DNA of 64,000 nucleotides from a virus. Taxonomy: Duplodnaviria; Caudoviricetes. This document shows positions 1-64,000 of this stretch, piece after piece. Position 1 is the first letter of the stretch. Each line of letters opens with the position of its first letter. A model generated the notes under the pieces. It saw only the letters and a list, made by a program, of their open reading frames with translations, did no database searches and was not told the DNA's origin. The stretch is taken from IMG/VR virus record IMGVR_UViG_3300025018_000141, positions 1-64,000 of that record. The stretch is one strand, 5' to 3'. The position numbers were made by a program, and so were the translations under genes.

Positions 1-78
1 AAAGACATTCCTACTCAAAAAATTCCCATCAGTACATTTCCGCCACAGATACCAAATATTCCCTCTGTAAATTTATAA
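1..78 (+). CDS. 3' end of an upstream gene (partial, Pro-rich)
   Basis: Frame open from base 1 (KDIPTQKIPISTFPPQIPNIPSVNL*), stop 4 nt before the next ATG. Confidence 0.35.
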   Translation, partial: KDIPTQKIPISTFPPQIPNIPSVNL

Positions 79-82
79 ACCT

Positions 83-742
83 ATGAAATTAAAATATCCA
101 AAAAATTATAAAATTAAAGCTCCACCAACAAAGGAAGAAGATAAGCTTACTGACGAAGAACTTAAGAAGTGGCTAAATACGAAGGGACATATTCCAAATG
201 CTTTAAGACGACAAGTTATTGAAGCAAAAAGAAAACCGTTAATAGAAGAGAGTCAAAAAATTAGAGCAGTTAGAAAACAAAAAAGAGGAGATACTCAAAA
301 AATTGTTCAAAGACAGAAGTTAGATCTATTCCTTGAGGAGTTTTTAAAGAATGGGGGGAATGCCACTCGAGCCGCATTACGCGTATTCAATTGTAAGTCT
401 TTGTCTTCTGCGGCAGTAGTTGGTTCTTTGTATTTACAGAAAGGCAGGGCATCTGGGCGGCTTCATCTTGAAAAGAAAGGGTATGGGTATGGAAAACTTT
501 TGGATGTTGCAACTAAAAAAATGGAAGAATCTAAAAATCCAGAATGGTGGGATCGAATTATGAAGATTGCTAAATATGAAGATTTCTTGGAAAAAAAGAA
601 TACTGGTGCTCCTGTTGCTGTTAATGTATTTCAAGCTCATAAAAGCTTTGTATCAGATTATATAGAGGATGCAGAAATTGTGAAGGACGAAATCAGTCTT
701 GATGATATGGAAGCCGTGGAGGAGGCAGAAGATGAAGATTAA
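83..742 (+). CDS. terS: Terminase small subunit (putative)
   Basis: HTH-like segment FLEEFLKNGGNATRAALRVF; directly upstream of and overlapping the large terminase. Confidence 0.65.
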   Translation: MKLKYPKNYKIKAPPTKEEDKLTDEELKKWLNTKGHIPNALRRQVIEAKRKPLIEESQKIRAVRKQKRGDTQKIVQRQKLDLFLEEFLKNGGNATRAALRVFNCKSLSSAAVVGSLYLQKGRASGRLHLEKKGYGYGKLLDVATKKMEESKNPEWWDRIMKIAKYEDFLEKKNTGAPVAVNVFQAHKSFVSDYIEDAEIVKDEISLDDMEAVEEAEDED

Positions 743-1649
743 CTATCAGAAATTCATCGAGGAAAATTTTCTCGTTCCCGATAAGGACACACTTAGTCCA
801 ATACCCTTTAAATTAAATACTGTTCAGGAAAAATACTACAGACTTTTAAACGAGAGACATCCCAATATGGAAGGTATTCGAGAAATTGTTTTGAAAGCAC
901 GTCAGCAGGGTATGTCTTCTTTTATACTTGCGCTTTTTGCAGTGGACTTTATTGTTCGACCCTATTCTGTTTCTATTTGTATTTCTCATAGAAAAGATTC
1001 TACCGATCTTCTTTTTAAAAAGGTTAAGGCATATATTACTTCATACTTTGCAAAACTTGCAGAAAAGCAGGGGACTAGCTTAGAGGCAGTTCAAAAGCAG
1101 TTTTTAAAATCAGACAACAGAAATCTTATTGAGAATGCCGAAAATGATGCAATATTTTATATTGGAACAGCAGGAGCGAAAGTAGGAGGACGTGGAGGAA
1201 CGGCTACTAATATTTTATTTTCAGAATGTGCGTTTTATCAAGATACCGAGCTTATTACAGCACAGGAAATCGTCGTAGGTACTGCTCAGCAGGTCCCCCA
1301 AGATCATGGAATGATCTTTATTGAATCAACAGCAAACGGAGAGGGTAATTATTATCACGAAACATGGGAGAAGGCAAACGAGTTTGATGATAATGGCGCG
1401 AGACTTAGTGTTTACTATCCACAGTTTTTTGGTTGGCAAGAATTTTACTCAGAAGAGTGGATAGAGAAAAAGAAGAAGGAGTTTCCTAATGAGAAGATGG
1501 CAATGCAAGAGTATCCCTCTGATCCAGATGAAGCATTTGTGACATCGGGTACTCCATATTTCAATACGCTAATTTTAAATGAAATGTTAAAGGCAAAAAC
1601 CGATCCAATAAGACAGGGACGATTTGCACCAGATGGTCAATTTTCTTAA
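732..1649 (+). CDS. terL: Terminase large subunit, N-terminal ATPase part
   Basis: IVLKARQQGMSS Walker A, ILFSEC Walker B, FIESTANG motif III; GGAGG at 721 favours ATG 732 over 699. Confidence 0.9.
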   Translation: MKINYQKFIEENFLVPDKDTLSPIPFKLNTVQEKYYRLLNERHPNMEGIREIVLKARQQGMSSFILALFAVDFIVRPYSVSICISHRKDSTDLLFKKVKAYITSYFAKLAEKQGTSLEAVQKQFLKSDNRNLIENAENDAIFYIGTAGAKVGGRGGTATNILFSECAFYQDTELITAQEIVVGTAQQVPQDHGMIFIESTANGEGNYYHETWEKANEFDDNGARLSVYYPQFFGWQEFYSEEWIEKKKKEFPNEKMAMQEYPSDPDEAFVTSGTPYFNTLILNEMLKAKTDPIRQGRFAPDGQFS

Positions 1650-1652
1650 AAA

Positions 1653-2213
1653 ATGTATTGTGAATCTTGTAAAAAAAACCTAACAGAAAAACAAATTAAA
1701 CAAAAAAATAAAACATGCAGTCATAAGTGTAGGGACATGATACATTCTAAAAGAATGCGAGGAAAAAATCATCCCCTATATGGAAAACATTTATCAAAGA
1801 AATGGAAAGAAAATATTTCAAAAGCGACTAAAGGAAAAAATAAAGGAGCAAGATTTTCCCCAAAAACAGAATTTAAAAAAGGTGATCAAAAAAATATAAA
1901 AGCATATTCTTTTCCAAAAGGAGAGGGAAATCCTTCTTGGAAGGGTGGCATATTGAGATCAGAGAGACAAAGAATAATGAAAACCGATGAATATAAAAAA
2001 TGGAGAAACGGGGTTTTTAAAAGAGACAATTATGTATGTCAAATATGCGGTAAACGAGGAAATAAATTACAAGCCGATCATATAAAGAGATTCTCCGATT
2101 ATCCAGAATTAAGATTTAAATTAGATAATGGAAGAACCTTGTGTGTGTCTTGTCACATACTCACGCCAAACTATGGAAATAAAAACTTATGTCAAAAATA
2201 TCAAATAATATAG
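1653..2213 (+). CDS. HNH homing endonuclease (Zn finger + NUMOD3-like + HNH)
   Basis: CxxC..CSHKC, NPSWKGG, CQICG...ADHIKRF...NGRTLCVSCH. Confidence 0.9.
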   Translation: MYCESCKKNLTEKQIKQKNKTCSHKCRDMIHSKRMRGKNHPLYGKHLSKKWKENISKATKGKNKGARFSPKTEFKKGDQKNIKAYSFPKGEGNPSWKGGILRSERQRIMKTDEYKKWRNGVFKRDNYVCQICGKRGNKLQADHIKRFSDYPELRFKLDNGRTLCVSCHILTPNYGNKNLCQKYQII

Positions 2214-2860
2214 AACCAGTAAGACAATACCGAGAACTCGAGCACGACGAGCAGTTTGTTGTATTTGGGGATCCCGCTGAGTCTCAGGACTATTGTGCAG
2301 CTGTGGCATTTAGTAAGAAGCATTACGACTTTCCTCTTGTTATGAATACTATTATTGAGTCAAGTCAGTTTGGGTATGAGCTTTTTTACATGTGTAAATA
2401 TATTTTTAGCAAAACTGGCATTTACCCGAAACTTGCAGTAGAACGCAATACTGGTCAGGCAACTATTTATGTTTTAAAGACTCTTAATTATCCAGATCTT
2501 TTTAGAATGGTTGACTTTGCCGCGCAGGGTGGATCTTATGAGAAGGGAAGTATTGGGTGGATTACAACTGGTGCTATTTCTGGAGGAGAGTTAGTTGGGA
2601 CTCGAAGAAAAATGCTTGATGATCTTTCTCTTTCTATAAATCAGGGGATGTTGAAAATGTATGACGAACAACAAATTAGACAGTTGAAGTCTTTCATGAT
2701 AGTAAAGGGTCGTGCGCAGGCTCGAGCACATAAGAAGGACGATTTGGTTATGGCTAGTGCTGGAGCATGGCAGGTAGCACAACTTACTCCAGATCACGAT
2801 TGGGGAGATCAAGACAATGAGACATTTAAAAGAGAGCAGGAAAAGTGGAGATTTAAATAA
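2189..2860 (+). CDS. terL: Terminase large subunit, C-terminal RNase H-like nuclease part
   Basis: VVFGDPAE, LAVERN and KKDDLVMA acidic motifs; follows the ATPase half after the HNH. Confidence 0.85.
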   Translation: MSKISNNIEPVRQYRELEHDEQFVVFGDPAESQDYCAAVAFSKKHYDFPLVMNTIIESSQFGYELFYMCKYIFSKTGIYPKLAVERNTGQATIYVLKTLNYPDLFRMVDFAAQGGSYEKGSIGWITTGAISGGELVGTRRKMLDDLSLSINQGMLKMYDEQQIRQLKSFMIVKGRAQARAHKKDDLVMASAGAWQVAQLTPDHDWGDQDNETFKREQEKWRFK

Positions 2861-2879
2861 TTAATATTTTTTTATTCTT

Positions 2880-3101
2880 ATGAACTTAAAATTTAATGAC
2901 GATGCATATCCATATGCAAAAGATCGATATGAGGCTTCTGTTAAGAGAAATCCAGATTCCTTCTGTCCCAATCATCCAATGATTCTTGCAGAGAATGAAG
3001 AGAAGATTAGATGGGCAGAGGGCGGAGTAACAGAAAAGGATGGAGAAGTAACGCGTTTTCGATATTGCCCTAAATGTCATATCTCGAAAATTATTGAATA
3101 A
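2880..3101 (+). CDS. Small Zn-ribbon hypothetical protein
   Basis: CPNH...CPKC; in operon order. Confidence 0.55.
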   Translation: MNLKFNDDAYPYAKDRYEASVKRNPDSFCPNHPMILAENEEKIRWAEGGVTEKDGEVTRFRYCPKCHISKIIE

Positions 3102-3103
3102 AT

Positions 3104-3421
3104 GTGTCTATTATGAAAAAAGTATCAGAAGAATTAGACTATTACAAACAACAATCTAGAAATGAATTTGCATTTCGTGAGATGCTTAAGGTGGTCAAAC
3201 CAGACCTATTTGTTCTTTTTGACCTTTTAGAATCAACAAATGTAAATGTGCTTGTACTTTTGAAAATAATCAGACATATCAAAAATATTGATGCAGGGAA
3301 TGGCTATGGAACAATCTCTATCAACATAGAGAATGGAAGGGTGATGTTTATTAAGGGAGAAGAATCCGATAAAGTAAACGAGCCAGCAGTAGTTGAAAGA
3401 AAAAAAACTATTGACAAATAA
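3104..3421 (+). CDS. Hypothetical protein
   Basis: Tightly packed 105-aa ORF. Confidence 0.6.
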   Translation: MSIMKKVSEELDYYKQQSRNEFAFREMLKVVKPDLFVLFDLLESTNVNVLVLLKIIRHIKNIDAGNGYGTISINIENGRVMFIKGEESDKVNEPAVVERKKTIDK

Positions 3422-3440
3422 AGATATAGCCTGATACGTT
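3411..3440 (+). promoter_or_regulatory. Sigma70-like promoter, 18-bp spacer, upstream of portal
   Basis: TTGACA 3411-3416, TACGTT 3435-3440. Confidence 0.5.
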
Positions 3441-3479
3441 TTTTATACATAGGTTAGAAAGGCGAAAAACGCCGTTTAG

Positions 3480-3535
3480 CCGACCAATTTAATAGAACCC
3501 ATTAATTTGGGTTTTTTTAATGGTCGGGTTTTTTT
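3480..3535 (+). terminator. Nested double terminator-like hairpin in portal leader
   Basis: Outer CCGACCA/TGGTCGG + T7, inner AACCC/GGGTT + T-run; ends 13 nt before portal ATG. Confidence 0.65.
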
Positions 3536-3548
3536 ATGTACAATTATT

Positions 3549-5678
3549 ATGGCTGATTTAAAAGATCTTAGCAAAACGAAAAAAAAGGAAGAGGAAATCT
3601 TCAACGAATGTAAGATACACTCTGACATTGGTTTTGATGAGACCGACAAACGCTCAACGGGGAGAAACAGAATAGGATCTATTTCCTTCGATGAAGCTGA
3701 CGAACTTTTTAGATCATGGCTTGATGAAAACAAGTGGCCATATGATGCTCTTCTTTTTGATCCACGAATCTTCACTTTTATTTTTGAAAAAACTTCACGA
3801 CTTATTGCAAATAAACCAAGGGGCCACTTAATTCCGCGAGAAGGCTCAGATGTACTTTCTGCAAAAATTAACAATGCTCTTCTCGACTACCAATGGGATA
3901 TGGCTAACGTTGGCGGATCCATGATTTCTAAATGGGCAATGATGGATATGAATACTCGAAAGTATGGAGCTTCTTTTGCTCTTTGTAAGTGGAGATACGA
4001 AACAGATAGTTTCAATAAGGTGGTGTTTGACGGACCAGATATGCAAGTTCTCAATAACCGTGATATTGCACATGATCTTAGCGCAACTTCTATTCAATCG
4101 TGTAATTGGTTTCAGGTTAGACAATATGTTACTGTTCAGGATTTACAAAATGTTAATGATCAGGGAAGAACTGCTCCTATATATAAAAACTTAGATCGAC
4201 TCAAATATGCAATTTCAACTGCCGAGGGAAGTTTAGGTGGAGGAGATGGACGAGAAACTAATTGGATTTCTAGAAATAGAACCATTGCGGGACTCGAGAC
4301 TGACCCGTATGGAAAGGACCCTGCATTTAAGACGGTTGAAGTCATTACAGAATACAGAAAAGACAGATGGATTACTTTTGCCAAGAATGAAGGCGTAATT
4401 CTTCGCGACATTCCTAACCCTTACGAAAATAATGAAATTCCTGTTGTCATGCTTAGTTATTATCGTATTGATGATGATTTATATGGTGTGTCAGAAATTG
4501 AGCCAGTAAAAGGACTTCAAAAGGCAATTAATGCCCTTCTTTGTCAATATGTTGATGAAATTAATCAACAACTATACTCACCTATTGCAATCGGTCCAGG
4601 TGTTCGCCAACATACTCTTGAATGGGGTAAGGGTGCACGGTGGATCATGAACAATCCCATGACAGACTTCAGATTGGTTGAATCTCGATCAAACGCCTCT
4701 CAGCTTTTCAGTCAAACCTATTCTGTTCTTGTCTCTTCAATGATGAACGCACTCGGAGAGTCTTCTTTGGGGGTGTCAAATATTCAACCATATCAAAAAG
4801 ACAAGACAGCAACGGAAGTGAAGGCGTTACAACTTCAGAGAAATTCTCGAGATAACTACAATCAAATATTTTTATCAGAATCAATTAAAAGACAAATGAT
4901 GCTTTGGCATACAATGAACCAAAAACTTCTTTTCTCTGATCCTGAAAAACAATACTACATTATGAGAATTGTTGGACCAGACATAGTACAAAAATTCAAA
5001 GAGTCAAAGCTTAATGACAAAATTTATTTGGTTCAGGAAAGCAAAAAACTTCTTGAAGAGAGTATGGAGTCGTTCCAAAAAACGGGGAAAGTAAATGAAG
5101 CACTTCCACTTGATGATGGGGGAACTCCAAAATACAAAGTTAATATTGGTTCAAAAGATAAGCCAGATTATTCTTCTAAATTTGATATGGACGAAGGAGA
5201 TAAGAGCGCACTACTTATTGTAGAACCTGAGGATATTAAGGGAATGTTTGACTTCTCAATTGATGTTCAATCAATGACTGCAAATGCAGATGATGAAAGA
5301 AAAGCAGGAAGACAACAAGCAATAATGCTTCTTACATCAAATCCAAATATTTCACAAATGCTTTTGCAAGAGGGAATTAAGCCTAAGTTTAAAGATCTCT
5401 TTGTTACTTGGCTTGAAGACCTTGGATTTTCAGATGCTGAAAAATACTTTGAGAAGGGAAAAGAACTACCAACGGGACCTGGAGGAGGGCCACCAAGTCC
5501 ACAAAACATCATGGGGCAACTCGCTGGGGGCGGAGGAGAACCAACTGGTATTCCAGGAGGAACTGATCCAAGCGCGGGGGGAGAATCCGCGGGACAGTCA
5601 CCATTTGGACCAGAACAACAAGGAATAAATACTAGTTCATTAGATCCAGAACAATTAAAAAATTTCTTTAAACAATAA
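3549..5678 (+). CDS. Portal protein
   Basis: ~709 aa, after terminase; podovirus-type portal features, Gly/Pro-rich C-tail; ATG 3549 follows the leader hairpin. Confidence 0.85.
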   Translation: MADLKDLSKTKKKEEEIFNECKIHSDIGFDETDKRSTGRNRIGSISFDEADELFRSWLDENKWPYDALLFDPRIFTFIFEKTSRLIANKPRGHLIPREGSDVLSAKINNALLDYQWDMANVGGSMISKWAMMDMNTRKYGASFALCKWRYETDSFNKVVFDGPDMQVLNNRDIAHDLSATSIQSCNWFQVRQYVTVQDLQNVNDQGRTAPIYKNLDRLKYAISTAEGSLGGGDGRETNWISRNRTIAGLETDPYGKDPAFKTVEVITEYRKDRWITFAKNEGVILRDIPNPYENNEIPVVMLSYYRIDDDLYGVSEIEPVKGLQKAINALLCQYVDEINQQLYSPIAIGPGVRQHTLEWGKGARWIMNNPMTDFRLVESRSNASQLFSQTYSVLVSSMMNALGESSLGVSNIQPYQKDKTATEVKALQLQRNSRDNYNQIFLSESIKRQMMLWHTMNQKLLFSDPEKQYYIMRIVGPDIVQKFKESKLNDKIYLVQESKKLLEESMESFQKTGKVNEALPLDDGGTPKYKVNIGSKDKPDYSSKFDMDEGDKSALLIVEPEDIKGMFDFSIDVQSMTANADDERKAGRQQAIMLLTSNPNISQMLLQEGIKPKFKDLFVTWLEDLGFSDAEKYFEKGKELPTGPGGGPPSPQNIMGQLAGGGGEPTGIPGGTDPSAGGESAGQSPFGPEQQGINTSSLDPEQLKNFFKQ

Positions 5679-5680
5679 TT

Positions 5681-5998
5681 ATGAATCTAAAATCTACACC
5701 AATTAAATTACACGATGAGGAAGATCAGGAATTACGAAGAGCACAGGAAGTATACGAAACAACACAAACTCCTGGTTTTAAAGTAATAAAAGAAAAGTTA
5801 GAAACTTTAGGTTTTCATGCTTGGGTTGATCCGCGAGGAACAACAAAAGAAGAATGGGCATGGCAAGAATTAAATGCTTACCACGCTGCAAATAATGCAA
5901 AAGAACTTCTCGAATGGATAAGTCAAATGGTAAGTCGCGGTGAATATTTAGATAAAAAAAAGAAAGGTGAGTTATCAGTAAATCCGATGAAGATATGA
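5681..5998 (+). CDS. Hypothetical protein (head module)
   Basis: Packed ORF after portal. Confidence 0.65.
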   Translation: MNLKSTPIKLHDEEDQELRRAQEVYETTQTPGFKVIKEKLETLGFHAWVDPRGTTKEEWAWQELNAYHAANNAKELLEWISQMVSRGEYLDKKKKGELSVNPMKI

Positions 5999-6267
5999 GC
6001 ACAACCCTTCCCCCGCTTCCAAGAAGCGATGGGTATGCAATAGAAAGAAATATTAGAGACAACTTTTACAAAGTTAAGTCAAGAGATTTTTGGGGAGAAG
6101 GAGAAGTAGTAAGAGAAGAGATTAGACCGTTTGTAAAGTGCGATCATAAGTTCCATGCGACAGAATCTGGTGTTAGTTGTCAGAAGTGTCACATGGGCCT
6201 TAAAGGTCCAGGATTAGAAATTAGAGATGGCAAATTGTTTTATAAAAACGAGCCCATCAAAAATTAG
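5995..6267 (+). CDS. Hypothetical Zn-finger protein
   Basis: CDH...CQKC; ATGA overlap. Confidence 0.6.
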   Translation: MSTTLPPLPRSDGYAIERNIRDNFYKVKSRDFWGEGEVVREEIRPFVKCDHKFHATESGVSCQKCHMGLKGPGLEIRDGKLFYKNEPIKN

Positions 6268-6275
6268 GGTTTTTT
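6251..6275 (+). terminator. Terminator-like hairpin before scaffold gene
   Basis: AGCCC-11 nt-GGGTT followed by T-run. Confidence 0.4.
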
Positions 6276-6365
6276 GCGATAGTGGGTAAACCACAATCAC
6301 ATCCACCTGCCCCGTTGCGTGAGGGGCATGATAAATATTCCGCATGTGAAAGGAGGTGAAAAAAT

Positions 6366-7208
6366 ATGACCGAAATAAACCAACCCAATACGGGGACGGT
6401 TCAGCCACAGCAAGATCCTGTGCAGGTGCAAGCACCAGCAGTAGACGATGCCAAAGCAAGAACCACAGAACAATTCAATAAGTTGTTAGAAAACAATAGA
6501 AAGTTGCACGAGACGAATGAGCAGCTACAGAGACAGATTGGACAGAGACAAAATGTAAACAATACATTCCAACCTATTCAAGATGTCCCAGCTATAGCTC
6601 AACATCCAGCTCGTCAGCAAGTGAATGCAGAAGACTTTGTTGAAATCGACCCTGCCACTGGTCAGCCATTTATTAATGAGCAAAGACTAAAGAGCAAGTT
6701 AGATGAAATAAATAAAAAAGCATCACAGGCTGAAAGAACAATCGAAAATTACATCAAGACAACTGAAAAAAGAGAAATAGATCGACAGAATTCAGAGGCG
6801 TTCATAACACATCCTGAACTTAATCCAGAATCTGAAAAATTCGATCTTGAGTTTAACAAGCAGGTGCGAGGAATGTTACTTGACTCCATGTACAACATGG
6901 CAGACTACGGAGGGCGACCACTTTCTTTCAAGGAAGCGGGAGACTACGTGAAATCAAAAGCAACACCAGCTCAAGTTAAAGAAGAACAAGTAGTTAAGGT
7001 AGCAGAAGGAAAGCCAGCAGAAGGAGGCAATGATTTGAAGATGCAAAGTGCAGCGGGAGTAAATAACCAGCAACCACAACAGCAAAGACAAACAATGCAA
7101 GACTCTGAAGAACTAAGACAATTAGTTATGGCGACAAGAAAAGGAAATCTAGATGCTTTAACTCAACGATTAATGAACACAGAGCATTCGCGCAAAGAGG
7201 GCGAATGA
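6366..7208 (+). CDS. Capsid scaffolding protein (putative)
   Basis: Q-rich coiled-coil protein directly before the MCP; strong SD AAAGGAGGTGA. Confidence 0.7.
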   Translation: MTEINQPNTGTVQPQQDPVQVQAPAVDDAKARTTEQFNKLLENNRKLHETNEQLQRQIGQRQNVNNTFQPIQDVPAIAQHPARQQVNAEDFVEIDPATGQPFINEQRLKSKLDEINKKASQAERTIENYIKTTEKREIDRQNSEAFITHPELNPESEKFDLEFNKQVRGMLLDSMYNMADYGGRPLSFKEAGDYVKSKATPAQVKEEQVVKVAEGKPAEGGNDLKMQSAAGVNNQQPQQQRQTMQDSEELRQLVMATRKGNLDALTQRLMNTEHSRKEGE

Positions 7209-7289
7209 GTATAGGGTTATTCCCAACCCACCCCATACTCAATTTTTAAAAGAAAGGGTATGGGGTGCCAATTAAGGGGGGTGATATTT

Positions 7290-7337
7290 ATGGCTTGGGG
7301 ACTTATTTCGTATCAGGACGGGGGAAGAAGAGAGGAT
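7290..7337 (+). CDS. Major capsid protein exon 1 (MAWGLISYQDGGRRED)
   Basis: SD GGGGTGA, ATG 7290; ends in U at the group I 5' splice site; joins in frame to LLDVIG. Confidence 0.85.
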
Positions 7338-7385
7338 TGCCCGTGGATATGTAACTCCAAGTTCAACACAACTAGAAGCGCACTG

Positions 7386-7394
7386 TGATATAAT
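7386..7394 (+). promoter_or_regulatory. Extended -10 promoter inside intron 1 driving a leaderless HNH mRNA
   Basis: TGA-TATAAT, then 6 nt, then ATG 7401. Confidence 0.65.
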
Positions 7395-7400
7395 AGCTTT

Positions 7401-8150
7401 ATGAAAAGCTACACATGTCCAGTCTGCAAAAAAGAATTCTCTGCTTATCAGAGAAGAACGACTTGCTCTAAGCAATGTCTTTATAAATATCAATCAAGGC
7501 GTGAGACAAAACCATGCGAGTTTTGTAATAAAGAAATCGTCGATAAGGTAAGCAGGTTCAGGAGAGCTAAAAATGTTTTTTGTACTAGAAAATGTCAGCA
7601 TGAATGGGAAAAACTAAACAAAGTAAAGTACTTAGAATTGCGAAACAAAGAATGGTGCATTAAACAATACGAAACGCTATCTTTAATAAAGATAGCAAAA
7701 ATGCTCAACTGTGGAGAAACAACGGTATTTAAGTATTTCAAAATTCATGGCATTGTCCTTGATAGAAAGAAATGGTTAAAAAACGTACCCAAAAGTCAAC
7801 AACAGAGAAATAAACTTTCTGAGATAAGGCTTAGTAAACAATTAGGAGTTGGAGAAAAAAATGGTAATTGGAAAGGTGGCATCTATAAACTTTCCGCTTC
7901 CATCCGTAACAGTAAAAAGAATGCACAATGGAAAAAAGCTGTAATGGAGATATCCAACAAAGTTTGTGTACTATGCAACTCAAAAGACAGGCTCGAGGTC
8001 GATCATATAAAAAAATTTAGATTTATATTGAGTGACAACAAAATCGAATCCTTGAAAGATGCTTATACTTGCGAAGAACTTTGGGATGTGAATAACGGTA
8101 GAATTCTTTGTCGAAGTTGTAATATCGGAATAGAAGCCGATAAAATTTAG
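7401..8150 (+). CDS. Intron-encoded HNH homing endonuclease
   Basis: Two CxxC..CS/TxxC fingers, NGNWKGG, CVLC...EVDHIKK...NGRILCRSCN. Confidence 0.9.
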   Translation: MKSYTCPVCKKEFSAYQRRTTCSKQCLYKYQSRRETKPCEFCNKEIVDKVSRFRRAKNVFCTRKCQHEWEKLNKVKYLELRNKEWCIKQYETLSLIKIAKMLNCGETTVFKYFKIHGIVLDRKKWLKNVPKSQQQRNKLSEIRLSKQLGVGEKNGNWKGGIYKLSASIRNSKKNAQWKKAVMEISNKVCVLCNSKDRLEVDHIKKFRFILSDNKIESLKDAYTCEELWDVNNGRILCRSCNIGIEADKI

Positions 8151-8321
8151 GTCCTCTATAAAGTACGCTAAACGGTGAACGAAAGGTCTTCCAACGCCGT
8201 GCTAAATTAATAATCTCTTAGAGATAAGAAGTTATTATAAATGTGTAGAGACTATACACGTACCTTTCCGCGAGGAAATGAAGACATAGTCCGATTTTCT
8301 AGGAATAGAAATTAAAAATCG

Positions 8322-8354
8322 CTATTAGATGTTATTGGTGATGTTTCACCAGAT
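8322..8354 (+). CDS. Major capsid protein exon 2 (33-nt microexon, LLDVIGDVSPD)
   Basis: Between intron-ending G 8321 and U 8354; in frame with exons 1 and 3. Confidence 0.85.
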
Positions 8355-8620
8355 GAACTACAAATTGTCTGGCTTGAGAACTGAGAATTGCACTTTAAAA
8401 ACAAAAGTGCCACTTAGGGCTTAAGTAAATAAATACGGGGTTAATTGCTGGGACGTCCAGAACGGATAATCAGCAGCCAAGCCAACAGTAATGTTGGAAG
8501 GTTCGACGGTCAGGATTGAAATAACATCCATAAATGCCCCGACCCGAAAGGGAAGATATGACCTGAACTTACTAGGAATAGTAAGAAGCAAGAAATAGAA
8601 AGCTTGCGATAACATAATTG
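8355..8620 (+). ncRNA. Group I intron 2 in MCP (266 nt, ORF-less)
   Basis: P1 CCAGAU/GUCUGG with U.G; AAUUGCUGGGA / AAUCAGCAG (P/Q); P3 CGGGG/CCCCG; P7 GGUCA/UGACC with AAGAUAUGACC; terminal G 8620. Confidence 0.9.
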
Positions 8621-9448
8621 GAAACACCACTTATGACTCTTTTTGGGACAGCAACCGCTAAAGGAACACTGCATGAATGGATGAAATACAATATTTCACG
8701 ACCAACAACAGTTTCAAGTAGCATCGAAGGAGCAGACACAACGTTTGCAGACCTTACACAACCATCAAGAGAAAACAACGTAACACAAATCATCACTCAA
8801 TCTATCCAAGTTTCTAGAACCGAAAGAAAAGTAAACGTTGCCGCTATGGGAGATCCATACGCATTTCAAAAAGCAGACGCTTTGAGACAAATGAAGATGA
8901 AGATGGAATATGCCATTCTTAACGCCGTTAGAGCATCAGGATCATCTGGTGTCGCACGACAAATGACTGGAATAGACGCATTCATCACTTCTGTTGTAAC
9001 TGGAAGAAATTCTGGAACATCATTCTCAGAACAAGAGCTTAATGATATGACCGCTGACGCTTACACTGCTGTTAGATCAGATAAGGTTTTCGACATGTTG
9101 CTTTGTACCGTTAAAATTAAGCAAGCAATTGCTGGATTTGGAGGAAACTCTACTCGTTACATTGATGCATCTGAAAAGAGACTTACAAAAGACATCCTCG
9201 TTTACGACTCTGCTGTCGGATCGCATAGAATTATGCACCACAGAGATGTTAGAAACGTGGCTGGAACAGTAACTGTTTATGGACTACGTGAAGATCTTCA
9301 CAAAGTAGCTTACCTTGACAAACCTTTGTTTGAGGAGCTTTCTAAAGTTGGAGACGCTGATCGTGGACATTGGGTAACTGAATTCACTCTTGAAGTATTA
9401 GAAGAAAAAGCTGATCTTAAGAGAACAGGTTATAGCCAAACAGGCTGA
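8621..9448 (+). CDS. Major capsid protein exon 3 (spliced product 302 aa; SU10/N4-gp56-like HK97 fold)
   Basis: ETPLMTLFG...HEW, NVTQIITQSIQVSRT; position after scaffold. Confidence 0.88.
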   Translation, partial: ETPLMTLFGTATAKGTLHEWMKYNISRPTTVSSSIEGADTTFADLTQPSRENNVTQIITQSIQVSRTERKVNVAAMGDPYAFQKADALRQMKMKMEYAILNAVRASGSSGVARQMTGIDAFITSVVTGRNSGTSFSEQELNDMTADAYTAVRSDKVFDMLLCTVKIKQAIAGFGGNSTRYIDASEKRLTKDILVYDSAVGSHRIMHHRDVRNVAGTVTVYGLREDLHKVAYLDKPLFEELSKVGDADRGHWVTEFTLEVLEEKADLKRTGYSQTG

Positions 9449-9532
9449 TCTGGTTTGATAGTTGTCTAGCTGACGGAGCAAAAACAAACTGTAAACGCCC
9501 CTTCGTTTACTGCTCCTACAACAATAAGGGCA

Positions 9533-9569
9533 TGGTTAAGGAGTTGCCAAACTTGCTTAACCACTTTTT
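9533..9569 (+). terminator. Terminator after MCP
   Basis: TGGTTAAG/CTTAACCA stem + T5; preceded by a GGAGCA/TGCTCC hairpin. Confidence 0.6.
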
Positions 9570-9575
9570 ACTATT

Positions 9576-9962
9576 ATGGGAAATATTGTAATTACAGAAC
9601 AAGGAAAAATAAGAAATTTCGATGATATACAATTTGCAGAAAGCATTATTAAGAAGAGAAATAATAAAGATCCATGGTCTGTCATTGACGATCTAGTGAG
9701 AAATTGGGCAGAACGCGCGCCTGAGAATGTAAAGGCAATCATGGTAAATGTTGACCAATACCGCGAACAGATTAAAGATAAAAAATATGGTCAAACATTT
9801 GATGGAAAAGATATGGAGCGGCGCTTTACTTTATCATTTCCGTATGATTTAATGTTATTAATAAGGAGTCAATATACTACTGAGGAACTACCCTTTGACA
9901 AAGGCTTTTATAAAGAGTTTGGGAAGCGCTATCCAGCATTTAAAGTTGCACAAAAAATATGA
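9576..9962 (+). CDS. Hypothetical protein
   Basis: 128-aa ORF after MCP. Confidence 0.65.
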   Translation: MGNIVITEQGKIRNFDDIQFAESIIKKRNNKDPWSVIDDLVRNWAERAPENVKAIMVNVDQYREQIKDKKYGQTFDGKDMERRFTLSFPYDLMLLIRSQYTTEELPFDKGFYKEFGKRYPAFKVAQKI

Positions 9963-10276
9963 CAAATTACGTTAATCAACTAGAAAGAGAATACTTCGTT
10001 CGAAAGCTCGGAGAAACTCACGCAAATACTGTTCCGTTTAATTATATTAAGCGGAAATATATGGTGGAATTTTTAGGAGAAACTATTCCTTCTCATGTTC
10101 ATTTAAATGAAATAGAAAAGCGTTGGCTACGGAAAGTAATAACTGATGCAGAAGACACAATACAGGATCCTGATAGTATAGAAAGTCTTTGGGTTGGCGC
10201 GGTTATGTCAATTGGAGAAGTGCCTTCTAAATACGAAAATGATAACAAAATAAAGTTTTTTAAGAATGCTGCGTAA
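9959..10276 (+). CDS. Hypothetical protein
   Basis: ATGA overlap, 105 aa. Confidence 0.6.
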   Translation: MTNYVNQLEREYFVRKLGETHANTVPFNYIKRKYMVEFLGETIPSHVHLNEIEKRWLRKVITDAEDTIQDPDSIESLWVGAVMSIGEVPSKYENDNKIKFFKNAA

Positions 10277-10282
10277 AAAGAG

Positions 10283-10312
10283 TTGACAAAGTTGTTTTTA
10301 GTTTAATAGTAT
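10283..10312 (+). promoter_or_regulatory. Promoter of glycosylation island, 18-bp spacer
   Basis: TTGACA 10283-10288, TAGTAT 10307-10312. Confidence 0.65.
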
Positions 10313-10332
10313 GAAATGGAGGTGTATACATT

Positions 10333-10458
10333 ATGATAAAATTTGATTTACTCACAAACAAAGTAACAGAAGCGACTATTAGAAAACTCGCCAATGCCAT
10401 CAAACATCCATTTAAGGCTGGAAAACCTAGCACTAAATTTGGTGGATTTATAAAATAA
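10333..10458 (+). CDS. Small basic protein, 41 aa (not in ORF track)
   Basis: SD GGAGGTG 8 nt upstream; MIKFDLLTNKVTEATIRKLANAIKHPFKAGKPSTKFGGFIK. Confidence 0.55.
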   Translation: MIKFDLLTNKVTEATIRKLANAIKHPFKAGKPSTKFGGFIK

Positions 10459-10483
10459 AAAAATAAATCCCTTTAAAAACGGT

Positions 10484-13400
10484 ATGGAAAATAAATCTTT
10501 TCTTTATCTCAATATGATCGTCAAACACGACGAACCAATTGAGATGGTAAAACGATCAATAGATTCAATCAAAGATTATGTAGACGATATTTATATTACC
10601 GTTACGTATGATGATAAAAAACTTCCTTCTTCTCACCCACTTCTTAAACTTTTAAAAGAATACAAAACAAACATTACTCAATTCCAGTGGGTTGATGACT
10701 TTGCCGCTGCACGACAATATGCCCTAGAACAGGTTCCGCAAGGCGACAACCACTTTGTATACTGGCATGATGCCGATGATGTTCTTGAGGGCTCAGAAAA
10801 GATTCCTCTTATTATAAAAGACATGGCTTCCCTCAATCATTCTTCAGTATTTTTAGACTATTGGTATCTTGTGGATTATGACGAAAATGGGAAGGTATTT
10901 GATGTGGTTGTAAAGCAAACAAGAGAACGGATTATTCGAAATAATAATACATTTAAATGGATTGGAGAATTACACGAAACTCTTATTGAACAAAGATCGG
11001 AAAATATTGTGAAGGTTGAACGAGAAGATTGTATTGTTGTTCATCATTCTAATGCAGATCGAGGAGATATGAATATTGCAAGAAATGTACGAATTCTTGA
11101 AAAGATGCTTACTAAACAAAAGGGTAAAGATCCAAGAACTCTTATTTATCTTGCAAAAGGATATTATGATTTTGCTCGCATGACCAAGGGAGATGAAAGT
11201 AAAAGTTACTATAATAAAGCCCTAAAACTCTTCTATGCATACCTTGAGGGGCATGGAGAAGAAGGGAAAGAGGGATATATTGTTCCATCTGGCTGGAGAG
11301 AAGAGCGCGCGACCGCATGGGGACATGTTGCTGAAATTGCTGTAATACAGAAAGAGCCAACAATTGCCATTGAGGCATATGAAAAAGCAATGCACGAAGC
11401 CCCAGAGTTTCCAAGCTACTATATAGATTTAGCATCTGTGTACGTTATGTTGGGAGACTATAAAAAAGCAAAACAATATCTTCTTCTTGGAAGCGCAACC
11501 CCTGAACCAAAAACAACAATTGTTACTTATCCAAAAGAACTTAAAAAGAGAGCGCTACAAGTAAGTATAGATGTTTCACTTCATGAGCAAAATTTAGATA
11601 AGGCTCACGCATCGGCTAAAATGTTAGTTGAGATGTTGCCCTATGAGGACTATCCAAAAGAAACATTAGAAGAAATAGAGAGGCTTATTGAATTTAACAG
11701 AGCTTGTCAATCGGTTGTATTTTTAGGAAAGTTTTTGGAGAAGAGAAAAAAGACAAAAGAGCTTGGTAAATTAGTGGAATCTATTCCATCTGAGATGCAC
11801 CAAGAAAAGTTTGCAACTGAAATGAGACATCGATTCCTTCCTCCTCGAATTTGGGGAGAAGATGAAATCACTATTCTTTGTGGGCCAGGATGGGAGAAGT
11901 GGAGTCCAAAGAGCGTGACAACGGGAATTGGAGGTTCGGAAGAGGCGGTAGTAAGACTTTCGAAAGAACTTGCAAAGCTTGGGTGGAAGGTAACAGTATA
12001 TGGCGATCCAAGAGATGATGCTGGGGAATATGCTGGAGTGACATATAAACCATGGAATGATATTAATGCAAAGGATGGATTTAATACTCTTATATTATGG
12101 AGATCTGTTGGCTTTGTTGATGTAAATCCCAAATCTAAATTTACTATGTTGTGGCTCCACGATGTTCCAAATAACCCAGAGTTTACAGAGGAACGGTTAA
12201 ATAAAATAGACAAGATTGCTGTTCTTTCTGAATATCACAAGAGTCTTTTGAGAATGAATAAAAATGGAGTATATAAAGTTATTCCCGATCATAAAATATT
12301 CGTAACATCAAATGGAATCTCTGATATTAATATTAAAAAATGGAAAGGTGATTCCAAAAAGATAGCTTACATTTCTTCACCAGATCGAGGACTTATATAT
12401 TTACTAAATAATTGGGGAAAGATTATAAAAGAAGTTCCCAATGCAACGCTTGACGTCTATTATGGATTTGATGTGTTTGATACCTTGAATAAAGACAACC
12501 CAGAAAGAATGAAATTTAAAAACAAAATAATGAGCTTAATGCGACAAGATGGCATTACATATCATGGAAGAATCGGACACGATGCTCTTCATTATCAACT
12601 ATCAAGAACTGGTATTTGGGCATACCCGACTGATTTTGAAGAAATATCGTGTCACCCTGCTGGAACAAGGGTTACGACAAAAAGAGGAGAGGTAAATATT
12701 GAAGATATCTTAATAGAAGATAAAGTTCTTACGCATACTGGAAAATATAATAGTATTAATAAAATAATGCGAAGAAGACATAATGGACATATGATAGAAA
12801 TTAGTGTTCAATCTGGAGATAAATTAGAGCTAACACCAGAGCACCCCCTTTATATTATTAATGGGAAAAGTAGTTGGAGAAGTTTTAATGACATTAAAGG
12901 GGCTGAGCCACAATGGATAGAGGCAAAAAATATTACGATTAATGATTGTGTGTTGTTCCCAAGATATAAGTCAAAAACCTCAAAAGTATTTCATATACCA
13001 ATAGCACATCGACAAAATAATTTTTTTACCACAGACAATCCCGTTCCTGAAAAAATAGATGTTACACCAGAACTCAGCTGGTGGCTTGGATACTTTGCGG
13101 GGGATGGTACTGCCTTAATCAAAACAGGAAAAGTAGGAGTATTGGTTGCAAACAGTCATCCCGAACATATAAGGCCCGTTCTTGATGGATTTTCCGCATT
13201 TGGGATAGAAGTAAAGTCTCGCAAATTAAGAGGTTGTGTCGAATATTATATCCAAAGTTATCGTCTAGCAAAGGTTCTTCGTTCTTTATACTATGACAAT
13301 AATAAAAAAATGTTATCTGAACATGCCATGAATCAATATGGATTGAATGGAATCTTAGCAGCAGATGGACACAAAAATGAAAGAACAAGCATCTTTACAA

Positions 13401-13996
13401 ACACTTCGTTGAGGCTTATTGGTCAAGTGCGCCAATTATTATCTGAAATAGGAATTTCTGGAAGAGTCACTCCACGAATACATAAGAATGGGAATAAAAG
13501 CTATTCGATTGGGTGGACAACTCAGCCAAGGGCTCTATTTTATGGGGTTTCAGATGATTATATTATTAAAAGAATAGCAGATATTAAATTTAATGATTTT
13601 GAAGGAGATGTCTATAATCTTGAGGTGGAAAATGACAACTCTTATGTCTCTAACGGACACATTGTACATAATTGCATTTCAGCAATGAAAGCACAAGCCT
13701 GCGGAGCCATTCCTGTTGTGACAAATTATGCAGCGCTTCAGGAGACAGTAAGAAATGGACTCAAAGTTGATGTTGACATTACTATGGAAGAGGGTCAAGA
13801 TAAATATGTAAAGGCAATCGTGGGGCTTCTTAAAGATGAAAAGAAACAAAAGGAGATACGAGAAAATATGATGACATGGGCAATGGACTATTTTCAATGG
13901 AAGCACGTAGCTGCAACTTGGGATACTCTATTTAGAGTAAAGGTCCAAAACCCAGAAAAGCGATTAGAAATTATTGAACAAAAGGAGGAGAAATAA
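10484..13996 (+). CDS. Multidomain glycosyltransferase: GT2 + TPR-like helices + GT4, intein-containing
   Basis: LNMIVK, FAAARQ, WHDADD (GT2); GIGGSEEA, YISSPDRGL, YPTDFEEIS|CISAMKAQACG (GT4). Confidence 0.9.
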   Translation: MENKSFLYLNMIVKHDEPIEMVKRSIDSIKDYVDDIYITVTYDDKKLPSSHPLLKLLKEYKTNITQFQWVDDFAAARQYALEQVPQGDNHFVYWHDADDVLEGSEKIPLIIKDMASLNHSSVFLDYWYLVDYDENGKVFDVVVKQTRERIIRNNNTFKWIGELHETLIEQRSENIVKVEREDCIVVHHSNADRGDMNIARNVRILEKMLTKQKGKDPRTLIYLAKGYYDFARMTKGDESKSYYNKALKLFYAYLEGHGEEGKEGYIVPSGWREERATAWGHVAEIAVIQKEPTIAIEAYEKAMHEAPEFPSYYIDLASVYVMLGDYKKAKQYLLLGSATPEPKTTIVTYPKELKKRALQVSIDVSLHEQNLDKAHASAKMLVEMLPYEDYPKETLEEIERLIEFNRACQSVVFLGKFLEKRKKTKELGKLVESIPSEMHQEKFATEMRHRFLPPRIWGEDEITILCGPGWEKWSPKSVTTGIGGSEEAVVRLSKELAKLGWKVTVYGDPRDDAGEYAGVTYKPWNDINAKDGFNTLILWRSVGFVDVNPKSKFTMLWLHDVPNNPEFTEERLNKIDKIAVLSEYHKSLLRMNKNGVYKVIPDHKIFVTSNGISDINIKKWKGDSKKIAYISSPDRGLIYLLNNWGKIIKEVPNATLDVYYGFDVFDTLNKDNPERMKFKNKIMSLMRQDGITYHGRIGHDALHYQLSRTGIWAYPTDFEEISCHPAGTRVTTKRGEVNIEDILIEDKVLTHTGKYNSINKIMRRRHNGHMIEISVQSGDKLELTPEHPLYIINGKSSWRSFNDIKGAEPQWIEAKNITINDCVLFPRYKSKTSKVFHIPIAHRQNNFFTTDNPVPEKIDVTPELSWWLGYFAGDGTALIKTGKVGVLVANSHPEHIRPVLDGFSAFGIEVKSRKLRGCVEYYIQSYRLAKVLRSLYYDNNKKMLSEHAMNQYGLNGILAADGHKNERTSIFTNTSLRLIGQVRQLLSEIGISGRVTPRIHKNGNKSYSIGWTTQPRALFYGVSDDYIIKRIADIKFNDFEGDVYNLEVENDNSYVSNGHIVHNCISAMKAQACGAIPVVTNYAALQETVRNGLKVDVDITMEEGQDKYVKAIVGLLKDEKKQKEIRENMMTWAMDYFQWKHVAATWDTLFRVKVQNPEKRLEIIEQKEEK
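12650..13672 (+). mobile_element. Intein (341 aa) with LAGLIDADG-type endonuclease domain
   Basis: Starts CHPAGTRV, block B LTPEHP, WWLGYFAGDG, VYNLEVENDNSYVSNGHIVHN followed by Cys+1. Confidence 0.93.
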
Positions 13997-13997
13997 T

Positions 13998-14198
13998 ATG
14001 CAATTTGGAGAAAAAGACTCAACAAAAGGGAATTGTCCGATTTGTGGAAAAGTAGTACTTAAGCGAACAACAAGAGGAAAAATAGAATACTGTTCGCGCG
14101 TATGTGCGTCACAAGTACGGTATGCAACCCGATACAAAGGATCAAGTTCTGGTCCTGCTGATCGACCAAGTATGGTGAGTAAAACCGTAGATTATTAA
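13998..14198 (+). CDS. Small Zn-finger protein
   Basis: SD GGAGG; CPICG...YCSRVC. Confidence 0.6.
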   Translation: MQFGEKDSTKGNCPICGKVVLKRTTRGKIEYCSRVCASQVRYATRYKGSSSGPADRPSMVSKTVDY

Positions 14199-14220
14199 TA
14201 TTATTATTATTAGAAAGTAG

Positions 14221-14607
14221 GTGAAATATATGAAAGTTAAAAAAATAAATCCAGAATGGCAACCTATTGAAAATAGAGGTTTGAAGGTTGGGGAAGTAAT
14301 TGAAATTACAGATCCAAGGGCTCTTATTGTCAACGGAGACGTTGTTGGAGTTGGAGAGGATGGCGAAGAACTTACTGCGCTAGATCTTTATGATGTGATC
14401 ACGGGATCAGATAAAGAAGAATTTTTGAAATTTCAAGCAATGAAAAAGCAAGAAGGAATCAAAAAACATCTTGAAAAAGAAAAAGAAGAATTAGAAAAGC
14501 AACTCGAAGAAACAAAGGCTGTAGCCGCTGAAAAAGACATAACTGTCTTAAATGAAAAGCCAGTAGATACTAAGAAAGTATCACCATTCAAAAAAGGAAA
14601 AAAATGA
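14221..14607 (+). CDS. Hypothetical protein, coiled-coil C-terminus
   Basis: 128-aa ORF in operon. Confidence 0.6.
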   Translation: MKYMKVKKINPEWQPIENRGLKVGEVIEITDPRALIVNGDVVGVGEDGEELTALDLYDVITGSDKEEFLKFQAMKKQEGIKKHLEKEKEELEKQLEETKAVAAEKDITVLNEKPVDTKKVSPFKKGKK

Positions 14608-15353
14608 AAAAAATAGGGTCTATAACACCAATTTGGAATCAAGAGTTGTTTGTTAAGCCTCATTTTGACATGTTGAAGCGAGGAGTGGATCGATCTATTG
14701 TTTTAGTGCAAAGCGGTCCACTACCTTCATACAAAAATGAACATGGATATTCTACCAAGGCAGACGCAACACAATTTGTTCTCGAAGAATATTTTCCAAA
14801 TGTAGAGGTTTACAACAGCGAATATCCAATTCAAATGGACTTTCGTGGAGAACTATATAATGAGGGTCTTTCTATGATGGAGGAATGCGACATTGTTTTA
14901 CGACTTGATCCCGATATGTTATTTACTGATCGCGATTTCGATCAGTTTGTTGAGTTTGTCCAAAATAATGATGCAGAAGCATACAGAATGGATTTTAGAT
15001 CAGATTCAATAAATTACTATATGACGGGAGACTTTGATCATGGTCTAAAAGATGCACAAGAAGATGATGCGCTTGCGGTTAGTCCAAAGAAGCGGTTTAC
15101 AGGAATATTGGATTATACGGGTGAAAGTCGTGTAATTAAGATAGAAAATTGGATGTGTCATCATTTTAGGGGATGGAATAAACCAAAATCAACTCCATCA
15201 AATTGGGCAAAAGACATTGTGCAAGAAGAATATGTAAAGGAGTTTTGGGATAAGAATAATAAATGTTGGTACAAAGCCCCAAAAGAAATTAAAAAGAAAA
15301 TGAAAAAATGGTTAAAAGAATTAGAACAAATTAAAGAAGATTTTAAAATATGA
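14604..15353 (+). CDS. GT-A fold glycosyltransferase (putative)
   Basis: GSITPIWN, LRLDPDM DxD-like motif. Confidence 0.6.
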   Translation: MKKIGSITPIWNQELFVKPHFDMLKRGVDRSIVLVQSGPLPSYKNEHGYSTKADATQFVLEEYFPNVEVYNSEYPIQMDFRGELYNEGLSMMEECDIVLRLDPDMLFTDRDFDQFVEFVQNNDAEAYRMDFRSDSINYYMTGDFDHGLKDAQEDDALAVSPKKRFTGILDYTGESRVIKIENWMCHHFRGWNKPKSTPSNWAKDIVQEEYVKEFWDKNNKCWYKAPKEIKKKMKKWLKELEQIKEDFKI

Positions 15354-15580
15354 AACAAGACAAAACGTCACTAATAGACTCATTAATTAAAGAGCTCCAT
15401 GATTTAAAAAATATGAAGGCAGGCTCGGTTCATGAGGAATGGAAGATTGGGTATGAAGAGGGGCTTCTTTATACATTGGGATTAGTTCTCGATGGAGAGA
15501 AGATACCATTTGTAGGGGAAAAATGGATTATTCTCGACTGGGAAGGAAAGGTGTTAAAATATACTAAAAACACCAAATGA
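15350..15580 (+). CDS. Hypothetical protein
   Basis: ATGA overlaps on both sides. Confidence 0.55.
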   Translation: MKQDKTSLIDSLIKELHDLKNMKAGSVHEEWKIGYEEGLLYTLGLVLDGEKIPFVGEKWIILDWEGKVLKYTKNTK

Positions 15581-16581
15581 AAATACTCGTAACTGGCGTA
15601 GCAGGTTTTATTGGATCACACCTGGCAGAATATCTTCTTAATCAGGGACACGAAGTATATGGTATTGATAATCTTTCTATTGGGAAAAGACATAACGTTC
15701 CAAAAGGAATAAAATTTACCCAGGTTGATATGAGAGATACTGAAGTGATGGATTTATACATTCACTCACATAAGCCTGAAGTAATCTTTCATCTTGCTTG
15801 TTGGGCTCACGAAGGGCTTTCTCAGTTTATGCCAATCCTTATAACAGAAAATAATTATAATGCCTTTTTAAACCTTATTGTTCCTGCAATAAAGACTGGA
15901 ATGAAGCGAATAGTTGTATGCTCCTCAATGTCGGTCTACGGTGGTCAAAATCCGCCATTTAACGAGGATATGGAGCGAAAACCAGTAGATATCTATGCTA
16001 TTGCAAAGACTGCCATGGAAGAGGCAACAGAGGTGCTCTCCGACGTTCATGGGTTTGACTACACAATTATAAGACCACACAACGTTTATGGACCAAAACA
16101 AATACTGTGGGATCCCTATCGAAATGTCGCGGGAATATTTATGAATAGAATTCTTAATGGAAAATCTCCAATTATTTATGGAGATGGAGAACAAACTCGA
16201 GCGTTCTCATATATAGACGATGTTGTTCCCTATTTGGCAAAGGCTGGGTTTATTGAAGAGACGAAGGGTGAAATTATCAATATTGGGCCACTGGAACAAT
16301 TTACTATAAATGAATTAGTCAATGAAATATTAAAAGCATTTGGATCAGATTTAAAGCCAGAACATTTTCCCGATAGACCAAAGGAAGTAAAGCACGCCTA
16401 CTGTACAAACTACAAAGCAGAAAAACTACTTGGGTACAAAACTTCAGTATCACTTGCAGAGGGAATTAAAAAAATGGCAGAATGGGCAAAGACTATTGGA
16501 CCGCAGAAATTTGAATACCTAGATAGTTTAGAGCTAACGGGGGATAATATTCCTAAAACATGGAAAGATAGATTGATGTAG
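15577..16581 (+). CDS. NAD-dependent NDP-sugar epimerase/dehydratase
   Basis: GVAGFIG Rossmann motif, YAIAK catalytic motif, RPHNVYGP. Confidence 0.92.
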   Translation: MKILVTGVAGFIGSHLAEYLLNQGHEVYGIDNLSIGKRHNVPKGIKFTQVDMRDTEVMDLYIHSHKPEVIFHLACWAHEGLSQFMPILITENNYNAFLNLIVPAIKTGMKRIVVCSSMSVYGGQNPPFNEDMERKPVDIYAIAKTAMEEATEVLSDVHGFDYTIIRPHNVYGPKQILWDPYRNVAGIFMNRILNGKSPIIYGDGEQTRAFSYIDDVVPYLAKAGFIEETKGEIINIGPLEQFTINELVNEILKAFGSDLKPEHFPDRPKEVKHAYCTNYKAEKLLGYKTSVSLAEGIKKMAEWAKTIGPQKFEYLDSLELTGDNIPKTWKDRLM

Positions 16582-16620
16582 CAGATAGACAATTATCAAT
16601 AAGTTTTATATAGTATACAT

Positions 16621-17412
16621 ATGAAAATACTGTTTGTGTATGATCATCAATATCCAGAGTTATGGAAAGATGGACTTTGGGCTGCTCTAAACCTACTTGA
16701 AAAACGTGAATTTGAAATAGAAAAATATAATCTCAGAGATCATCCTGACGGCGACCACCCACAGCCATCAGATTATGACTTCGTATTAGGGTGGGGCGGC
16801 TTTAATTCCCCAGTAGAACGCCTTATTAGGGAATGGAAATGTAAGAAGGGGCTTTGTATTGGAGGAAACGCTTTTCCTCCCGACTCACAAGATAGCTATG
16901 ATGTATTATTTTATGAAACAAATTGGTATATTCCTCAGATTTTTAATCATAAAAATATTGTTCACGCGTTTGGAGTAAATATTAGTGCATATTTTGAAGA
17001 GAGAAGACCCTCATTTCTTTGGGACTACACAACAGTTGGTGCATTTGCCGATTGGAAGAGACTTGGATTAATGAAAAATAAAGTGGGACACAAACTTGCA
17101 ATTGGAGAGATACAAAAGGATAACATGCAGGAATCTGGCAGAATCATTAGTGATCTGCTAACTGATAACATTATGATTTCTGATATGGTACCAGTAGAAC
17201 AATTGTGTAAAATTTATAATGCATCTAGACGCGTGTATATTCCAGCAGATATTAATGGTGGCGGAGAACGAGCAGTTTTAGAAGCTCGTGCATGTGGAAG
17301 GCCAGTTGAGGTTGAGTTTGATAATCCAAAACTTCGAGAACTACAAAATTCTATTATTTGGAGTCATTACTACTATGCCGACCAATTACAATTAGGAATA
17401 TTATCTACATAA
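16621..17412 (+). CDS. GT4-like glycosyltransferase
   Basis: GGGERAVLEARACG. Confidence 0.75.
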   Translation: MKILFVYDHQYPELWKDGLWAALNLLEKREFEIEKYNLRDHPDGDHPQPSDYDFVLGWGGFNSPVERLIREWKCKKGLCIGGNAFPPDSQDSYDVLFYETNWYIPQIFNHKNIVHAFGVNISAYFEERRPSFLWDYTTVGAFADWKRLGLMKNKVGHKLAIGEIQKDNMQESGRIISDLLTDNIMISDMVPVEQLCKIYNASRRVYIPADINGGGERAVLEARACGRPVEVEFDNPKLRELQNSIIWSHYYYADQLQLGILST

Positions 17413-17437
17413 TGAAAAAGAAATTGAGTGATAAATT

Positions 17438-17581
17438 ATGAAAACAACCTGTTTAATTTGTCAAATAGAATTTAAAACATATCCATCAAGGATTAAAAAA
17501 GGAAGGAATAAATATTGTCATAGAAAGTCTGACACTTTTGGCGGACGCGTTAAGAGCACACAGGAGGTGCAATATGCTTAA
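17438..17581 (+). pseudogene. N-terminal Zn-finger remnant of an HNH-type endonuclease (47 aa)
   Basis: MKTTCLICQIEFKTYPSRIKKGRNKYCH, then runs off into the next gene's SD. Confidence 0.45.
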
Positions 17582-18131
17582 AACTAAGTTGAATTTAGGA
17601 AGTTCCTTGCCACCTATACATAAACAACATCTTGAGGTTATGAGTGACTACAGCAACTGGCAACTAGTTGACCTCTTTATCGATCATCCAGAGGTTATGA
17701 AGATGGATGCAACAAAATTAGATGAGGTTGAAGATGGGTATTTGGAGCATATCTATGCTTCACATTTACTGGAGCACATTTCTCACAGAGACGTGCCGAG
17801 AGTGCTAAGGCTCTGGTATAGTAAATTAAAAAAGGGTGGTATTTTAACTCTTAATGTTCCTGACATGGAATGGGCTGCACGACAGGTAATAAAGTTTGAG
17901 AATATGCAACCCCTAGATAGTAATGTTTATACGACATTTGAGGGAAACAATGGAATTCAGTCTGTTATCTATGGCACTCACGCGCATGACGGAGAGATCC
18001 ATAAATCAGGCTACACGAAGACTTCGCTTGAGATGATGTTATGTGGCGCGGGGTTTGAAGATATTAGTATTTCTAAGGTATACGAGGCGCACGATATGTC
18101 TTGTCTAATTGCGGAGGCGATAAAAAAATGA
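17574..18131 (+). CDS. Class I SAM methyltransferase (type 11-like)
   Basis: KLNLGS, YASHLLEH, LKKGGIL; SD GGAGGT favours ATG 17574. Confidence 0.85.
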   Translation: MLKTKLNLGSSLPPIHKQHLEVMSDYSNWQLVDLFIDHPEVMKMDATKLDEVEDGYLEHIYASHLLEHISHRDVPRVLRLWYSKLKKGGILTLNVPDMEWAARQVIKFENMQPLDSNVYTTFEGNNGIQSVIYGTHAHDGEIHKSGYTKTSLEMMLCGAGFEDISISKVYEAHDMSCLIAEAIKK

Positions 18132-18343
18132 CAGACGCACCTGATTTCTTTAAAGAAATCTTTGGACAGTATACGGGGGAGAAGCAATACGACAAGGCTT
18201 CGTATCGATGTAATAAGTGTCGATATGAGCTTGATAGAATAGTTGTTCAAGACATTTCACAAAAATCAAAGAAGCTTTTCTTTTGTAAGAATAATAAGTG
18301 TATTAGGTTTGGGTTGCTCACAGTAGTTGCAAAAACAAAATGA
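18128..18343 (+). CDS. Small Zn-ribbon protein
   Basis: CNKC...CKNNKC; ATGA overlaps. Confidence 0.55.
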   Translation: MTDAPDFFKEIFGQYTGEKQYDKASYRCNKCRYELDRIVVQDISQKSKKLFFCKNNKCIRFGLLTVVAKTK

Positions 18344-18945
18344 AAATCTCAATAATAATCCCCTACTATGAATCAGATAAAGACAAACCAGCGGTCCTGC
18401 AAAGGCTCACGGATTCCCTCATAGGACAAGATGAAATAATTATATCTGCAAACGTTAAGGAGGGTTATGCAATACCTATTAATCGTGGGTTGAGAATTGC
18501 ACATGGAGACTATCTCATTGTCATGAATGACGACTTAATATTGAGAAAAGGATCATTAACAGATCTCTGTGACCCCAATTTTGTTACTTCTCCCAGAATT
18601 GATGGGCAAAAACAAGACTTCTGGGGTTGCTGTTTCTGTCTGCCGCGGTGGGTGTATGAGACCATAGGAGGCTTGGATGAAAGATATAGGATCAGCTACT
18701 GGGACGATGACGATTGGGAGGCTACATTATTGAAAAATGAGATTCCATATAAATCGATGCCTCTTGTTAATTTTGAAAATAGAGATGGCGGGGGAAGGAC
18801 GTTACATACCTTTCCAGATCATAATGAGTTCTTTAAAGAAAACAAACTTAAATTCATTGAAAAATGGGGATACGAACCAAATATATTAAAACAATTTTAT
18901 AAGCAACACAAACGACTACCTAAGAAGGGTGAGATTTTGATTTAG
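18340..18945 (+). CDS. GT2 glycosyltransferase
   Basis: ISIIIP, INRGLRIA, VMNDD, GGLDERY. Confidence 0.88.
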   Translation: MKISIIIPYYESDKDKPAVLQRLTDSLIGQDEIIISANVKEGYAIPINRGLRIAHGDYLIVMNDDLILRKGSLTDLCDPNFVTSPRIDGQKQDFWGCCFCLPRWVYETIGGLDERYRISYWDDDDWEATLLKNEIPYKSMPLVNFENRDGGGRTLHTFPDHNEFFKENKLKFIEKWGYEPNILKQFYKQHKRLPKKGEILI

Positions 18946-19416
18946 TGCCTCATGCTCTTTTCCGTGACAACTAGAACATAGGATGATTAAGTTCTCAATA
19001 TTATTATTGAATACATTTTTATCCTTATGATGAACAATAAGTTTTTCTGTAACATGACAAAGGATACAAATTCTTGGTATTTTCAAACGTTTTACCTTGT
19101 CATGAGCATTGGTCCTAGATCGAGTTTCTAGTTTTTGGGTTTTCTTTGCCCTATCTATAACTAATTGTTTATGAGAATTATAATATTTCAATTTAGATGC
19201 CTTACCATTTTCTGATCGATTATATTTATTAGCAGAAATTCTTCGTTTATTTGTTTTCTGATAACGAAGCAAGCAAGCTTTTCTTTTAGGAGATTGTCTA
19301 TATTTTTTATGACTATCTTTTCTAGCAAGACCACTTGATCTGCACTCAGCGCAATATAAAGTTTTTCCCTTCTTAATAAATTCTGACGGGCAAATTTTAC
19401 ATTTGATTTTTTCCAT
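18916..19416 (-). CDS. Free-standing HNH endonuclease, antisense in GT island
   Basis: CKIC...CAEC; CILC...VHHKDKNVFNNNIENLIILCSSCH. Confidence 0.9.
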   Translation of the reverse strand: MEKIKCKICPSEFIKKGKTLYCAECRSSGLARKDSHKKYRQSPKRKACLLRYQKTNKRRISANKYNRSENGKASKLKYYNSHKQLVIDRAKKTQKLETRSRTNAHDKVKRLKIPRICILCHVTEKLIVHHKDKNVFNNNIENLIILCSSCHGKEHEALNQNLTLLR

Positions 19417-19423
19417 ACAATTG

Positions 19424-19452
19424 ATTATACTAGATGACGATGATTAAGTCAA
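19424..19452 (-). promoter_or_regulatory. Promoter for leaderless HNH mRNA
   Basis: TTGACT-17-TATAAT-7 nt-ATG. Confidence 0.75.
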
Positions 19453-19490
19453 TGATTAAATTAAAATTTTGATAAAATTAGTATATACAA

Positions 19491-20138
19491 ATGAAAATAT
19501 CTATGATTGATATAATAATTTTAAAATATAATGTAAAGGAGGCAGAAGATAAGTGTATTAAGTCCGTGATTAAGTACACTGACGTTCCTTATCATTTAAC
19601 TGTTTTTGATAATTATCTTTATAGACATAACATTGGTAAAATTTGGAATCGACTAATTAACAAATCTGAATCAGATTATATTTGCTTACTGAATTCAGAC
19701 ACAGAAGTATCACAGAGTTGGCTTTCAAAATTATTAGAAACCTTTGAAAAAATAGAAAAGGTTGGGTGTGTTGGTCCATCGACTGACAATTGTATTAATC
19801 AACAAAAAAATAAAGCAGAAGAGGTTTTTATTGATTTTAGCAAAATGTATCCAGGGTGGTGCTTGAGTGGATTTTGTTTAATCTTCCCAAAGAAAATTTG
19901 GGAGGAGGTTAATAAATTCCCAGAAGATTTTGGATTTTATGGACAAGAAGTAAGTTTGATTGACAAAATAACTGCTTTAGGATACCATCAAATATGGAGA
20001 ACGGATGTTTTTATTCATCATAAGAAAGGCGCAAGTATAAAAAAGGCTCAAGCTGCTGGAGAAATGAACGAAGAAGAAGAGAGGATAAAGGGACGAGAAA
20101 ACTATAGTAAATTTAGAAAAGAATTACATGATAATTAA
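19491..20138 (+). CDS. GT2 glycosyltransferase
   Basis: IDIIILKYN, LLNSD, FPEDFGFYGQE. Confidence 0.85.
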   Translation: MKISMIDIIILKYNVKEAEDKCIKSVIKYTDVPYHLTVFDNYLYRHNIGKIWNRLINKSESDYICLLNSDTEVSQSWLSKLLETFEKIEKVGCVGPSTDNCINQQKNKAEEVFIDFSKMYPGWCLSGFCLIFPKKIWEEVNKFPEDFGFYGQEVSLIDKITALGYHQIWRTDVFIHHKKGASIKKAQAAGEMNEEEERIKGRENYSKFRKELHDN

Positions 20139-21078
20139 AATCTTCGACGCAAACAGAAGAATGCAACCAAAATCAGGATATGGACTCATGGCAAAACAAT
20201 TAGTTGCAAATTTGCAAGCATTTGGTCATACAGTTTTGTTTCAAACTGATCCTGAAGATTATGATGTTGCTCTTTGGATACGTCCACCACACTACGTTAA
20301 GGATGCAAAGTTTAATAACCAAAGAAAAAATGTATTTTTTACCATGCACGAAACAGAAACTTTTGAAGGTTGGAAGTCTGATTGGGCAGAATTATTAAAT
20401 AAATGTACAGCGATTATTACTCCAACAGAATGGAATAAGACAGTATTTGAAAAAAATGGTGTGACTGTACCAATTCATGTTATACCTCTTGGTGTTAATT
20501 CTAAGGATTTTTCAGGGTATAAAACCTATCCATTTTCTATTATTACATTACACGATGCATTGGGAAGTAATAGTTCACGCGAAGATTGGAAGGCAACAAT
20601 TGCCGCTTATTTTGATGCATTTTACAATAATCATTATCAAGAGGTTTCTATGACGATAAAATCATATAATATTAAGAAAGAAGAGTACATGAACCATATT
20701 AATTTATTAAAGGCGGGGAAAGACAATGAAAAATTTCCAACAATTGACGTATTGGACATAGACCTCGAACCAATTGATTTAAATAGACTTTATTCTAAAC
20801 ATTGGCTGTTTATAAAAAATGCCAATAGAGAAGGGTGGTCTTTGCCATTACTCGAGGCAATGAGTTGTGGGTTGGTTGTCGCGCATACTGATTTGCCAGT
20901 TTTATCATGGACCGATGGGTATAAAAAACGTCGTGTTTTTCAACCTGGAGATATAGATGAACTAAAAAAAATTATTCTTGATGAATTTATAGTATGGAGA
21001 AAAGAAAAAAGTTTTATTAATCAGTTTTCTTGGAGGAACTGTGGAAGAAGAGTTGAGGAGGTATTACAAAATGTTTAA
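20128..21078 (+). CDS. GT4 glycosyltransferase
   Basis: SGYG, HVIPLGV, EGWSLPLLEAMSCG. Confidence 0.9.
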   Translation: MIIKIFDANRRMQPKSGYGLMAKQLVANLQAFGHTVLFQTDPEDYDVALWIRPPHYVKDAKFNNQRKNVFFTMHETETFEGWKSDWAELLNKCTAIITPTEWNKTVFEKNGVTVPIHVIPLGVNSKDFSGYKTYPFSIITLHDALGSNSSREDWKATIAAYFDAFYNNHYQEVSMTIKSYNIKKEEYMNHINLLKAGKDNEKFPTIDVLDIDLEPIDLNRLYSKHWLFIKNANREGWSLPLLEAMSCGLVVAHTDLPVLSWTDGYKKRRVFQPGDIDELKKIILDEFIVWRKEKSFINQFSWRNCGRRVEEVLQNV

Positions 21079-21613
21079 ATTTCAAGGAAAAGAATACGAA
21101 TATATAGACATGAAGCCCAATCAAACGCGAGTAAATGAAAGAAGAGTAGAGCTTCCTCTTGCTATGGAATTTCTAAATGAATTTCAAGGAAAAGAAATTT
21201 TGGAAGTTGGGAATGTTACTCGTCACTATAAACCAAAAACAGAAACGTGGCATGATGTTGTAGATCTTTATGAGAAGATAGAATGGCAAAATATTATGAA
21301 TGAAGATATTTTAAGTTGGAATCCAACAAAAAAATATGATGCTGTTCTTTCGATTTCAACACTTGAACATACCGACGATCCTCTTCTCGCGGTAAACAGA
21401 ATCTTAAAAATGGCTCCAAATGTTCTAATTACTATTCCATTTGGGTATTCTCGTACACATGAGGTTTTTGAAGCATTTCCAGATCTTCTATTTATGAAAA
21501 GAATAAATTTAGAAGAGAATCAATGGGTAGAAGCCACTAGAGAAGATGTTGCTGATACAGAATATAATACACCATTTCCTTTCGCAAATGCAATTATGAT
21601 ATTAAAAATATGA
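21071..21613 (+). CDS. SAM methyltransferase-like protein
   Basis: ILEVGN, SISTLEH. Confidence 0.7.
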   Translation: MFKFQGKEYEYIDMKPNQTRVNERRVELPLAMEFLNEFQGKEILEVGNVTRHYKPKTETWHDVVDLYEKIEWQNIMNEDILSWNPTKKYDAVLSISTLEHTDDPLLAVNRILKMAPNVLITIPFGYSRTHEVFEAFPDLLFMKRINLEENQWVEATREDVADTEYNTPFPFANAIMILKI

Positions 21614-22113
21614 AAACAATGAAATTAGAAATAGGTTCAGGAAAAAGACCCACAGAGGGATATGTCCACCTAGACATAGAAAGTGGACCACATATTGAAA
21701 TTGTTTGTGATGCAAAAAAAATACCAGAACCAGATAATAAATATGAAGAAGTATATTCTCATTGGGTTTTGGAACACTTTAATATGAAAGAAATGGAATC
21801 TATTTTACTTGAATGGAAAAGGATATTAAAACCAGGAGGAAAAATGAAAATAGTTACCAATAACCAAGAATCTATTAATAAATGCTTAGTTGATAAAGAT
21901 ATCTCATGGGAAGAATGGAACTGGCTTACGTTTGGAGATTATAAAAATAACTTAGCAAGCCTACATAAGATTGGATTTAATGATGAAGTATTAATGTCAT
22001 ATTTAACAAAAATTGGAATGATAAACATTTCTATTGATGCGTCTTGGGGCTGTAGGGGAAAAGATGGGGAATTGGGTTGCCCTGCTTTAATAGTGGAGGC
22101 TACTAAATTATGA
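21610..22113 (+). CDS. Class I SAM methyltransferase
   Basis: KLEIGSG, SHWVLEH, RILKPGG. Confidence 0.88.
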   Translation: MKTMKLEIGSGKRPTEGYVHLDIESGPHIEIVCDAKKIPEPDNKYEEVYSHWVLEHFNMKEMESILLEWKRILKPGGKMKIVTNNQESINKCLVDKDISWEEWNWLTFGDYKNNLASLHKIGFNDEVLMSYLTKIGMINISIDASWGCRGKDGELGCPALIVEATKL

Positions 22114-22931
22114 AAATCGCTTTAAATGCAAAACACTGGGGCTTAATTGATTTAATGTATGGTGTACTTAGAAATCATGATGTTCGTTTGCAAGAGCCCT
22201 TTGATGGGCACATGGTTCATCAAGGAGATGAGGATTTAATCATTTCAACTTTTGCTTACACAGACCTTCCAGATTATAAGGGAGATAAGCCACTTATTAT
22301 TTATGCAACCGATCCTGTTCCGCTTTTTATTTTAGACAAATTCAGAGAAGTTCAAAAACAGAAAAATGTCACCATAGTTATTTCTGAACGCTGTTATCCG
22401 CAAGAAGTACAACCTATTTTAAAATCTTATACTGAAATTCCTTTTGCCATAGATGCAAACAGGTATTTCCCATACACTGGTGAGATCAACAAGGTTCTAA
22501 TAGCTAATAGAAAGCCTCACGATAGATGGGACGAGATTATTAAAGGAGTTACTGGGCTTGGTTGTCCATTGTCTGAATATCTTGAAGGTATTCCATTTGA
22601 CATAGCAGCGATTCAAAGCAACGCGGAATATAGAGAAACAATCGGAAAATACAAGGTCATGTTCTATTTTTCTAATTCTCCATATACAATTGTTATGTTT
22701 GAGGGTATGACTCTGGGTATACCAATGGTCGGCTTTAACCATTTTAATATTTCATCAAGTAGTCCTGTGGAGAAGTATCTTCATAATTATTCAACTGACA
22801 AAGATGAAATTAGAAGAATGTTGAAACTAGAGCTTGACAAACCTGTTAAGAAAGAGTCATATAATATCATTGGTATGGATGATGCTGTTTCTAGGTGGGA
22901 TAAATTAATCAAAGAAATATGTATGAAATAA
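22110..22931 (+). CDS. GT-B fold glycosyltransferase (putative)
   Basis: IPFAID, SPYTIVMFEGMTLGIP. Confidence 0.65.
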   Translation: MKIALNAKHWGLIDLMYGVLRNHDVRLQEPFDGHMVHQGDEDLIISTFAYTDLPDYKGDKPLIIYATDPVPLFILDKFREVQKQKNVTIVISERCYPQEVQPILKSYTEIPFAIDANRYFPYTGEINKVLIANRKPHDRWDEIIKGVTGLGCPLSEYLEGIPFDIAAIQSNAEYRETIGKYKVMFYFSNSPYTIVMFEGMTLGIPMVGFNHFNISSSSPVEKYLHNYSTDKDEIRRMLKLELDKPVKKESYNIIGMDDAVSRWDKLIKEICMK

Positions 22932-23236
22932 ACGATTTACAATTTAAAACAAGAGAAGGTAGTACTGATATTAGTATTATAAATGAAGTAGTGAAGGGGG
23001 ATTGCTATAATATAGACGTAAAACCTGGCGACATTGTTATAGACATAGGTGGGCACATAGGTTCATTTACTGTTTGGGCGGCTAGTAAAGGTGGAAATGT
23101 ATATGTTTTTGAACCTGCAACTAAAAATTATGATATTTTAAGAGAATTATTAATTAAATTACTTTCTAAAACGCATACGTTGATAAGCGACAAGCACAAT
23201 GAAGTATTTGGAACTTTAATCTATGTTAAAAGCTAA
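22919..23236 (+). pseudogene. FkbM-family methyltransferase with apparent internal deletion
   Basis: VIDIGGHIGSF and VYVFEP present but only 105 aa; middle of the fold missing. Confidence 0.6.
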
Positions 23237-24419
23237 CGACTACGATATTGAAATTCTTGGGGATAGAAAAAAGTGTATCCCTGGTAAAGAGCCAGTATTA
23301 AACACTTCTGGTTATGTAATAAAGGTGTGTGAGCCAGATCTTGATGATGGCGCTTTAAAAAATGTTACTGAGGCTATTACAAGTAATTGGATTTCTTCAA
23401 GAGGAAAATATCTTGATAAATTTGAAAAGACATTTGCTTATAAAGTGGGAGCAGAATATGCAGTAGCTGTAAACTCAGGAACTTCAGCACTTCATCTTGC
23501 TTTGGCAGGATTTGGATTGAAAGAGGGTGATGAGGTAATTATGCCTGCATCAACAATGATTTCTACTGCTTTTTCTGCCTCATACTTAAATGCAACGCCA
23601 GTATTTGTTGATGCAGATGAATTTTACCAGATAGATCCTGCGCTGATTGAAGAAAAAATAACCCCGAACACAGAAGTCATTATGCCAGTTCATATATATG
23701 GACATCCAGTTGATATGGATGCTATTGAAGAAATTGCCAAAAAACATGGTATTACAATTATTTACGATGCGGCTGAAGCCCATGGAGCCCTATATAAAGG
23801 AAAACCCATTGGTGGAAGGGGACTTGCTTCTTGTTATTCTTTTTATGGAAATAAAATAATAACCACGGGCGAGGGTGGAATGGTGACTACAAACAATAAA
23901 GAGTTTGCTGATTTAGTTCGGAATCTAAAGGATGTTTCTTTTTCAACAGAAAGACATTTTTGGCATAAAAGACTTGGATACAATTTTAGAATGACTAATC
24001 TAGCAGCCGCTGTTGGTGTATCTCAGATGAAAAGATTGGAAGAGCTAGTAGATAAGCACATTTCTAATGCACGAATATATATAGAAAAGCTAAAGGATGT
24101 GAAAGGCATTATATTGCCTAAAAATGCTGAATGGGCTACTAATGTATATTGGATGTTTGGTTTTCGAGTTACTGAAGAGTTTGGCATGACAAGAGACGAA
24201 TTAAGAAAATATTTAGCAGACATTGGTATAGAAACGCGTACTTTTTTTGTTCCTATGCACCTTCAGCCATATTACCAAAGACTAAATGAACACTACCCAA
24301 TAGCAGAACAACTTAGCGAGCAGGGTATGTATATACCATCAGCTACAAACATAACGATTAAAGATCAATTTAGAGTTGTAGATGGAATAAAATCGGCATA
24401 TAATTCAGTACATAAATGA
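23223..24419 (+). CDS. DegT/DnrJ/EryC1/StrS aminotransferase (perosamine synthase-like)
   Basis: NSGTSALHL, DAAEAHG, SFYGNKIITTGEGG, GYNFRMTN. Confidence 0.93.
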   Translation: MLKANDYDIEILGDRKKCIPGKEPVLNTSGYVIKVCEPDLDDGALKNVTEAITSNWISSRGKYLDKFEKTFAYKVGAEYAVAVNSGTSALHLALAGFGLKEGDEVIMPASTMISTAFSASYLNATPVFVDADEFYQIDPALIEEKITPNTEVIMPVHIYGHPVDMDAIEEIAKKHGITIIYDAAEAHGALYKGKPIGGRGLASCYSFYGNKIITTGEGGMVTTNNKEFADLVRNLKDVSFSTERHFWHKRLGYNFRMTNLAAAVGVSQMKRLEELVDKHISNARIYIEKLKDVKGIILPKNAEWATNVYWMFGFRVTEEFGMTRDELRKYLADIGIETRTFFVPMHLQPYYQRLNEHYPIAEQLSEQGMYIPSATNITIKDQFRVVDGIKSAYNSVHK

Positions 24420-24868
24420 ATATAAAAGATAAGTTATTAAAGAAACGAATAATTACGAGCTTGGGCTGTTGGGAGTGGTCTGGAGCTAGGAATAAAGCTG
24501 GATATGGTCAGGTATTCTTTGAAGGTAAACAACATGGAGTACATAGAATAAGCGCTATTATATTCTTAGGTTTTGATATAAATTCAAGTCTTATTATTTG
24601 TCATAAATGTGATAATCCTCCATGTTTTAATCCTAAGCATCTTTCAATAGGAACTCAATCTATTAATAGACTCGATTCATTTAATAAAAATAGATCAATT
24701 CAAAAAGGAACAAAAAATGCTTTCCATAAATTGAACAACGATCAGGTTTGTGAAATCAAAAAAGACTTAAAAAATAAACTTACTTTAGTTAATATAGCAA
24801 AAAAGTATGGGGTTCATTTTGCTACCATATCTGCTATCAAATGTGGAAAAACTTGGAGGTATATATAA
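24416..24868 (+). CDS. HNH endonuclease with C-terminal HTH
   Basis: GCWEWSG...GYG, CHKCDNPPCFNPKHL. Confidence 0.9.
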   Translation: MNIKDKLLKKRIITSLGCWEWSGARNKAGYGQVFFEGKQHGVHRISAIIFLGFDINSSLIICHKCDNPPCFNPKHLSIGTQSINRLDSFNKNRSIQKGTKNAFHKLNNDQVCEIKKDLKNKLTLVNIAKKYGVHFATISAIKCGKTWRYI

Positions 24869-24870
24869 TT

Positions 24871-25407
24871 ATGAATCCCTTTACATATGAAGCTCGTTAT
24901 TATGATATTTTTCACACCAATAAGGATTATAAAGCTGAGGCTCTTAAAATAAAAAAAGAGTTTCCCGATGTTAAAACAATTCTCGAAGTAGGTTGTGGTA
25001 CGGGTAATCTTTCAGTTGAGTTAGAAAAATTAGGTTTTGAAGTTCTTGGTATTGATAATTCTAAACAAATGTTAAAATACTATAAGGGAAAAACGGGAAT
25101 ACTTGCAGATATCAGATTTTTTAAGCCAAAAACTCAATTTGATTTACTTCTTGCACATTATGATGTTTTTAATTATCTCAGTCCAAGCGAGGTTCTTGAT
25201 ATAAAAAGGAGAAAAAATGAATTTTCTAAAGATATTTCTATAGAAACATGGAAAGGAAATAGTGTTACATTATTCACACACAGGAAAGCAAACGACTGCC
25301 ATAGAATTAGACTAGGTTTAAGTTTTAATAATAAGGCTTATCTTTTATATATTTTTTGGGGAAGAGGACTTGCTATTAGTAAACATGTTCTCAATCTTAA
25401 TGTATGA
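24871..25407 (+). CDS. Class I SAM methyltransferase
   Basis: ILEVGCGTG, GIDNSKQM; SD GGAGGT at 24855 favours ATG 24871. Confidence 0.88.
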   Translation: MNPFTYEARYYDIFHTNKDYKAEALKIKKEFPDVKTILEVGCGTGNLSVELEKLGFEVLGIDNSKQMLKYYKGKTGILADIRFFKPKTQFDLLLAHYDVFNYLSPSEVLDIKRRKNEFSKDISIETWKGNSVTLFTHRKANDCHRIRLGLSFNNKAYLLYIFWGRGLAISKHVLNLNV

Positions 25408-26075
25408 TAGCAGTTTACACATGTATAGTTGGAGATTATGATTCTCGACTAAATAATCAAAACTTTGAAGGAGCTGATTATTTCTTTTTTACTGATGGTG
25501 AAGCAACTGGACGTGATCCATGGTATGAGAAAAAGGCAACTACACTCTTCTCGGATCCAAGAAGAAATGCCAGATATCACAAACTACTATCTCACGAAAT
25601 GTTTCCTGAATATGATTTTACTATTTGGATTGATGGTTCTGTGGTTTTAAAAATAAGTCCAAAAGAATTAGTTGAGGAAATGGGAGATGCGGATATTTTA
25701 ACTTCCTATCATCCGAATCGTAAAACAGTTTTTGATGAGGCTGAAGAATGTAAGCGATTGTTTTTAGACATTCCATCTGTTATTGATGTTCATGTTAAGA
25801 AAATGTTAGATAATGGCTTTAGAGACGATGTAGGACTAGCTGAAACAAAGGTTGTTGTTCGTAGAAATGTTCCAAGTGTTAAAAAATTTAATTCAACATG
25901 GTTCCATGAATTAGTGACTGGATCATTAAGAGATCAAGTTAGTTTTCCATATGTGGCATGGCTTACTGAACCAAAAATAAAATATATGCCACCAATAACA
26001 TTACAGCCAGATAAATTTGATTATATTAAATCAATTAACCACTTAAATCGAAATACATATGAAACTATATCTTAA
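25404..26075 (+). CDS. DUF616/TOD1-MUCI70-like glycosyltransferase
   Basis: VYTCIVGDYD, IWIDG, RDQVSFPYV. Confidence 0.8.
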   Translation: MIAVYTCIVGDYDSRLNNQNFEGADYFFFTDGEATGRDPWYEKKATTLFSDPRRNARYHKLLSHEMFPEYDFTIWIDGSVVLKISPKELVEEMGDADILTSYHPNRKTVFDEAEECKRLFLDIPSVIDVHVKKMLDNGFRDDVGLAETKVVVRRNVPSVKKFNSTWFHELVTGSLRDQVSFPYVAWLTEPKIKYMPPITLQPDKFDYIKSINHLNRNTYETIS

Positions 26076-26913
26076 CTGTAGCGAAGACGATGCACAACTT
26101 TCCTTTACTAAGAAGGATTATTTGCTTCGCGCCGCTAAACGATTGGGTTTTGATTGGATATATAATTATCAGACAAAAAATATTGATGATCCAACTGAAT
26201 ATGTTTTAAACATAGAACCATTTAAAAAATTTGTAAAAGGATCAAAGCATACTAGTATTTGGGAAATTGATTTGATCGCAGATAGGGCGGAACTATCAAT
26301 GTCTGATTGGGTTTGTACAGATGAGGTATTTCTAGCTAATTCCTTATTTCCTGCTAAAACAATCCCTTTCAAAGAAGGGGTAAATATTTTATTTCAAGCT
26401 TGTGATCCAGAATTACATAAAGTTGTTTCTGTTCCTGAAAAGTATGATTTTATTTTCTCAGGATCTATGGGAGGGTCAATGTATGAAGAGAGAGAACGTG
26501 TTTACAGATTAATGAGTAAATATTTTACTTTTAAAGATTTTGGCAAAGGTCATACACCTGAACAATATGTTGAATATAGTAATTATGCCAGAGTTCAATT
26601 TATAAGAAGTGGGGGAACACATGTTGCTAGTGGCTATATTGCTCAGCGCTTTTTTGAATGCTTAGCAATTGGTCCTGTTTTGACTAATTATCATAGCGAC
26701 TTAGAATTATTAGGATTAGTCGAGGGCGTTGATTATATGTCTTATAAAAACGATGATGAAATGTTTGCTAAGATGCAATTTTTAATTAATTTTCCAGATA
26801 GAGCGAAAATAATTGCTCACAATGGAAGACAAAAGGCCTTGATGCTTCATACATATGAAAATCGCTTAATGTCTATTATCAATAAAATTAAATATGGGCA
26901 AAAAAACATCTAA
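26059..26913 (+). CDS. CgeB-like glycosyltransferase
   Basis: QACDPELH, RFFECLAIG, HTYENR. Confidence 0.8.
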   Translation: MKLYLNCSEDDAQLSFTKKDYLLRAAKRLGFDWIYNYQTKNIDDPTEYVLNIEPFKKFVKGSKHTSIWEIDLIADRAELSMSDWVCTDEVFLANSLFPAKTIPFKEGVNILFQACDPELHKVVSVPEKYDFIFSGSMGGSMYEERERVYRLMSKYFTFKDFGKGHTPEQYVEYSNYARVQFIRSGGTHVASGYIAQRFFECLAIGPVLTNYHSDLELLGLVEGVDYMSYKNDDEMFAKMQFLINFPDRAKIIAHNGRQKALMLHTYENRLMSIINKIKYGQKNI

Positions 26914-27475
26914 GACATTAATTATTCCGACACTTACAATTAATGAGGAGTTATTGTTAATGACCATTAGGTGTATAGAATCCTATCAAAACCAAGCTGA
27001 CTGTATTATTGTTATGGAAGATGGTGGATTATATAGTAAGTCTTTGCAAACCTTAGCTAATATCTATATTTACGGGAAAGAAAATGTTGGTTTTACAAAA
27101 AATGTAAATCGTGGATGGAATCTTTCCCATACTGATTTTACATTCATTGTTAATTCTGACACCTATTTAATAGATGGAAAATTAGAAGATCTTTGTCGAG
27201 AAAATCAAGTAGTATGTCCTAGTATTGTTAATTTAGATAATTATCCTGGTTTTACTGGTAGTTTTTGGGTAGTACCAAAAGATATAAAAGAAAAATATGG
27301 ATTGCTTGATGAAAGGTTTAAGAATTATGAATCAGATTTAGAATATTATGAAAGAATTAAGCATCTATTCCATAAAAATTTAGATGTAAAAATTTATCAC
27401 ACGAAAGGACAAACCGTGAAAGTTGCAGGATTTAATGTTCAAGAAGAACAACAAAAGGATGCACTTAAGTGGTAA
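26894..27475 (+). CDS. GT2 glycosyltransferase
   Basis: LIIPT, MEDGG, NVGFTKNVNRG, VNSD. Confidence 0.85.
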   Translation: MGKKTSKTLIIPTLTINEELLLMTIRCIESYQNQADCIIVMEDGGLYSKSLQTLANIYIYGKENVGFTKNVNRGWNLSHTDFTFIVNSDTYLIDGKLEDLCRENQVVCPSIVNLDNYPGFTGSFWVVPKDIKEKYGLLDERFKNYESDLEYYERIKHLFHKNLDVKIYHTKGQTVKVAGFNVQEEQQKDALKW

Positions 27476-27510
27476 GTTGGTGGTATTGAAGATTTTTTGA
27501 ATAATAACAT

Positions 27511-28104
27511 ATGAAAATATCCGCAGTAATTCCCACATATACATTGAATAAAGATCTAGAAAAGGTAGCAAGTATTACTATTTCTGAAATAAGATCAAAG
27601 GTCGATGAAATTATAATTGTCGAGGATGGAGGAATGTATAGTCCATGGCTTCAATCTAATTCGAATAAATACCTATATCATTCTGAAAATGTTGGTTTTA
27701 CTAAGGGCGTGAACTTGGGGCTTCAGATTGCAGAAGGAGAATATATTGCTATTGTAAACTCTGATATTTCTCAAATAATTGGAGAGATAGATGACTTATG
27801 TATCCCTGGAAGGGTTACTTCGCCAATTACTAAAAATCAAGATGTTCCACTTCTTGCTGGCCACTTCTTTGTTATTCCAAGAACAGTCTTAGACGAACGA
27901 GGATTCCTTGATGATAGTATGAGAATGTTTTGTTCGGATGCTGACTATGAAGAGAGAATAAAGGATATATTTGAACAAGTATCGACAGTAAAAATATTAC
28001 ATGGCATTAACACAACACTGAAAGCCGCCGATCTTACTAACGGAAAGCAGTTACAAAAAGATAGAGAAACTTATGAAAATATCTGTAATAACTCCAACAA
28101 TTAG
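27511..28104 (+). CDS. GT2 glycosyltransferase (paralog of preceding gene)
   Basis: SAVIPT, VEDGG, NVGFTKGVNLG, VNSD. Confidence 0.85.
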   Translation: MKISAVIPTYTLNKDLEKVASITISEIRSKVDEIIIVEDGGMYSPWLQSNSNKYLYHSENVGFTKGVNLGLQIAEGEYIAIVNSDISQIIGEIDDLCIPGRVTSPITKNQDVPLLAGHFFVIPRTVLDERGFLDDSMRMFCSDADYEERIKDIFEQVSTVKILHGINTTLKAADLTNGKQLQKDRETYENICNNSNN

Positions 28105-28822
28105 GCTTAAGGGATTAGACATAGTGAGAAAGTCCCTCAGCGCGCAAACGTTCAAGGATTTTGAATGGTTGATCTGTTCGAAGGAAGATCCAAAAATAGA
28201 AGAGGCAATATGGGTTCCCGATACATTTACAGGCGGATTTTGGAGTTTAAACAGAGCGTATAATGCTCTTTTCAAGCGGGCGAAGGGAGAACTCATTGTT
28301 ACGTGGCAGGACTGGATATTTGCAAAACCTGATGCTCTCGAGAAGTTCTGGGAACAATACGAAGCAACTAATAAATTAGCATTAATTGGAACGTCAGGAC
28401 ATCAATATGAATCTATTAATAAATATGGCAAACCACAAATTAAAATTTGGTCCGATCCAAGAAGAAATGAAAAAAATGGTAGTTTTTATGAGATATATCC
28501 ACAAGATTTTGAATGGAATTTTGGGGCTATTCCGCTAAAGGCAATTTTCGATGTTGGAGGATTTTGCGAAATTCTAGACGAAAAAGGATTTGGAATGGAT
28601 GGCTATCAGGTTAATGAAAGATTAGACTTATTGGGATATAAATTTTTTATTGATCACTCTAACGAAAGCTATACAATAAGGCACGGAAGAGAAGATTTTG
28701 GTGGAGAAGATAATTGGAACAAAAATAATAATCTTTCAAACGGAGAATATGAAAAAGTTAGACAAGAGTCCATTAGAAAGAATGAATGGCCTCGTATGAA
28801 ATATTTGAGTATTGACAAATAG
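28073..28822 (+). CDS. GT2 glycosyltransferase
   Basis: ISVITPT, AYNALFKRAKGELIVTWQD. Confidence 0.85.
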   Translation: MKISVITPTIRLKGLDIVRKSLSAQTFKDFEWLICSKEDPKIEEAIWVPDTFTGGFWSLNRAYNALFKRAKGELIVTWQDWIFAKPDALEKFWEQYEATNKLALIGTSGHQYESINKYGKPQIKIWSDPRRNEKNGSFYEIYPQDFEWNFGAIPLKAIFDVGGFCEILDEKGFGMDGYQVNERLDLLGYKFFIDHSNESYTIRHGREDFGGEDNWNKNNNLSNGEYEKVRQESIRKNEWPRMKYLSIDK

Positions 28823-28829
28823 TTAGTAA

Positions 28830-29339
28830 TTAAATATAGCGCCATGTTTTTTTACTAATAATACTTCTTATTGTCGATTCATCAACTTTATATTCTTTTG
28901 CAAGTTTGTGTCTATTATTATTAAATTTTTCTCTTATAGTTCGTACTTGCTCTACTGTTAGTTTTGCGGTTGGATTTTTCTCTCCAGCCATCAATCCATT
29001 TTCACATGCGTGAATATTATTTTCACCATATGTACACCACTCAATATTTTCCACTCTATTGTCTGTTTTAATTCCATTTTTGTGGTTTACGCATGGTTTT
29101 TTGATTATATTTTCTATAAACGTCTTCGCCACCAATCTATGCACCAACTCTAGTTTCATTTTTTTATTTTTATACAATCCAACTTGAAGATACCCCCGAG
29201 TATCTGAAACTAATTTTCTCATTTTTTCTTTAACTACCCTTCCAAGAGAATCTTTTCTAGAAATTGTTTTGACATCACCATGGCTACTTATTAAGTATAA
29301 GCCCTCATATCCCATTGTTTGTTTCCATATTTTTTTCAT
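28830..29339 (-). CDS. NUMOD4-HNH homing endonuclease
   Basis: IWKQTMGYEGLYLISSHG, HRLVA, VNHKNGIKTDNRVENIEW. Confidence 0.92.
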   Translation of the reverse strand: MKKIWKQTMGYEGLYLISSHGDVKTISRKDSLGRVVKEKMRKLVSDTRGYLQVGLYKNKKMKLELVHRLVAKTFIENIIKKPCVNHKNGIKTDNRVENIEWCTYGENNIHACENGLMAGEKNPTAKLTVEQVRTIREKFNNNRHKLAKEYKVDESTIRSIISKKTWRYI

Positions 29340-29348
29340 ATACTATTA

Positions 29349-29377
29349 ATTTTATATTATATGATTGGTATTGTCAA
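29349..29377 (-). promoter_or_regulatory. Promoter for near-leaderless HNH mRNA
   Basis: TTGACA-17-TAAAAT-9 nt-ATG. Confidence 0.65.
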
Positions 29378-29403
29378 GTGATACCACTTTTCCATTTTAC
29401 TCC

Positions 29404-29433
29404 TTGACAAAGCTCCTCTTAGTAATATGTAAT
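29404..29433 (+). promoter_or_regulatory. Tail-module promoter, 18-bp spacer
   Basis: TTGACA 29404-29409, TGTAAT 29428-29433. Confidence 0.55.
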
Positions 29434-29451
29434 AGAAACATAAGTTAAAAA

Positions 29452-29501
29452 GACTATCACAGTCATTTGACCACCCGAACGTTTTAATGGGTGGTTTTTT
29501 T
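29452..29501 (+). terminator. Leader mini-hairpin + terminator before adaptor gene
   Basis: GACT-ATCAC-AGTC, ATTTG, ACCACCC-12-GGGTGGT, T6. Confidence 0.75.
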
Positions 29502-29512
29502 ATGTAAAAAAT

Positions 29513-30202
29513 ATGAGACTCACAGTGTCCTCAATTATGAAGAGAATAGCAAGCACAGTAAATCAGGAAGCTACTGCGCCTACTTCTGGTGGATCAGAGT
29601 TTAATCTATGGATTGAATATATTAATCGAGCCGTACATGAATGGTCAGAAGCTGCCGATTGGGAAGACTTAAGAAAGGTATATTTCCCAGCAATAACTGG
29701 AACGTCTCAAGCAACTGTTCCTATGGCTTTAGATTTTAATAAACTTGCTGGACCAGTAAAAATACATCAAGAAACATCAACTGAAAGTTGGGATGAATAC
29801 CCAGAAGTTCTTAATGAAGAAACTGGTCTTTATGACTCAACAACAAAATTCATAAAAATGCGCGGAGATATATCTGGTGGAAAAAATATATTATTTCATC
29901 CTGGAACTCTTGCGTCTGGTGCTTCTGTAGAGGTTCCATATTTCTCAATGCCCACCTCAGTTACTGCTCTTACTGATGTTCCAGTAGTTCCTGATTCACA
30001 ATTTCTTATTGATCGAACAATCTCTTATGTTCTCGAAGCTCGATCAGACGCGAGATTTCAACAAATGGAATCAAAGGCTCGAGAAAGACTTACAAATATG
30101 ATGGAAAATGCCAATGATGAAAAATTTAACTCATATACTGGTCCAAACTATGTTCCAACTTCTGTCGAGAGAAAAATGCACTTTCGTTTTGGCAGAGACT
30201 AA
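29513..30202 (+). CDS. Head-tail adaptor (podovirus-type, putative)
   Basis: Helical N-terminus YINRAVHEW, position after head module. Confidence 0.6.
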   Translation: MRLTVSSIMKRIASTVNQEATAPTSGGSEFNLWIEYINRAVHEWSEAADWEDLRKVYFPAITGTSQATVPMALDFNKLAGPVKIHQETSTESWDEYPEVLNEETGLYDSTTKFIKMRGDISGGKNILFHPGTLASGASVEVPYFSMPTSVTALTDVPVVPDSQFLIDRTISYVLEARSDARFQQMESKARERLTNMMENANDEKFNSYTGPNYVPTSVERKMHFRFGRD

Positions 30203-30225
30203 TAAAAATTAAATAATTAAAATCC

Positions 30226-32172
30226 ATGCCAATAACAGCCTTCAATCCTCCAAAATTTAAACCCCCAAAGGAATCTGTTGTTTCGTGGGAAACATGGAGA
30301 AAGGGGCTAAACCTACTTCTACGAGAAAATGAACTTGAGGGAGAGGAAATGACAAAGTGTGACAACCTTATTCTTATTGGATCGGGAGTTCCAACTAAGC
30401 GCTGGGGAAATCAAAATCACTTTTTAGCAGGACCTACTGGAGGAACAAAATTCTTGACATATATTAAAGATGCAAATGAAAACATTCAAATTATTGCATT
30501 AACCGATTGGGGCCAAATGGTAAAAAAAAGCGGAACATCTTATACTCCTTTAGTTGGGGCATCGTGGCCTTCAGGAGAAATGCCAACCGCAACTCAACTT
30601 GGAGGAAATGCATATATAGTAAGCTCGGGTAGAGAAATGGTTAGATATAACTTTTCAACTCTTGTAAACTTTGCAACAATTGCTACACCAGTAGGACTAA
30701 AAGCAACAAATATTTCTTCTGCTTCGGGATCTTCTACATGGTCATGGAGAGTAACCGCAACGGGAAAATCTGGAGGAGAAACAATAGCGTCAACAGCAGT
30801 ATCTCTTCCAACAATGCCAGATGATTTAACCAAAACAGTTGTAAAGGTTAATTGGACCGCAGTTTCTGCTGCATCTGGCGATCTTGTTGGATATAACTTA
30901 TACCGAGGATCGCCTGGAAATGAAGTGTGGATAGGGGGAGTAGAATCCAACACTACTTCATATGATGACTTAGGAATGCCGACAAATGATCCATTCAGAA
31001 CTGCACCTGTTGCCGACACTACTGGAGGGCCAAAGGCTAAATATATTATTAGATATCAAGATAGACTTATTTTGACTGGAATCCCTGGACAACCTGCCCG
31101 AGTTCTTGTATCTGGACGATATCCAGATCAAGAAAGATTTGACTGGTATGCAGGGGGCGGATATGTTGACGTTGAGCCAGACTCTGGAGAAAATATAACG
31201 GGTCTTGGAATTTATCAGGAAAAATTAGTTATCTTTAAAGAAAACTCTGTTTGGCAGATATCTCTAAATCAAATACAATTTGGATCATATCTTATTCTTG
31301 ATCCTCAATATAAACTTCTTACGGCATCACAGGGTTGTTCTTCTCATCGATCTATTGTCCCAGTTGAAAATGACTTGATGTTTGAAAATAGAAAGGGAAT
31401 TTATATTCTTAGATATGAGCCTCAACTTTTGACCATTTTAAATGCGAATGAAATTTCAGCAAAAATTCGACCATTTTTTGAAGGTTTAACCGATACAGAT
31501 TTAACAAATTGTGCAGGAGTGTATATTAATAAAAAATACATCCTTTCTTTTCCAATAAGTAAGAAAACAATCGTGTTTGATAGAGAACGACTATCGTTTA
31601 TGGGACCATGGACTACTCCATTTGGAATATCTCAATGGGTCAGATACATCGATTCATCGGGAGTTGAAAAGTGGATTGCAGCAGATTATGACGATAATTA
31701 TGTTACTGAATTTTCTGAGGATTTAAGTGATGATAAGGGAACTGCCATACAAACTTTATTTAAAACTAAACGCGAGGACTTTAAAGATTGGACAATTATG
31801 AAAACAATTAATGAAATGTATATGTCTTTCCAGTCTATAAAAGGGAGCGTCTCTATAAATATTTATATTGAAGATAGAGAGGGATCCACTGTCACAGCAA
31901 GAGCGTTTACTTTATCTGAATCGGGAAGCTCGGGAACCTCAGGGCTTGGAACAGACCCAATAGGACTGTCTGGTGTAGGTGTATCGAATAATAATCCAAC
32001 TGCAATAAACTTTAATATTCAAAAAAAGGCATTTCTTTATAAGTCTTCTCGAGTATTTCAGGTAGAAATACGAACAGTAAATTCGGCAGATAATTATGAA
32101 CTACTTGCCATAAAGACTGTTGGAATCCCGCAAAGTCGCGGAAATTCACCTTCGAGTTGGAATGTGTCTTGA
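30226..32172 (+). CDS. Tail nozzle/stabilisation protein (beta-propeller, P22 gp10-like, putative)
   Basis: 648 aa beta-rich; ITGLGIYQEKLVIFKE, GCSSHRSIV. Confidence 0.65.
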   Translation: MPITAFNPPKFKPPKESVVSWETWRKGLNLLLRENELEGEEMTKCDNLILIGSGVPTKRWGNQNHFLAGPTGGTKFLTYIKDANENIQIIALTDWGQMVKKSGTSYTPLVGASWPSGEMPTATQLGGNAYIVSSGREMVRYNFSTLVNFATIATPVGLKATNISSASGSSTWSWRVTATGKSGGETIASTAVSLPTMPDDLTKTVVKVNWTAVSAASGDLVGYNLYRGSPGNEVWIGGVESNTTSYDDLGMPTNDPFRTAPVADTTGGPKAKYIIRYQDRLILTGIPGQPARVLVSGRYPDQERFDWYAGGGYVDVEPDSGENITGLGIYQEKLVIFKENSVWQISLNQIQFGSYLILDPQYKLLTASQGCSSHRSIVPVENDLMFENRKGIYILRYEPQLLTILNANEISAKIRPFFEGLTDTDLTNCAGVYINKKYILSFPISKKTIVFDRERLSFMGPWTTPFGISQWVRYIDSSGVEKWIAADYDDNYVTEFSEDLSDDKGTAIQTLFKTKREDFKDWTIMKTINEMYMSFQSIKGSVSINIYIEDREGSTVTARAFTLSESGSSGTSGLGTDPIGLSGVGVSNNNPTAINFNIQKKAFLYKSSRVFQVEIRTVNSADNYELLAIKTVGIPQSRGNSPSSWNVS

Positions 32173-32198
32173 CAAACGTTTTTTTAGTTCATTACTAT
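32169..32198 (+). promoter_or_regulatory. Promoter, 18-bp spacer
   Basis: TTGACA 32169-32174, TACTAT 32193-32198. Confidence 0.7.
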
Positions 32199-32216
32199 TA
32201 TTTTATAGTCAATTAA

Positions 32217-32266
32217 GATTAACACAATCATTTGACCGTCACTCTTTATTTGGACGGTCTTTTTTT
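32217..32266 (+). terminator. Leader mini-hairpin + terminator before tail fibre gene
   Basis: GATT-AACAC-AATC, ATTTG, ACCGTC-12-GACGGT, CT7. Confidence 0.75.
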
Positions 32267-32274
32267 ATACGCTT

Positions 32275-33159
32275 ATGACAGCATTTTTGTGGAAGGTATC
32301 AACAATCAATGGATTTAATTCAACACTAAATGGAAGTATCAACGACTCAGATACAACTATTACTTTATCTGCAACTACGGGTCTTCAGGCTCCTGGTATT
32401 CTTGTAATAGATCGCGTGGACTCTACTGACACTTCGACTCCATCGCTTAGAGAATATGTTTCCTTTACAGGAATAAGTTCAAATCAAATTACTGGAGTAA
32501 CAAGAGCAAGAGCCTCATCTACCGCACAATCACATAATTCTGGAGCAAAAGTAGAAGAAGTAATATCTGCAACACATTGGGGAGACTTTTATGATTGGGC
32601 AATAGCGGAACACGGTACTGATGGAACTCATAAAGCTGATGCAATAAATGCTATAACGGAAATTGCAACTGCGATAAAGTCTGGTGCTGACGCAAAACTT
32701 ATAACTGGTACTGCTGGTACATCGGGTGATATGCCTATATGGAATGCAGATGGTGATATTGTAGATGGACCAACTCCACCAACAGGTGCTATAGTTGGGA
32801 CAACTGATACGCAAACCTTAACCAACAAACGTATCACACCACGAACAGGGACAACCACATCTCACGCAACCCCAACAATAAACACAGACAATGTAGATTT
32901 CTACTCCATAACAGCACAGACCGAGGCAATAACCTCGATGACAACCAATTTGTCAGGTACTCCAACGAATTTTCAGTCACTTGTTATTCGTATAAAAGAT
33001 GACGGAACAGCACGGGCTATCACATGGGGAGCTAGTTTTGAAGCTAAAGGATCACCGCTCCCGACTACAACTGTTTTGGGGAAAGTATTAACAGTCGGAT
33101 TTATGTATGACACCGTAACCTCTAAATGGGGTTGTCTAGCAGTTCAAAACGAAGCGTAA
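32275..33159 (+). CDS. Tail fibre/spike protein (putative)
   Basis: Thr/Gly-rich; VSFTGISSNQITGVTRA..GAKVE, TDTQTLTNK. Confidence 0.7.
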   Translation: MTAFLWKVSTINGFNSTLNGSINDSDTTITLSATTGLQAPGILVIDRVDSTDTSTPSLREYVSFTGISSNQITGVTRARASSTAQSHNSGAKVEEVISATHWGDFYDWAIAEHGTDGTHKADAINAITEIATAIKSGADAKLITGTAGTSGDMPIWNADGDIVDGPTPPTGAIVGTTDTQTLTNKRITPRTGTTTSHATPTINTDNVDFYSITAQTEAITSMTTNLSGTPTNFQSLVIRIKDDGTARAITWGASFEAKGSPLPTTTVLGKVLTVGFMYDTVTSKWGCLAVQNEA

Positions 33160-33162
33160 CCT

Positions 33163-33840
33163 ATGGCACTTACTGATAATTTAGTCTCATATTACAAACT
33201 TGAAGGAAACTCAACGGATAGTGTTGGGAGTAATAACGGAACGGATACATCAATCACATACAGTCATGCAAACGGTAAAGTATTACAAGGTGCAGGATTT
33301 GGCGGTGCATCAAAGATTTCTCTTGGAACAAGTTCAACTCTTAATCCCGCAGCACTCACCATCACAGCATGGGTAAAGGCTTCATCTTTTGCAAACGCTT
33401 ATAACGCTGTTTATGCTCGTACAACCGATGCTGACGGATTAAAATTTAATTTGCTTTCTGTTAAGACAGACGGAAGAATAGCTGTTTATTTCAGCGGTAC
33501 AGGCGGAACAATATCATCAGATGGACCAAGTACAACAGCTATATCAACTGGTACTTGGTATTTATTAACTATGACATATAGCACCACAGCGGGACTCATC
33601 ATATATATAAATGCTGAAGTTGATAATTCTGTTGCCGCAAATGGAACTCTAGCGACTATTACAGGTACATCATATATTGGAGAAGATGCCTATTATACCC
33701 CCCGATTCTGGAACGGTGCAATAGATGAGGTTGGTGTTTGGAGTCGTGTACTCACTCCAACAGAAATAACTCAGTTATATAACTATGGAGCAGGACTAAC
33801 GTATCCATTCACTTCATCTTCATTTTTAGCATTTATGTAA
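33163..33840 (+). CDS. LamG/concanavalin A-like lectin domain virion protein
   Basis: LTITAWVK, WYLLTMTY, GAIDEVGVWSRVLT. Confidence 0.88.
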   Translation: MALTDNLVSYYKLEGNSTDSVGSNNGTDTSITYSHANGKVLQGAGFGGASKISLGTSSTLNPAALTITAWVKASSFANAYNAVYARTTDADGLKFNLLSVKTDGRIAVYFSGTGGTISSDGPSTTAISTGTWYLLTMTYSTTAGLIIYINAEVDNSVAANGTLATITGTSYIGEDAYYTPRFWNGAIDEVGVWSRVLTPTEITQLYNYGAGLTYPFTSSSFLAFM

Positions 33841-33846
33841 CTTTAT

Positions 33847-34587
33847 ATGAATATAATCCAAGACCAATCACCAAACAAAACTATAGGACGTGCAGGGAAG
33901 ACAATCTCAACAATCGTACTTCATTCGACATACGGCTCATATTGGGGATCAGTCGCATGGCTCAAAAACCCAACTGCTAAAGTCTCATCCCACTACATCA
34001 TAAGTCGAGAGGGTGAGATAAGAAAATTGGTAAGTGAAGCAAATACCGCATGGCACGCTGGAAACTTGTCAGTCAATCAGGAGAGTATCGGGATTGAGAC
34101 GGCTGACGACAAATCAAAAGATATTACACAAAAAGCAAAGGACGCTCTCATCTGGTTAGTGGCAGATATTAAAAAAAGATACACCATTCAAAGTATTAAA
34201 TTTCATCGAGAGATTGTGTCTACCGCTTGCCCGTATTTGAATATAGATAAGGCATGGTTTGTGGCACTTGATCCTCTTACTGAATGCTTACGCCAACATA
34301 CAGAATTAGTTTCTGAAGTCAATGAACTAAAAATAAAACTAGACCAACAGAAACTTGACTTTGAAGCGACAGAGAAACGACTTGTGGCTGAGAAGGATGG
34401 AATTGTAAGAGAAAAAGACGCTGTCATCGTGGGGCTCAATAATAAGCTAAAGGTACAACAGGTGCAAATTGATGGTTTCCAAAGTGAGATAGTATCCAAA
34501 AAATCAGAGTGGGCGCTAGAGTGCCAAAACGAAAAGAAGGAATTAGTTAATAAAATTAGTGAGTATTCAAAAACACTTATAACATGA
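33847..34587 (+). CDS. N-acetylmuramoyl-L-alanine amidase (endolysin) with coiled-coil tail
   Basis: IVLHST, VSSHY, AWHAG, SIGIE, HRE..TACP. Confidence 0.9.
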   Translation: MNIIQDQSPNKTIGRAGKTISTIVLHSTYGSYWGSVAWLKNPTAKVSSHYIISREGEIRKLVSEANTAWHAGNLSVNQESIGIETADDKSKDITQKAKDALIWLVADIKKRYTIQSIKFHREIVSTACPYLNIDKAWFVALDPLTECLRQHTELVSEVNELKIKLDQQKLDFEATEKRLVAEKDGIVREKDAVIVGLNNKLKVQQVQIDGFQSEIVSKKSEWALECQNEKKELVNKISEYSKTLIT

Positions 34588-34721
34588 CAAAATACAAACA
34601 AGAAGTTGAGCGATTAAATCATCTTATTGATACAAAGTACGTGCAAAAAGCACGAAGTAAAATAGTTTGTGCGCTTTATAATGTAGCACTCGACATTGAA
34701 AAATATTTTCAGAAAAAATGA
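34584..34721 (+). CDS. Small protein, 45 aa (not in ORF track)
   Basis: ATGA overlaps at both ends; MTKYKQEVERLNHL... Confidence 0.5.
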   Translation: MTKYKQEVERLNHLIDTKYVQKARSKIVCALYNVALDIEKYFQKK

Positions 34722-35017
34722 GCAAAGAATATTACAGACACACAAAGAGGAATGATGACATGGGAGGATTGCCAAAATGGAGAGTGGACAATCTCTATAC
34801 TTTTATTGCATCCATAATAACGATGACCATGACCATTGCAGGATTTTATTTTGCAATGGTAAATAGACTTAATATCATCGAGCAGAAGCAAAACTACACC
34901 AATGAACAGTTTGCTGAACTTAATATTTCTCTGAAAGAACGAAGGGCATTGAATAATGATACAAGAGAACGGGTTATTACGCTAGAATCTGAAGTTAAAG
35001 AATTAAAATCGAATTAA
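34718..35017 (+). CDS. Single-TM coiled-coil protein (lysis-associated, putative)
   Basis: One hydrophobic helix followed by a coiled coil; next to endolysin. Confidence 0.55.
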   Translation: MSKEYYRHTKRNDDMGGLPKWRVDNLYTFIASIITMTMTIAGFYFAMVNRLNIIEQKQNYTNEQFAELNISLKERRALNNDTRERVITLESEVKELKSN

Positions 35018-35035
35018 AAATTATAATCAAAAATC

Positions 35036-35227
35036 ATGAATAGAGCAAAAGCGATCAACGTCGCAAAATACGCAGGAACCAGTATCACGCTTGGCACTGC
35101 AATTACTGCAATCATCATATTCGCATTTCCAAACCTCAAGGAGATAAGTGAGGCTATTTCAGCACTTGTCATCTTTGGAGTGAACTTGGGACTTGTGTGG
35201 AGTGGTGTATTATCAGATAGTGAGTGA
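35036..35227 (+). CDS. Holin-like two-TM protein
   Basis: Two hydrophobic segments in 63 aa. Confidence 0.55.
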   Translation: MNRAKAINVAKYAGTSITLGTAITAIIIFAFPNLKEISEAISALVIFGVNLGLVWSGVLSDSE

Positions 35228-35273
35228 TATAATAAAATTCATAGGTACTGAGCATAATACCATTATTCAAAAT

Positions 35274-35386
35274 GTACCAGCTGTCAAGCCTCTGCTGTCA
35301 GACAAGCTTGGTGCTATAAGGAGATATCCTGATCTAACCTTCCTCCCCGATGCATAGAGTGCAACCGATGGTATCGGTGGGGAGGA
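35274..35386 (+). ncRNA. Structured intergenic RNA candidate
   Basis: Extended -10 TGA-TATAAT at 35225-35233; hairpin 35274-35314; three-way junction 35341-35386. Confidence 0.35.
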
Positions 35387-35429
35387 TGTAATAAAATCTA
35401 TGCAATAATAGTTAAACCTATGTAAATCT

Positions 35430-35642
35430 ATGTCAGAAATGGATTACAGCTACGTACCGCCAGTCAAAGAATTTCAAAACGAGCAAGGATTTTGGGAAGC
35501 AGTAGCCCCTGCGCTACTCTTTCTTCCTATTGATGAGGTAATCAATGTTGCCGCATCTGTTGGAGCGTGGGATATCCAAAAACAAGCGCTTAAGGATAAA
35601 GGATATCTTACAGGAACTATGCAAACACCAGATATCATATAA
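35430..35642 (+). CDS. Hypothetical protein
   Basis: 70-aa ORF. Confidence 0.45.
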   Translation: MSEMDYSYVPPVKEFQNEQGFWEAVAPALLFLPIDEVINVAASVGAWDIQKQALKDKGYLTGTMQTPDII

Positions 35643-35646
35643 GATT

Positions 35647-35835
35647 ATGGAACGCTTTACCCCTACTCAAAAAGAAGAAGCTATAAAATACGGTGGTTCT
35701 GATTTTGATGAGTGGGAGGAATACCTAAAAGTACCTGATCCTAATTACTGCGATAAATTGAACCATGCCGAGAGATCAATGGCTAATGATAACGGGCAAC
35801 ATCAAGAGCATTGGAAAAATGAAATAAAACAATAA
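35647..35835 (+). CDS. Hypothetical protein
   Basis: ATG 35647, 4 nt after the preceding stop. Confidence 0.45.
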   Translation: MERFTPTQKEEAIKYGGSDFDEWEEYLKVPDPNYCDKLNHAERSMANDNGQHQEHWKNEIKQ

Positions 35836-35911
35836 GTCTGCCTAGAATCTGCCTAAACCTACCTAAGATTCATAACCTCTTCACCAAACAAAATTCAAAA
35901 CCTCCCGTGAC

Positions 35912-36115
35912 TTAATAATTAAAACTGTTTATCTCATAATCCCTTTTACATTCTGAACTGCATGTTTTTCCACTACCAGTCTTGATTCTGGCAATTGTTT
36001 TCCATGCAAATTCACCACACGACCTACACTTTATTTTCCCTAAAAGCGCCCTAGCTATTTTTTTCGTTGCGTATATCTTGATGCCATTTATTTGCATACT
36101 AGTTTTCCATATCAA
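35912..36115 (-). CDS. Small Zn-finger protein (endonuclease-type finger)
   Basis: CRSCG...KTCSSEC. Confidence 0.5.
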   Translation of the reverse strand: MIWKTSMQINGIKIYATKKIARALLGKIKCRSCGEFAWKTIARIKTGSGKTCSSECKRDYEINSFNY

Positions 36116-36164
36116 GCTGATAATTCACTCCCACCTACTCCATAACGGAGTAAGTGGCAAAAAA

Positions 36165-36404
36165 TTACTTTACTGCTTCATCTCGATATTGTTCTGGTAA
36201 TTCGCTACCAATCTCCTCAAGAACTTTTCCAGCCCACATCTTTCCTTCTTGTAATTTCGTTACGACAAGACTTATTTCACGACCCCCACCACCATGACCT
36301 GCCTTTCCCTGAAGCGCCTGTGCGCTTTTTATAACAGCATCGACTGCTTTTCTGAAAGCATGTATCTCGTCCGTTTGTAAATTACTTGGGTTTCTGTCAT
36401 CCAT
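36165..36404 (-). CDS. Acb2/Tad1-like helical protein (putative immune-signal sponge)
   Basis: REISLVVTKLQEGKMWAGK resembles the conserved helix of the Acb2/Tad1 family. Confidence 0.5.
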   Translation of the reverse strand: MDDRNPSNLQTDEIHAFRKAVDAVIKSAQALQGKAGHGGGGREISLVVTKLQEGKMWAGKVLEEIGSELPEQYRDEAVK

Positions 36405-36814
36405 TATTTTCCACCTCCTTTCTTTTTCTTAACTTTTGATTCATTCATAAATCGCCATAATGTTTTAAACCAATACTCAACATAATACGCAAATGCTTCT
36501 TGAGATGATTTATGAGTGTCTATTGTTAGCCCTTTATTCTCAAAAGTATCTATGACCATGTGAGTGACTTCGTGCAATAAACAATAGAAATCCTTTTTAC
36601 TCTTGACCCATATATAGTATGAATATCCCCTAACTATTTTTGGGAAATCTTTTTCATATAAAGGTAGCGCAACACCTATGGTATTTACTAAATCTTCTGA
36701 AATTAAGGGTAGTCCCCATTTTTTCAGTGCTTTATTTGCTTCATCAAAAGTGCAATCCGTTATAAAAACCATTTCAAATTTATAGACTGGCTCAAAAAAC
36801 TTTTTTATTTTCAT
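36404..36814 (-). CDS. HExxH zinc metallopeptidase-like protein
   Basis: LLHEVTH...QEAFAY. Confidence 0.6.
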   Translation of the reverse strand: MKIKKFFEPVYKFEMVFITDCTFDEANKALKKWGLPLISEDLVNTIGVALPLYEKDFPKIVRGYSYYIWVKSKKDFYCLLHEVTHMVIDTFENKGLTIDTHKSSQEAFAYYVEYWFKTLWRFMNESKVKKKKGGGK

Positions 36815-36820
36815 ATATTT

Positions 36821-37090
36821 TTAATTATCATATTCGCCATCTTGCATTTTTCTATCAATTTCCAACAAATCAGTATGTAATTTCATTTTGGGAGCATCAA
36901 AACTATTTTTATGAAAGTCATGGTAACGATAGTTAATAGCTTTATTTAGTAACTCGGCTAAATCCAGACACAAAGCTTTATGGTTTACATCTTTTGAGTA
37001 ATCGGCATTTTCTAAATTCTCAATCACTTTTTTTAAGTAATCATCAATTTTATTCATATTAGTATTAAATTTATAAGCTACACACATCAT
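36821..37090 (-). CDS. Hypothetical protein
   Basis: Packed ORF in leftward cluster. Confidence 0.55.
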   Translation of the reverse strand: MMCVAYKFNTNMNKIDDYLKKVIENLENADYSKDVNHKALCLDLAELLNKAINYRYHDFHKNSFDAPKMKLHTDLLEIDRKMQDGEYDN

Positions 37091-37098
37091 ATTTTGGG

Positions 37099-37647
37099 TT
37101 ATAAATCATCTATTTTTATTACTTTCTTATCTTTATTTAAAAGTATAATCTCTCCAGTATTCCTTTCTGCAACAGCATATAGATTAGCTGTCTTCCTTAA
37201 TGTTTGTTCAAATGTTAGTCTATTATTTTTTCCTCTATATCCAGTTCTTATTTCTATCTGATAAAGATTCCCATTTCTTTCAGCTATTACATCGCAGTAA
37301 CAATGAGGAGACAATGCACGAAAAACATTAAATTTATTTTTTAATAAATAAGTTGATACTTCAAGTTCTGAAATAGATCCGACAGTTCCAGGGGCTATTC
37401 CTCTATTTGTGTAAACCTTTCTTCCATAAGTAGATTGACTACATTCGTTTGAACAATACTTTTGACTATCTATATAGCTTTTATATTCTTTATTGCAGAC
37501 TTCACATTTTTTTAACTTTGTTCTATCAACTCTCCATTGACATTGTTTTGAACATGCGGTTTTTTCTTTAAAAATAGTTGTGAAATATCTTCCGCATATA
37601 GGGCAATTTATTTTATATCTTGGATATTTTATTATTTTTGTATTCAT
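37099..37647 (-). CDS. Zn-finger + PD-(D/E)XK endonuclease
   Basis: Two CxxC..CSxxC fingers; CDVIAER..YQIEIRTG. Confidence 0.75.
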   Translation of the reverse strand: MNTKIIKYPRYKINCPICGRYFTTIFKEKTACSKQCQWRVDRTKLKKCEVCNKEYKSYIDSQKYCSNECSQSTYGRKVYTNRGIAPGTVGSISELEVSTYLLKNKFNVFRALSPHCYCDVIAERNGNLYQIEIRTGYRGKNNRLTFEQTLRKTANLYAVAERNTGEIILLNKDKKVIKIDDL

Positions 37648-37654
37648 TAACCAT

Positions 37655-37683
37655 AGAATACACCTATTCTACTGTCTTGTCAA
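37655..37683 (-). promoter_or_regulatory. Promoter for leaderless mRNA
   Basis: TTGACA-17-TATTCT-7 nt-ATG. Confidence 0.65.
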
Positions 37684-37743
37684 TAACAGAACTCATTCTA
37701 CGTCTAAAAGATCACGTTCTGGGGAGGGGAGAGCCACTATATC

Positions 37744-37923
37744 TTAACAACACCCCATATTGCAATTACCATTAACATCTATCGAATGTTCTTTAGGTCT
37801 GTCTACGTGATTTTCTACTTTGTCGCATACTTCACAAATACCCATATAATTTACAGGTTTGTGTGTTTCACATCCAGTACAATTTCCTCGTTCATAAATA
37901 TAAAGTTCGCGGTTGTTTTTCAT
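37744..37923 (-). CDS. Small Cys-rich protein, 59 aa (not in ORF track)
   Basis: SD GAAAGGG; CTGC...CEVC...CNMGCC; TGA-TATAAT upstream (37960-37968). Confidence 0.6.
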   Translation of the reverse strand: MKNNRELYIYERGNCTGCETHKPVNYMGICEVCDKVENHVDRPKEHSIDVNGNCNMGCC

Positions 37924-37991
37924 ATAATCCCTTTCTTTTTACAATTTATAATATGTTTAATTATATCATTGTTTCCATTTTAAAAAAAGAG

Positions 37992-38021
37992 TTGACAAAG
38001 TATAAATTAGTCTGTTTTAAT
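37992..38021 (+). promoter_or_regulatory. Promoter (weaker -10), 18-bp spacer
   Basis: TTGACA 37992-37997, TTTAAT 38016-38021. Confidence 0.45.
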
Positions 38022-38031
38022 GTTTACATAG

Positions 38032-38092
38032 GTAACACATACACACATTGTCAGTTACTACCAGCCACCAAAATAATCTAGGTGGCTTTTTT
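38032..38092 (+). terminator. ACAC-loop hairpin + terminator in leader
   Basis: GTAAC...ACACAC...GTTAC; AGCCACC-11-GGTGGCT, T-run. Confidence 0.65.
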
Positions 38093-38109
38093 ATTATTTA
38101 CTTTTTGAA

Positions 38110-38505
38110 ATGGATAATCAACCAACAGAAAACCCCTTTGCGGGCATGATGGCTGCAATGAGAAGATCACAATCACAACAAGCACCACAAGGAGCAGGTG
38201 GAGGAATGCCAATGCAAGGACAAGCTCCACAAGGGCCAGAAGTGCCGCCAGAAGATAATCAGTTCATGAGGGGACAGGGCGCGGGAAATTCACAATTTCT
38301 TATTGGAGCGGTACAGCAATTACAGAAATATATAACTAATTCTACTGATCCAACAGAAATCCAGATCGCAAGAAATATTGTTATGCTTTTGAATAAACTA
38401 GTCGAAAAAGAGCAAGAAGCAAAGGTTTCTGAAATAGGAGAATTAGGACAAGGTATGCAAGAAGCACCTATGTCGCCACCCCCACAACAGGGATTTGGTG
38501 GATAA
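38110..38505 (+). CDS. Q/G/P-rich small internal virion protein (putative)
   Basis: Low-complexity ends, helical core; heads the ejection module. Confidence 0.55.
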   Translation: MDNQPTENPFAGMMAAMRRSQSQQAPQGAGGGMPMQGQAPQGPEVPPEDNQFMRGQGAGNSQFLIGAVQQLQKYITNSTDPTEIQIARNIVMLLNKLVEKEQEAKVSEIGELGQGMQEAPMSPPPQQGFGG

Positions 38506-38510
38506 AACAC

Positions 38511-38540
38511 TTGACAAACAAAAAGATAGTTCTTTACTAT
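38511..38540 (+). promoter_or_regulatory. Promoter, 18-bp spacer
   Basis: TTGACA 38511-38516, TACTAT 38535-38540. Confidence 0.7.
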
Positions 38541-38578
38541 TAGAGTAAAAGAATTTTATTACACAAAATAGTTAGGTA

Positions 38579-38628
38579 GCGAAACGTTCGCATTTAACCA
38601 TCCGAAGAAAAAGGGGTGGATTTTTTTT
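38579..38628 (+). terminator. Hairpin + ATTTA + terminator in leader
   Basis: GCGAA-ACG-TTCGC, ATTTAA, CCATCC-10-GGGTGG, T8. Confidence 0.55.
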
Positions 38629-38631
38629 GCC

Positions 38632-39102
38632 CTAAAGAGTTGAGAATGTATGAACGGTATAAAAACCATTTGTTTTTATACAACTATATTTGAAATCTTT
38701 TTCTAAATTTTCTAAATGTGTAGGTGAATTAATCCATGCATTTAAAACCTCTTCGGAAAAATTATATCCTTCAGCTATGTTTTCACCATACTGACAAGAA
38801 CTACATGGAGGATTTTTGGTTGAATAGAACTTATCATGAGAAAAGTCAGCTTTTATTTCTTGAAGACGAAGCTCAGCAAATTTACAAATAGCATCTGATT
38901 TTACATAAGGATCGAGATATTTATCATATCTCCATCGTTGTATGAGATCAAATAAATCTCGTTCATTAATAGAGTGCGTGGTTTGAAAACGTATAGAATA
39001 ATCAGTCGGATCAATATTTTTTTGATTTAAAGCTGAAGCTCTATACCCAATAGAAAAACCTATTATGAGCGAAATTATAAAAATAAAAATTTTTGAAATC
39101 AT
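38632..39102 (-). CDS. CAP/SCP-domain protein with N-terminal signal/TM (moron)
   Basis: FSHD, YGENIAEG, WINSPTHLENL; hydrophobic N-terminus. Confidence 0.85.
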   Translation of the reverse strand: MISKIFIFIISLIIGFSIGYRASALNQKNIDPTDYSIRFQTTHSINERDLFDLIQRWRYDKYLDPYVKSDAICKFAELRLQEIKADFSHDKFYSTKNPPCSSCQYGENIAEGYNFSEEVLNAWINSPTHLENLEKDFKYSCIKTNGFYTVHTFSTL

Positions 39103-39110
39103 ATAGATAC

Positions 39111-39139
39111 ATTATAACATAGTTATCAAATTAATACAA
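39111..39139 (-). promoter_or_regulatory. Promoter of CAP gene (near-leaderless)
   Basis: TTGTAT-17-TATAAT with TG extension, 8 nt to ATG. Confidence 0.6.
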
Positions 39140-39143
39140 TATT

Positions 39144-40379
39144 ATGGTAAATATACATCAAGGGTCTTGGTTTGGTTTGCCAGACTTTGGCATAACAGAA
39201 ATGCTTACGGGAAATAAAACGGGACAAGGTGGTAGTGATATCATTCCAAATCTACCAAAACCAGGGCAGCCAACAAATGATCCAAAATTAAATTCAGTAT
39301 ATACAAATCCAAGTTATGGATCTCCTTCAAGTGGACAAATACAAGGAGCAATGACGGGAACTTCGAATACATCTGGCGGATTTATTGGACCCCCAGCACC
39401 TACTAATAATAATAGTGGTAATAGGGGTGGCAATAGCAGCCCATCAGACGCAGACTACGATGCTCTCGGAGTTGCAAGAGGTGATGTAGGAGGGTTAGAA
39501 CGTGTTAGAAGAGAACAGGAACAAAATCGACAAAACGAAATAAACCAACAAATTATAAGAGAACAGGAACAAAATAGAGAATTAGATGCTTTATATTCAG
39601 AAACGCTTGGTGCGCTTGATAGTTCTGGGAATAGAATTAGAGAAGGTTTTGCAACGGATGAATCTAACTTAAATAGTAAAATTGACTTAAATCTTGGAAA
39701 ATTTGGAACTGAAGAAAAAAACCTGATTGGTGACATTGGAGATCAGCAGACACAATTTAATAAAACACTTGAAACTGCATATCAGCAAGCTGTGCGCGCA
39801 TTTAATGCACTTAGTCAGCAAGGAAGAGCTAGATTTGGGCTTGGTGGATCAGCTGGAAGAGCTGTTGGTGAACTTGCAAATCAGGAATTTGCAAGACAGC
39901 AAGGAAACATCGGAGAAAAACAAGTTAGTGGAGCTCTTGATTTCCAAAAACAAGTAACTAGAGTAAAAGAATATGTAAGATCAAAAACAGATGATCTTGA
40001 GCAGTATAGAAAAGAGGCGGTTGCAGAATTAAAGAAAAATATGGAAGATAGACTTACTGAAATTGATATGAAAAAGGCTGATACTATGGCAAATAAGTCT
40101 CGAGACAAAATGGCTATCATGAGAGAAACACAAACTAGAATGCAATATCTTTCAGATCAAGACAAGCAATTTAGACAGGGATTAGCAATGGCAGCCCTTA
40201 CTAATATGCAGGAGATTGCAGGAAGAGCATTTACTCCAAAAGAAATTAAAGCAACACTTGCTGAATTTGGAGCGGGAATTCCAGATCTGTCTTACCAGGC
40301 TCCAACCGTACAATATAATACGGCATACAAGCCAAGCGATCAAAATGATGAGTTTAAATCATTAAGTCCATTTGGATAA
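39144..40379 (+). CDS. Ejection/internal virion protein (coiled coil, putative)
   Basis: Gly/Asn-rich N-terminus, long Q/E/K helices. Confidence 0.6.
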   Translation: MVNIHQGSWFGLPDFGITEMLTGNKTGQGGSDIIPNLPKPGQPTNDPKLNSVYTNPSYGSPSSGQIQGAMTGTSNTSGGFIGPPAPTNNNSGNRGGNSSPSDADYDALGVARGDVGGLERVRREQEQNRQNEINQQIIREQEQNRELDALYSETLGALDSSGNRIREGFATDESNLNSKIDLNLGKFGTEEKNLIGDIGDQQTQFNKTLETAYQQAVRAFNALSQQGRARFGLGGSAGRAVGELANQEFARQQGNIGEKQVSGALDFQKQVTRVKEYVRSKTDDLEQYRKEAVAELKKNMEDRLTEIDMKKADTMANKSRDKMAIMRETQTRMQYLSDQDKQFRQGLAMAALTNMQEIAGRAFTPKEIKATLAEFGAGIPDLSYQAPTVQYNTAYKPSDQNDEFKSLSPFG

Positions 40380-40399
40380 ACACTTAAAAAAAACTATGT

Positions 40400-41503
40400 A
40401 TGGCACTCAAATTCAAATCAGCACTAGACGACGCTATCGAGAAATATAATAACCGATCAATCGGTACGACGTCTACTACAAAACTTGCCACATTTACACA
40501 AGAAAATAGACTCAAATTTGACCCAAAAAACTTCAGTACTGACTATAAAAAATATAATGATGGTCAGAACAAATCACTTCAAAGTATTCAGAAAGACTAT
40601 AAGGATGCCCCATTCAATACCCCAATTAATATTCCAACTGGAAAGCCAAAAAATATATTACAAAGGGTAGGTTCTAATGCGGCTCAAGCTGTCGGAAATA
40701 TGGTCTCTTCGGTTCCTTACTCTGTTTCTCAATGGAGTATAGATGATCGAAAAAAATCTATTAAAGAAATTACACCTCAACAAGCAACCGAACAGAGAAA
40801 ATATAATGAAGAAGCTGCAAATAAGTGGAATAAAATTCCAGCAAGGGTAGGACCAATACTTTTTGACGAACCACAAGTAAGTGACGCATCTGCTCAAGCA
40901 GTTGACTATAGACCATCCGAATATGTCCAATATCCCACTAATCCAAATTTAGAAAATATCAAACAAAAAATATTATTAGGGGGTAATATTAGACCAGCGG
41001 CAAAAGAATATTTGAGTAAGGTGCCTATTGTTTATCAAAAGGTTGGACCAGATGAAAAATGGTTTGGTAGAGCGGCAAATTCTGGTAAACCAGGAGCATA
41101 TATAGGAATAAATTCAGAAGTCAAAGATCCTAAAGAACTCGAGACTGTCATAAAGCATGAATTATTACATCAAGCTCCACGGCTCGTACCACCAGAATTG
41201 TTTCACCCTAAAAATGAACCAGTGATAGAAGAGTATACAGAAAGATGGGGAGATGAATATATGAAACGAAATCCAAAAGCTTTAGTAGAGGAAATGTTTG
41301 CGGAGGAAGCTTTGCCCCCCGCATTTTATTGGCATATTTTTAAAAAAATTAATCCTAAAGCAAAAGAACAAGACTTTATTGGATACATGAAATCATTCTA
41401 TATGAATAATATTAATAATCCGCAACCAGTAGAACAACCTATCGGAGTAGAACAACCTATCGGACCAGCGGTCAATATGGGATATTCCCAACAAGCACAA
41501 TAA
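40400..41503 (+). CDS. Internal virion protein with HExxH metallopeptidase-like motif
   Basis: VIKHELLH...EEMFAE. Confidence 0.55.
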   Translation: MALKFKSALDDAIEKYNNRSIGTTSTTKLATFTQENRLKFDPKNFSTDYKKYNDGQNKSLQSIQKDYKDAPFNTPINIPTGKPKNILQRVGSNAAQAVGNMVSSVPYSVSQWSIDDRKKSIKEITPQQATEQRKYNEEAANKWNKIPARVGPILFDEPQVSDASAQAVDYRPSEYVQYPTNPNLENIKQKILLGGNIRPAAKEYLSKVPIVYQKVGPDEKWFGRAANSGKPGAYIGINSEVKDPKELETVIKHELLHQAPRLVPPELFHPKNEPVIEEYTERWGDEYMKRNPKALVEEMFAEEALPPAFYWHIFKKINPKAKEQDFIGYMKSFYMNNINNPQPVEQPIGVEQPIGPAVNMGYSQQAQ

Positions 41504-41504
41504 T

Positions 41505-44500
41505 ATGAATTTTCTGGATAAATTGAAACAAGCAATTCAAGGAATGCAACACAACTTTAGTAATACTTCTAAGGCATCAAATAATGTGGGACAAATTAAG
41601 AGTAGCAATGCGTTTTCTACTCCAGTAAGAAATAACATATCATTTTCAACACAAAGACAAAGCCCAAGAATTTCATACACGCCATATACTCCACCCGAAC
41701 CACCAAAAATTCCAATGACCCTTAGAGATCAAAAAGATCAAGTACGACAAAGCTTTCAAAATAATTATAAAGACGCTCCTTTTAATACCCCAATTAAAAT
41801 TCCTACGACTCCAGAAGAAAATAAGCTAACTACTGCATTAAAATATGGAAAAGATTTACTTCAAGAAACAGGGAGAGCGCTCCCATATGGATTTAAATTA
41901 AGTGCCGACAAGGCAAAGATTGGACTCGGGGTGGGATTAGATGCATTGAAAAATATGGGACCAAGTTATCAAGAGGCTCAAGCCGTCACATTTCCATTTA
42001 AAAATCTCCCTGGAGCAGATTCTAATAGACTTGACAGAGTTAAACAAGGATTGTTACAGGGTGGAATAGCTGGCGTAGATAAAACACAACAAGAAATGGA
42101 ACAAAATATTGGAGTTATGCAAGATCATGGAGGATTTGGAGAAAATTTAAAAGATCCAAAATGGGTAGGAAGAATGCTTTCGGTAAATGTACCAAGCTTT
42201 TTGACCTCTCTTGGAATTGGAGTTGCTGTTTCTGCCACTACTAAGAATCCTGTATTGGGGTATGCTGCTGGATTCTCCCCATCGTATTTACAGAACGCAG
42301 GAGATGTATATAATGAGGCTAAAAAATCAGGAGCAGACGATCCAACCGCCATGAAAACAGCCAACTTGGTTGGAGCCATTAATGGAATACTTGACACTCT
42401 TGGTATTAGTAGCATTATTAATAAAGCTGGTGGAGGCAAGGCAGCTGGTTTGGTTGTCAAAGAAATATTAAAAAATATGGCAGTAGCTATGCCAGAGGAA
42501 GGTGTGACCGAGGGAATACAACAAATTGTCCAAAATTCTATTGCTCGGGTTTATTATGATCATAAAAGAGATCTTTTTGCAGGCGTTCCAGAAAGTGTGT
42601 TTTTTGGAACAGTTATGGGTGGAGGAGGATCGGTTAGCACAGACATAATGATAGGATCATACAATGCATACCAATCTTTACCACAAGACGTAAAAGAAGG
42701 GGGATATATTAGTACTGATATATTTAAAAAAGATATAGAAAGCTCTCTACAATCTGCACAATCACCAGAAGAAGGGGCTCAAATAATAAAACAGGAAGCA
42801 GATAAAATAATAAATACATCAACAAATCAAAATGACTTGAAAGCTCTTAGGGCAGCGCTGAATAAAATTATAAATGAAAGTGTTGGGACTTCTGGTAATT
42901 GGAAGCGTGATTATTATATTCAAAACGCTGAAGTATTTGGAAATCCTAACAACTTACATCTAAATGAAGCGGCAAATCAGATAGAGCGGATTGATGAGAT
43001 TATTGCAAAAGGAGATATTAATCAATCAAAACAGGAAACTCTTCCAAGTGATTTGAGAAATGCAAAACCAAGATACGGATATGGAGATAAACTTTATACT
43101 CTTAATTTTAAAAATGATATTGATAAGGCGCTCTATATTGTTGGAAATGCAAAAACAACTTCTGCTCGAGACTCAGACTACATGAGCTTTCTAAAACAAA
43201 TTTATCCACAAGCAACTGATGTAGAAATCAGAACTAAAGGAATGGAAGTTAGAAAATCTATTAAACAAATGGCGGCGCAGGGAGACGGTGGAGAACTAAA
43301 TATTCCAAGTATTAATATGAGCACTCCAGCGAGGGCTGAGAACGCTCCTGCCGCGCCCGTAGATACCGCCGAGGCATTAGGCGTAGAATCAAGCATTCGA
43401 GATAATGTAAACAGAATACAACAAGATTTTTTAGATGGAAAAATAACAATAGAAGAGAGAAAGGCGCTTGCTGAAAAGGAATTCGCAAGAAGTAAGCAAC
43501 CCGAAACTACACCAGACATAAGAATCCAAACAAAAATAGACCCAGAAGACACTACGGTTGTAAATGAAGCAATTAATACTGTTAATAATGCAACTGAGTT
43601 GCAAGATTTGATGGATCCAAATTATGCAAAAGCAGATGAAATTATTCGGGACTTTGCTAATACGTATATTGGAGATGCAACATTACAACAAAAAGACATA
43701 ACAGAAATAATTCCAATTATTCAAGAAGCAATCGCTGGCCAAGAGAAAACATCAGAGAAAAATAAAGTTGTTGACGTGCCACCAACAGAAACAGGACCAA
43801 CTGTTGATATTGTTGGAGAAGATGTTCAAGCTGGACCACCAAGTGAAGGAGCTACGAGTGAATTAACTACTCCAGTTGCCCCAGAACAAACAGCAGTAGA
43901 ACAAACGCAAATAGATGGCACATACAAACAACCAAAAGTTGCGCCCGAGATCCCACTTGGAAAAGCAGTATGGACATCTGGTGGGGTTAATCATAACGTT
44001 ACTGTAACGGGCTACCTAGGTCTTGATGCAAATGGAGTGCAATATGTTTCTGTTGCGGAAAGTAAAACAGGCGTTCCTGTTGAACAAATAACATTTCCTG
44101 GGAAAAAACAAAGTCAATTAATCGAATCAATCAAAAATAATGAAGAAAATAGATCTCAAATAAAAGAAGAGGCTTTTCATCTATATGACACAACCACAGA
44201 TGAAGGAAGAATGGGCCTTGGAAGGGAATATGTTAAAAATAATGAAACAGCGGCGGTTGAGCGCGCCATTTCGAATGAAGAGCTCACAAATGAACTTATT
44301 GGTATATATTTTGCATTAGATGAATCTCTACAACAACAGGCTGATGCCGCACAAAAAGCAGGAAATATGGCAGAAGCAGAAAGACTAGACTCTCTTGCAA
44401 CAAGAATTGATAATAAACTTGCTGAAAAAGTAACTGCGCCTGGACAAATTTTGCAATTTCTTCATAAATGGTCTGGAAGATCTTCTCAGTCTGTTATTCG

Positions 44501-47042
44501 TTGGGCAAATAAAATTCACGATCAGGCAAACGAGCAGTGGCATTTTAAAAATCTTATTGGACAAAAAAATGACTTTAAAGTAACAAAAGAAATGGAAAGT
44601 ATGATTATATCTGAAATGAAAAATATAAAGAGAATCAGTGATCCTAAAGAAAAAAGCGCGGCAATGCTTAAATTATTAAGAACAATTACAAAAGACATCC
44701 CTCCATCTATCATGCAATACACAGACGCATATAGATATGAGAATATGCTTTCAAGTCCACGCACACACATGAAGAATTCTTTCTTTAATATTTTGAATAC
44801 AGAAGTACTATATCCAAGTACTCTATTTTTGAAGGGTGTAAATAACTTTCTTTTTTCGGGAATAACTGACATCTTTGGAAAACCAGGAGAATTTAAAGTT
44901 TCGGATGTTGGAAAATATTATAAGGGACAGTTAAATGGATTTGGTACCGCTGTATCCGAGTTTGGTGATGTGATGAATGGAACACTGACTGCCTTAGATA
45001 TACAATCAAAATATGGAGATAACTACGATACAAATGTAGCAAGTATTGCCGCACTAACTTCTGAAAATATGCCAGTATACCTTCAATTCTTCAAACGCCT
45101 ACTTATTGCATCTGATCGATTTATGACAAATATAATTTCAGCTGGAGAAAAAGATGTTCAACTTAGTAAGGGATTGTCTGAAGAAGCGGCAAATAAAAAA
45201 GCCGTAGAAACTGCAACTTATTGGCTTTATAATAACAAAAATGATCCATACAATACCACTGGTCAAGGACCCGTTTTAGCTGCATTTGATCGGGCAAAAA
45301 CTCTGATATCACAAGCTGGAAGACTATCATTTATTGGGCCCCCTATTCGTTTATTCATTCCATTTGTAAATATTCCTATAAACGTCGCAAAAATGTCATG
45401 GGAATTCACACCAGTGACAGGTCCAACAACTCTTGTTGGAAATACGAGAAAAGCAGATCAAATTGCAAAAATGCAAATGGGGACACTTGTTGCCTTTGGT
45501 TTTATGGCAATGGCTGCAAAAGGAATGACTGCATGGGAACCCCCACAAGACGAAAAGGGTCGCGCGGCATTCTATGCATCTGGAAGAAAACCATATTCAT
45601 TTTATTCTCCACTTACAAAACAATGGATTCCAGTAACCGTATTGGGACCACTTTCTTGGGCAGCGGGAATACCTATGGCATTTCATCATTATGCGAAAGA
45701 AGATAAGTATGCTCTTACAGACAGTCAACTCAAGCAGGCAGGGGCGGCAATTTTAAGCGCATGGAAATTTTTTGCAGAACAAACACCGATACAAGGAATT
45801 GGTGGCATTGCTGGAACACTTTCTGGAGACTTGGGGACAAGTCCAGGAAAAATAATTGGGTACAACTCAACTCAATTTATACCATGGAGCTCAATGCAGA
45901 GATATATAAACTCAATAATAGATCCAATATTTAGAAAGGGTAAGGGATTCAAAGAAGAAATACAAAAAGTTGTTGTCGGTCAAACATTTGGAATGGACCC
46001 ACATACAACCCCAACTGGAGAAGAATCAAGAAGAAATTTTTCAGACGTTGCCTTTCCAATTTCTGTTGGAGATGCAAATCCAGAGTTTGACGCAGTATAT
46101 AAAAATAGAGTAAAAGAAAACCAACAAAGAGCTATAACAAATGAATTTGAAAAAGCAGTTGAAAGTGGTGACATTTTGAAAGTATCTGGAGCTAAAACTG
46201 CAAATGGGGAAAAGCTTTCGGATGCAGACGTTAAATCTCGAATGAAGTTGTATTTCGAAACAGATAGTCCAGAGCTTCAACAACAAATAGAAAATACTCT
46301 CGTTGCTGGTGGATGGAGTATTGCCGATGCGGTAGAGCTTACCGTTGCGGCAGATATTGAGGATCAAATCAAGGGAATGTCTGAGCCTGTACAAAAATTA
46401 TTAAAAAGATCAGCAGACTATAAAACAATAGACAAACTTATTGAAACATATGGGGATAAGCCTGGGGCCGAGGCAATCATTGAAGCAAAAATGAAAGAAA
46501 AAGGAATTACGATGGAGGATATGATTTATGACTCTAAAACAAATTTGCCCGACGATGTACAAACTGAGGAAATTACATCCATTATTCAGGGACTTTCGAA
46601 TGAAGAAATGCTTGATACTTTACTTTCTTTCAGAAGAGTTTCTGAGGGATCTAGAAAGGCACTTCTTACCGACACTATCATTAATAAACTTCAGAAATCT
46701 GGTGTTCTTTCAAAAGCAGAAGCAACTTATCTCAAGAGTATGGAGTGGGATGGAAAATCAAAGAGTCTAATAAAGGCAAAATCAGCAGGTAAAAAACCTA
46801 GCTTAGTAAGCTTTAAATCTCCATCTTCGGCAAAATACTCTCCACAGGGAACTTCAATTCAGGGTCCAAATAAAATTAGTTTGAGTAATCTTAAACTGTC
46901 CGATGGGGTAATGAGAAAATTGAGCGCATCAATTCCTAAATTCCAAAAAATAAGTACAAATCTTGGAACAGGAACGGGTACAAAAATTTCAACTCAAATA
47001 CCACAAATGACAAGCTCTATTTATCAATTAGGAAAAGTATAA
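41505..47042 (+). CDS. Large ejection/internal virion protein (1845 aa)
   Basis: Size, position, A/G-rich amphipathic segments (PEEGVTEGIQQ), typical podovirus C-terminal region. Confidence 0.7.
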   Translation: MNFLDKLKQAIQGMQHNFSNTSKASNNVGQIKSSNAFSTPVRNNISFSTQRQSPRISYTPYTPPEPPKIPMTLRDQKDQVRQSFQNNYKDAPFNTPIKIPTTPEENKLTTALKYGKDLLQETGRALPYGFKLSADKAKIGLGVGLDALKNMGPSYQEAQAVTFPFKNLPGADSNRLDRVKQGLLQGGIAGVDKTQQEMEQNIGVMQDHGGFGENLKDPKWVGRMLSVNVPSFLTSLGIGVAVSATTKNPVLGYAAGFSPSYLQNAGDVYNEAKKSGADDPTAMKTANLVGAINGILDTLGISSIINKAGGGKAAGLVVKEILKNMAVAMPEEGVTEGIQQIVQNSIARVYYDHKRDLFAGVPESVFFGTVMGGGGSVSTDIMIGSYNAYQSLPQDVKEGGYISTDIFKKDIESSLQSAQSPEEGAQIIKQEADKIINTSTNQNDLKALRAALNKIINESVGTSGNWKRDYYIQNAEVFGNPNNLHLNEAANQIERIDEIIAKGDINQSKQETLPSDLRNAKPRYGYGDKLYTLNFKNDIDKALYIVGNAKTTSARDSDYMSFLKQIYPQATDVEIRTKGMEVRKSIKQMAAQGDGGELNIPSINMSTPARAENAPAAPVDTAEALGVESSIRDNVNRIQQDFLDGKITIEERKALAEKEFARSKQPETTPDIRIQTKIDPEDTTVVNEAINTVNNATELQDLMDPNYAKADEIIRDFANTYIGDATLQQKDITEIIPIIQEAIAGQEKTSEKNKVVDVPPTETGPTVDIVGEDVQAGPPSEGATSELTTPVAPEQTAVEQTQIDGTYKQPKVAPEIPLGKAVWTSGGVNHNVTVTGYLGLDANGVQYVSVAESKTGVPVEQITFPGKKQSQLIESIKNNEENRSQIKEEAFHLYDTTTDEGRMGLGREYVKNNETAAVERAISNEELTNELIGIYFALDESLQQQADAAQKAGNMAEAERLDSLATRIDNKLAEKVTAPGQILQFLHKWSGRSSQSVIRWANKIHDQANEQWHFKNLIGQKNDFKVTKEMESMIISEMKNIKRISDPKEKSAAMLKLLRTITKDIPPSIMQYTDAYRYENMLSSPRTHMKNSFFNILNTEVLYPSTLFLKGVNNFLFSGITDIFGKPGEFKVSDVGKYYKGQLNGFGTAVSEFGDVMNGTLTALDIQSKYGDNYDTNVASIAALTSENMPVYLQFFKRLLIASDRFMTNIISAGEKDVQLSKGLSEEAANKKAVETATYWLYNNKNDPYNTTGQGPVLAAFDRAKTLISQAGRLSFIGPPIRLFIPFVNIPINVAKMSWEFTPVTGPTTLVGNTRKADQIAKMQMGTLVAFGFMAMAAKGMTAWEPPQDEKGRAAFYASGRKPYSFYSPLTKQWIPVTVLGPLSWAAGIPMAFHHYAKEDKYALTDSQLKQAGAAILSAWKFFAEQTPIQGIGGIAGTLSGDLGTSPGKIIGYNSTQFIPWSSMQRYINSIIDPIFRKGKGFKEEIQKVVVGQTFGMDPHTTPTGEESRRNFSDVAFPISVGDANPEFDAVYKNRVKENQQRAITNEFEKAVESGDILKVSGAKTANGEKLSDADVKSRMKLYFETDSPELQQQIENTLVAGGWSIADAVELTVAADIEDQIKGMSEPVQKLLKRSADYKTIDKLIETYGDKPGAEAIIEAKMKEKGITMEDMIYDSKTNLPDDVQTEEITSIIQGLSNEEMLDTLLSFRRVSEGSRKALLTDTIINKLQKSGVLSKAEATYLKSMEWDGKSKSLIKAKSAGKKPSLVSFKSPSSAKYSPQGTSIQGPNKISLSNLKLSDGVMRKLSASIPKFQKISTNLGTGTGTKISTQIPQMTSSIYQLGKV

Positions 47043-47803
47043 TGGCAAAACAATCAGCACTAGAATCCCTCTTGGGATCAATAAAATCAGCACGGCTCCC
47101 CGACAAAAATTATCAAAATGTTCAAAAGTGGGCAGATACTTTTGGATTTAGTATGCCCGACAGAAATAATGAAGTTGCACCAATTTCAGCGCCAGCTATA
47201 AAAGAAAATGAAAGAATGCTAAAAAGACAAAATTATATACGAAATGGATGGACATTCGATAGTATGAGCCCATATGAAACACAAATATACAATGATCGCC
47301 CACCAGAACCTTCAAAATTTATAGAAAAAAATACAGCGGTATTGCCTAAAAATTCTCAAGAATTCCAAACAATGGCAACACCAATATTTGATAAATATAA
47401 AATTCCATATGCTGTGGGTATGGGAATGTACGCTGGTGAGGGAAGGGGTCAAGGTCTTGGAGCTTCAAGAAATAATTTTTACAATATTGGAGCTTGGGAT
47501 TCAAATCCAGGAAACGCTTCTACATTCGAAACACCAGAAGCGGGTATTGAGGCTTATGCTAAATTTATTTCTGGACAATTTGATAGATATGCAAGCCCAG
47601 AGCATCAACAGAAGTTTGCCGAGGCATATAATTTGAGAGAAGATCCAGTTGCATATTTGAAAGCAATTCAGAATGCTGGATATGCTGGTGATCCAAATAC
47701 ATATGCAGAAAGAGCAACAAACGACTATTCATCATATGCAGACTTCATTATGGCTACTCCAGAGTGGAAATCAAACTACCAACTATTGGCAAATTCTAAT
47801 TAA
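47042..47803 (+). CDS. GH73-like glucosaminidase/muramidase (virion-associated PG hydrolase, putative)
   Basis: EGRGQG..SRNNFYNIG, AGYAGDPNTYA. Confidence 0.7.
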   Translation: MAKQSALESLLGSIKSARLPDKNYQNVQKWADTFGFSMPDRNNEVAPISAPAIKENERMLKRQNYIRNGWTFDSMSPYETQIYNDRPPEPSKFIEKNTAVLPKNSQEFQTMATPIFDKYKIPYAVGMGMYAGEGRGQGLGASRNNFYNIGAWDSNPGNASTFETPEAGIEAYAKFISGQFDRYASPEHQQKFAEAYNLREDPVAYLKAIQNAGYAGDPNTYAERATNDYSSYADFIMATPEWKSNYQLLANSN

Positions 47804-47805
47804 TG

Positions 47806-47834
47806 TTGATAAAAAATAATAAGTATGTTAGTCT
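47806..47834 (+). promoter_or_regulatory. Promoter of tRNA cluster
   Basis: TTGATA-17-TAGTCT with TG extension, 7 nt before tRNA-Ser. Confidence 0.55.
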
Positions 47835-47841
47835 ATAAAAA

Positions 47842-47926
47842 GGAAGAATCAGGAGTGGCTATCCAAACAACTTTGCTAAAGTTGTAGTCTTCGGACTCGT
47901 AGGTTCAAATCCTACTTCTTCCGCCA
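47842..47926 (+). tRNA. tRNA-Ser(GCT)
   Basis: GGAAGAA/TTCTTCC, CAACT-TTGCTAA-AGTTG, long variable arm, encoded CCA. Confidence 0.92.
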
Positions 47927-47960
47927 CGGAAAGTAGCTTAGAAGGTAGGGTATGCCGTTT
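47927..47960 (+). pseudogene. 5' half of a tRNA (Pro-like), truncated in the anticodon loop
   Basis: CGGAAAG-TA-GCTT-AGAAGGTA-GGGT-A-TGCCG-TTT, then HNH ORF; no matching 3' half seen. Confidence 0.55.
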
Positions 47961-47968
47961 ATTTGAAA

Positions 47969-48385
47969 ATGTATAAAAACAGAAAAGAAAGAAAATCTTT
48001 AGGATTTTGTTCAGACTGCCCTAATAAGTCTGTAAACGGATATGGTTATTGCAAATCCTGTTTGGTAAAACGTAGGGACAAGAATAGAGAAATTAGGTCA
48101 ACAAATAAAAAAGATGTAATAAGTCATTATGGAGGACAGTGTTCCTGTTGTGGAGAGGAAAGGTTAGAGTTCTTAACAATAGATCATATAAATAATGATG
48201 GTGCAATACATAAAAAAGAAGTTGGCGGTAGTGGCGATGCAATGTACAGGTGGATTAAAAAGAACAAATACCCTAAAAATAGATTTCAAATCCTTTGTTA
48301 TAATTGTAACTGTTCTAAGGGATTCATGGGATATTGTCCACATAAAAAAGAAAAACAGTATATGGCTCAGATGGAAGAGCGCTAA
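47969..48385 (+). CDS. HNH endonuclease inside tRNA cluster
   Basis: CSDC..CKSC, CSCCG..LTIDHINNDG, QILCYNCN. Confidence 0.88.
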   Translation: MYKNRKERKSLGFCSDCPNKSVNGYGYCKSCLVKRRDKNREIRSTNKKDVISHYGGQCSCCGEERLEFLTIDHINNDGAIHKKEVGGSGDAMYRWIKKNKYPKNRFQILCYNCNCSKGFMGYCPHKKEKQYMAQMEER

Positions 48386-48428
48386 GCCTGGAACTTAGAG
48401 GTCGCAGGTCCGAGTCCTGCTATACTGA
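48356..48428 (+). tRNA. tRNA-Pro(TGG), non-canonical loop bases
   Basis: CAGTATA/TATACTG, CTAAG-CCTGGAA-CTTAG; C33, A37, T-loop TCCGAGT. Confidence 0.78.
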
Positions 48429-48429
48429 C

Positions 48430-48684
48430 ATGAGAAGTAAAGATATGGTAAATTGGAGCAGTCCAAAATACTATCAAAGTGGATGGGAAAAGTTTCATCA
48501 ACACTTTGGAAAAAGAAAAGACCCAAAGTATTGTAAAAAACTAAAGGGTCCACATAATTATGTTTTAATCGAACATAAAGATAAGTCTTTTTGGAGATTT
48601 GATTGGGAAATCTTTACATATAAATGTAGTGGGTGTACAAAACAGCTCTATCGAAGCAAGCCATTAAAAGAAATGCGAGTGTAG
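48430..48684 (+). CDS. Hypothetical protein in tRNA cluster
   Basis: 84 aa, C..H and CSGC motifs. Confidence 0.5.
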   Translation: MRSKDMVNWSSPKYYQSGWEKFHQHFGKRKDPKYCKKLKGPHNYVLIEHKDKSFWRFDWEIFTYKCSGCTKQLYRSKPLKEMRV

Positions 48685-48745
48685 TTAAACGGTTTAACGA
48701 CTGCCTTCCAAGCAGTAAACGCGGGTTCGACTCCTGTCACTTGCT
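48675..48745 (+). tRNA. tRNA-Gly(TCC)
   Basis: GCGAGTG/CACTTGC, ACTGC-CTTCCAA-GCAGT, U73. Confidence 0.92.
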
Positions 48746-48751
48746 CATTAA

Positions 48752-48823
48752 GCGAGATTAGCATAACGGCTAATGCACCTCGTTGCCAACGAGGCTACAC
48801 CAGTTCGATTCTGGTATTTCGCT
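48752..48823 (+). tRNA. tRNA-Gly(GCC)
   Basis: GCGAGAT/ATTTCGC, CCTCG-TTGCCAA-CGAGG. Confidence 0.92.
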
Positions 48824-48851
48824 CAAACAAATATTAAGTATAAAAATAATA

Positions 48852-48936
48852 GGAGGAAATCCGAACGGTGAGGATGCTGCTTTGAAACCAGTTAGTCGTA
48901 ACTGACCTGCGGGTTCGATTCCTGCTTCCTCCGCCA
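48852..48936 (+). tRNA. tRNA-Ser(TGA)
   Basis: GGAGGAA/TTCCTCC, TTTGAAA loop, long variable arm, encoded CCA. Confidence 0.9.
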
Positions 48937-49009
48937 GGTCTCTTCGACAAGTGGCATAAGTCATCTACCTGCAAAGTAGACATCACGGGTTCGATTCCTG
49001 TAGAGACCT
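48937..49009 (+). tRNA. tRNA-Cys(GCA)
   Basis: GGTCTCT/AGAGACC, TCTAC-CTGCAAA-GTAGA, U73. Confidence 0.92.
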
Positions 49010-49015
49010 CTAAAA

Positions 49016-49090
49016 AGACGCATAGTCGAGCGGAAAGACGCTTCTCTGATAAAGAAGAAATCGGTTGTTCGATTCAACCTGTGTCTACCA
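49016..49090 (+). tRNA. tRNA-Ile(GAT)
   Basis: AGACGCA/TGTGTCT, CTTCT-CTGATAA-AGAAG, encoded CCA. Confidence 0.9.
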
Positions 49091-49162
49091 AGGGGTGTAG
49101 CTAAGCGGTAAAGCATTACTCTTATAAAGTAAAGATCATACGTTCGAATCGTATCGTCCCTA
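49091..49162 (+). tRNA. tRNA-Ile(TAT)
   Basis: AGGGGTG/CGTCCCT, TTACT-CTTATAA-AGTAA, A73. Confidence 0.88.
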
Positions 49163-49197
49163 CATAAACTAATAACACACAAATGTTATAGAAATAT

Positions 49198-50031
49198 ATG
49201 GCAAAATCTAAAAAAAAGATAGAAATCTCCAATAAAAAACCTTCATTAAAGCGTATTGCTGCTGAAATTAACAAAAAGTTTGGATCCAATATAATCGGAA
49301 CTATGAAGGATATGTCAAGTATCAAAACAGAAAGATTCTCTTCTGGCATCAAAAAAATGGATGATGCTATTGGTGGCGGATATCCTACAAGAAGAATTGT
49401 AGAGCTATATGGTGTCCCTTCTGGAGGAAAGAGCCTTATATCTCTTTTAATTATTGCAAGCGCTCAAAAGAAAAAAAGAGAGTGCGTGTATATTGATGTA
49501 GAAGATTCTTTTGATCCTGCTTTTGCTACAAAACTAGGAGTGAATATGGATGATCTTATTATTATGCAGTCTTCTATTGGAGAAAGTACTTTAGAAACAG
49601 TCTGTTCTTTGCTTGCCGCAGAACCTGGAGTTATTGTAATAGATTCTGTTGCGGCAATGATTACTCAGGGGGAAATGGACGAAGGTCTTGAAAAGGCATT
49701 CATGGCTCCAAAGGCGCGACTTATGTCTAAAGCATTGGCAAAAATAAACGCATTGAATAAAGATACTCTTATTATCTTTATAAACCAACTACGATCAACA
49801 CTCACAATGTACGGACCGCCAACCACAACAACGGGTGGAAGATCACTTGCCCACTATGCTTCGATTCGAGTTGAAGTAAAAAAGGCGGATAAGATATTCT
49901 TTGAAGATAAAAAAACTAAACCAGTCATAGGACAAGTTGTTGCCTTTAATGTAACAAAGAATAAAACTGCAATTCCCTTCAGGACAGGAAGCTTTAAGTT
50001 CTTTTACGAAGACGGACATATAGAAGAATAA
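49198..50031 (+). CDS. recA: RecA-like recombinase (short, lacks C-terminal domain)
   Basis: GRIVE-like RRIVELYGVPSGGKS, IDVE, VIDSVAA, FINQLR, LAHYASIRVEV. Confidence 0.9.
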   Translation: MAKSKKKIEISNKKPSLKRIAAEINKKFGSNIIGTMKDMSSIKTERFSSGIKKMDDAIGGGYPTRRIVELYGVPSGGKSLISLLIIASAQKKKRECVYIDVEDSFDPAFATKLGVNMDDLIIMQSSIGESTLETVCSLLAAEPGVIVIDSVAAMITQGEMDEGLEKAFMAPKARLMSKALAKINALNKDTLIIFINQLRSTLTMYGPPTTTTGGRSLAHYASIRVEVKKADKIFFEDKKTKPVIGQVVAFNVTKNKTAIPFRTGSFKFFYEDGHIEE

Positions 50032-50050
50032 TTATATTGTATAATGTAGT

Positions 50051-50665
50051 ATGACAGATATAGATAAGAATTGGATCGAATACTGCGAACTTCTGAAAAA
50101 AACTGGACGAGAGGGTATAGACAATCTAATCAAATATCTCGAGTCTGTCGATATGAAGGATGATCCAGCATCTGCTAAGTATCATTCAAACTACGCTGGC
50201 GGACTTGTCAAACATTCTTTAAATGTTTACAAATATGCAATACATAATAATAAAGTCCTCAAATTAGATCTTCCTGAAAACGAAATTATAATTGCTTCCT
50301 TACTTCACGATATTTGTAAAACAAAATACTACATCAAGGGAACGGCATGGGATAAAGAATGGAAGGATCAATCTAATCAATGGAGAAAAATGAAAATATG
50401 GAAAGTTGAAGAAGAGTGGCCACTTGGTCACGGAGAAAAGTCTGTTATCATCGCATCTCGCTATGTAGAATTGACCATAGAAGAGATGTCGGCCATAAGG
50501 TGGCATATGGGAGCCTGGGATGTTTCATTACACTTCTTTTATCCAAATGGATCTCCGTTTAAATCTGCTACTGAAAGATATCCAATTGTCAAGCTATTAA
50601 TGATTGCCGATCAAGCTGCTGAACTCTACGAATCAATTCATGAAAAAAAAGAAGAAGTTTACTAA
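50051..50665 (+). CDS. HD-domain phosphohydrolase
   Basis: YH..GGLVKHSL, LLHDICK, GHGEKS, IRWHMG. Confidence 0.9.
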   Translation: MTDIDKNWIEYCELLKKTGREGIDNLIKYLESVDMKDDPASAKYHSNYAGGLVKHSLNVYKYAIHNNKVLKLDLPENEIIIASLLHDICKTKYYIKGTAWDKEWKDQSNQWRKMKIWKVEEEWPLGHGEKSVIIASRYVELTIEEMSAIRWHMGAWDVSLHFFYPNGSPFKSATERYPIVKLLMIADQAAELYESIHEKKEEVY

Positions 50666-50975
50666 TACAGGAACCGCCTGGAAAAAGAAGGAAAAAAAAG
50701 ATAGTAGGGATTTTGGCGGGCAAATGGTAAAGGGAAGTGGAAATTCATGGGCAAATCCTGGAGATGTGAAGACGATAGATTTTTTAATCGAGGTAAAGCA
50801 AACAGATAAGAAATCATATTCTGTTTCGCTTGAAAAATGGCAGAAAATTTCGGACGAAGCACTTTTTTCATACCGCATTCCTTTAATGTCTATTTTAATT
50901 AAAGACGTTGAATTAATAATAATGGAAAAGGGTGATTTTTTAAAACTACTTAAGCAGACAGAGTTGATAGAATAA
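50640..50975 (+). CDS. Phage Holliday-junction resolvase-like PD-(D/E)XK nuclease
   Basis: GSGN...GDV...IEVKQTDKKS. Confidence 0.75.
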   Translation: MKKKKKFTNTGTAWKKKEKKDSRDFGGQMVKGSGNSWANPGDVKTIDFLIEVKQTDKKSYSVSLEKWQKISDEALFSYRIPLMSILIKDVELIIMEKGDFLKLLKQTELIE

Positions 50976-51107
50976 TCTTTTCATTAATTTTATCTTTATT
51001 ACCCCCTTCTTCTGGAGTGATGAAAATATAACTTTCCCATTTTTATCAGTACAAATTCAAGATAAAGAGATAGTCGTACTATTTAAGGAAGATTTTTTGC
51101 ATTTTAT

Positions 51108-51189
51108 AAAAAAAGACTAGGGTTGGGTGAACACTAACCAAAACACTCACATGTAGTATGTGAAAATAAGGAAGTACCAACCCTAGTCT
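51108..51189 (-). ncRNA. Candidate ~82-nt small RNA with paired ends
   Basis: TGA-TATAAT (51197-51205, minus strand); 12-bp GACTAGGGTTGG/CCAACCCTAGTC end stem; internal hairpin; U7 tail. Confidence 0.45.
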
Positions 51190-51202
51190 GACATAAATTA
51201 TA

Positions 51203-51628
51203 TCATAGTCTTAATTTGTTCTTTATAATAGATATGACGAGCGAATCATGACCTGAACTCGGGTATACTCTTTTTATAACTTCTGGATTTTCAAGAGCTG
51301 TGTCGTTTTTCAATATTCCCACCTTCATGAGTCCATCTACTATCATTTTATCATCAAGATTACTAGTATCAATTGATCGTTTTCCCTTGTAGTATGCTTC
51401 TATTATCACAGTGGCGAATGATATGTCTTCTCTATTTTTTGCATATGCTTGTATGAGATCTGCTATTTCATCTCTATATTTTTGATATGTTCTCCAGTGA
51501 GCTGTCACTGTTCTATTTCTTGATTTTGCTCTATAATCGGGGATTGTAATTACGTTTTTATTATGAGAAGAAGCTCCACTAGCGTGGTTGATTTTAGATG
51601 GAAGCAGAATGTTGGGGTTTATAGCCAT
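51203..51628 (-). CDS. rusA: RusA-like resolvase
   Basis: IDTSNLDDKMIVDGLMKVGILKND. Confidence 0.7.
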   Translation of the reverse strand: MAINPNILLPSKINHASGASSHNKNVITIPDYRAKSRNRTVTAHWRTYQKYRDEIADLIQAYAKNREDISFATVIIEAYYKGKRSIDTSNLDDKMIVDGLMKVGILKNDTALENPEVIKRVYPSSGHDSLVISIIKNKLRL

Positions 51629-51807
51629 GAGTAATCCTCTGGCATATTATCCCTCTTATTTTCTGGTGCCCACCAGCCCATTTTGTTAGCTTTTAAATAT
51701 GCTCTTGAGCATTTTGTAGAACAGAATTTTTTCTTACTAAATCGTTTCTTGCTTTCAAACTTTCTCTTGATAAGCTCGCCATCACATTGAAGACATTTTC
51801 TCTCCAT
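51619..51807 (-). CDS. Small Zn-finger protein
   Basis: CLQCD...FCSTKC. Confidence 0.55.
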   Translation of the reverse strand: MERKCLQCDGELIKRKFESKKRFSKKKFCSTKCSRAYLKANKMGWWAPENKRDNMPEDYSWL

Positions 51808-51955
51808 GATGCAGAAAGTAAGAAATCATTGTAAATTTTAGTGATAATGACATCCTTACTAATATCAAGCTAGCACACTAATTTAATATACGCAAGAGGT
51901 CAGTCTTGCATATTATAATGGGGATGACGTGAAACTTAATAGTGGTGGGTAGATT

Positions 51956-52267
51956 TTAGGCGATTACTGTCTCTGCTCCAAAATATTTATCATCTTTTTC
52001 AAGCAGTTCAATGATTAGGTTTGCTTCTTCTCTTGAATATTTTCTCCAAGTTTTTTTCTTTTCTTCTCCAGAAATATTTTCTGGTCGGCCTGGAAAATTT
52101 AATTTAGCTTCTTTTCTGTAGAATGTCGGACGCGTGACTGGTAAACGTTTAGTTTTTACCCCATGTTTATTCATCTTCCACATTCTATCTTCTGGTAGCT
52201 TTTTGTTATAAATGTCCCAAATTTCCTGTAGGATTAATCCAACAGTAATGTACGGAAATACTCTCAT
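51956..52267 (-). CDS. HTH DNA-binding protein (MerR/AlpA-like, putative)
   Basis: VTRPTFYRKE...RKYSREEANLI. Confidence 0.5.
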   Translation of the reverse strand: MRVFPYITVGLILQEIWDIYNKKLPEDRMWKMNKHGVKTKRLPVTRPTFYRKEAKLNFPGRPENISGEEKKKTWRKYSREEANLIIELLEKDDKYFGAETVIA

Positions 52268-52273
52268 ATGTTT

Positions 52274-52729
52274 TCACCTCCCCTTAACGGGAATAAATTT
52301 TAATTTTAGAAAGGGGATTTTTCCCTCAATTTCTAAGTGATGCTTTCTACAAAACCATTTAACTTTTAATGGACTTCTATAATCTGGATGATGAGCCTCT
52401 ACATTTTCATCTCCACAAATTTCACATAGTAATTTTTTTAACCTGCCATCTCTTAAAGCATTAGATACTGCATATCTACACCGAGCTTTACCCTTATTTT
52501 TTCCCCTTCTTTTTCTCTGATACTCTAAAGCCATTTTTCTACGTTCTGGTCTTTTCCAACGCTCTTTTTCATATTCTACATAATGCTCTCTATTATTTCG
52601 ATAATTTTTATTAACATCAGCCTTAGTACATAATTTACATTTGTTCAGAAATCCATCAGCCATTTGATTATGTTTATAAAATTCATCTATCTCCTTCATA
52701 ACACCACATTTACAACATTTTTTTTTCAT
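52274..52729 (-). CDS. HNH-type endonuclease
   Basis: CCKCG..FYKH..CKLC; CEICG..EAHHPDY..WFCRKHH. Confidence 0.85.
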   Translation of the reverse strand: MKKKCCKCGVMKEIDEFYKHNQMADGFLNKCKLCTKADVNKNYRNNREHYVEYEKERWKRPERRKMALEYQRKRRGKNKGKARCRYAVSNALRDGRLKKLLCEICGDENVEAHHPDYRSPLKVKWFCRKHHLEIEGKIPFLKLKFIPVKGR

Positions 52730-52735
52730 TTATCA

Positions 52736-52764
52736 ACTATACACAGAACTAGAACGGTTGTCAA
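52736..52764 (-). promoter_or_regulatory. Promoter for leaderless mRNA
   Basis: TTGACA-17-TATAGT-6 nt-ATG. Confidence 0.75.
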
Positions 52765-52777
52765 GTCTAAAATGGTG

Positions 52778-53518
52778 TCAAAATGGAATATCATCATTGT
52801 TGATATCTTCATCCTCGTCTTCTTTTTTATCTTTCTTTTTTTCAATGGGTCCTTTTCTATCAGGAAAATCATCTAACCCATCAGCACTGCTATTGTCCTT
52901 GCTCTCTTCACTTGAATTGCTTTGCTGTTGATTGGCGGCACTTCCATCGAGTTCTTTATTTGGCTCATTTTGTTCTATTTTTTTCGCCAACTTTTTAAAC
53001 TCATTGAAATACCATTCATCTTGATCTGTCCAGTCCCATACTTTTTCGCCCTGCTTTTCTTTTTGAACTGGTTGTGGAACTCCATTTGGATTTGCTTTAT
53101 TAGAAAATCTCTTGATTCCCTTCCCATCTTGAAGAATAAATACGCGAGAATATCCATCTTCATCTTTGTTTGCAATGAAGGTAAGCTTTTCTGCGATATT
53201 ACAACCTGGAGATAAAAGTGTATTAATAATGTCTTTATTTTGTGGATTATCAAGTCCTCCATTAAATTGAACTTGTACTTCATCATCTAGAGTAACATTC
53301 ATACTTTTGAATGTTTTCCCATCAAACTCATTTGATCTGAGCTCTATTTTGGTAATAATTCCCGATGTGTGATTATAAAGTCTTTCATAAATGACTTTTC
53401 CACTTTTTAGCGTTCGCTCTACAGCCTTCTCTACATCTTTTTTCACTCGTTGTGCAAGATATCCATTTACCACTGAAAGATAAACAATGTTGGAATTTGA
53501 TTCTCCTAATGTTGCCAT
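52778..53518 (-). CDS. ssb: Single-stranded DNA-binding protein
   Basis: OB-like beta-rich core, acidic tail ending DDIPF. Confidence 0.75.
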   Translation of the reverse strand: MATLGESNSNIVYLSVVNGYLAQRVKKDVEKAVERTLKSGKVIYERLYNHTSGIITKIELRSNEFDGKTFKSMNVTLDDEVQVQFNGGLDNPQNKDIINTLLSPGCNIAEKLTFIANKDEDGYSRVFILQDGKGIKRFSNKANPNGVPQPVQKEKQGEKVWDWTDQDEWYFNEFKKLAKKIEQNEPNKELDGSAANQQQSNSSEESKDNSSADGLDDFPDRKGPIEKKKDKKEDEDEDINNDDIPF

Positions 53519-53570
53519 AAAAAATTTATATTAATTTATAATTTTTTAACTAATTTATATAATTGTCGTT

Positions 53571-53599
53571 ATTATATCAATTTTATATATATTTGTCAA
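53571..53599 (-). promoter_or_regulatory. Strong promoter for ssb
   Basis: TTGACA-17-TATAAT with TG extension. Confidence 0.8.
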
Positions 53600-53602
53600 T
53601 AA

Positions 53603-54181
53603 CTAAGCTATTCTTTTAAATGAAAGCCTGTTTCCAACTATGTTAATTTTACTTTTATTTGTCAAAAATTCTTGGACTACTGATCCTCCAATTGACGCTA
53701 CCATATTAACAAAAGACGATGCGCCTTGCATTTCACAAATATCAAACCCTGACGTAATATCAGACGGGACAGTATAATTTTCAGCCCATTCAATAGCAAA
53801 TGTAAATGTATCTGAAAAACCCATATGCAATAGTTCAATTTTTTCCTGAATTGCTATTTTTTGTAAAGCAGACCGAGCATTATAATTATCAAAGCAATCT
53901 ATTATTAAACCATATGAACCTGCACTGTAGAAAGTTTTGTTGATATTAACACTCAATATTTCAATCTCTTTTTGAAACTGTTTATAAATATTAAACTGGA
54001 GAGCCTCAATTTTTGACAATCCAACTTGACTGGGCATATAGAATTGTGTGCCAGCCACTGTATTTCGCTCTTCTACCGTGTCTCGGTCTAAAACAGTTAT
54101 AATATGACCTCTTAGATCTGAAACGAGCCTAGCGGTCAAATTAGAGCCTATGGCACCAATTCCAGCGATTAGTATATTCAT
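53603..54181 (-). CDS. E1/ThiF-family adenylyltransferase #2
   Basis: IAGIGAIGSNL, DRDTVEERN, DCFDNYNAR, Cys in GFDICE. Confidence 0.88.
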   Translation of the reverse strand: MNILIAGIGAIGSNLTARLVSDLRGHIITVLDRDTVEERNTVAGTQFYMPSQVGLSKIEALQFNIYKQFQKEIEILSVNINKTFYSAGSYGLIIDCFDNYNARSALQKIAIQEKIELLHMGFSDTFTFAIEWAENYTVPSDITSGFDICEMQGASSFVNMVASIGGSVVQEFLTNKSKINIVGNRLSFKRIA

Positions 54182-54801
54182 AGTAATTCTCCATTCTCGT
54201 TATATATTTCACTGGTATTAAAATTATTATAATTTCTTGGAATTTCAGTATGTTTTTTTTTGAAAATAATACTATTTTTTTTATTTTGATGTGGTGCTTC
54301 GCCAATCTGAACTTTTTCAGTTATTTCGTCTATTGCGGCAAGCTTTACTTCTCTGTCTTCGTATGAAATTTCCCATGGAATATTTGGAATAGTACACCGA
54401 ATAGGAGAATATATATCAACTTGTGCTAGTAGTTCTTCTTTTTTATTTGTAACAATAGAAAGCATCCAATTACTGCGATCTGTTTCGTTGTCAAAATCAC
54501 TAATCGTATTTAGATCTACAGAGCTAAAAAAAACATCCATATCGGCGTGGGAATGCCACCATAACTTCCAGTCGGCCAAATCTCCACCCTCGACAAGAAT
54601 ATCGTCATAAAATTTTCCGAGCTCTCTTCGATCCAATACTGTTTCTGTTCTGGTAACTCGTTGACGAAAAATTTTCACATCCTGTACTAAAATAACATCA
54701 TCAACTCTTTGAATTTTTCCAAGTCCACTGATTTCGTACTTAATTCCATTAACATATGCCCGCATTTTTTGATAAACCTTTACTGGAAATATAATTTTCA
54801 T
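54178..54801 (-). CDS. JAB/MPN metalloprotease #1 (deubiquitinase-like)
   Basis: YEISG (catalytic E), WWHSHADMDVFFSSVD. Confidence 0.9.
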   Translation of the reverse strand: MKIIFPVKVYQKMRAYVNGIKYEISGLGKIQRVDDVILVQDVKIFRQRVTRTETVLDRRELGKFYDDILVEGGDLADWKLWWHSHADMDVFFSSVDLNTISDFDNETDRSNWMLSIVTNKKEELLAQVDIYSPIRCTIPNIPWEISYEDREVKLAAIDEITEKVQIGEAPHQNKKNSIIFKKKHTEIPRNYNNFNTSEIYNENGELL

Positions 54802-54842
54802 AATATTTAAATTTAAAACGTAGGTCTAAATGTATCATTCAG

Positions 54843-56366
54843 TTAACTTTGCTGTTCTGTTAATCTTCGACTATATTCCTGCTGGCTTTCTACTTGTTGC
54901 AAACCTCGTAGTACATTTTCAGCAGTCATACTTTGCTCTGATATTCTGTCTCGCGCTCTGCTTCGCCCAAATGTTGGATATTCACAAGTTATTCTAAAAA
55001 TATTTCCTCGAGTCAACAACCTTGAAATCATACCCCTTTCGAAATCTTGTTCATTGGCAAAAAAACGTGAGACAATTCTGCCTTGATCCATAACTGAGTC
55101 CGCCCTCTCTGTCATCATCATTGGTATCCCATTTCTTAGTTCAAAACTTACATAAATCATAAACTGATGATCTCCTCTTGATCTGATCTCTATGTCGACG
55201 GCTTTCCAATCTGAGCCGCGCTCTCCTGTTTGGGGGAGGCCACTCATTTCTTGTTTTATTAAATCTAAAAAGTAATATGCTGCCCTAGATTTTAAACCAA
55301 CTCTGTAAAGAACTTCTAGAAAATCCCTATCAACTTCTTGATCTAAGGAGCTACTTGTTGCTCCTCCATAATATCTTCTTATTTCTTCAGTCGACATTGC
55401 CGAAGATTGAGAGTTTATTAAACCAACGGAGCTCTCATCATATGTCAAATATTCGGATGTACTAGTTGCAGTAGAACCATCAGAGACTACAAGGTCCTGC
55501 ATCTGCCTTGCCAATTCTTCTGGCACTCCACTTATCCTATCAAGCTTGTTTAATTGGTCGTGTTTCTCAAAATTATAGCCTTTCTTTGTTTTTTTTGCAT
55601 TTTCTAAAAATTGTTCCCACCCAAGTTCTTTATCACCATCTTTTCCTAAATATCCAGCCCTTGTTTCTGGACTTTTAATATAATCAATTAAATCGATTAT
55701 GAGCTCATAAAGATCTTGAGAAGAAAATTCATTTTCAATGTCTTGTCCAATGTTCCCCCAACAGGGTTTTGTTCTTAAAATTGTTGGGCTGTCGTAGTCT
55801 CCAAAGCGTTGGTCAATATTTAAAATCTGAATAGCTTCGTGATATGAATTTTCAGAAAAATCAATTCGTATTTGATATCTTCCTATTTCTTTTGGTTTGT
55901 CCCATCCATCCTTTACTACTGTTAATGGAGTGGTGGTTATAATAACCCTCTTATAAGAATCTACGGAAAACTTATCAATAAGTGGATATTTTTTAAGCTT
56001 AGTTATAACTCGACGATAAGAAGCAACAAGTTCTGCTCTTTTAGTTTGAGTAAGAATATTAAACTTTTCTTCCAAGTTTGTCTTATTTTGGGTGACTATT
56101 CGTAATTTCTTTGCCTTTTCTTCCATAGTTTTTACCATTTGTTCTTCTTCTTCCTTTTTGATTTTTAGCTTTTCACCAATAAATTTAGCTTTTTCTTTTG
56201 CAAAATGAGCCACAGTTTCCGCTACTCCTTCTATTTTTTTTGATTTTCGTTTTGTTGTTTTTTTGCCAATAGAGCCAGACCACAATGAGGTTGTGCCTGG
56301 CTCACTTGACGTTGCCAAGTCGACCCCTAAAGTTAGTTCAGGCATTGGCGGTATAAATGATGCCAT
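54843..56366 (-). CDS. Prokaryotic E2-like protein with coiled-coil N-terminus and long C-terminal extension
   Basis: GRYQIRIDF...DSPTILRTKPCWGN (Cys codon 55761-55763)...LIIDLIDYIKS; between Ubl and JAB. Confidence 0.65.
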   Translation of the reverse strand: MASFIPPMPELTLGVDLATSSEPGTTSLWSGSIGKKTTKRKSKKIEGVAETVAHFAKEKAKFIGEKLKIKKEEEEQMVKTMEEKAKKLRIVTQNKTNLEEKFNILTQTKRAELVASYRRVITKLKKYPLIDKFSVDSYKRVIITTTPLTVVKDGWDKPKEIGRYQIRIDFSENSYHEAIQILNIDQRFGDYDSPTILRTKPCWGNIGQDIENEFSSQDLYELIIDLIDYIKSPETRAGYLGKDGDKELGWEQFLENAKKTKKGYNFEKHDQLNKLDRISGVPEELARQMQDLVVSDGSTATSTSEYLTYDESSVGLINSQSSAMSTEEIRRYYGGATSSSLDQEVDRDFLEVLYRVGLKSRAAYYFLDLIKQEMSGLPQTGERGSDWKAVDIEIRSRGDHQFMIYVSFELRNGIPMMMTERADSVMDQGRIVSRFFANEQDFERGMISRLLTRGNIFRITCEYPTFGRSRARDRISEQSMTAENVLRGLQQVESQQEYSRRLTEQQS

Positions 56367-56368
56367 TT

Positions 56369-56608
56369 TTATTTTCCTCCACCTTCAATGTTTTTTACTA
56401 AAATTACGCGATCTCCTTCTTCGAGATCTGTATACATATCATCGACTTCTTCTCCGTTTACATTGACGATTTCTGATTCTTTTTTGGAAAAACCAGCCGC
56501 TTTGATTGCTGCCATAACAGTTCTATCTCCGTTTAGAGAATAGTCTTCTGCTTTGGATCCTGCACGACCAACTTTAACCATAATGTCTCCTGCTTTCTTT
56601 TTACCCAT
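56369..56608 (-). CDS. Ubiquitin-like (beta-grasp) protein, 79 aa, ends GGGK
   Basis: VKVGRAG...TVMAAIKAAG...VNGEEV...LEEGDRVILVKNIEGGGK; SD GAAAGGGGGTGA. Confidence 0.88.
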   Translation of the reverse strand: MGKKKAGDIMVKVGRAGSKAEDYSLNGDRTVMAAIKAAGFSKKESEIVNVNGEEVDDMYTDLEEGDRVILVKNIEGGGK

Positions 56609-56642
56609 ATTATTTTCACCCCCTTTCAATTTTGTTTTCTTT

Positions 56643-57308
56643 TTAAAAAAATTTAACATTTTTTATATCTAAATTTATATTAAAAGGAATCTCTTCCTTT
56701 TTTGCATATTTTTTAACAAGATTTGCCACCAATCCCCCACACATAAAAACATTGTATACCACTGATCTTTCGGTACAGGGAGCCTGATAGGGTTTTTTAT
56801 TGGGGTCGAGTGTCTTTATGTAGTTATGGATCGAATGAGAGCTTAAAGGACTAGCAAGAAGTATCCGAATAAGATCGCCAGCCATTCTTACGTCTATGTA
56901 TAAATCAAACTTAAAAGGAATGTCTTTCATGAAGGTTTCCCAAACTTTTCTTCTTTCTTCTATAGAATCAACACCACAAATAATAATTTTTGCATATTCT
57001 TCTGGTATTTCATCATAAAATTTGTTTTTTATTGTTTTTATAGAAAATCCTGTTTCTTTTAGAATTTTATCTTTTAAGGCGTCTACTTTAAATTTTCCCA
57101 TGTCTTCTGGAGAATAATATTGCGCAGGAGTATTTTTTTCTTCTACAGTGTCAAAATCAAATACCGTGATATCTTGGCAGCCCATCTTTGTGAGTGCTAA
57201 TGTGGTCCAACTTCCAATTCCGCCAGCTCCTATAACCCAAATCGGAAACTCTAATTCATCTGGCCTAACAATATCCAATTGTCGTGCGTATGTTTTATTT
57301 TGGTTCAT
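56643..57308 (-). CDS. E1/ThiF-family activating enzyme #1
   Basis: VIGAGGIGSW, DFDTVEEKN, GVDSIEERR, DVRM, Cys in APCTER. Confidence 0.92.
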   Translation of the reverse strand: MNQNKTYARQLDIVRPDELEFPIWVIGAGGIGSWTTLALTKMGCQDITVFDFDTVEEKNTPAQYYSPEDMGKFKVDALKDKILKETGFSIKTIKNKFYDEIPEEYAKIIICGVDSIEERRKVWETFMKDIPFKFDLYIDVRMAGDLIRILLASPLSSHSIHNYIKTLDPNKKPYQAPCTERSVVYNVFMCGGLVANLVKKYAKKEEIPFNINLDIKNVKFF

Positions 57309-57355
57309 ATTAAAAGTGTGAATAGTATTATGCTAATTCGACAAAATTGATTCAT
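57305..57355 (-). CDS. 16-aa uORF coupled to E1 start
   Basis: MNQFCRISIILFTLLI*, 9 nt after -10, ATGA overlap with E1. Confidence 0.35.
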   Translation of the reverse strand: MNQFCRISIILFTLLI

Positions 57356-57364
57356 ATTATATAT

Positions 57365-57393
57365 AATATACCAAATTATAATAAATTTGTCAA
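57365..57393 (-). promoter_or_regulatory. Promoter of Ubl conjugation operon
   Basis: TTGACA-17-TATATT. Confidence 0.7.
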
Positions 57394-58635
57394 TCAGCTT
57401 TTATTCATAAAAGGAATAACTTCCCCAAATGGAACACTGTATTCGGGTTTTTGTGTGGTAATACCAGAATGTACTAACCAGAAAACAGGATATGACGGAG
57501 CTTCATCTGGAAAACTTCCATCAGTATCGGTAAAATAGAATAAAGCCCTTGGATGTACTCTTCTAGACTCAATTTCATCAAAAACAGGCTCAAATGCAGT
57601 ACCCCCACCACCATTAAATTTCATATCTTCAAAAGACATGGTGCTATCTATCTCTTGGAATTCATGTATTTGACTATCACACACGACAGACCAACCTCTC
57701 AAGTTTGGAAATCCATTTAAAAGGTTGAGCGTTTCTTGATAAAAAGATTTCAAATATTCATCTTGAATCGATCCCGACGTATCATATGCAAATACAACAT
57801 CTTTTAAATTATCAACAGAATATGTTCCAGGAAATAAAAAGTCTCCATCTAAAAATCGCCTGTCTGGTTGGTAAAAAGAATAATCATTTACATCTTCTGA
57901 AAGTATTGAAGAAATAATACTATTCCAGTCCAATGAGGGAATATAGTGAGAATCTCTAATTATTCTTTGTAGATTTGAAGGAAGGTTTCCATAATGTTTT
58001 GATATAACTTCTTCAAATGCGCGCTCCCAACTCTCCTCGACATTACTTTTTTCTTTTGGGCTCATTTGTTTTTTCTTTCCAAATATTTTTTTAAGAATAT
58101 TTGTTTCTTTTTTACTCTGACCTTCCCATGGGTCTTTTTCACACCACGACTGTTCTCCGTCTCCTTTTTCATCAGATTTTTCATCTTTGCCCTTTCCTCC
58201 CTTTTCCTTGCCACTATTTTTCGGAAGTCTGTCGTATATTTGTTCAGCCGACATTCCCTTATATTTTTTATTTAAAAGAGAACCCTTTGGAAGAGGAAAT
58301 GTTTCAACGACGGTTGTATTTATCGCATAATCTGTCGCAATATTCCATTTACTAAAATCTCTTTTTCCTATTCTCCATAAATGATTCATCGCGCAGTGAA
58401 GTACTTCATGAAAGAAAACGCCACACAGTTCTTCATCACTTAATGTGTCTGTAAATTTATGGTTGAACAAAATAGTTTTACCATCAGTACATAATGTGCT
58501 AGTCTCAGAGCTTTCTTTTAAATCTAGTTTATATACGAGAGAAGAGAGGAAGGGTTCCCGATCTGTCATTACTTCTCTTATTCTTTTAAATCTATCTATT
58601 GGTGTTTCCATTTCCACCTCCTCCACCATAGCCAT
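57394..58635 (-). CDS. DUF2201-like metallopeptidase + vWA protein
   Basis: TLCTDG, FFHEVLHC, YDTSGSI MIDAS, GGGT, YFTDTDG. Confidence 0.88.
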   Translation of the reverse strand: MAMVEEVEMETPIDRFKRIREVMTDREPFLSSLVYKLDLKESSETSTLCTDGKTILFNHKFTDTLSDEELCGVFFHEVLHCAMNHLWRIGKRDFSKWNIATDYAINTTVVETFPLPKGSLLNKKYKGMSAEQIYDRLPKNSGKEKGGKGKDEKSDEKGDGEQSWCEKDPWEGQSKKETNILKKIFGKKKQMSPKEKSNVEESWERAFEEVISKHYGNLPSNLQRIIRDSHYIPSLDWNSIISSILSEDVNDYSFYQPDRRFLDGDFLFPGTYSVDNLKDVVFAYDTSGSIQDEYLKSFYQETLNLLNGFPNLRGWSVVCDSQIHEFQEIDSTMSFEDMKFNGGGGTAFEPVFDEIESRRVHPRALFYFTDTDGSFPDEAPSYPVFWLVHSGITTQKPEYSVPFGEVIPFMNKS

Positions 58636-59659
58636 AAGGGCCAGTGATTACAGAGGTTTCGCCAAACTTCTCTGCTATTCTTTTTTTATTCTCTTCTATA
58701 AATTCCACCATCGCCTCTCTTTCCTCCTCTGTCAAGGCGTCGGAAAATGTATCCCTAATTTTATCCGATACTATGTTTTTTTTCAGATGTGTAAATATCG
58801 CAGTTATGGTAGCAAGTCTCATGGCTTGGCCAGATGGCAGACTTAATTTCCCAGTATCTAAAAAAGTTGTTACTATTTGATCAACTCTTTGGATATTATA
58901 TTTTTCAAGATAATTTATAAATTCTTTTGCTGTGCCCATACCGATTGTTCCTTGTATTATTTTTTCTAAATAGAATGTTATTTTTGTTCCATTTTTGTAT
59001 CCATGTGCATTTAATAGTTCAGATAAAAACTCCCAAGATCTGGGCGATGGGAATGATTTTTCTTTTTCCCTTGGCATATCGAGAAGAAGTTTTGGTCTTG
59101 AAAACAAAAAATTCATAACCTCTGGTCGAATATTATTCTTTTTTGCCCATATGGCCCATGTATCAAAATCCTTATCAACTGTGAAATGAATAAATCTATT
59201 TGCAAGCGGAGCAGAAATTCTATATACGTTTGCCTGATCTATTTCTCGATTGCCTGCTGCAATTATTTTCCAATGTTTTGGAAATGTATATTCTCCTAAT
59301 CTTTTATCTAAAATAAGCTGGTAGGCTGCGGCTTGAACCATCTGGGGAGCAAGGTTTATTTCATCGAGAAACAAAACACCAGTTCTTTTAGAAGATGGAG
59401 ATGGTAAAAATGACGGAGATAGCCATCTGGCTAATTCCTTTTTTTTATCAAGCATTGGGAGACCGCGTAGATCGACTGGATTTAAAAGTGATAGGCGCAA
59501 ATCGATTATATCCCAATCATTCTTTTCACATATTTGTCTTACGGCTGAAGATTTTCCAACACCAGGAGGTCCCCAGAGAAATGGAACAATGTCTGTTTTA
59601 AATACCGACTCTAGTATATTCTTCAGATCCTCTATTGAAACGGGTTGTGTATTGTCCAT
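58592..59659 (-). CDS. MoxR-type AAA+ ATPase
   Basis: WGPPGVGKS, DLRGLP, LFLDEIN, AAGN, LANRF; ATG 59659 fits packing. Confidence 0.92.
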   Translation of the reverse strand: MDNTQPVSIEDLKNILESVFKTDIVPFLWGPPGVGKSSAVRQICEKNDWDIIDLRLSLLNPVDLRGLPMLDKKKELARWLSPSFLPSPSSKRTGVLFLDEINLAPQMVQAAAYQLILDKRLGEYTFPKHWKIIAAGNREIDQANVYRISAPLANRFIHFTVDKDFDTWAIWAKKNNIRPEVMNFLFSRPKLLLDMPREKEKSFPSPRSWEFLSELLNAHGYKNGTKITFYLEKIIQGTIGMGTAKEFINYLEKYNIQRVDQIVTTFLDTGKLSLPSGQAMRLATITAIFTHLKKNIVSDKIRDTFSDALTEEEREAMVEFIEENKKRIAEKFGETSVITGPYGYGGGGGNGNTNR

Positions 59660-59660
59660 T

Positions 59661-60101
59661 TTATTTCTGTTGGTAAGAAATATTAATAAGAAGGTCGTCC
59701 CAATCCTTGGGTAGGCACCAAGGAAAACGATTATTGAATGGTAATACTTCAAATTTTCTTTCTTTCCGCTCACTCCTCTTCCATAATTCTTTTGGCTCTA
59801 TCATTCCAATGTATTCTTTTTCAATAAACCCTTCGTCAGCTTGCGATATAGTACTCATCACTATGGGAAAGGGATAGAGCGCAAACGCCCAAGTTTTCAT
59901 TGTTTTTATATCGCGATTGCTAAGTCCTGTCATTCCGTCTGGGTGTACGTGTGCAAGTTTGTATACTATTCCTGGACTTAATTTATGCAGACTCCAAATA
60001 AGTTCTTCAGGGAAATCGACGTGCCCTGGAAATCCTTCAATAAGAGCAAGTAGTTTATCTTGAGGAGAAATAATTGCCCCAGATTCTTTTATAAATATCA
60101 T
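59661..60101 (-). CDS. JAB/MPN-like metalloprotease #2
   Basis: IKESG...LAHVHPDGMTGLSNRD (HxH-x7-S-xx-D). Confidence 0.7.
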   Translation of the reverse strand: MIFIKESGAIISPQDKLLALIEGFPGHVDFPEELIWSLHKLSPGIVYKLAHVHPDGMTGLSNRDIKTMKTWAFALYPFPIVMSTISQADEGFIEKEYIGMIEPKELWKRSERKERKFEVLPFNNRFPWCLPKDWDDLLINISYQQK

Positions 60102-60107
60102 ATTTAT

Positions 60108-60136
60108 ACTATACTATACTTTTCTATAATTATCAA
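60108..60136 (-). promoter_or_regulatory. Promoter for leaderless JAB2-AAA-vWA mRNA
   Basis: TTGATA-17-TATAGT-6 nt-ATG. Confidence 0.7.
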
Positions 60137-60139
60137 GTA

Positions 60140-60976
60140 TTATTCTCGAGTAATATATAATGGTTCGTCCTCTTGAAATAGTTTTGCTAAATTTACAATA
60201 GAGTTTAGACTATGATCTTTGTCATACCCAGACAGACAAAATCCAGCATTTATTAGTCGTAAATCTTTCTTAATCACACTTTTTACCAATTGTCCTCCGA
60301 TCTTCCACTCAACTAAATAATTTTCTCCTACGAGGTGATGCCGTAAAAACTTCCCACCCGCCGAGATGATAGAACTGCGGATGATATCTCCCACTTCCAA
60401 CTTGATGAGTTTTTGAAGCGCGACTTCTCTATCTTTCGAGATGACATAGCCGTCTCTAATTGGTTTAAAAGCTTGTAAAAATCCTTTTTGCAACTGAAGG
60501 AGCAAAAAGTAATATCTAAGTTCGGGAGTAATTCCCTGCAACCCAGACAATGATTTATTCTCGTCATAATATCCCCTTAACTCTTTTAGAATTTTTGGTG
60601 ATGAAACAGTGTCGTGATAATAATAATTTCCATCTTCCCATTTTATAAAAGAAATAAATGAGAATAAATTTTCATTTAGAAATTGCACAGTTACTGTTTC
60701 CTGTTCTCCTAACCTTTTAATTATTTCAAAATTATTAGGGATAACTTCTGTCCCTATTGGATATCCAGTAAATCGGGGAAAATTACTTTTATTAATAGTT
60801 TTTTCAATTTCTAGGGGAGTTGCTGATCGAATTTTCTTTATTTTTGATGAAATCTCAAATAGATACCAACCATTTTCAACATTATGTTTAATTTTTCTTC
60901 CATCTATTATCCCTCGTTGATTTATTATTGGAAAAATTTTATCTTTTTTAGACGTAAATTCTTTAAAATCTATCAC
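60140..60976 (-). CDS. Hypothetical protein
   Basis: 278 aa; conserved-looking C-terminus INAGFCLSGYD. Confidence 0.7.
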   Translation of the reverse strand: MIDFKEFTSKKDKIFPIINQRGIIDGRKIKHNVENGWYLFEISSKIKKIRSATPLEIEKTINKSNFPRFTGYPIGTEVIPNNFEIIKRLGEQETVTVQFLNENLFSFISFIKWEDGNYYYHDTVSSPKILKELRGYYDENKSLSGLQGITPELRYYFLLLQLQKGFLQAFKPIRDGYVISKDREVALQKLIKLEVGDIIRSSIISAGGKFLRHHLVGENYLVEWKIGGQLVKSVIKKDLRLINAGFCLSGYDKDHSLNSIVNLAKLFQEDEPLYITRE

Positions 60977-61299
60977 GCATCCTCCTCTTTTGGAGAACTC
61001 ATATCTAAAGAATCTAACAAAATGGAAAATTCATTATTCATTTCATTTTGCACGTCATCAACCCTATAAACATTAACAGGATTACCACCCTCATCATGGG
61101 TATGGGTTTTCAATGGTTGAACAGATCTATTTATTATATTTATTTTTTGTCTGAGTTGATACATGCTTTCTATTAAAGCCTGAAATTTTTCATTAACTTC
61201 CATTTCGCTCCATTTTGGTCTAGTTTCTACCAGTCCATTTTGTCCTTTTACCCATGGCCCCTGAGTGTTACCTGCATAAGGGGCAATATTTGTTGACAT
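60973..61299 (-). CDS. Hypothetical protein
   Basis: 108 aa, overlaps next start. Confidence 0.6.
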   Translation of the reverse strand: MSTNIAPYAGNTQGPWVKGQNGLVETRPKWSEMEVNEKFQALIESMYQLRQKINIINRSVQPLKTHTHDEGGNPVNVYRVDDVQNEMNNEFSILLDSLDMSSPKEEDA

Positions 61300-61309
61300 A
61301 ATTATAAAA

Positions 61310-61753
61310 TTAATTTAATAACTCCCATTTATTTTTAAATTCTAAAAGTGGATTTCTGTTTTTTCTTGCCCCCATTCCTTTTCTTTTTGGATTAAGAGAA
61401 ATTGAAATATGAACTTTGTTAGGCAGCTGTTCTTTTGGTAAGATGATACATTCAGAATCATCAATTCCCCAAAAAATAAAAAAATCTGGTAGGCGATACT
61501 GACCTGTAAATTTTCCCTCAGAGATGTTTTTCAGCAACTTCATATAAGAATCCATCTGAAAATAATAAACATCTTTTCTCTTAGTTGCTTTATTAGAAGT
61601 TTTTACTTGAACGGTTTTGCCATTTTCAAGTAAAATATCTACTCCATCATCATAAGCAAAAATTGCAGGATTGTGCCCCCTTAACAGAAGTTCAGACATA
61701 ACCCGATATACTCCTGCTTGTCCAACAGCATTTTTTGTAGGTTTGATTACCAT
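61310..61753 (-). CDS. PD-(D/E)XK endonuclease (group I intron-type family)
   Basis: GQAGVYRVMSELLLRG, GVDIL..VQVKTS. Confidence 0.8.
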   Translation of the reverse strand: MVIKPTKNAVGQAGVYRVMSELLLRGHNPAIFAYDDGVDILLENGKTVQVKTSNKATKRKDVYYFQMDSYMKLLKNISEGKFTGQYRLPDFFIFWGIDDSECIILPKEQLPNKVHISISLNPKRKGMGARKNRNPLLEFKNKWELLN

Positions 61754-61787
61754 ATATCTATCAGGTAATCAAACTAAATCTACTTTG

Positions 61788-63368
61788 TCAACTTGCTTTT
61801 ACTAACATATAATAATCTGGCAACTTAAGAAGTTCTGTTCCCATAATTTCATCTACAATAGCTAATGGCCCAACGAGAGCCTGTTTTATTGCGCTCACAA
61901 CAAGTGCAGATTCGGTTAATGCTTCTGGCTTCATAACAACAACTGGTATTCCATTGTCTTCATAAGCTTTTTGAACTATGTCTTCTATACCCCATTCTGA
62001 TGAACCAACGTTTATAATAACACACGCGCGTGGCTTTGGAAAATTTTTTACCTCATGGTATCTTTTGATTTTTGAGGCAAGATTTCCATCCGTGTGTCCT
62101 TGATCGGTTACAAATATATCTACGTCAGATCCATACTCGCGAGCAAGGGGATAAAGAGCAAAACAGTTTGTAGATCCGCCATCACGGGCACCAAATAATA
62201 CTTGTGCAAATGCATCTTTTTCAAATTTTGTAGGAATTGCAAGTTCTTGTCCGCTTGATCCAAACATACCCCATTTGAAATTATCTTCTGGATTTGTTAT
62301 ACATTCTGCAAATATTGCCCCTTTTTCTATTGCAATTTCTCGAACTCCCTGCATCGAACCAGAATCATCAAGGTGGAGAAAAATTTTCCCAATGTCACCA
62401 AGCTCTTCTTTTCTACTTTGTGCTTTTGCTTCTTTCATTACACCCGCCACTTCTTTTGATGCGGTCTTAGTAAGGGTGTCAACTCTATCTAGTGCGGTTT
62501 TGGCTCCTGATATTTTCTCTTTAAATAGTGCCATAACTTCTTTGTTTTTTAAAAGTCCAAGATCTTCAAAGGTTTTTCTCAAAATAACTACCTGATTCCC
62601 TTCTGCCTGCTCGAGAATAGCGACTGCAATAACAGGTGTCATTTTTTCTCTAAGAGACCCCAAAACAGGAAGAATCGGTAGGTTTTCTTTTCGTATTTTT
62701 TCCGCAACTTCTATATCGGTTAAACCAGTAAAGTCAAATTGAGACTCTTTTAGCTCTATTTTTCGACCAACCTGTTCCCATCTAAGGATTCCAGCGGCTT
62801 GATCTGATGGGGTCATTCTTAAACCTCTATAGATATTTTTGTGTATTTCCTTCATTCCAGATTTTACAATTCCCTCTAGAATAAAAGGATTATTTTCTCT
62901 ATACCAAACATATTTTTTGAAGGCAAGTTTTAGAGCACGTGTAAAATGACTAGCTTCGTTATAGTATCCTTCAACTCCAAATTTAAGTTTAGCAAAATCT
63001 AATACTCGAAGAGCATTTTTTGGATCAAGTAAATGAAGAGCGGATGAGCCAATATATCTGAGATTTGGTTTTTTGAATTCAGATCCTGGAGAAAATGGTG
63101 TACCGTTTGCAGCAGACAGCGATGAAGCAAAAGCTGATACAACCTTTAAATCTTTTGATTTTGTCTTTTTAGCTATATATGATGTGAGATGTGCAAGAAA
63201 ATATGGATCTACCTGCCCGAGTCGTATTAATTCCTTAACAACAGGAAGAGCCTTTTCAATTTGAAGTTTGTTTTTAGAATAAAGATGATGACAGCCATCT
63301 ACTAATAATTGATATGCTTTTAGTCTTTCTTCTGATGGTAAAAATGGAAGTGTTTCTTTTTTTGACAT
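61788..63368 (-). CDS. TROVE-like helical domain + vWA protein
   Basis: DPYFLAHLTSY in helical N-terminus; HLDDSGSM MIDAS, GGST, FVTD; ATG 63368 preferred. Confidence 0.7.
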   Translation of the reverse strand: MSKKETLPFLPSEERLKAYQLLVDGCHHLYSKNKLQIEKALPVVKELIRLGQVDPYFLAHLTSYIAKKTKSKDLKVVSAFASSLSAANGTPFSPGSEFKKPNLRYIGSSALHLLDPKNALRVLDFAKLKFGVEGYYNEASHFTRALKLAFKKYVWYRENNPFILEGIVKSGMKEIHKNIYRGLRMTPSDQAAGILRWEQVGRKIELKESQFDFTGLTDIEVAEKIRKENLPILPVLGSLREKMTPVIAVAILEQAEGNQVVILRKTFEDLGLLKNKEVMALFKEKISGAKTALDRVDTLTKTASKEVAGVMKEAKAQSRKEELGDIGKIFLHLDDSGSMQGVREIAIEKGAIFAECITNPEDNFKWGMFGSSGQELAIPTKFEKDAFAQVLFGARDGGSTNCFALYPLAREYGSDVDIFVTDQGHTDGNLASKIKRYHEVKNFPKPRACVIINVGSSEWGIEDIVQKAYEDNGIPVVVMKPEALTESALVVSAIKQALVGPLAIVDEIMGTELLKLPDYYMLVKAS

Positions 63369-63446
63369 ATATATTTTTTTCGAAATCGCTATGTATGGAT
63401 GGTAATTACTAATCACAATAATTACCACCACACGTCGTCCCCATAC

Positions 63447-64000
63447 CTAGCGACTTCGGATATTTATAACTCGTTTACTTTTTAAATCTTCTAAACTGTT
63501 TACTATATTATTGTTTGCATTTCTTACCTGATCGGAAATATTTTTACTTCTATTTTTATATGTAGATGAATTAATCCAATCACTATAATAAAGACTACCT
63601 CTTAGTTTGTTGCACTTACTACATGCGGTAAGTAAGTTTTCTAGAATTGTTGCCCCGCCATCCTCCCAAATATCGATGTGATCAAGAGTTAAAGGAATTC
63701 CATCCCGATAGCAATACTGACAATGATAATTCGCATCCTTGAAACAAGCCCACTGCATTTGACCGTCTATTTGCCGCTGGGACTTTCGAATGATTGCCTT
63801 AGTTATTCCTTCTGGACCTTTTTGTAAAATTTCAGTTTCTAATAAATCTGTTTGTCGGATCATCTTTTTCCAATCATCTAAATCCATATCAAGGACAGTT
63901 AGATTATTAAGATCATCCTCATTATTATCAGGAAAAAAAGCCAAAAAAGACTCTTCTCTTCCACGCCAGATAGTGCCTACTAGATTAATTTCATTGCCCA
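63447..64000 (-). CDS. HNH-domain protein, 5'-truncated by window edge
   Basis: CQYCY..LTLDHI..NLLTACSKCN; frame stays open to base 64000. Confidence 0.8.
   Translation of the reverse strand, partial: GNEINLVGTIWRGREESFLAFFPDNNEDDLNNLTVLDMDLDDWKKMIRQTDLLETEILQKGPEGITKAIIRKSQRQIDGQMQWACFKDANYHCQYCYRDGIPLTLDHIDIWEDGGATILENLLTACSKCNKLRGSLYYSDWINSSTYKNRSKNISDQVRNANNNIVNSLEDLKSKRVINIRSR

Follow-up and report, generated by a model that had tools for sequence, protein, structure and literature searches.

A phage major capsid gene apparently split by two unrelated group I introns around a 33-nt exon

Introduction

One of the closest described systems comes from mycobacteriophage LittleE, where RT-PCR and N-terminal sequencing showed that an intron is precisely spliced out of the major capsid gene (Pope et al. 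2013, PMC3706429). Like that gene, the capsid gene analyzed here has an endonuclease-bearing intron that obeys the U/G rules for splice sites and that close relatives lack. However, the single intron of LittleE carries its ORF, which is LAGLIDADG-like, on the opposite strand, whereas the present gene has two unrelated introns 33 nt apart, with a putative sense-strand HNH gene lodged in a P1 loop, and its splicing is predicted from sequence. The lactococcal phage Tuc2009 is also reported to have a group I intron in its major head protein gene, as cited in PMC3706429 and PMC2504315; according to these citations this is a single intron, in another capsid family and another host. Several group I introns per protein-coding gene, with short internal exons that make skipping possible, are likewise a feature of orf142 of Staphylococcus phage Twort, a different gene in a different phage, which by the account relayed in PMC6669764 has three group I introns and undergoes exon skipping (Landthaler and Shub, 1999). 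Finally, the Jug jumbo phages have a terL gene in two to three pieces, with group I introns whose splicing was seen in metatranscriptome reads; as in the present case, the phages are uncultured, and small group I introns together with genes for homing endonucleases, recognized by cmscan, interrupt essential genes with a late or structural role. The Jug phages, however, are 360-402-kb gut phages with introns in terL, nrdD, and polymerase genes (PMC12880540). The capsid gene studied here belongs to an uncultured 74-kb environmental phage.

HNH-encoding group I introns are known from the DNA polymerase genes of the Bacillus phages SPO1 and SP82 (I-HmuI) and Bastille (I-BasI). There, as in the present lineage, different introns with HNH nicking endonucleases are inserted at separate sites that lie close together within a highly conserved stretch of an essential gene. 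In those phages the gene is that of the polymerase and each genome is known to have one intron at that stretch, whereas in the present lineage it is the capsid gene, and two to three introns co-occur. The doubly split capsid gene is a further example of a known phenomenon, and leaves what is known of group I introns unchanged in kind. An earlier note on this DNA had called the two-intron capsid gene unusual: its anatomy stands, but its novelty was overstated, as capsid genes with introns and phage genes with several introns have been published, and one relative (L090) has three introns in its capsid gene.

Exons and product of the capsid gene

The window, i.e. the whole stretch of 64,000 nt analyzed (positions 1 to 64,000 of IMG/VR record IMGVR_UViG_3300025018_000141), contains a single major capsid gene of the SU10 type. 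We consider it very probable that this gene is split by two unrelated self-splicing group I introns, which would both be excised and would have homed independently (Table 1). It would be transcribed into a pre-mRNA of ~2.16 kb, from which the two introns would excise themselves to leave an mRNA encoding a 302-aa capsid protein.

Table 1. Features of the split capsid gene, with predicted splice junctions and a predicted peptide
Feature	Coordinates	Strand	Description
MCP exon 1	7290..7337	+	16 codons, MAWGLISYQDGGRRED; ends in U7337
Intron 1	7338..8321	+	984 nt, group I, site C family; omega-G = 8321
Intron 1 P1	7331-7337 / 8151-8157		Exon AGAGGAU with GUCCUCU, 7 bp; wobble U7337.G8151
Intron 1 P1 loop	7338-8150		Contains the endonuclease gene
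Putative HNH homing endonuclease gene	7401..8150	+	Intact, sense strand, in P1 loop of intron 1
Intron 1 ribozyme core P3-P9	8150-8321
Intron 1 P3	8163-8167 / 8259-8263
Intron 1 P7	8250-8254 / 8287-8291		GACUA/UAGUC
MCP exon 2	8322..8354	+	33 nt, LLDVIGDVSPD; last 6 nt serve as P1 of intron 2
Intron 2	8355..8620	+	266 nt, ORF-less group I, site E family; omega-G = 8620
Intron 2 P1	8349-8354 / 8367-8372		Exon CCAGAU with GUCUGG, 6 bp; wobble U8354.G8367
Intron 2 P3	8436-8440 / 8537-8541
Intron 2 P7	8508-8512 / 8559-8563		GGUCA/UGACC
MCP exon 3	8621..9448	+	275 codons + stop
Exon 1/exon 2 junction (predicted)			GAGGAU/CUAUUA, i.e. ...GAGGAU/CUAUUAGAU...
Exon 2/exon 3 junction (predicted)			CCAGAU/GAAACA, i.e. 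...CCAGAU/GAAACACC...
Tryptic peptide of the spliced protein (predicted)			EDLLDVIGDVSPDETPLMTLFGTATAK, behind Arg-13/14; covers both junctions

Removal of the two introns in silico gives, as the earlier note had proposed, an open frame of 302 aa reading MAWGLISYQDGGRRED, LLDVIGDVSPD, and ETPLMTLFG... from exon to exon, collinear with intron-less homologues of the same length. Most homologues in the databases are exactly 302 aa long and start with MAWGLITYQD..RREDLLDVIGDVSPDETPLMTLFGT, and the first 35 residues of the spliced protein are nearly letter-identical to the start of many intron-less ones, in which the three exon pieces are contiguous in the DNA and the junction codons are identical. 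Thirteen of the 16 residues of exon 1 and all 11 of exon 2 agree with the intron-less consensus, differences in exon 2 being exclusively synonymous. Over both exons, 7-15 codons differ synonymously from the intron-less relatives and only 2-4 nonsynonymously, and the split exons are under purifying selection. Exon 3 alone matches the Pfam family SU10_MCP (PF17236; E 1.2e-61, 209 bits, cut-off 24.1), from profile position 24 only, as well as the major head protein family PHROG 1328.

The 33-nt length of exon 2 is such that the frame would be preserved if this exon were skipped in some transcripts, with exon 1 spliced straight to exon 3, whether as a by-product or under regulation, to give a 291-aa isoform as in multi-intron genes where skipping occurs. 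We regard this as quite improbable, since the complete conservation of exon 2 suggests that a skipped product would probably not assemble, and no pairing was seen between the guide sequence of intron 1 and exon 3.

The earlier note had also anticipated that ORF callers truncate this protein, and the public call (P0001) indeed has 271 aa from Met 8633, 31 residues too few. Gene callers report the open frame 8618-9448, as would be expected if the introns were dead relics and the capsid protein started internally (TTG 8618 or ATG 8633) as an N-terminally truncated form of 271-276 aa. Such a reading is highly improbable: the first two exons are intact and under purifying selection, every conserved pair is kept in both ribozyme cores, and the missing 27-31 residues belong to the conserved Pfam domain and are nearly invariant in relatives. 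Indeed, a 302-aa relative (P0002) spans positions 7-289 of the PF17236 profile, while the truncated call does not begin to match until position 30. Moreover, no Shine-Dalgarno motif was found before 8618 or 8633, and a Shine-Dalgarno-like AAGGGGGGTGAT lies upstream of exon 1 and its ATG at 7290.

Two group I introns

Splicing of both introns, which we infer from the sequence, is in agreement with the splice-site, core-helix, and reading-frame features of group I introns. At both 5' splice sites the preceding U makes a U.G wobble in P1, both introns end in G, as do all homologous introns, and both have a P3-P9 core with a P3/P7 pseudoknot and covariation. The earlier note had read the U and G positions, the P3/P7 pairings, and the arrangement of two group I introns around a 33-nt exon from this one sequence; all of these hold. 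The group I reading is supported by Rfam matches, by covariation, and by recurrence, as independent contigs have introns of both families at these sites, with Rfam matches of up to 70 bits. The P10 pairing is weak (3 bp in intron 1 of the window, ~2 bp in intron 2), and a conserved P10 was not found in the alignments of relatives.

A check with the Rfam group I model, suggested in the earlier note, gave a divided answer. Intron 1 matches RF00028 with 54.4 bits at 8108-8312, above the gathering score of 50. Intron 2 reaches 29.3 bits at 8384-8585 (E 3.9e-5 in a 1.5-kb search), below that score, and its assignment to group I therefore rests on splice-site, core-helix, and frame features; its homologues at site E score 24.8-43.6 bits. 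A whole-window cmscan in 'evalue' mode returned tRNAs only and missed both introns, which were recovered by 'gathering' and local cmscan; we take this miss as a filter effect rather than as counter-evidence. A search of the whole record listed intron 2 alone.

The two introns differ in architecture. Intron 1 has a compact P3-P9 core without P2, and homologous introns are found at the same position in L004, L012, L061, L095, and L044. Intron 2 has P2, P2.1, P3-P9, P7.1, and P9.1, including a covarying hairpin (8513-8516 / 8526-8529) between P7 and the 3' strand of P3. One or two extra helices at that place (P7.1/P7.2) are the mark of subgroup IA. Intron 2 may be an IA-like ribozyme.

The core pairing of both introns is far beyond chance. 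In the site-C family, 26 pairs are 99.4% paired with compensatory changes in 11 of 26, and in the site-E family 44 pairs are 100% paired with compensatory changes in 27 of 44, none of 500 shuffles scoring as high in either, and shuffled and slid controls giving 28-45% pairing versus the 99-100% observed; the structures were derived from the same sequences, which inflates the paired percentages and leaves the counts of changes on both sides unaffected. P7 is invariant within the site-C family and includes two compensatory pairs in the site-E family, where a compensatory change also affects P1 in L015 (exon/guide CCAGAU/GUCUGG to CCUGAU/GUUAGG). P2, P2.1, and, for intron 1, P6a and P8 were excluded from the formal pair counts because MAFFT lost their register. 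By eye, these helices form in each sequence.

The P7 helices of the two introns are different, from which the earlier note had suggested independent acquisitions. This view is supported, since the introns have no detectable sequence similarity to each other, their architectures differ, and each family is also found alone at its own site in relatives. They would have come separately, through endonuclease-mediated homing into the highly conserved first 27 codons. Interruptions of another nature (inteins, programmed frameshift or bypass, or an assembly chimera), for which nothing speaks beyond the interruption itself, are hardly credible and were rejected in view of the in-frame stop codons that follow the ends of exons 1 and 2, the group I core motifs and covariation, and the presence of the same insertions in many independent contigs from different samples.

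The putative HNH gene of intron 1

With two group I introns as the preferred reading, intron 1 would select its 5' splice site via the 7-bp P1, by means of a guide sequence lying 813 nt downstream of the exon strand with which it pairs. The intervening HNH ORF is full length, and its stop codon (UAG, 8148-8150) adjoins the internal guide sequence. The copy of the intron in L044 is ORF-less and 160 nt long, with a P1 loop of 13 nt exactly at the position of the HNH gene of the window, which reveals the point where the ORF is inserted.

The ORF matches six PHROG families of HNH endonucleases (best phrog_1271, E 2.8e-17), and a Pfam search with it gave no HNH domain at E<0.1. The segment LEVDHIKKF...NGRILCRSCN is common to four orthologues in site-C introns of relatives, and the motif DH...N...CxxCN is kept across five site-C intron ORFs. 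The product would be an HNH homing endonuclease of 249 aa. An extended -10 element (TGATATAAT) can be read from the sequence at 7386-7394, 6 nt upstream of the ATG of the ORF, so positioned that the HNH gene may have a promoter-like element of its own within the P1 loop; a simple promoter consensus scan did not list it. The endonuclease transcript is predicted to begin at A7401 or 1-2 nt from it.

Introns in the capsid genes of relatives

Relatives were sought in IMG/VR and among metagenome contigs. At least one intron is present within the first 27 codons of the capsid gene in 22 of the 71 non-redundant relatives listed. Across this phage lineage, insertions occupy at least seven sites in a stretch of 81 nt, and two to three introns co-occur. 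A loose pattern scan of IMG/VR for site-C and site-E introns together, and a scan with a motif of intron 2, gave no second allele with both among the capsid-gene loci in the matches listed. Introns at site E carry an HNH ORF, different from that of intron 1, in L006, L015, L024, and L098, and are ORF-less in L051, L055, and L090, as in the window. Intron 2 has probably lost the HNH gene that relatives keep in the P2 loop.

In every ORF-less or ORF-degenerate case at site E (the window, L051/L055, L090, and L024), an endonuclease-bearing intron lies just upstream. An intact ORF is present in three site-E introns: those of L006 and L015 stand alone, and in L098 an apparent upstream neighbour is cut by the contig end. 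The first 81 nt represent an intron hot spot across the lineage. We propose tentatively, and with more doubt than confidence, that introns there which have lost their endonuclease gene may persist and spread by hitch-hiking on the endonuclease of a neighbour. The neighbour's enzyme would cut 33-69 nt away, and repair by co-conversion would copy both introns. At single sites, the relatives supply a natural succession of stages in the homing cycle, from empty site to intact-ORF, truncated-ORF, and ORF-less intron, and they display several combinations of neighbouring introns, offering a usable system for the study of intron competition and co-conversion.

The shortening of the capsid call is not restricted to this phage, as about a quarter of the database relatives are affected likewise (271, 277-279, and 285-286 aa, against 302 aa in full). 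For this group of environmental phages, the N-terminal arm is consequently in systematic error in annotation, capsid phylogenies, and structure predictions. In addition, the most abundant late protein of the phage would depend on two independent ribozymes both functioning.

No related cultured phage was found by blastn against INPHARED, where the only matches are two of 41-43 nt to the conserved P4-P6 region of intron 2, both in unannotated stretches, one of a Xanthomonas phage and one of a Klebsiella phage. The J6/7-P7 motif of intron 2 is matched by at least 48 contigs, the known three of which have this capsid gene.

A capsid gene in three pieces

The capsid region of the window constitutes a head module, since portal and probable scaffold genes flank it, and the source record is a 74,391-bp IMG/VR virus contig with a completeness estimate of 78%. 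Its SU10-type major capsid protein ORF begins to align with the Pfam profile no earlier than position 24, and the capsid N-terminus is therefore missing from it; two short open pieces lie upstream (see the table of features below). An earlier note had proposed that the gene is split by two group I introns flanking a 33-nt microexon. The splice product put forward there is right, as joining the three exons gives 302 aa, exactly the length of most of the 120 best database homologues. These start with MAWGLITYQD..RREDLLDVIGDVSPDETPLMTLFGT, which corresponds to the predicted spliced N-terminus (identities 13/16 in exon 1 and 11/11 in exon 2). In the DNA of intron-less relatives the three exon pieces are contiguous, with junction codons ...GAG GAY/YTN... 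and ...CCN GAY/GAR ACN... (the slash marks the junction). The 27 split codons of the window differ from those of intron-less relatives synonymously at 7-15 codons and nonsynonymously at only 2-4, indicating that they are still selected as coding sequence. Truncation by ORF callers, also anticipated, is borne out by P0001, the public gene call for the record, which has 271 aa versus 302 aa when spliced and covers the Pfam profile only from position 30, as compared to position 7 for a 302-aa relative.

Past the end of the scaffold-like gene, and before the capsid start, lies a 10-bp inverted repeat (CACCCCATAC ... GTATGGGGTG, 7229-7267) whose 19-nt loop is A/T-rich; the RNA may fold there into a stem-loop, 5' of the ribosome-binding site of the capsid gene.

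Features of the split capsid gene and its surroundings in the window
Feature	Position	Details
Portal gene	3507-5678	SU10_portal, E 2.7e-7
Probable scaffold gene	6366-7208	
16-codon open frame (exon 1)	7290-7337	from ATG 7290; preceded by a good Shine-Dalgarno-like motif
Intron 1	7338-8321	984 nt, site C
Endonuclease ORF	7401-8150	249 aa; PHROG HNH-endonuclease families, best E 2.8e-17
Intron 1 P1	7331-7337 x 8151-8157	exon AGAGGAU x GUCCUCU
Intron 1 P3	8163-8167 / 8259-8263	
Intron 1 P4-P6		between P3 5' strand and P7
Intron 1 P7	8250-8254 / 8287-8291	
Intron 1 P8, P9		after P7
Isolated 11-codon piece (exon 2)	8322-8354	33 nt
Intron 2	8355-8620	266 nt, site E
Intron 2 P1	8349-8354 x 8367-8372	followed by P2, P2.1
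Intron 2 P3	8436-8440 / 8537-8541	
Intron 2 P4-P6a		between P3 5' strand and P7
Intron 2 P7	8508-8512 / 8559-8563	
Intron 2 P7.1		hairpin between P7 and P3'
Intron 2 P8, P9, P9.1		after P3'
Major capsid protein ORF	8618-9448	+ strand; Pfam PF17236, E 1.2e-61; PHROG 1328 'major head protein'
Exon 3	8621-9448	

Two inserts of the group I type

Judged from sequence, each of the two inserts is a group I intron, and their splicing is predicted. The Rfam group I model RF00028 matches inside each of them, at 8108-8312 in intron 1 (54.4 bits, above the gathering score) and at 8384-8585 in intron 2 (29.3 bits, E 3.9e-5, below the gathering score). The splice-site rule holds as the earlier note had read it, with U terminating both 5' exons and G both introns; P10 is weak in either case.

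We compared the window with 25 IMG/VR and 75 metagenome loci encoding the same capsid protein (L numbers). Homologues of intron 1 occupy exactly the same site (C, after ...GAGGAU) in L004, L012, L061, L095 and L044, those of the first four measuring 882-977 nt and each containing an orthologous HNH ORF. Homologues of intron 2 at site E (after ...CCAGAU) come in two forms: HNH-bearing (L006, L015, L024 and L098; 743-792 nt), with the ORF in the P2 loop and unrelated to the HNH ORF of intron 1, and ORF-less (L051, L055 and L090; 265-267 nt).

Base pairs of P3-P9 were written out and counted on ribozyme-core alignments A1 (family C, intron 1) and A2 (family E, intron 2). The structures were derived from these same sequences, which flatters the percentage paired and not the count of double changes: family C has 26 pairs, 99.4% of cells paired (28-42% in slid controls) and 11 pairs changed on both sides, and family E has 44 pairs, 100% of cells paired (37-45% in slid controls) and 27 pairs changed on both sides, two of them in P7 and four in P3. 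Shuffles reached the observed values for family C in 0/500 cases on four of five measures and in 4/500 on the fifth, and for family E in 0/500 on every measure. The window copies of both introns keep every counted pair. P1 of intron 2 covaries, being CCAGAU x GUCUGG in the window versus CCUGAU x GUUAGG in L015.

The endonuclease gene of intron 1

The core of intron 1 is compact and devoid of P2, and its guide sequence begins immediately 3' of the endonuclease stop codon (UAG, 8148-8150). In the ORF-less site-C intron of L044 only 13 nt separate the splice site from the same GGUCCUCU, and the 813-nt stretch carrying the HNH gene in the window is therefore the P1 loop. This L044 intron (positions 56-215) is very small (160 nt; Rfam 43.5 bits), has no P2, possesses all core helices (P3-P9), and marks the insertion point of the HNH gene in intron 1. 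An extended -10 element read from the sequence (TGATATAAT, 7386-7394) lies 6 nt upstream of the endonuclease ATG, and the equivalent position in L004 and L012 is taken by a perfect TTGACA-17-TATAAT, which suggests that the endonuclease has its own, near-leaderless transcript; the extended -10 was not among the listed matches of a simple promoter-consensus scan.

An intron hot spot at the 5' end of the capsid gene

Seventy-one relatives, duplicates removed, were assessable at the 5' end of the capsid gene. Their first 27 codons are intron-free in 48 and contain at least one intron in 22. Rfam confirmed group I cores at most sites from A to G, with scores up to 70 bits. The combination of C and E introns is found in the window only, among the matches listed.

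Intron insertion sites along the capsid gene
Site	Location	Loci
A	after MAWG	L024, L051, L055, L088, L090, L098
B	after MAWGLIT	L019, L043, L062
B'	before ..RRED	L078
C	after RRED	window and five others
D	inside LLDVIG-DVSPD (between G and D)	L067, L085
D'	before SPD	L074
E	after SPD	window and nine others
F	codon 45/46	L069
G	about codon 155	L090

Public protein calls have lengths that fit the first Met after an intron site (271 aa for E, 277-279 aa for D, 285-286 aa for C), and together these calls make up about one quarter of the top 120 database proteins. The capsid gene of L090 (1710-4456) contains three group I introns (Rfam 34.4, 24.8 and 51.6 bits): one at site A with a 198-aa LAGLIDADG ORF, an ORF-less one of 267 nt at site E, and one near codon 155 that carries a 253-aa HNH ORF.

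A small ORF found in several relatives, but absent from the window, precedes the capsid gene by 1.5-3 kb (L004:1099-1200, L045:518-640, L007:2414-2530, L024:982-1100, L019:1683-1800). It begins with the capsid N-terminal motif (M.GLTTYQD..RRED), followed by a short, very basic tail, and has the appearance of a duplicated capsid exon 1 joined to a peptide rich in lysine and arginine.

Origin and spread of the two introns

Comparison of introns 1 and 2 revealed no sequence similarity, which supports their proposed independent acquisition. In IMG/VR, 45 more viral contigs (L216-L263) without the window's capsid gene, many of them of 80-245 kb, share the 16-nt J6/7-P7 motif of intron 2, GAAGGTTCGACGGTCA; other genes in other phages probably harbour related introns.

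At site E all the stages predicted for a homing cycle are represented: empty, occupied with an intact HNH gene (L006, L015 and L098; 167-171 aa), occupied with a truncated one (L024, 94 aa), and occupied by ORF-less introns whose deletion end points differ (window, L051/L055, L090). Side by side, the introns of L006, L024 (3221-4003) and L055 form a natural series in which a homing endonuclease gene decays. Each ORF-less or degenerate site-E intron has another intron with an endonuclease gene 33-69 nt upstream, of LAGLIDADG type (site A) or HNH type (site C). As all these copies have such a neighbour, the data fit the hypothesis that ORF-less site-E introns hitch-hike by co-conversion with it, in a small and partly non-independent sample; a further caveat is that L098, whose site-E ORF is intact, apparently also has an upstream neighbour, cut off by the contig end.

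Comparison with known phage introns

As in the window, group I introns lie in the capsid genes of lactococcal phage Tuc2009, as reported, and of mycobacteriophage LittleE, the latter studied by RT-PCR and N-terminal sequencing (PMC3706429; PMC2504315). In the Jug phages several group I introns split terL, with splicing proven by metatranscriptomics (PMC12880540). [quoted passage not shown] The present case is clean and well supported, but capsid-gene introns and multi-intron phage genes are already published, and the phenomenon is therefore known in kind. What the present case adds is modest: an HNH gene located in a P1 loop, and the dense intron hot spot at the gene start.

Other features of the window

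Large-terminase-like ORFs are present at 699-1649 and 2189-2860, with a 186-aa ORF (1653-2213) between them; a sensitive local Rfam search of this region (500-3500) gave no group I intron signal. A 1170-aa glycosyltransferase-like ORF (10484-13996) looks as if it contains an intein that starts with CHPAGTRV and ends with VHN, the next residue being C. Finally, a seven-gene tRNA cluster lies at 48356-49162 (Rfam tRNA, 31.7-69.4 bits).
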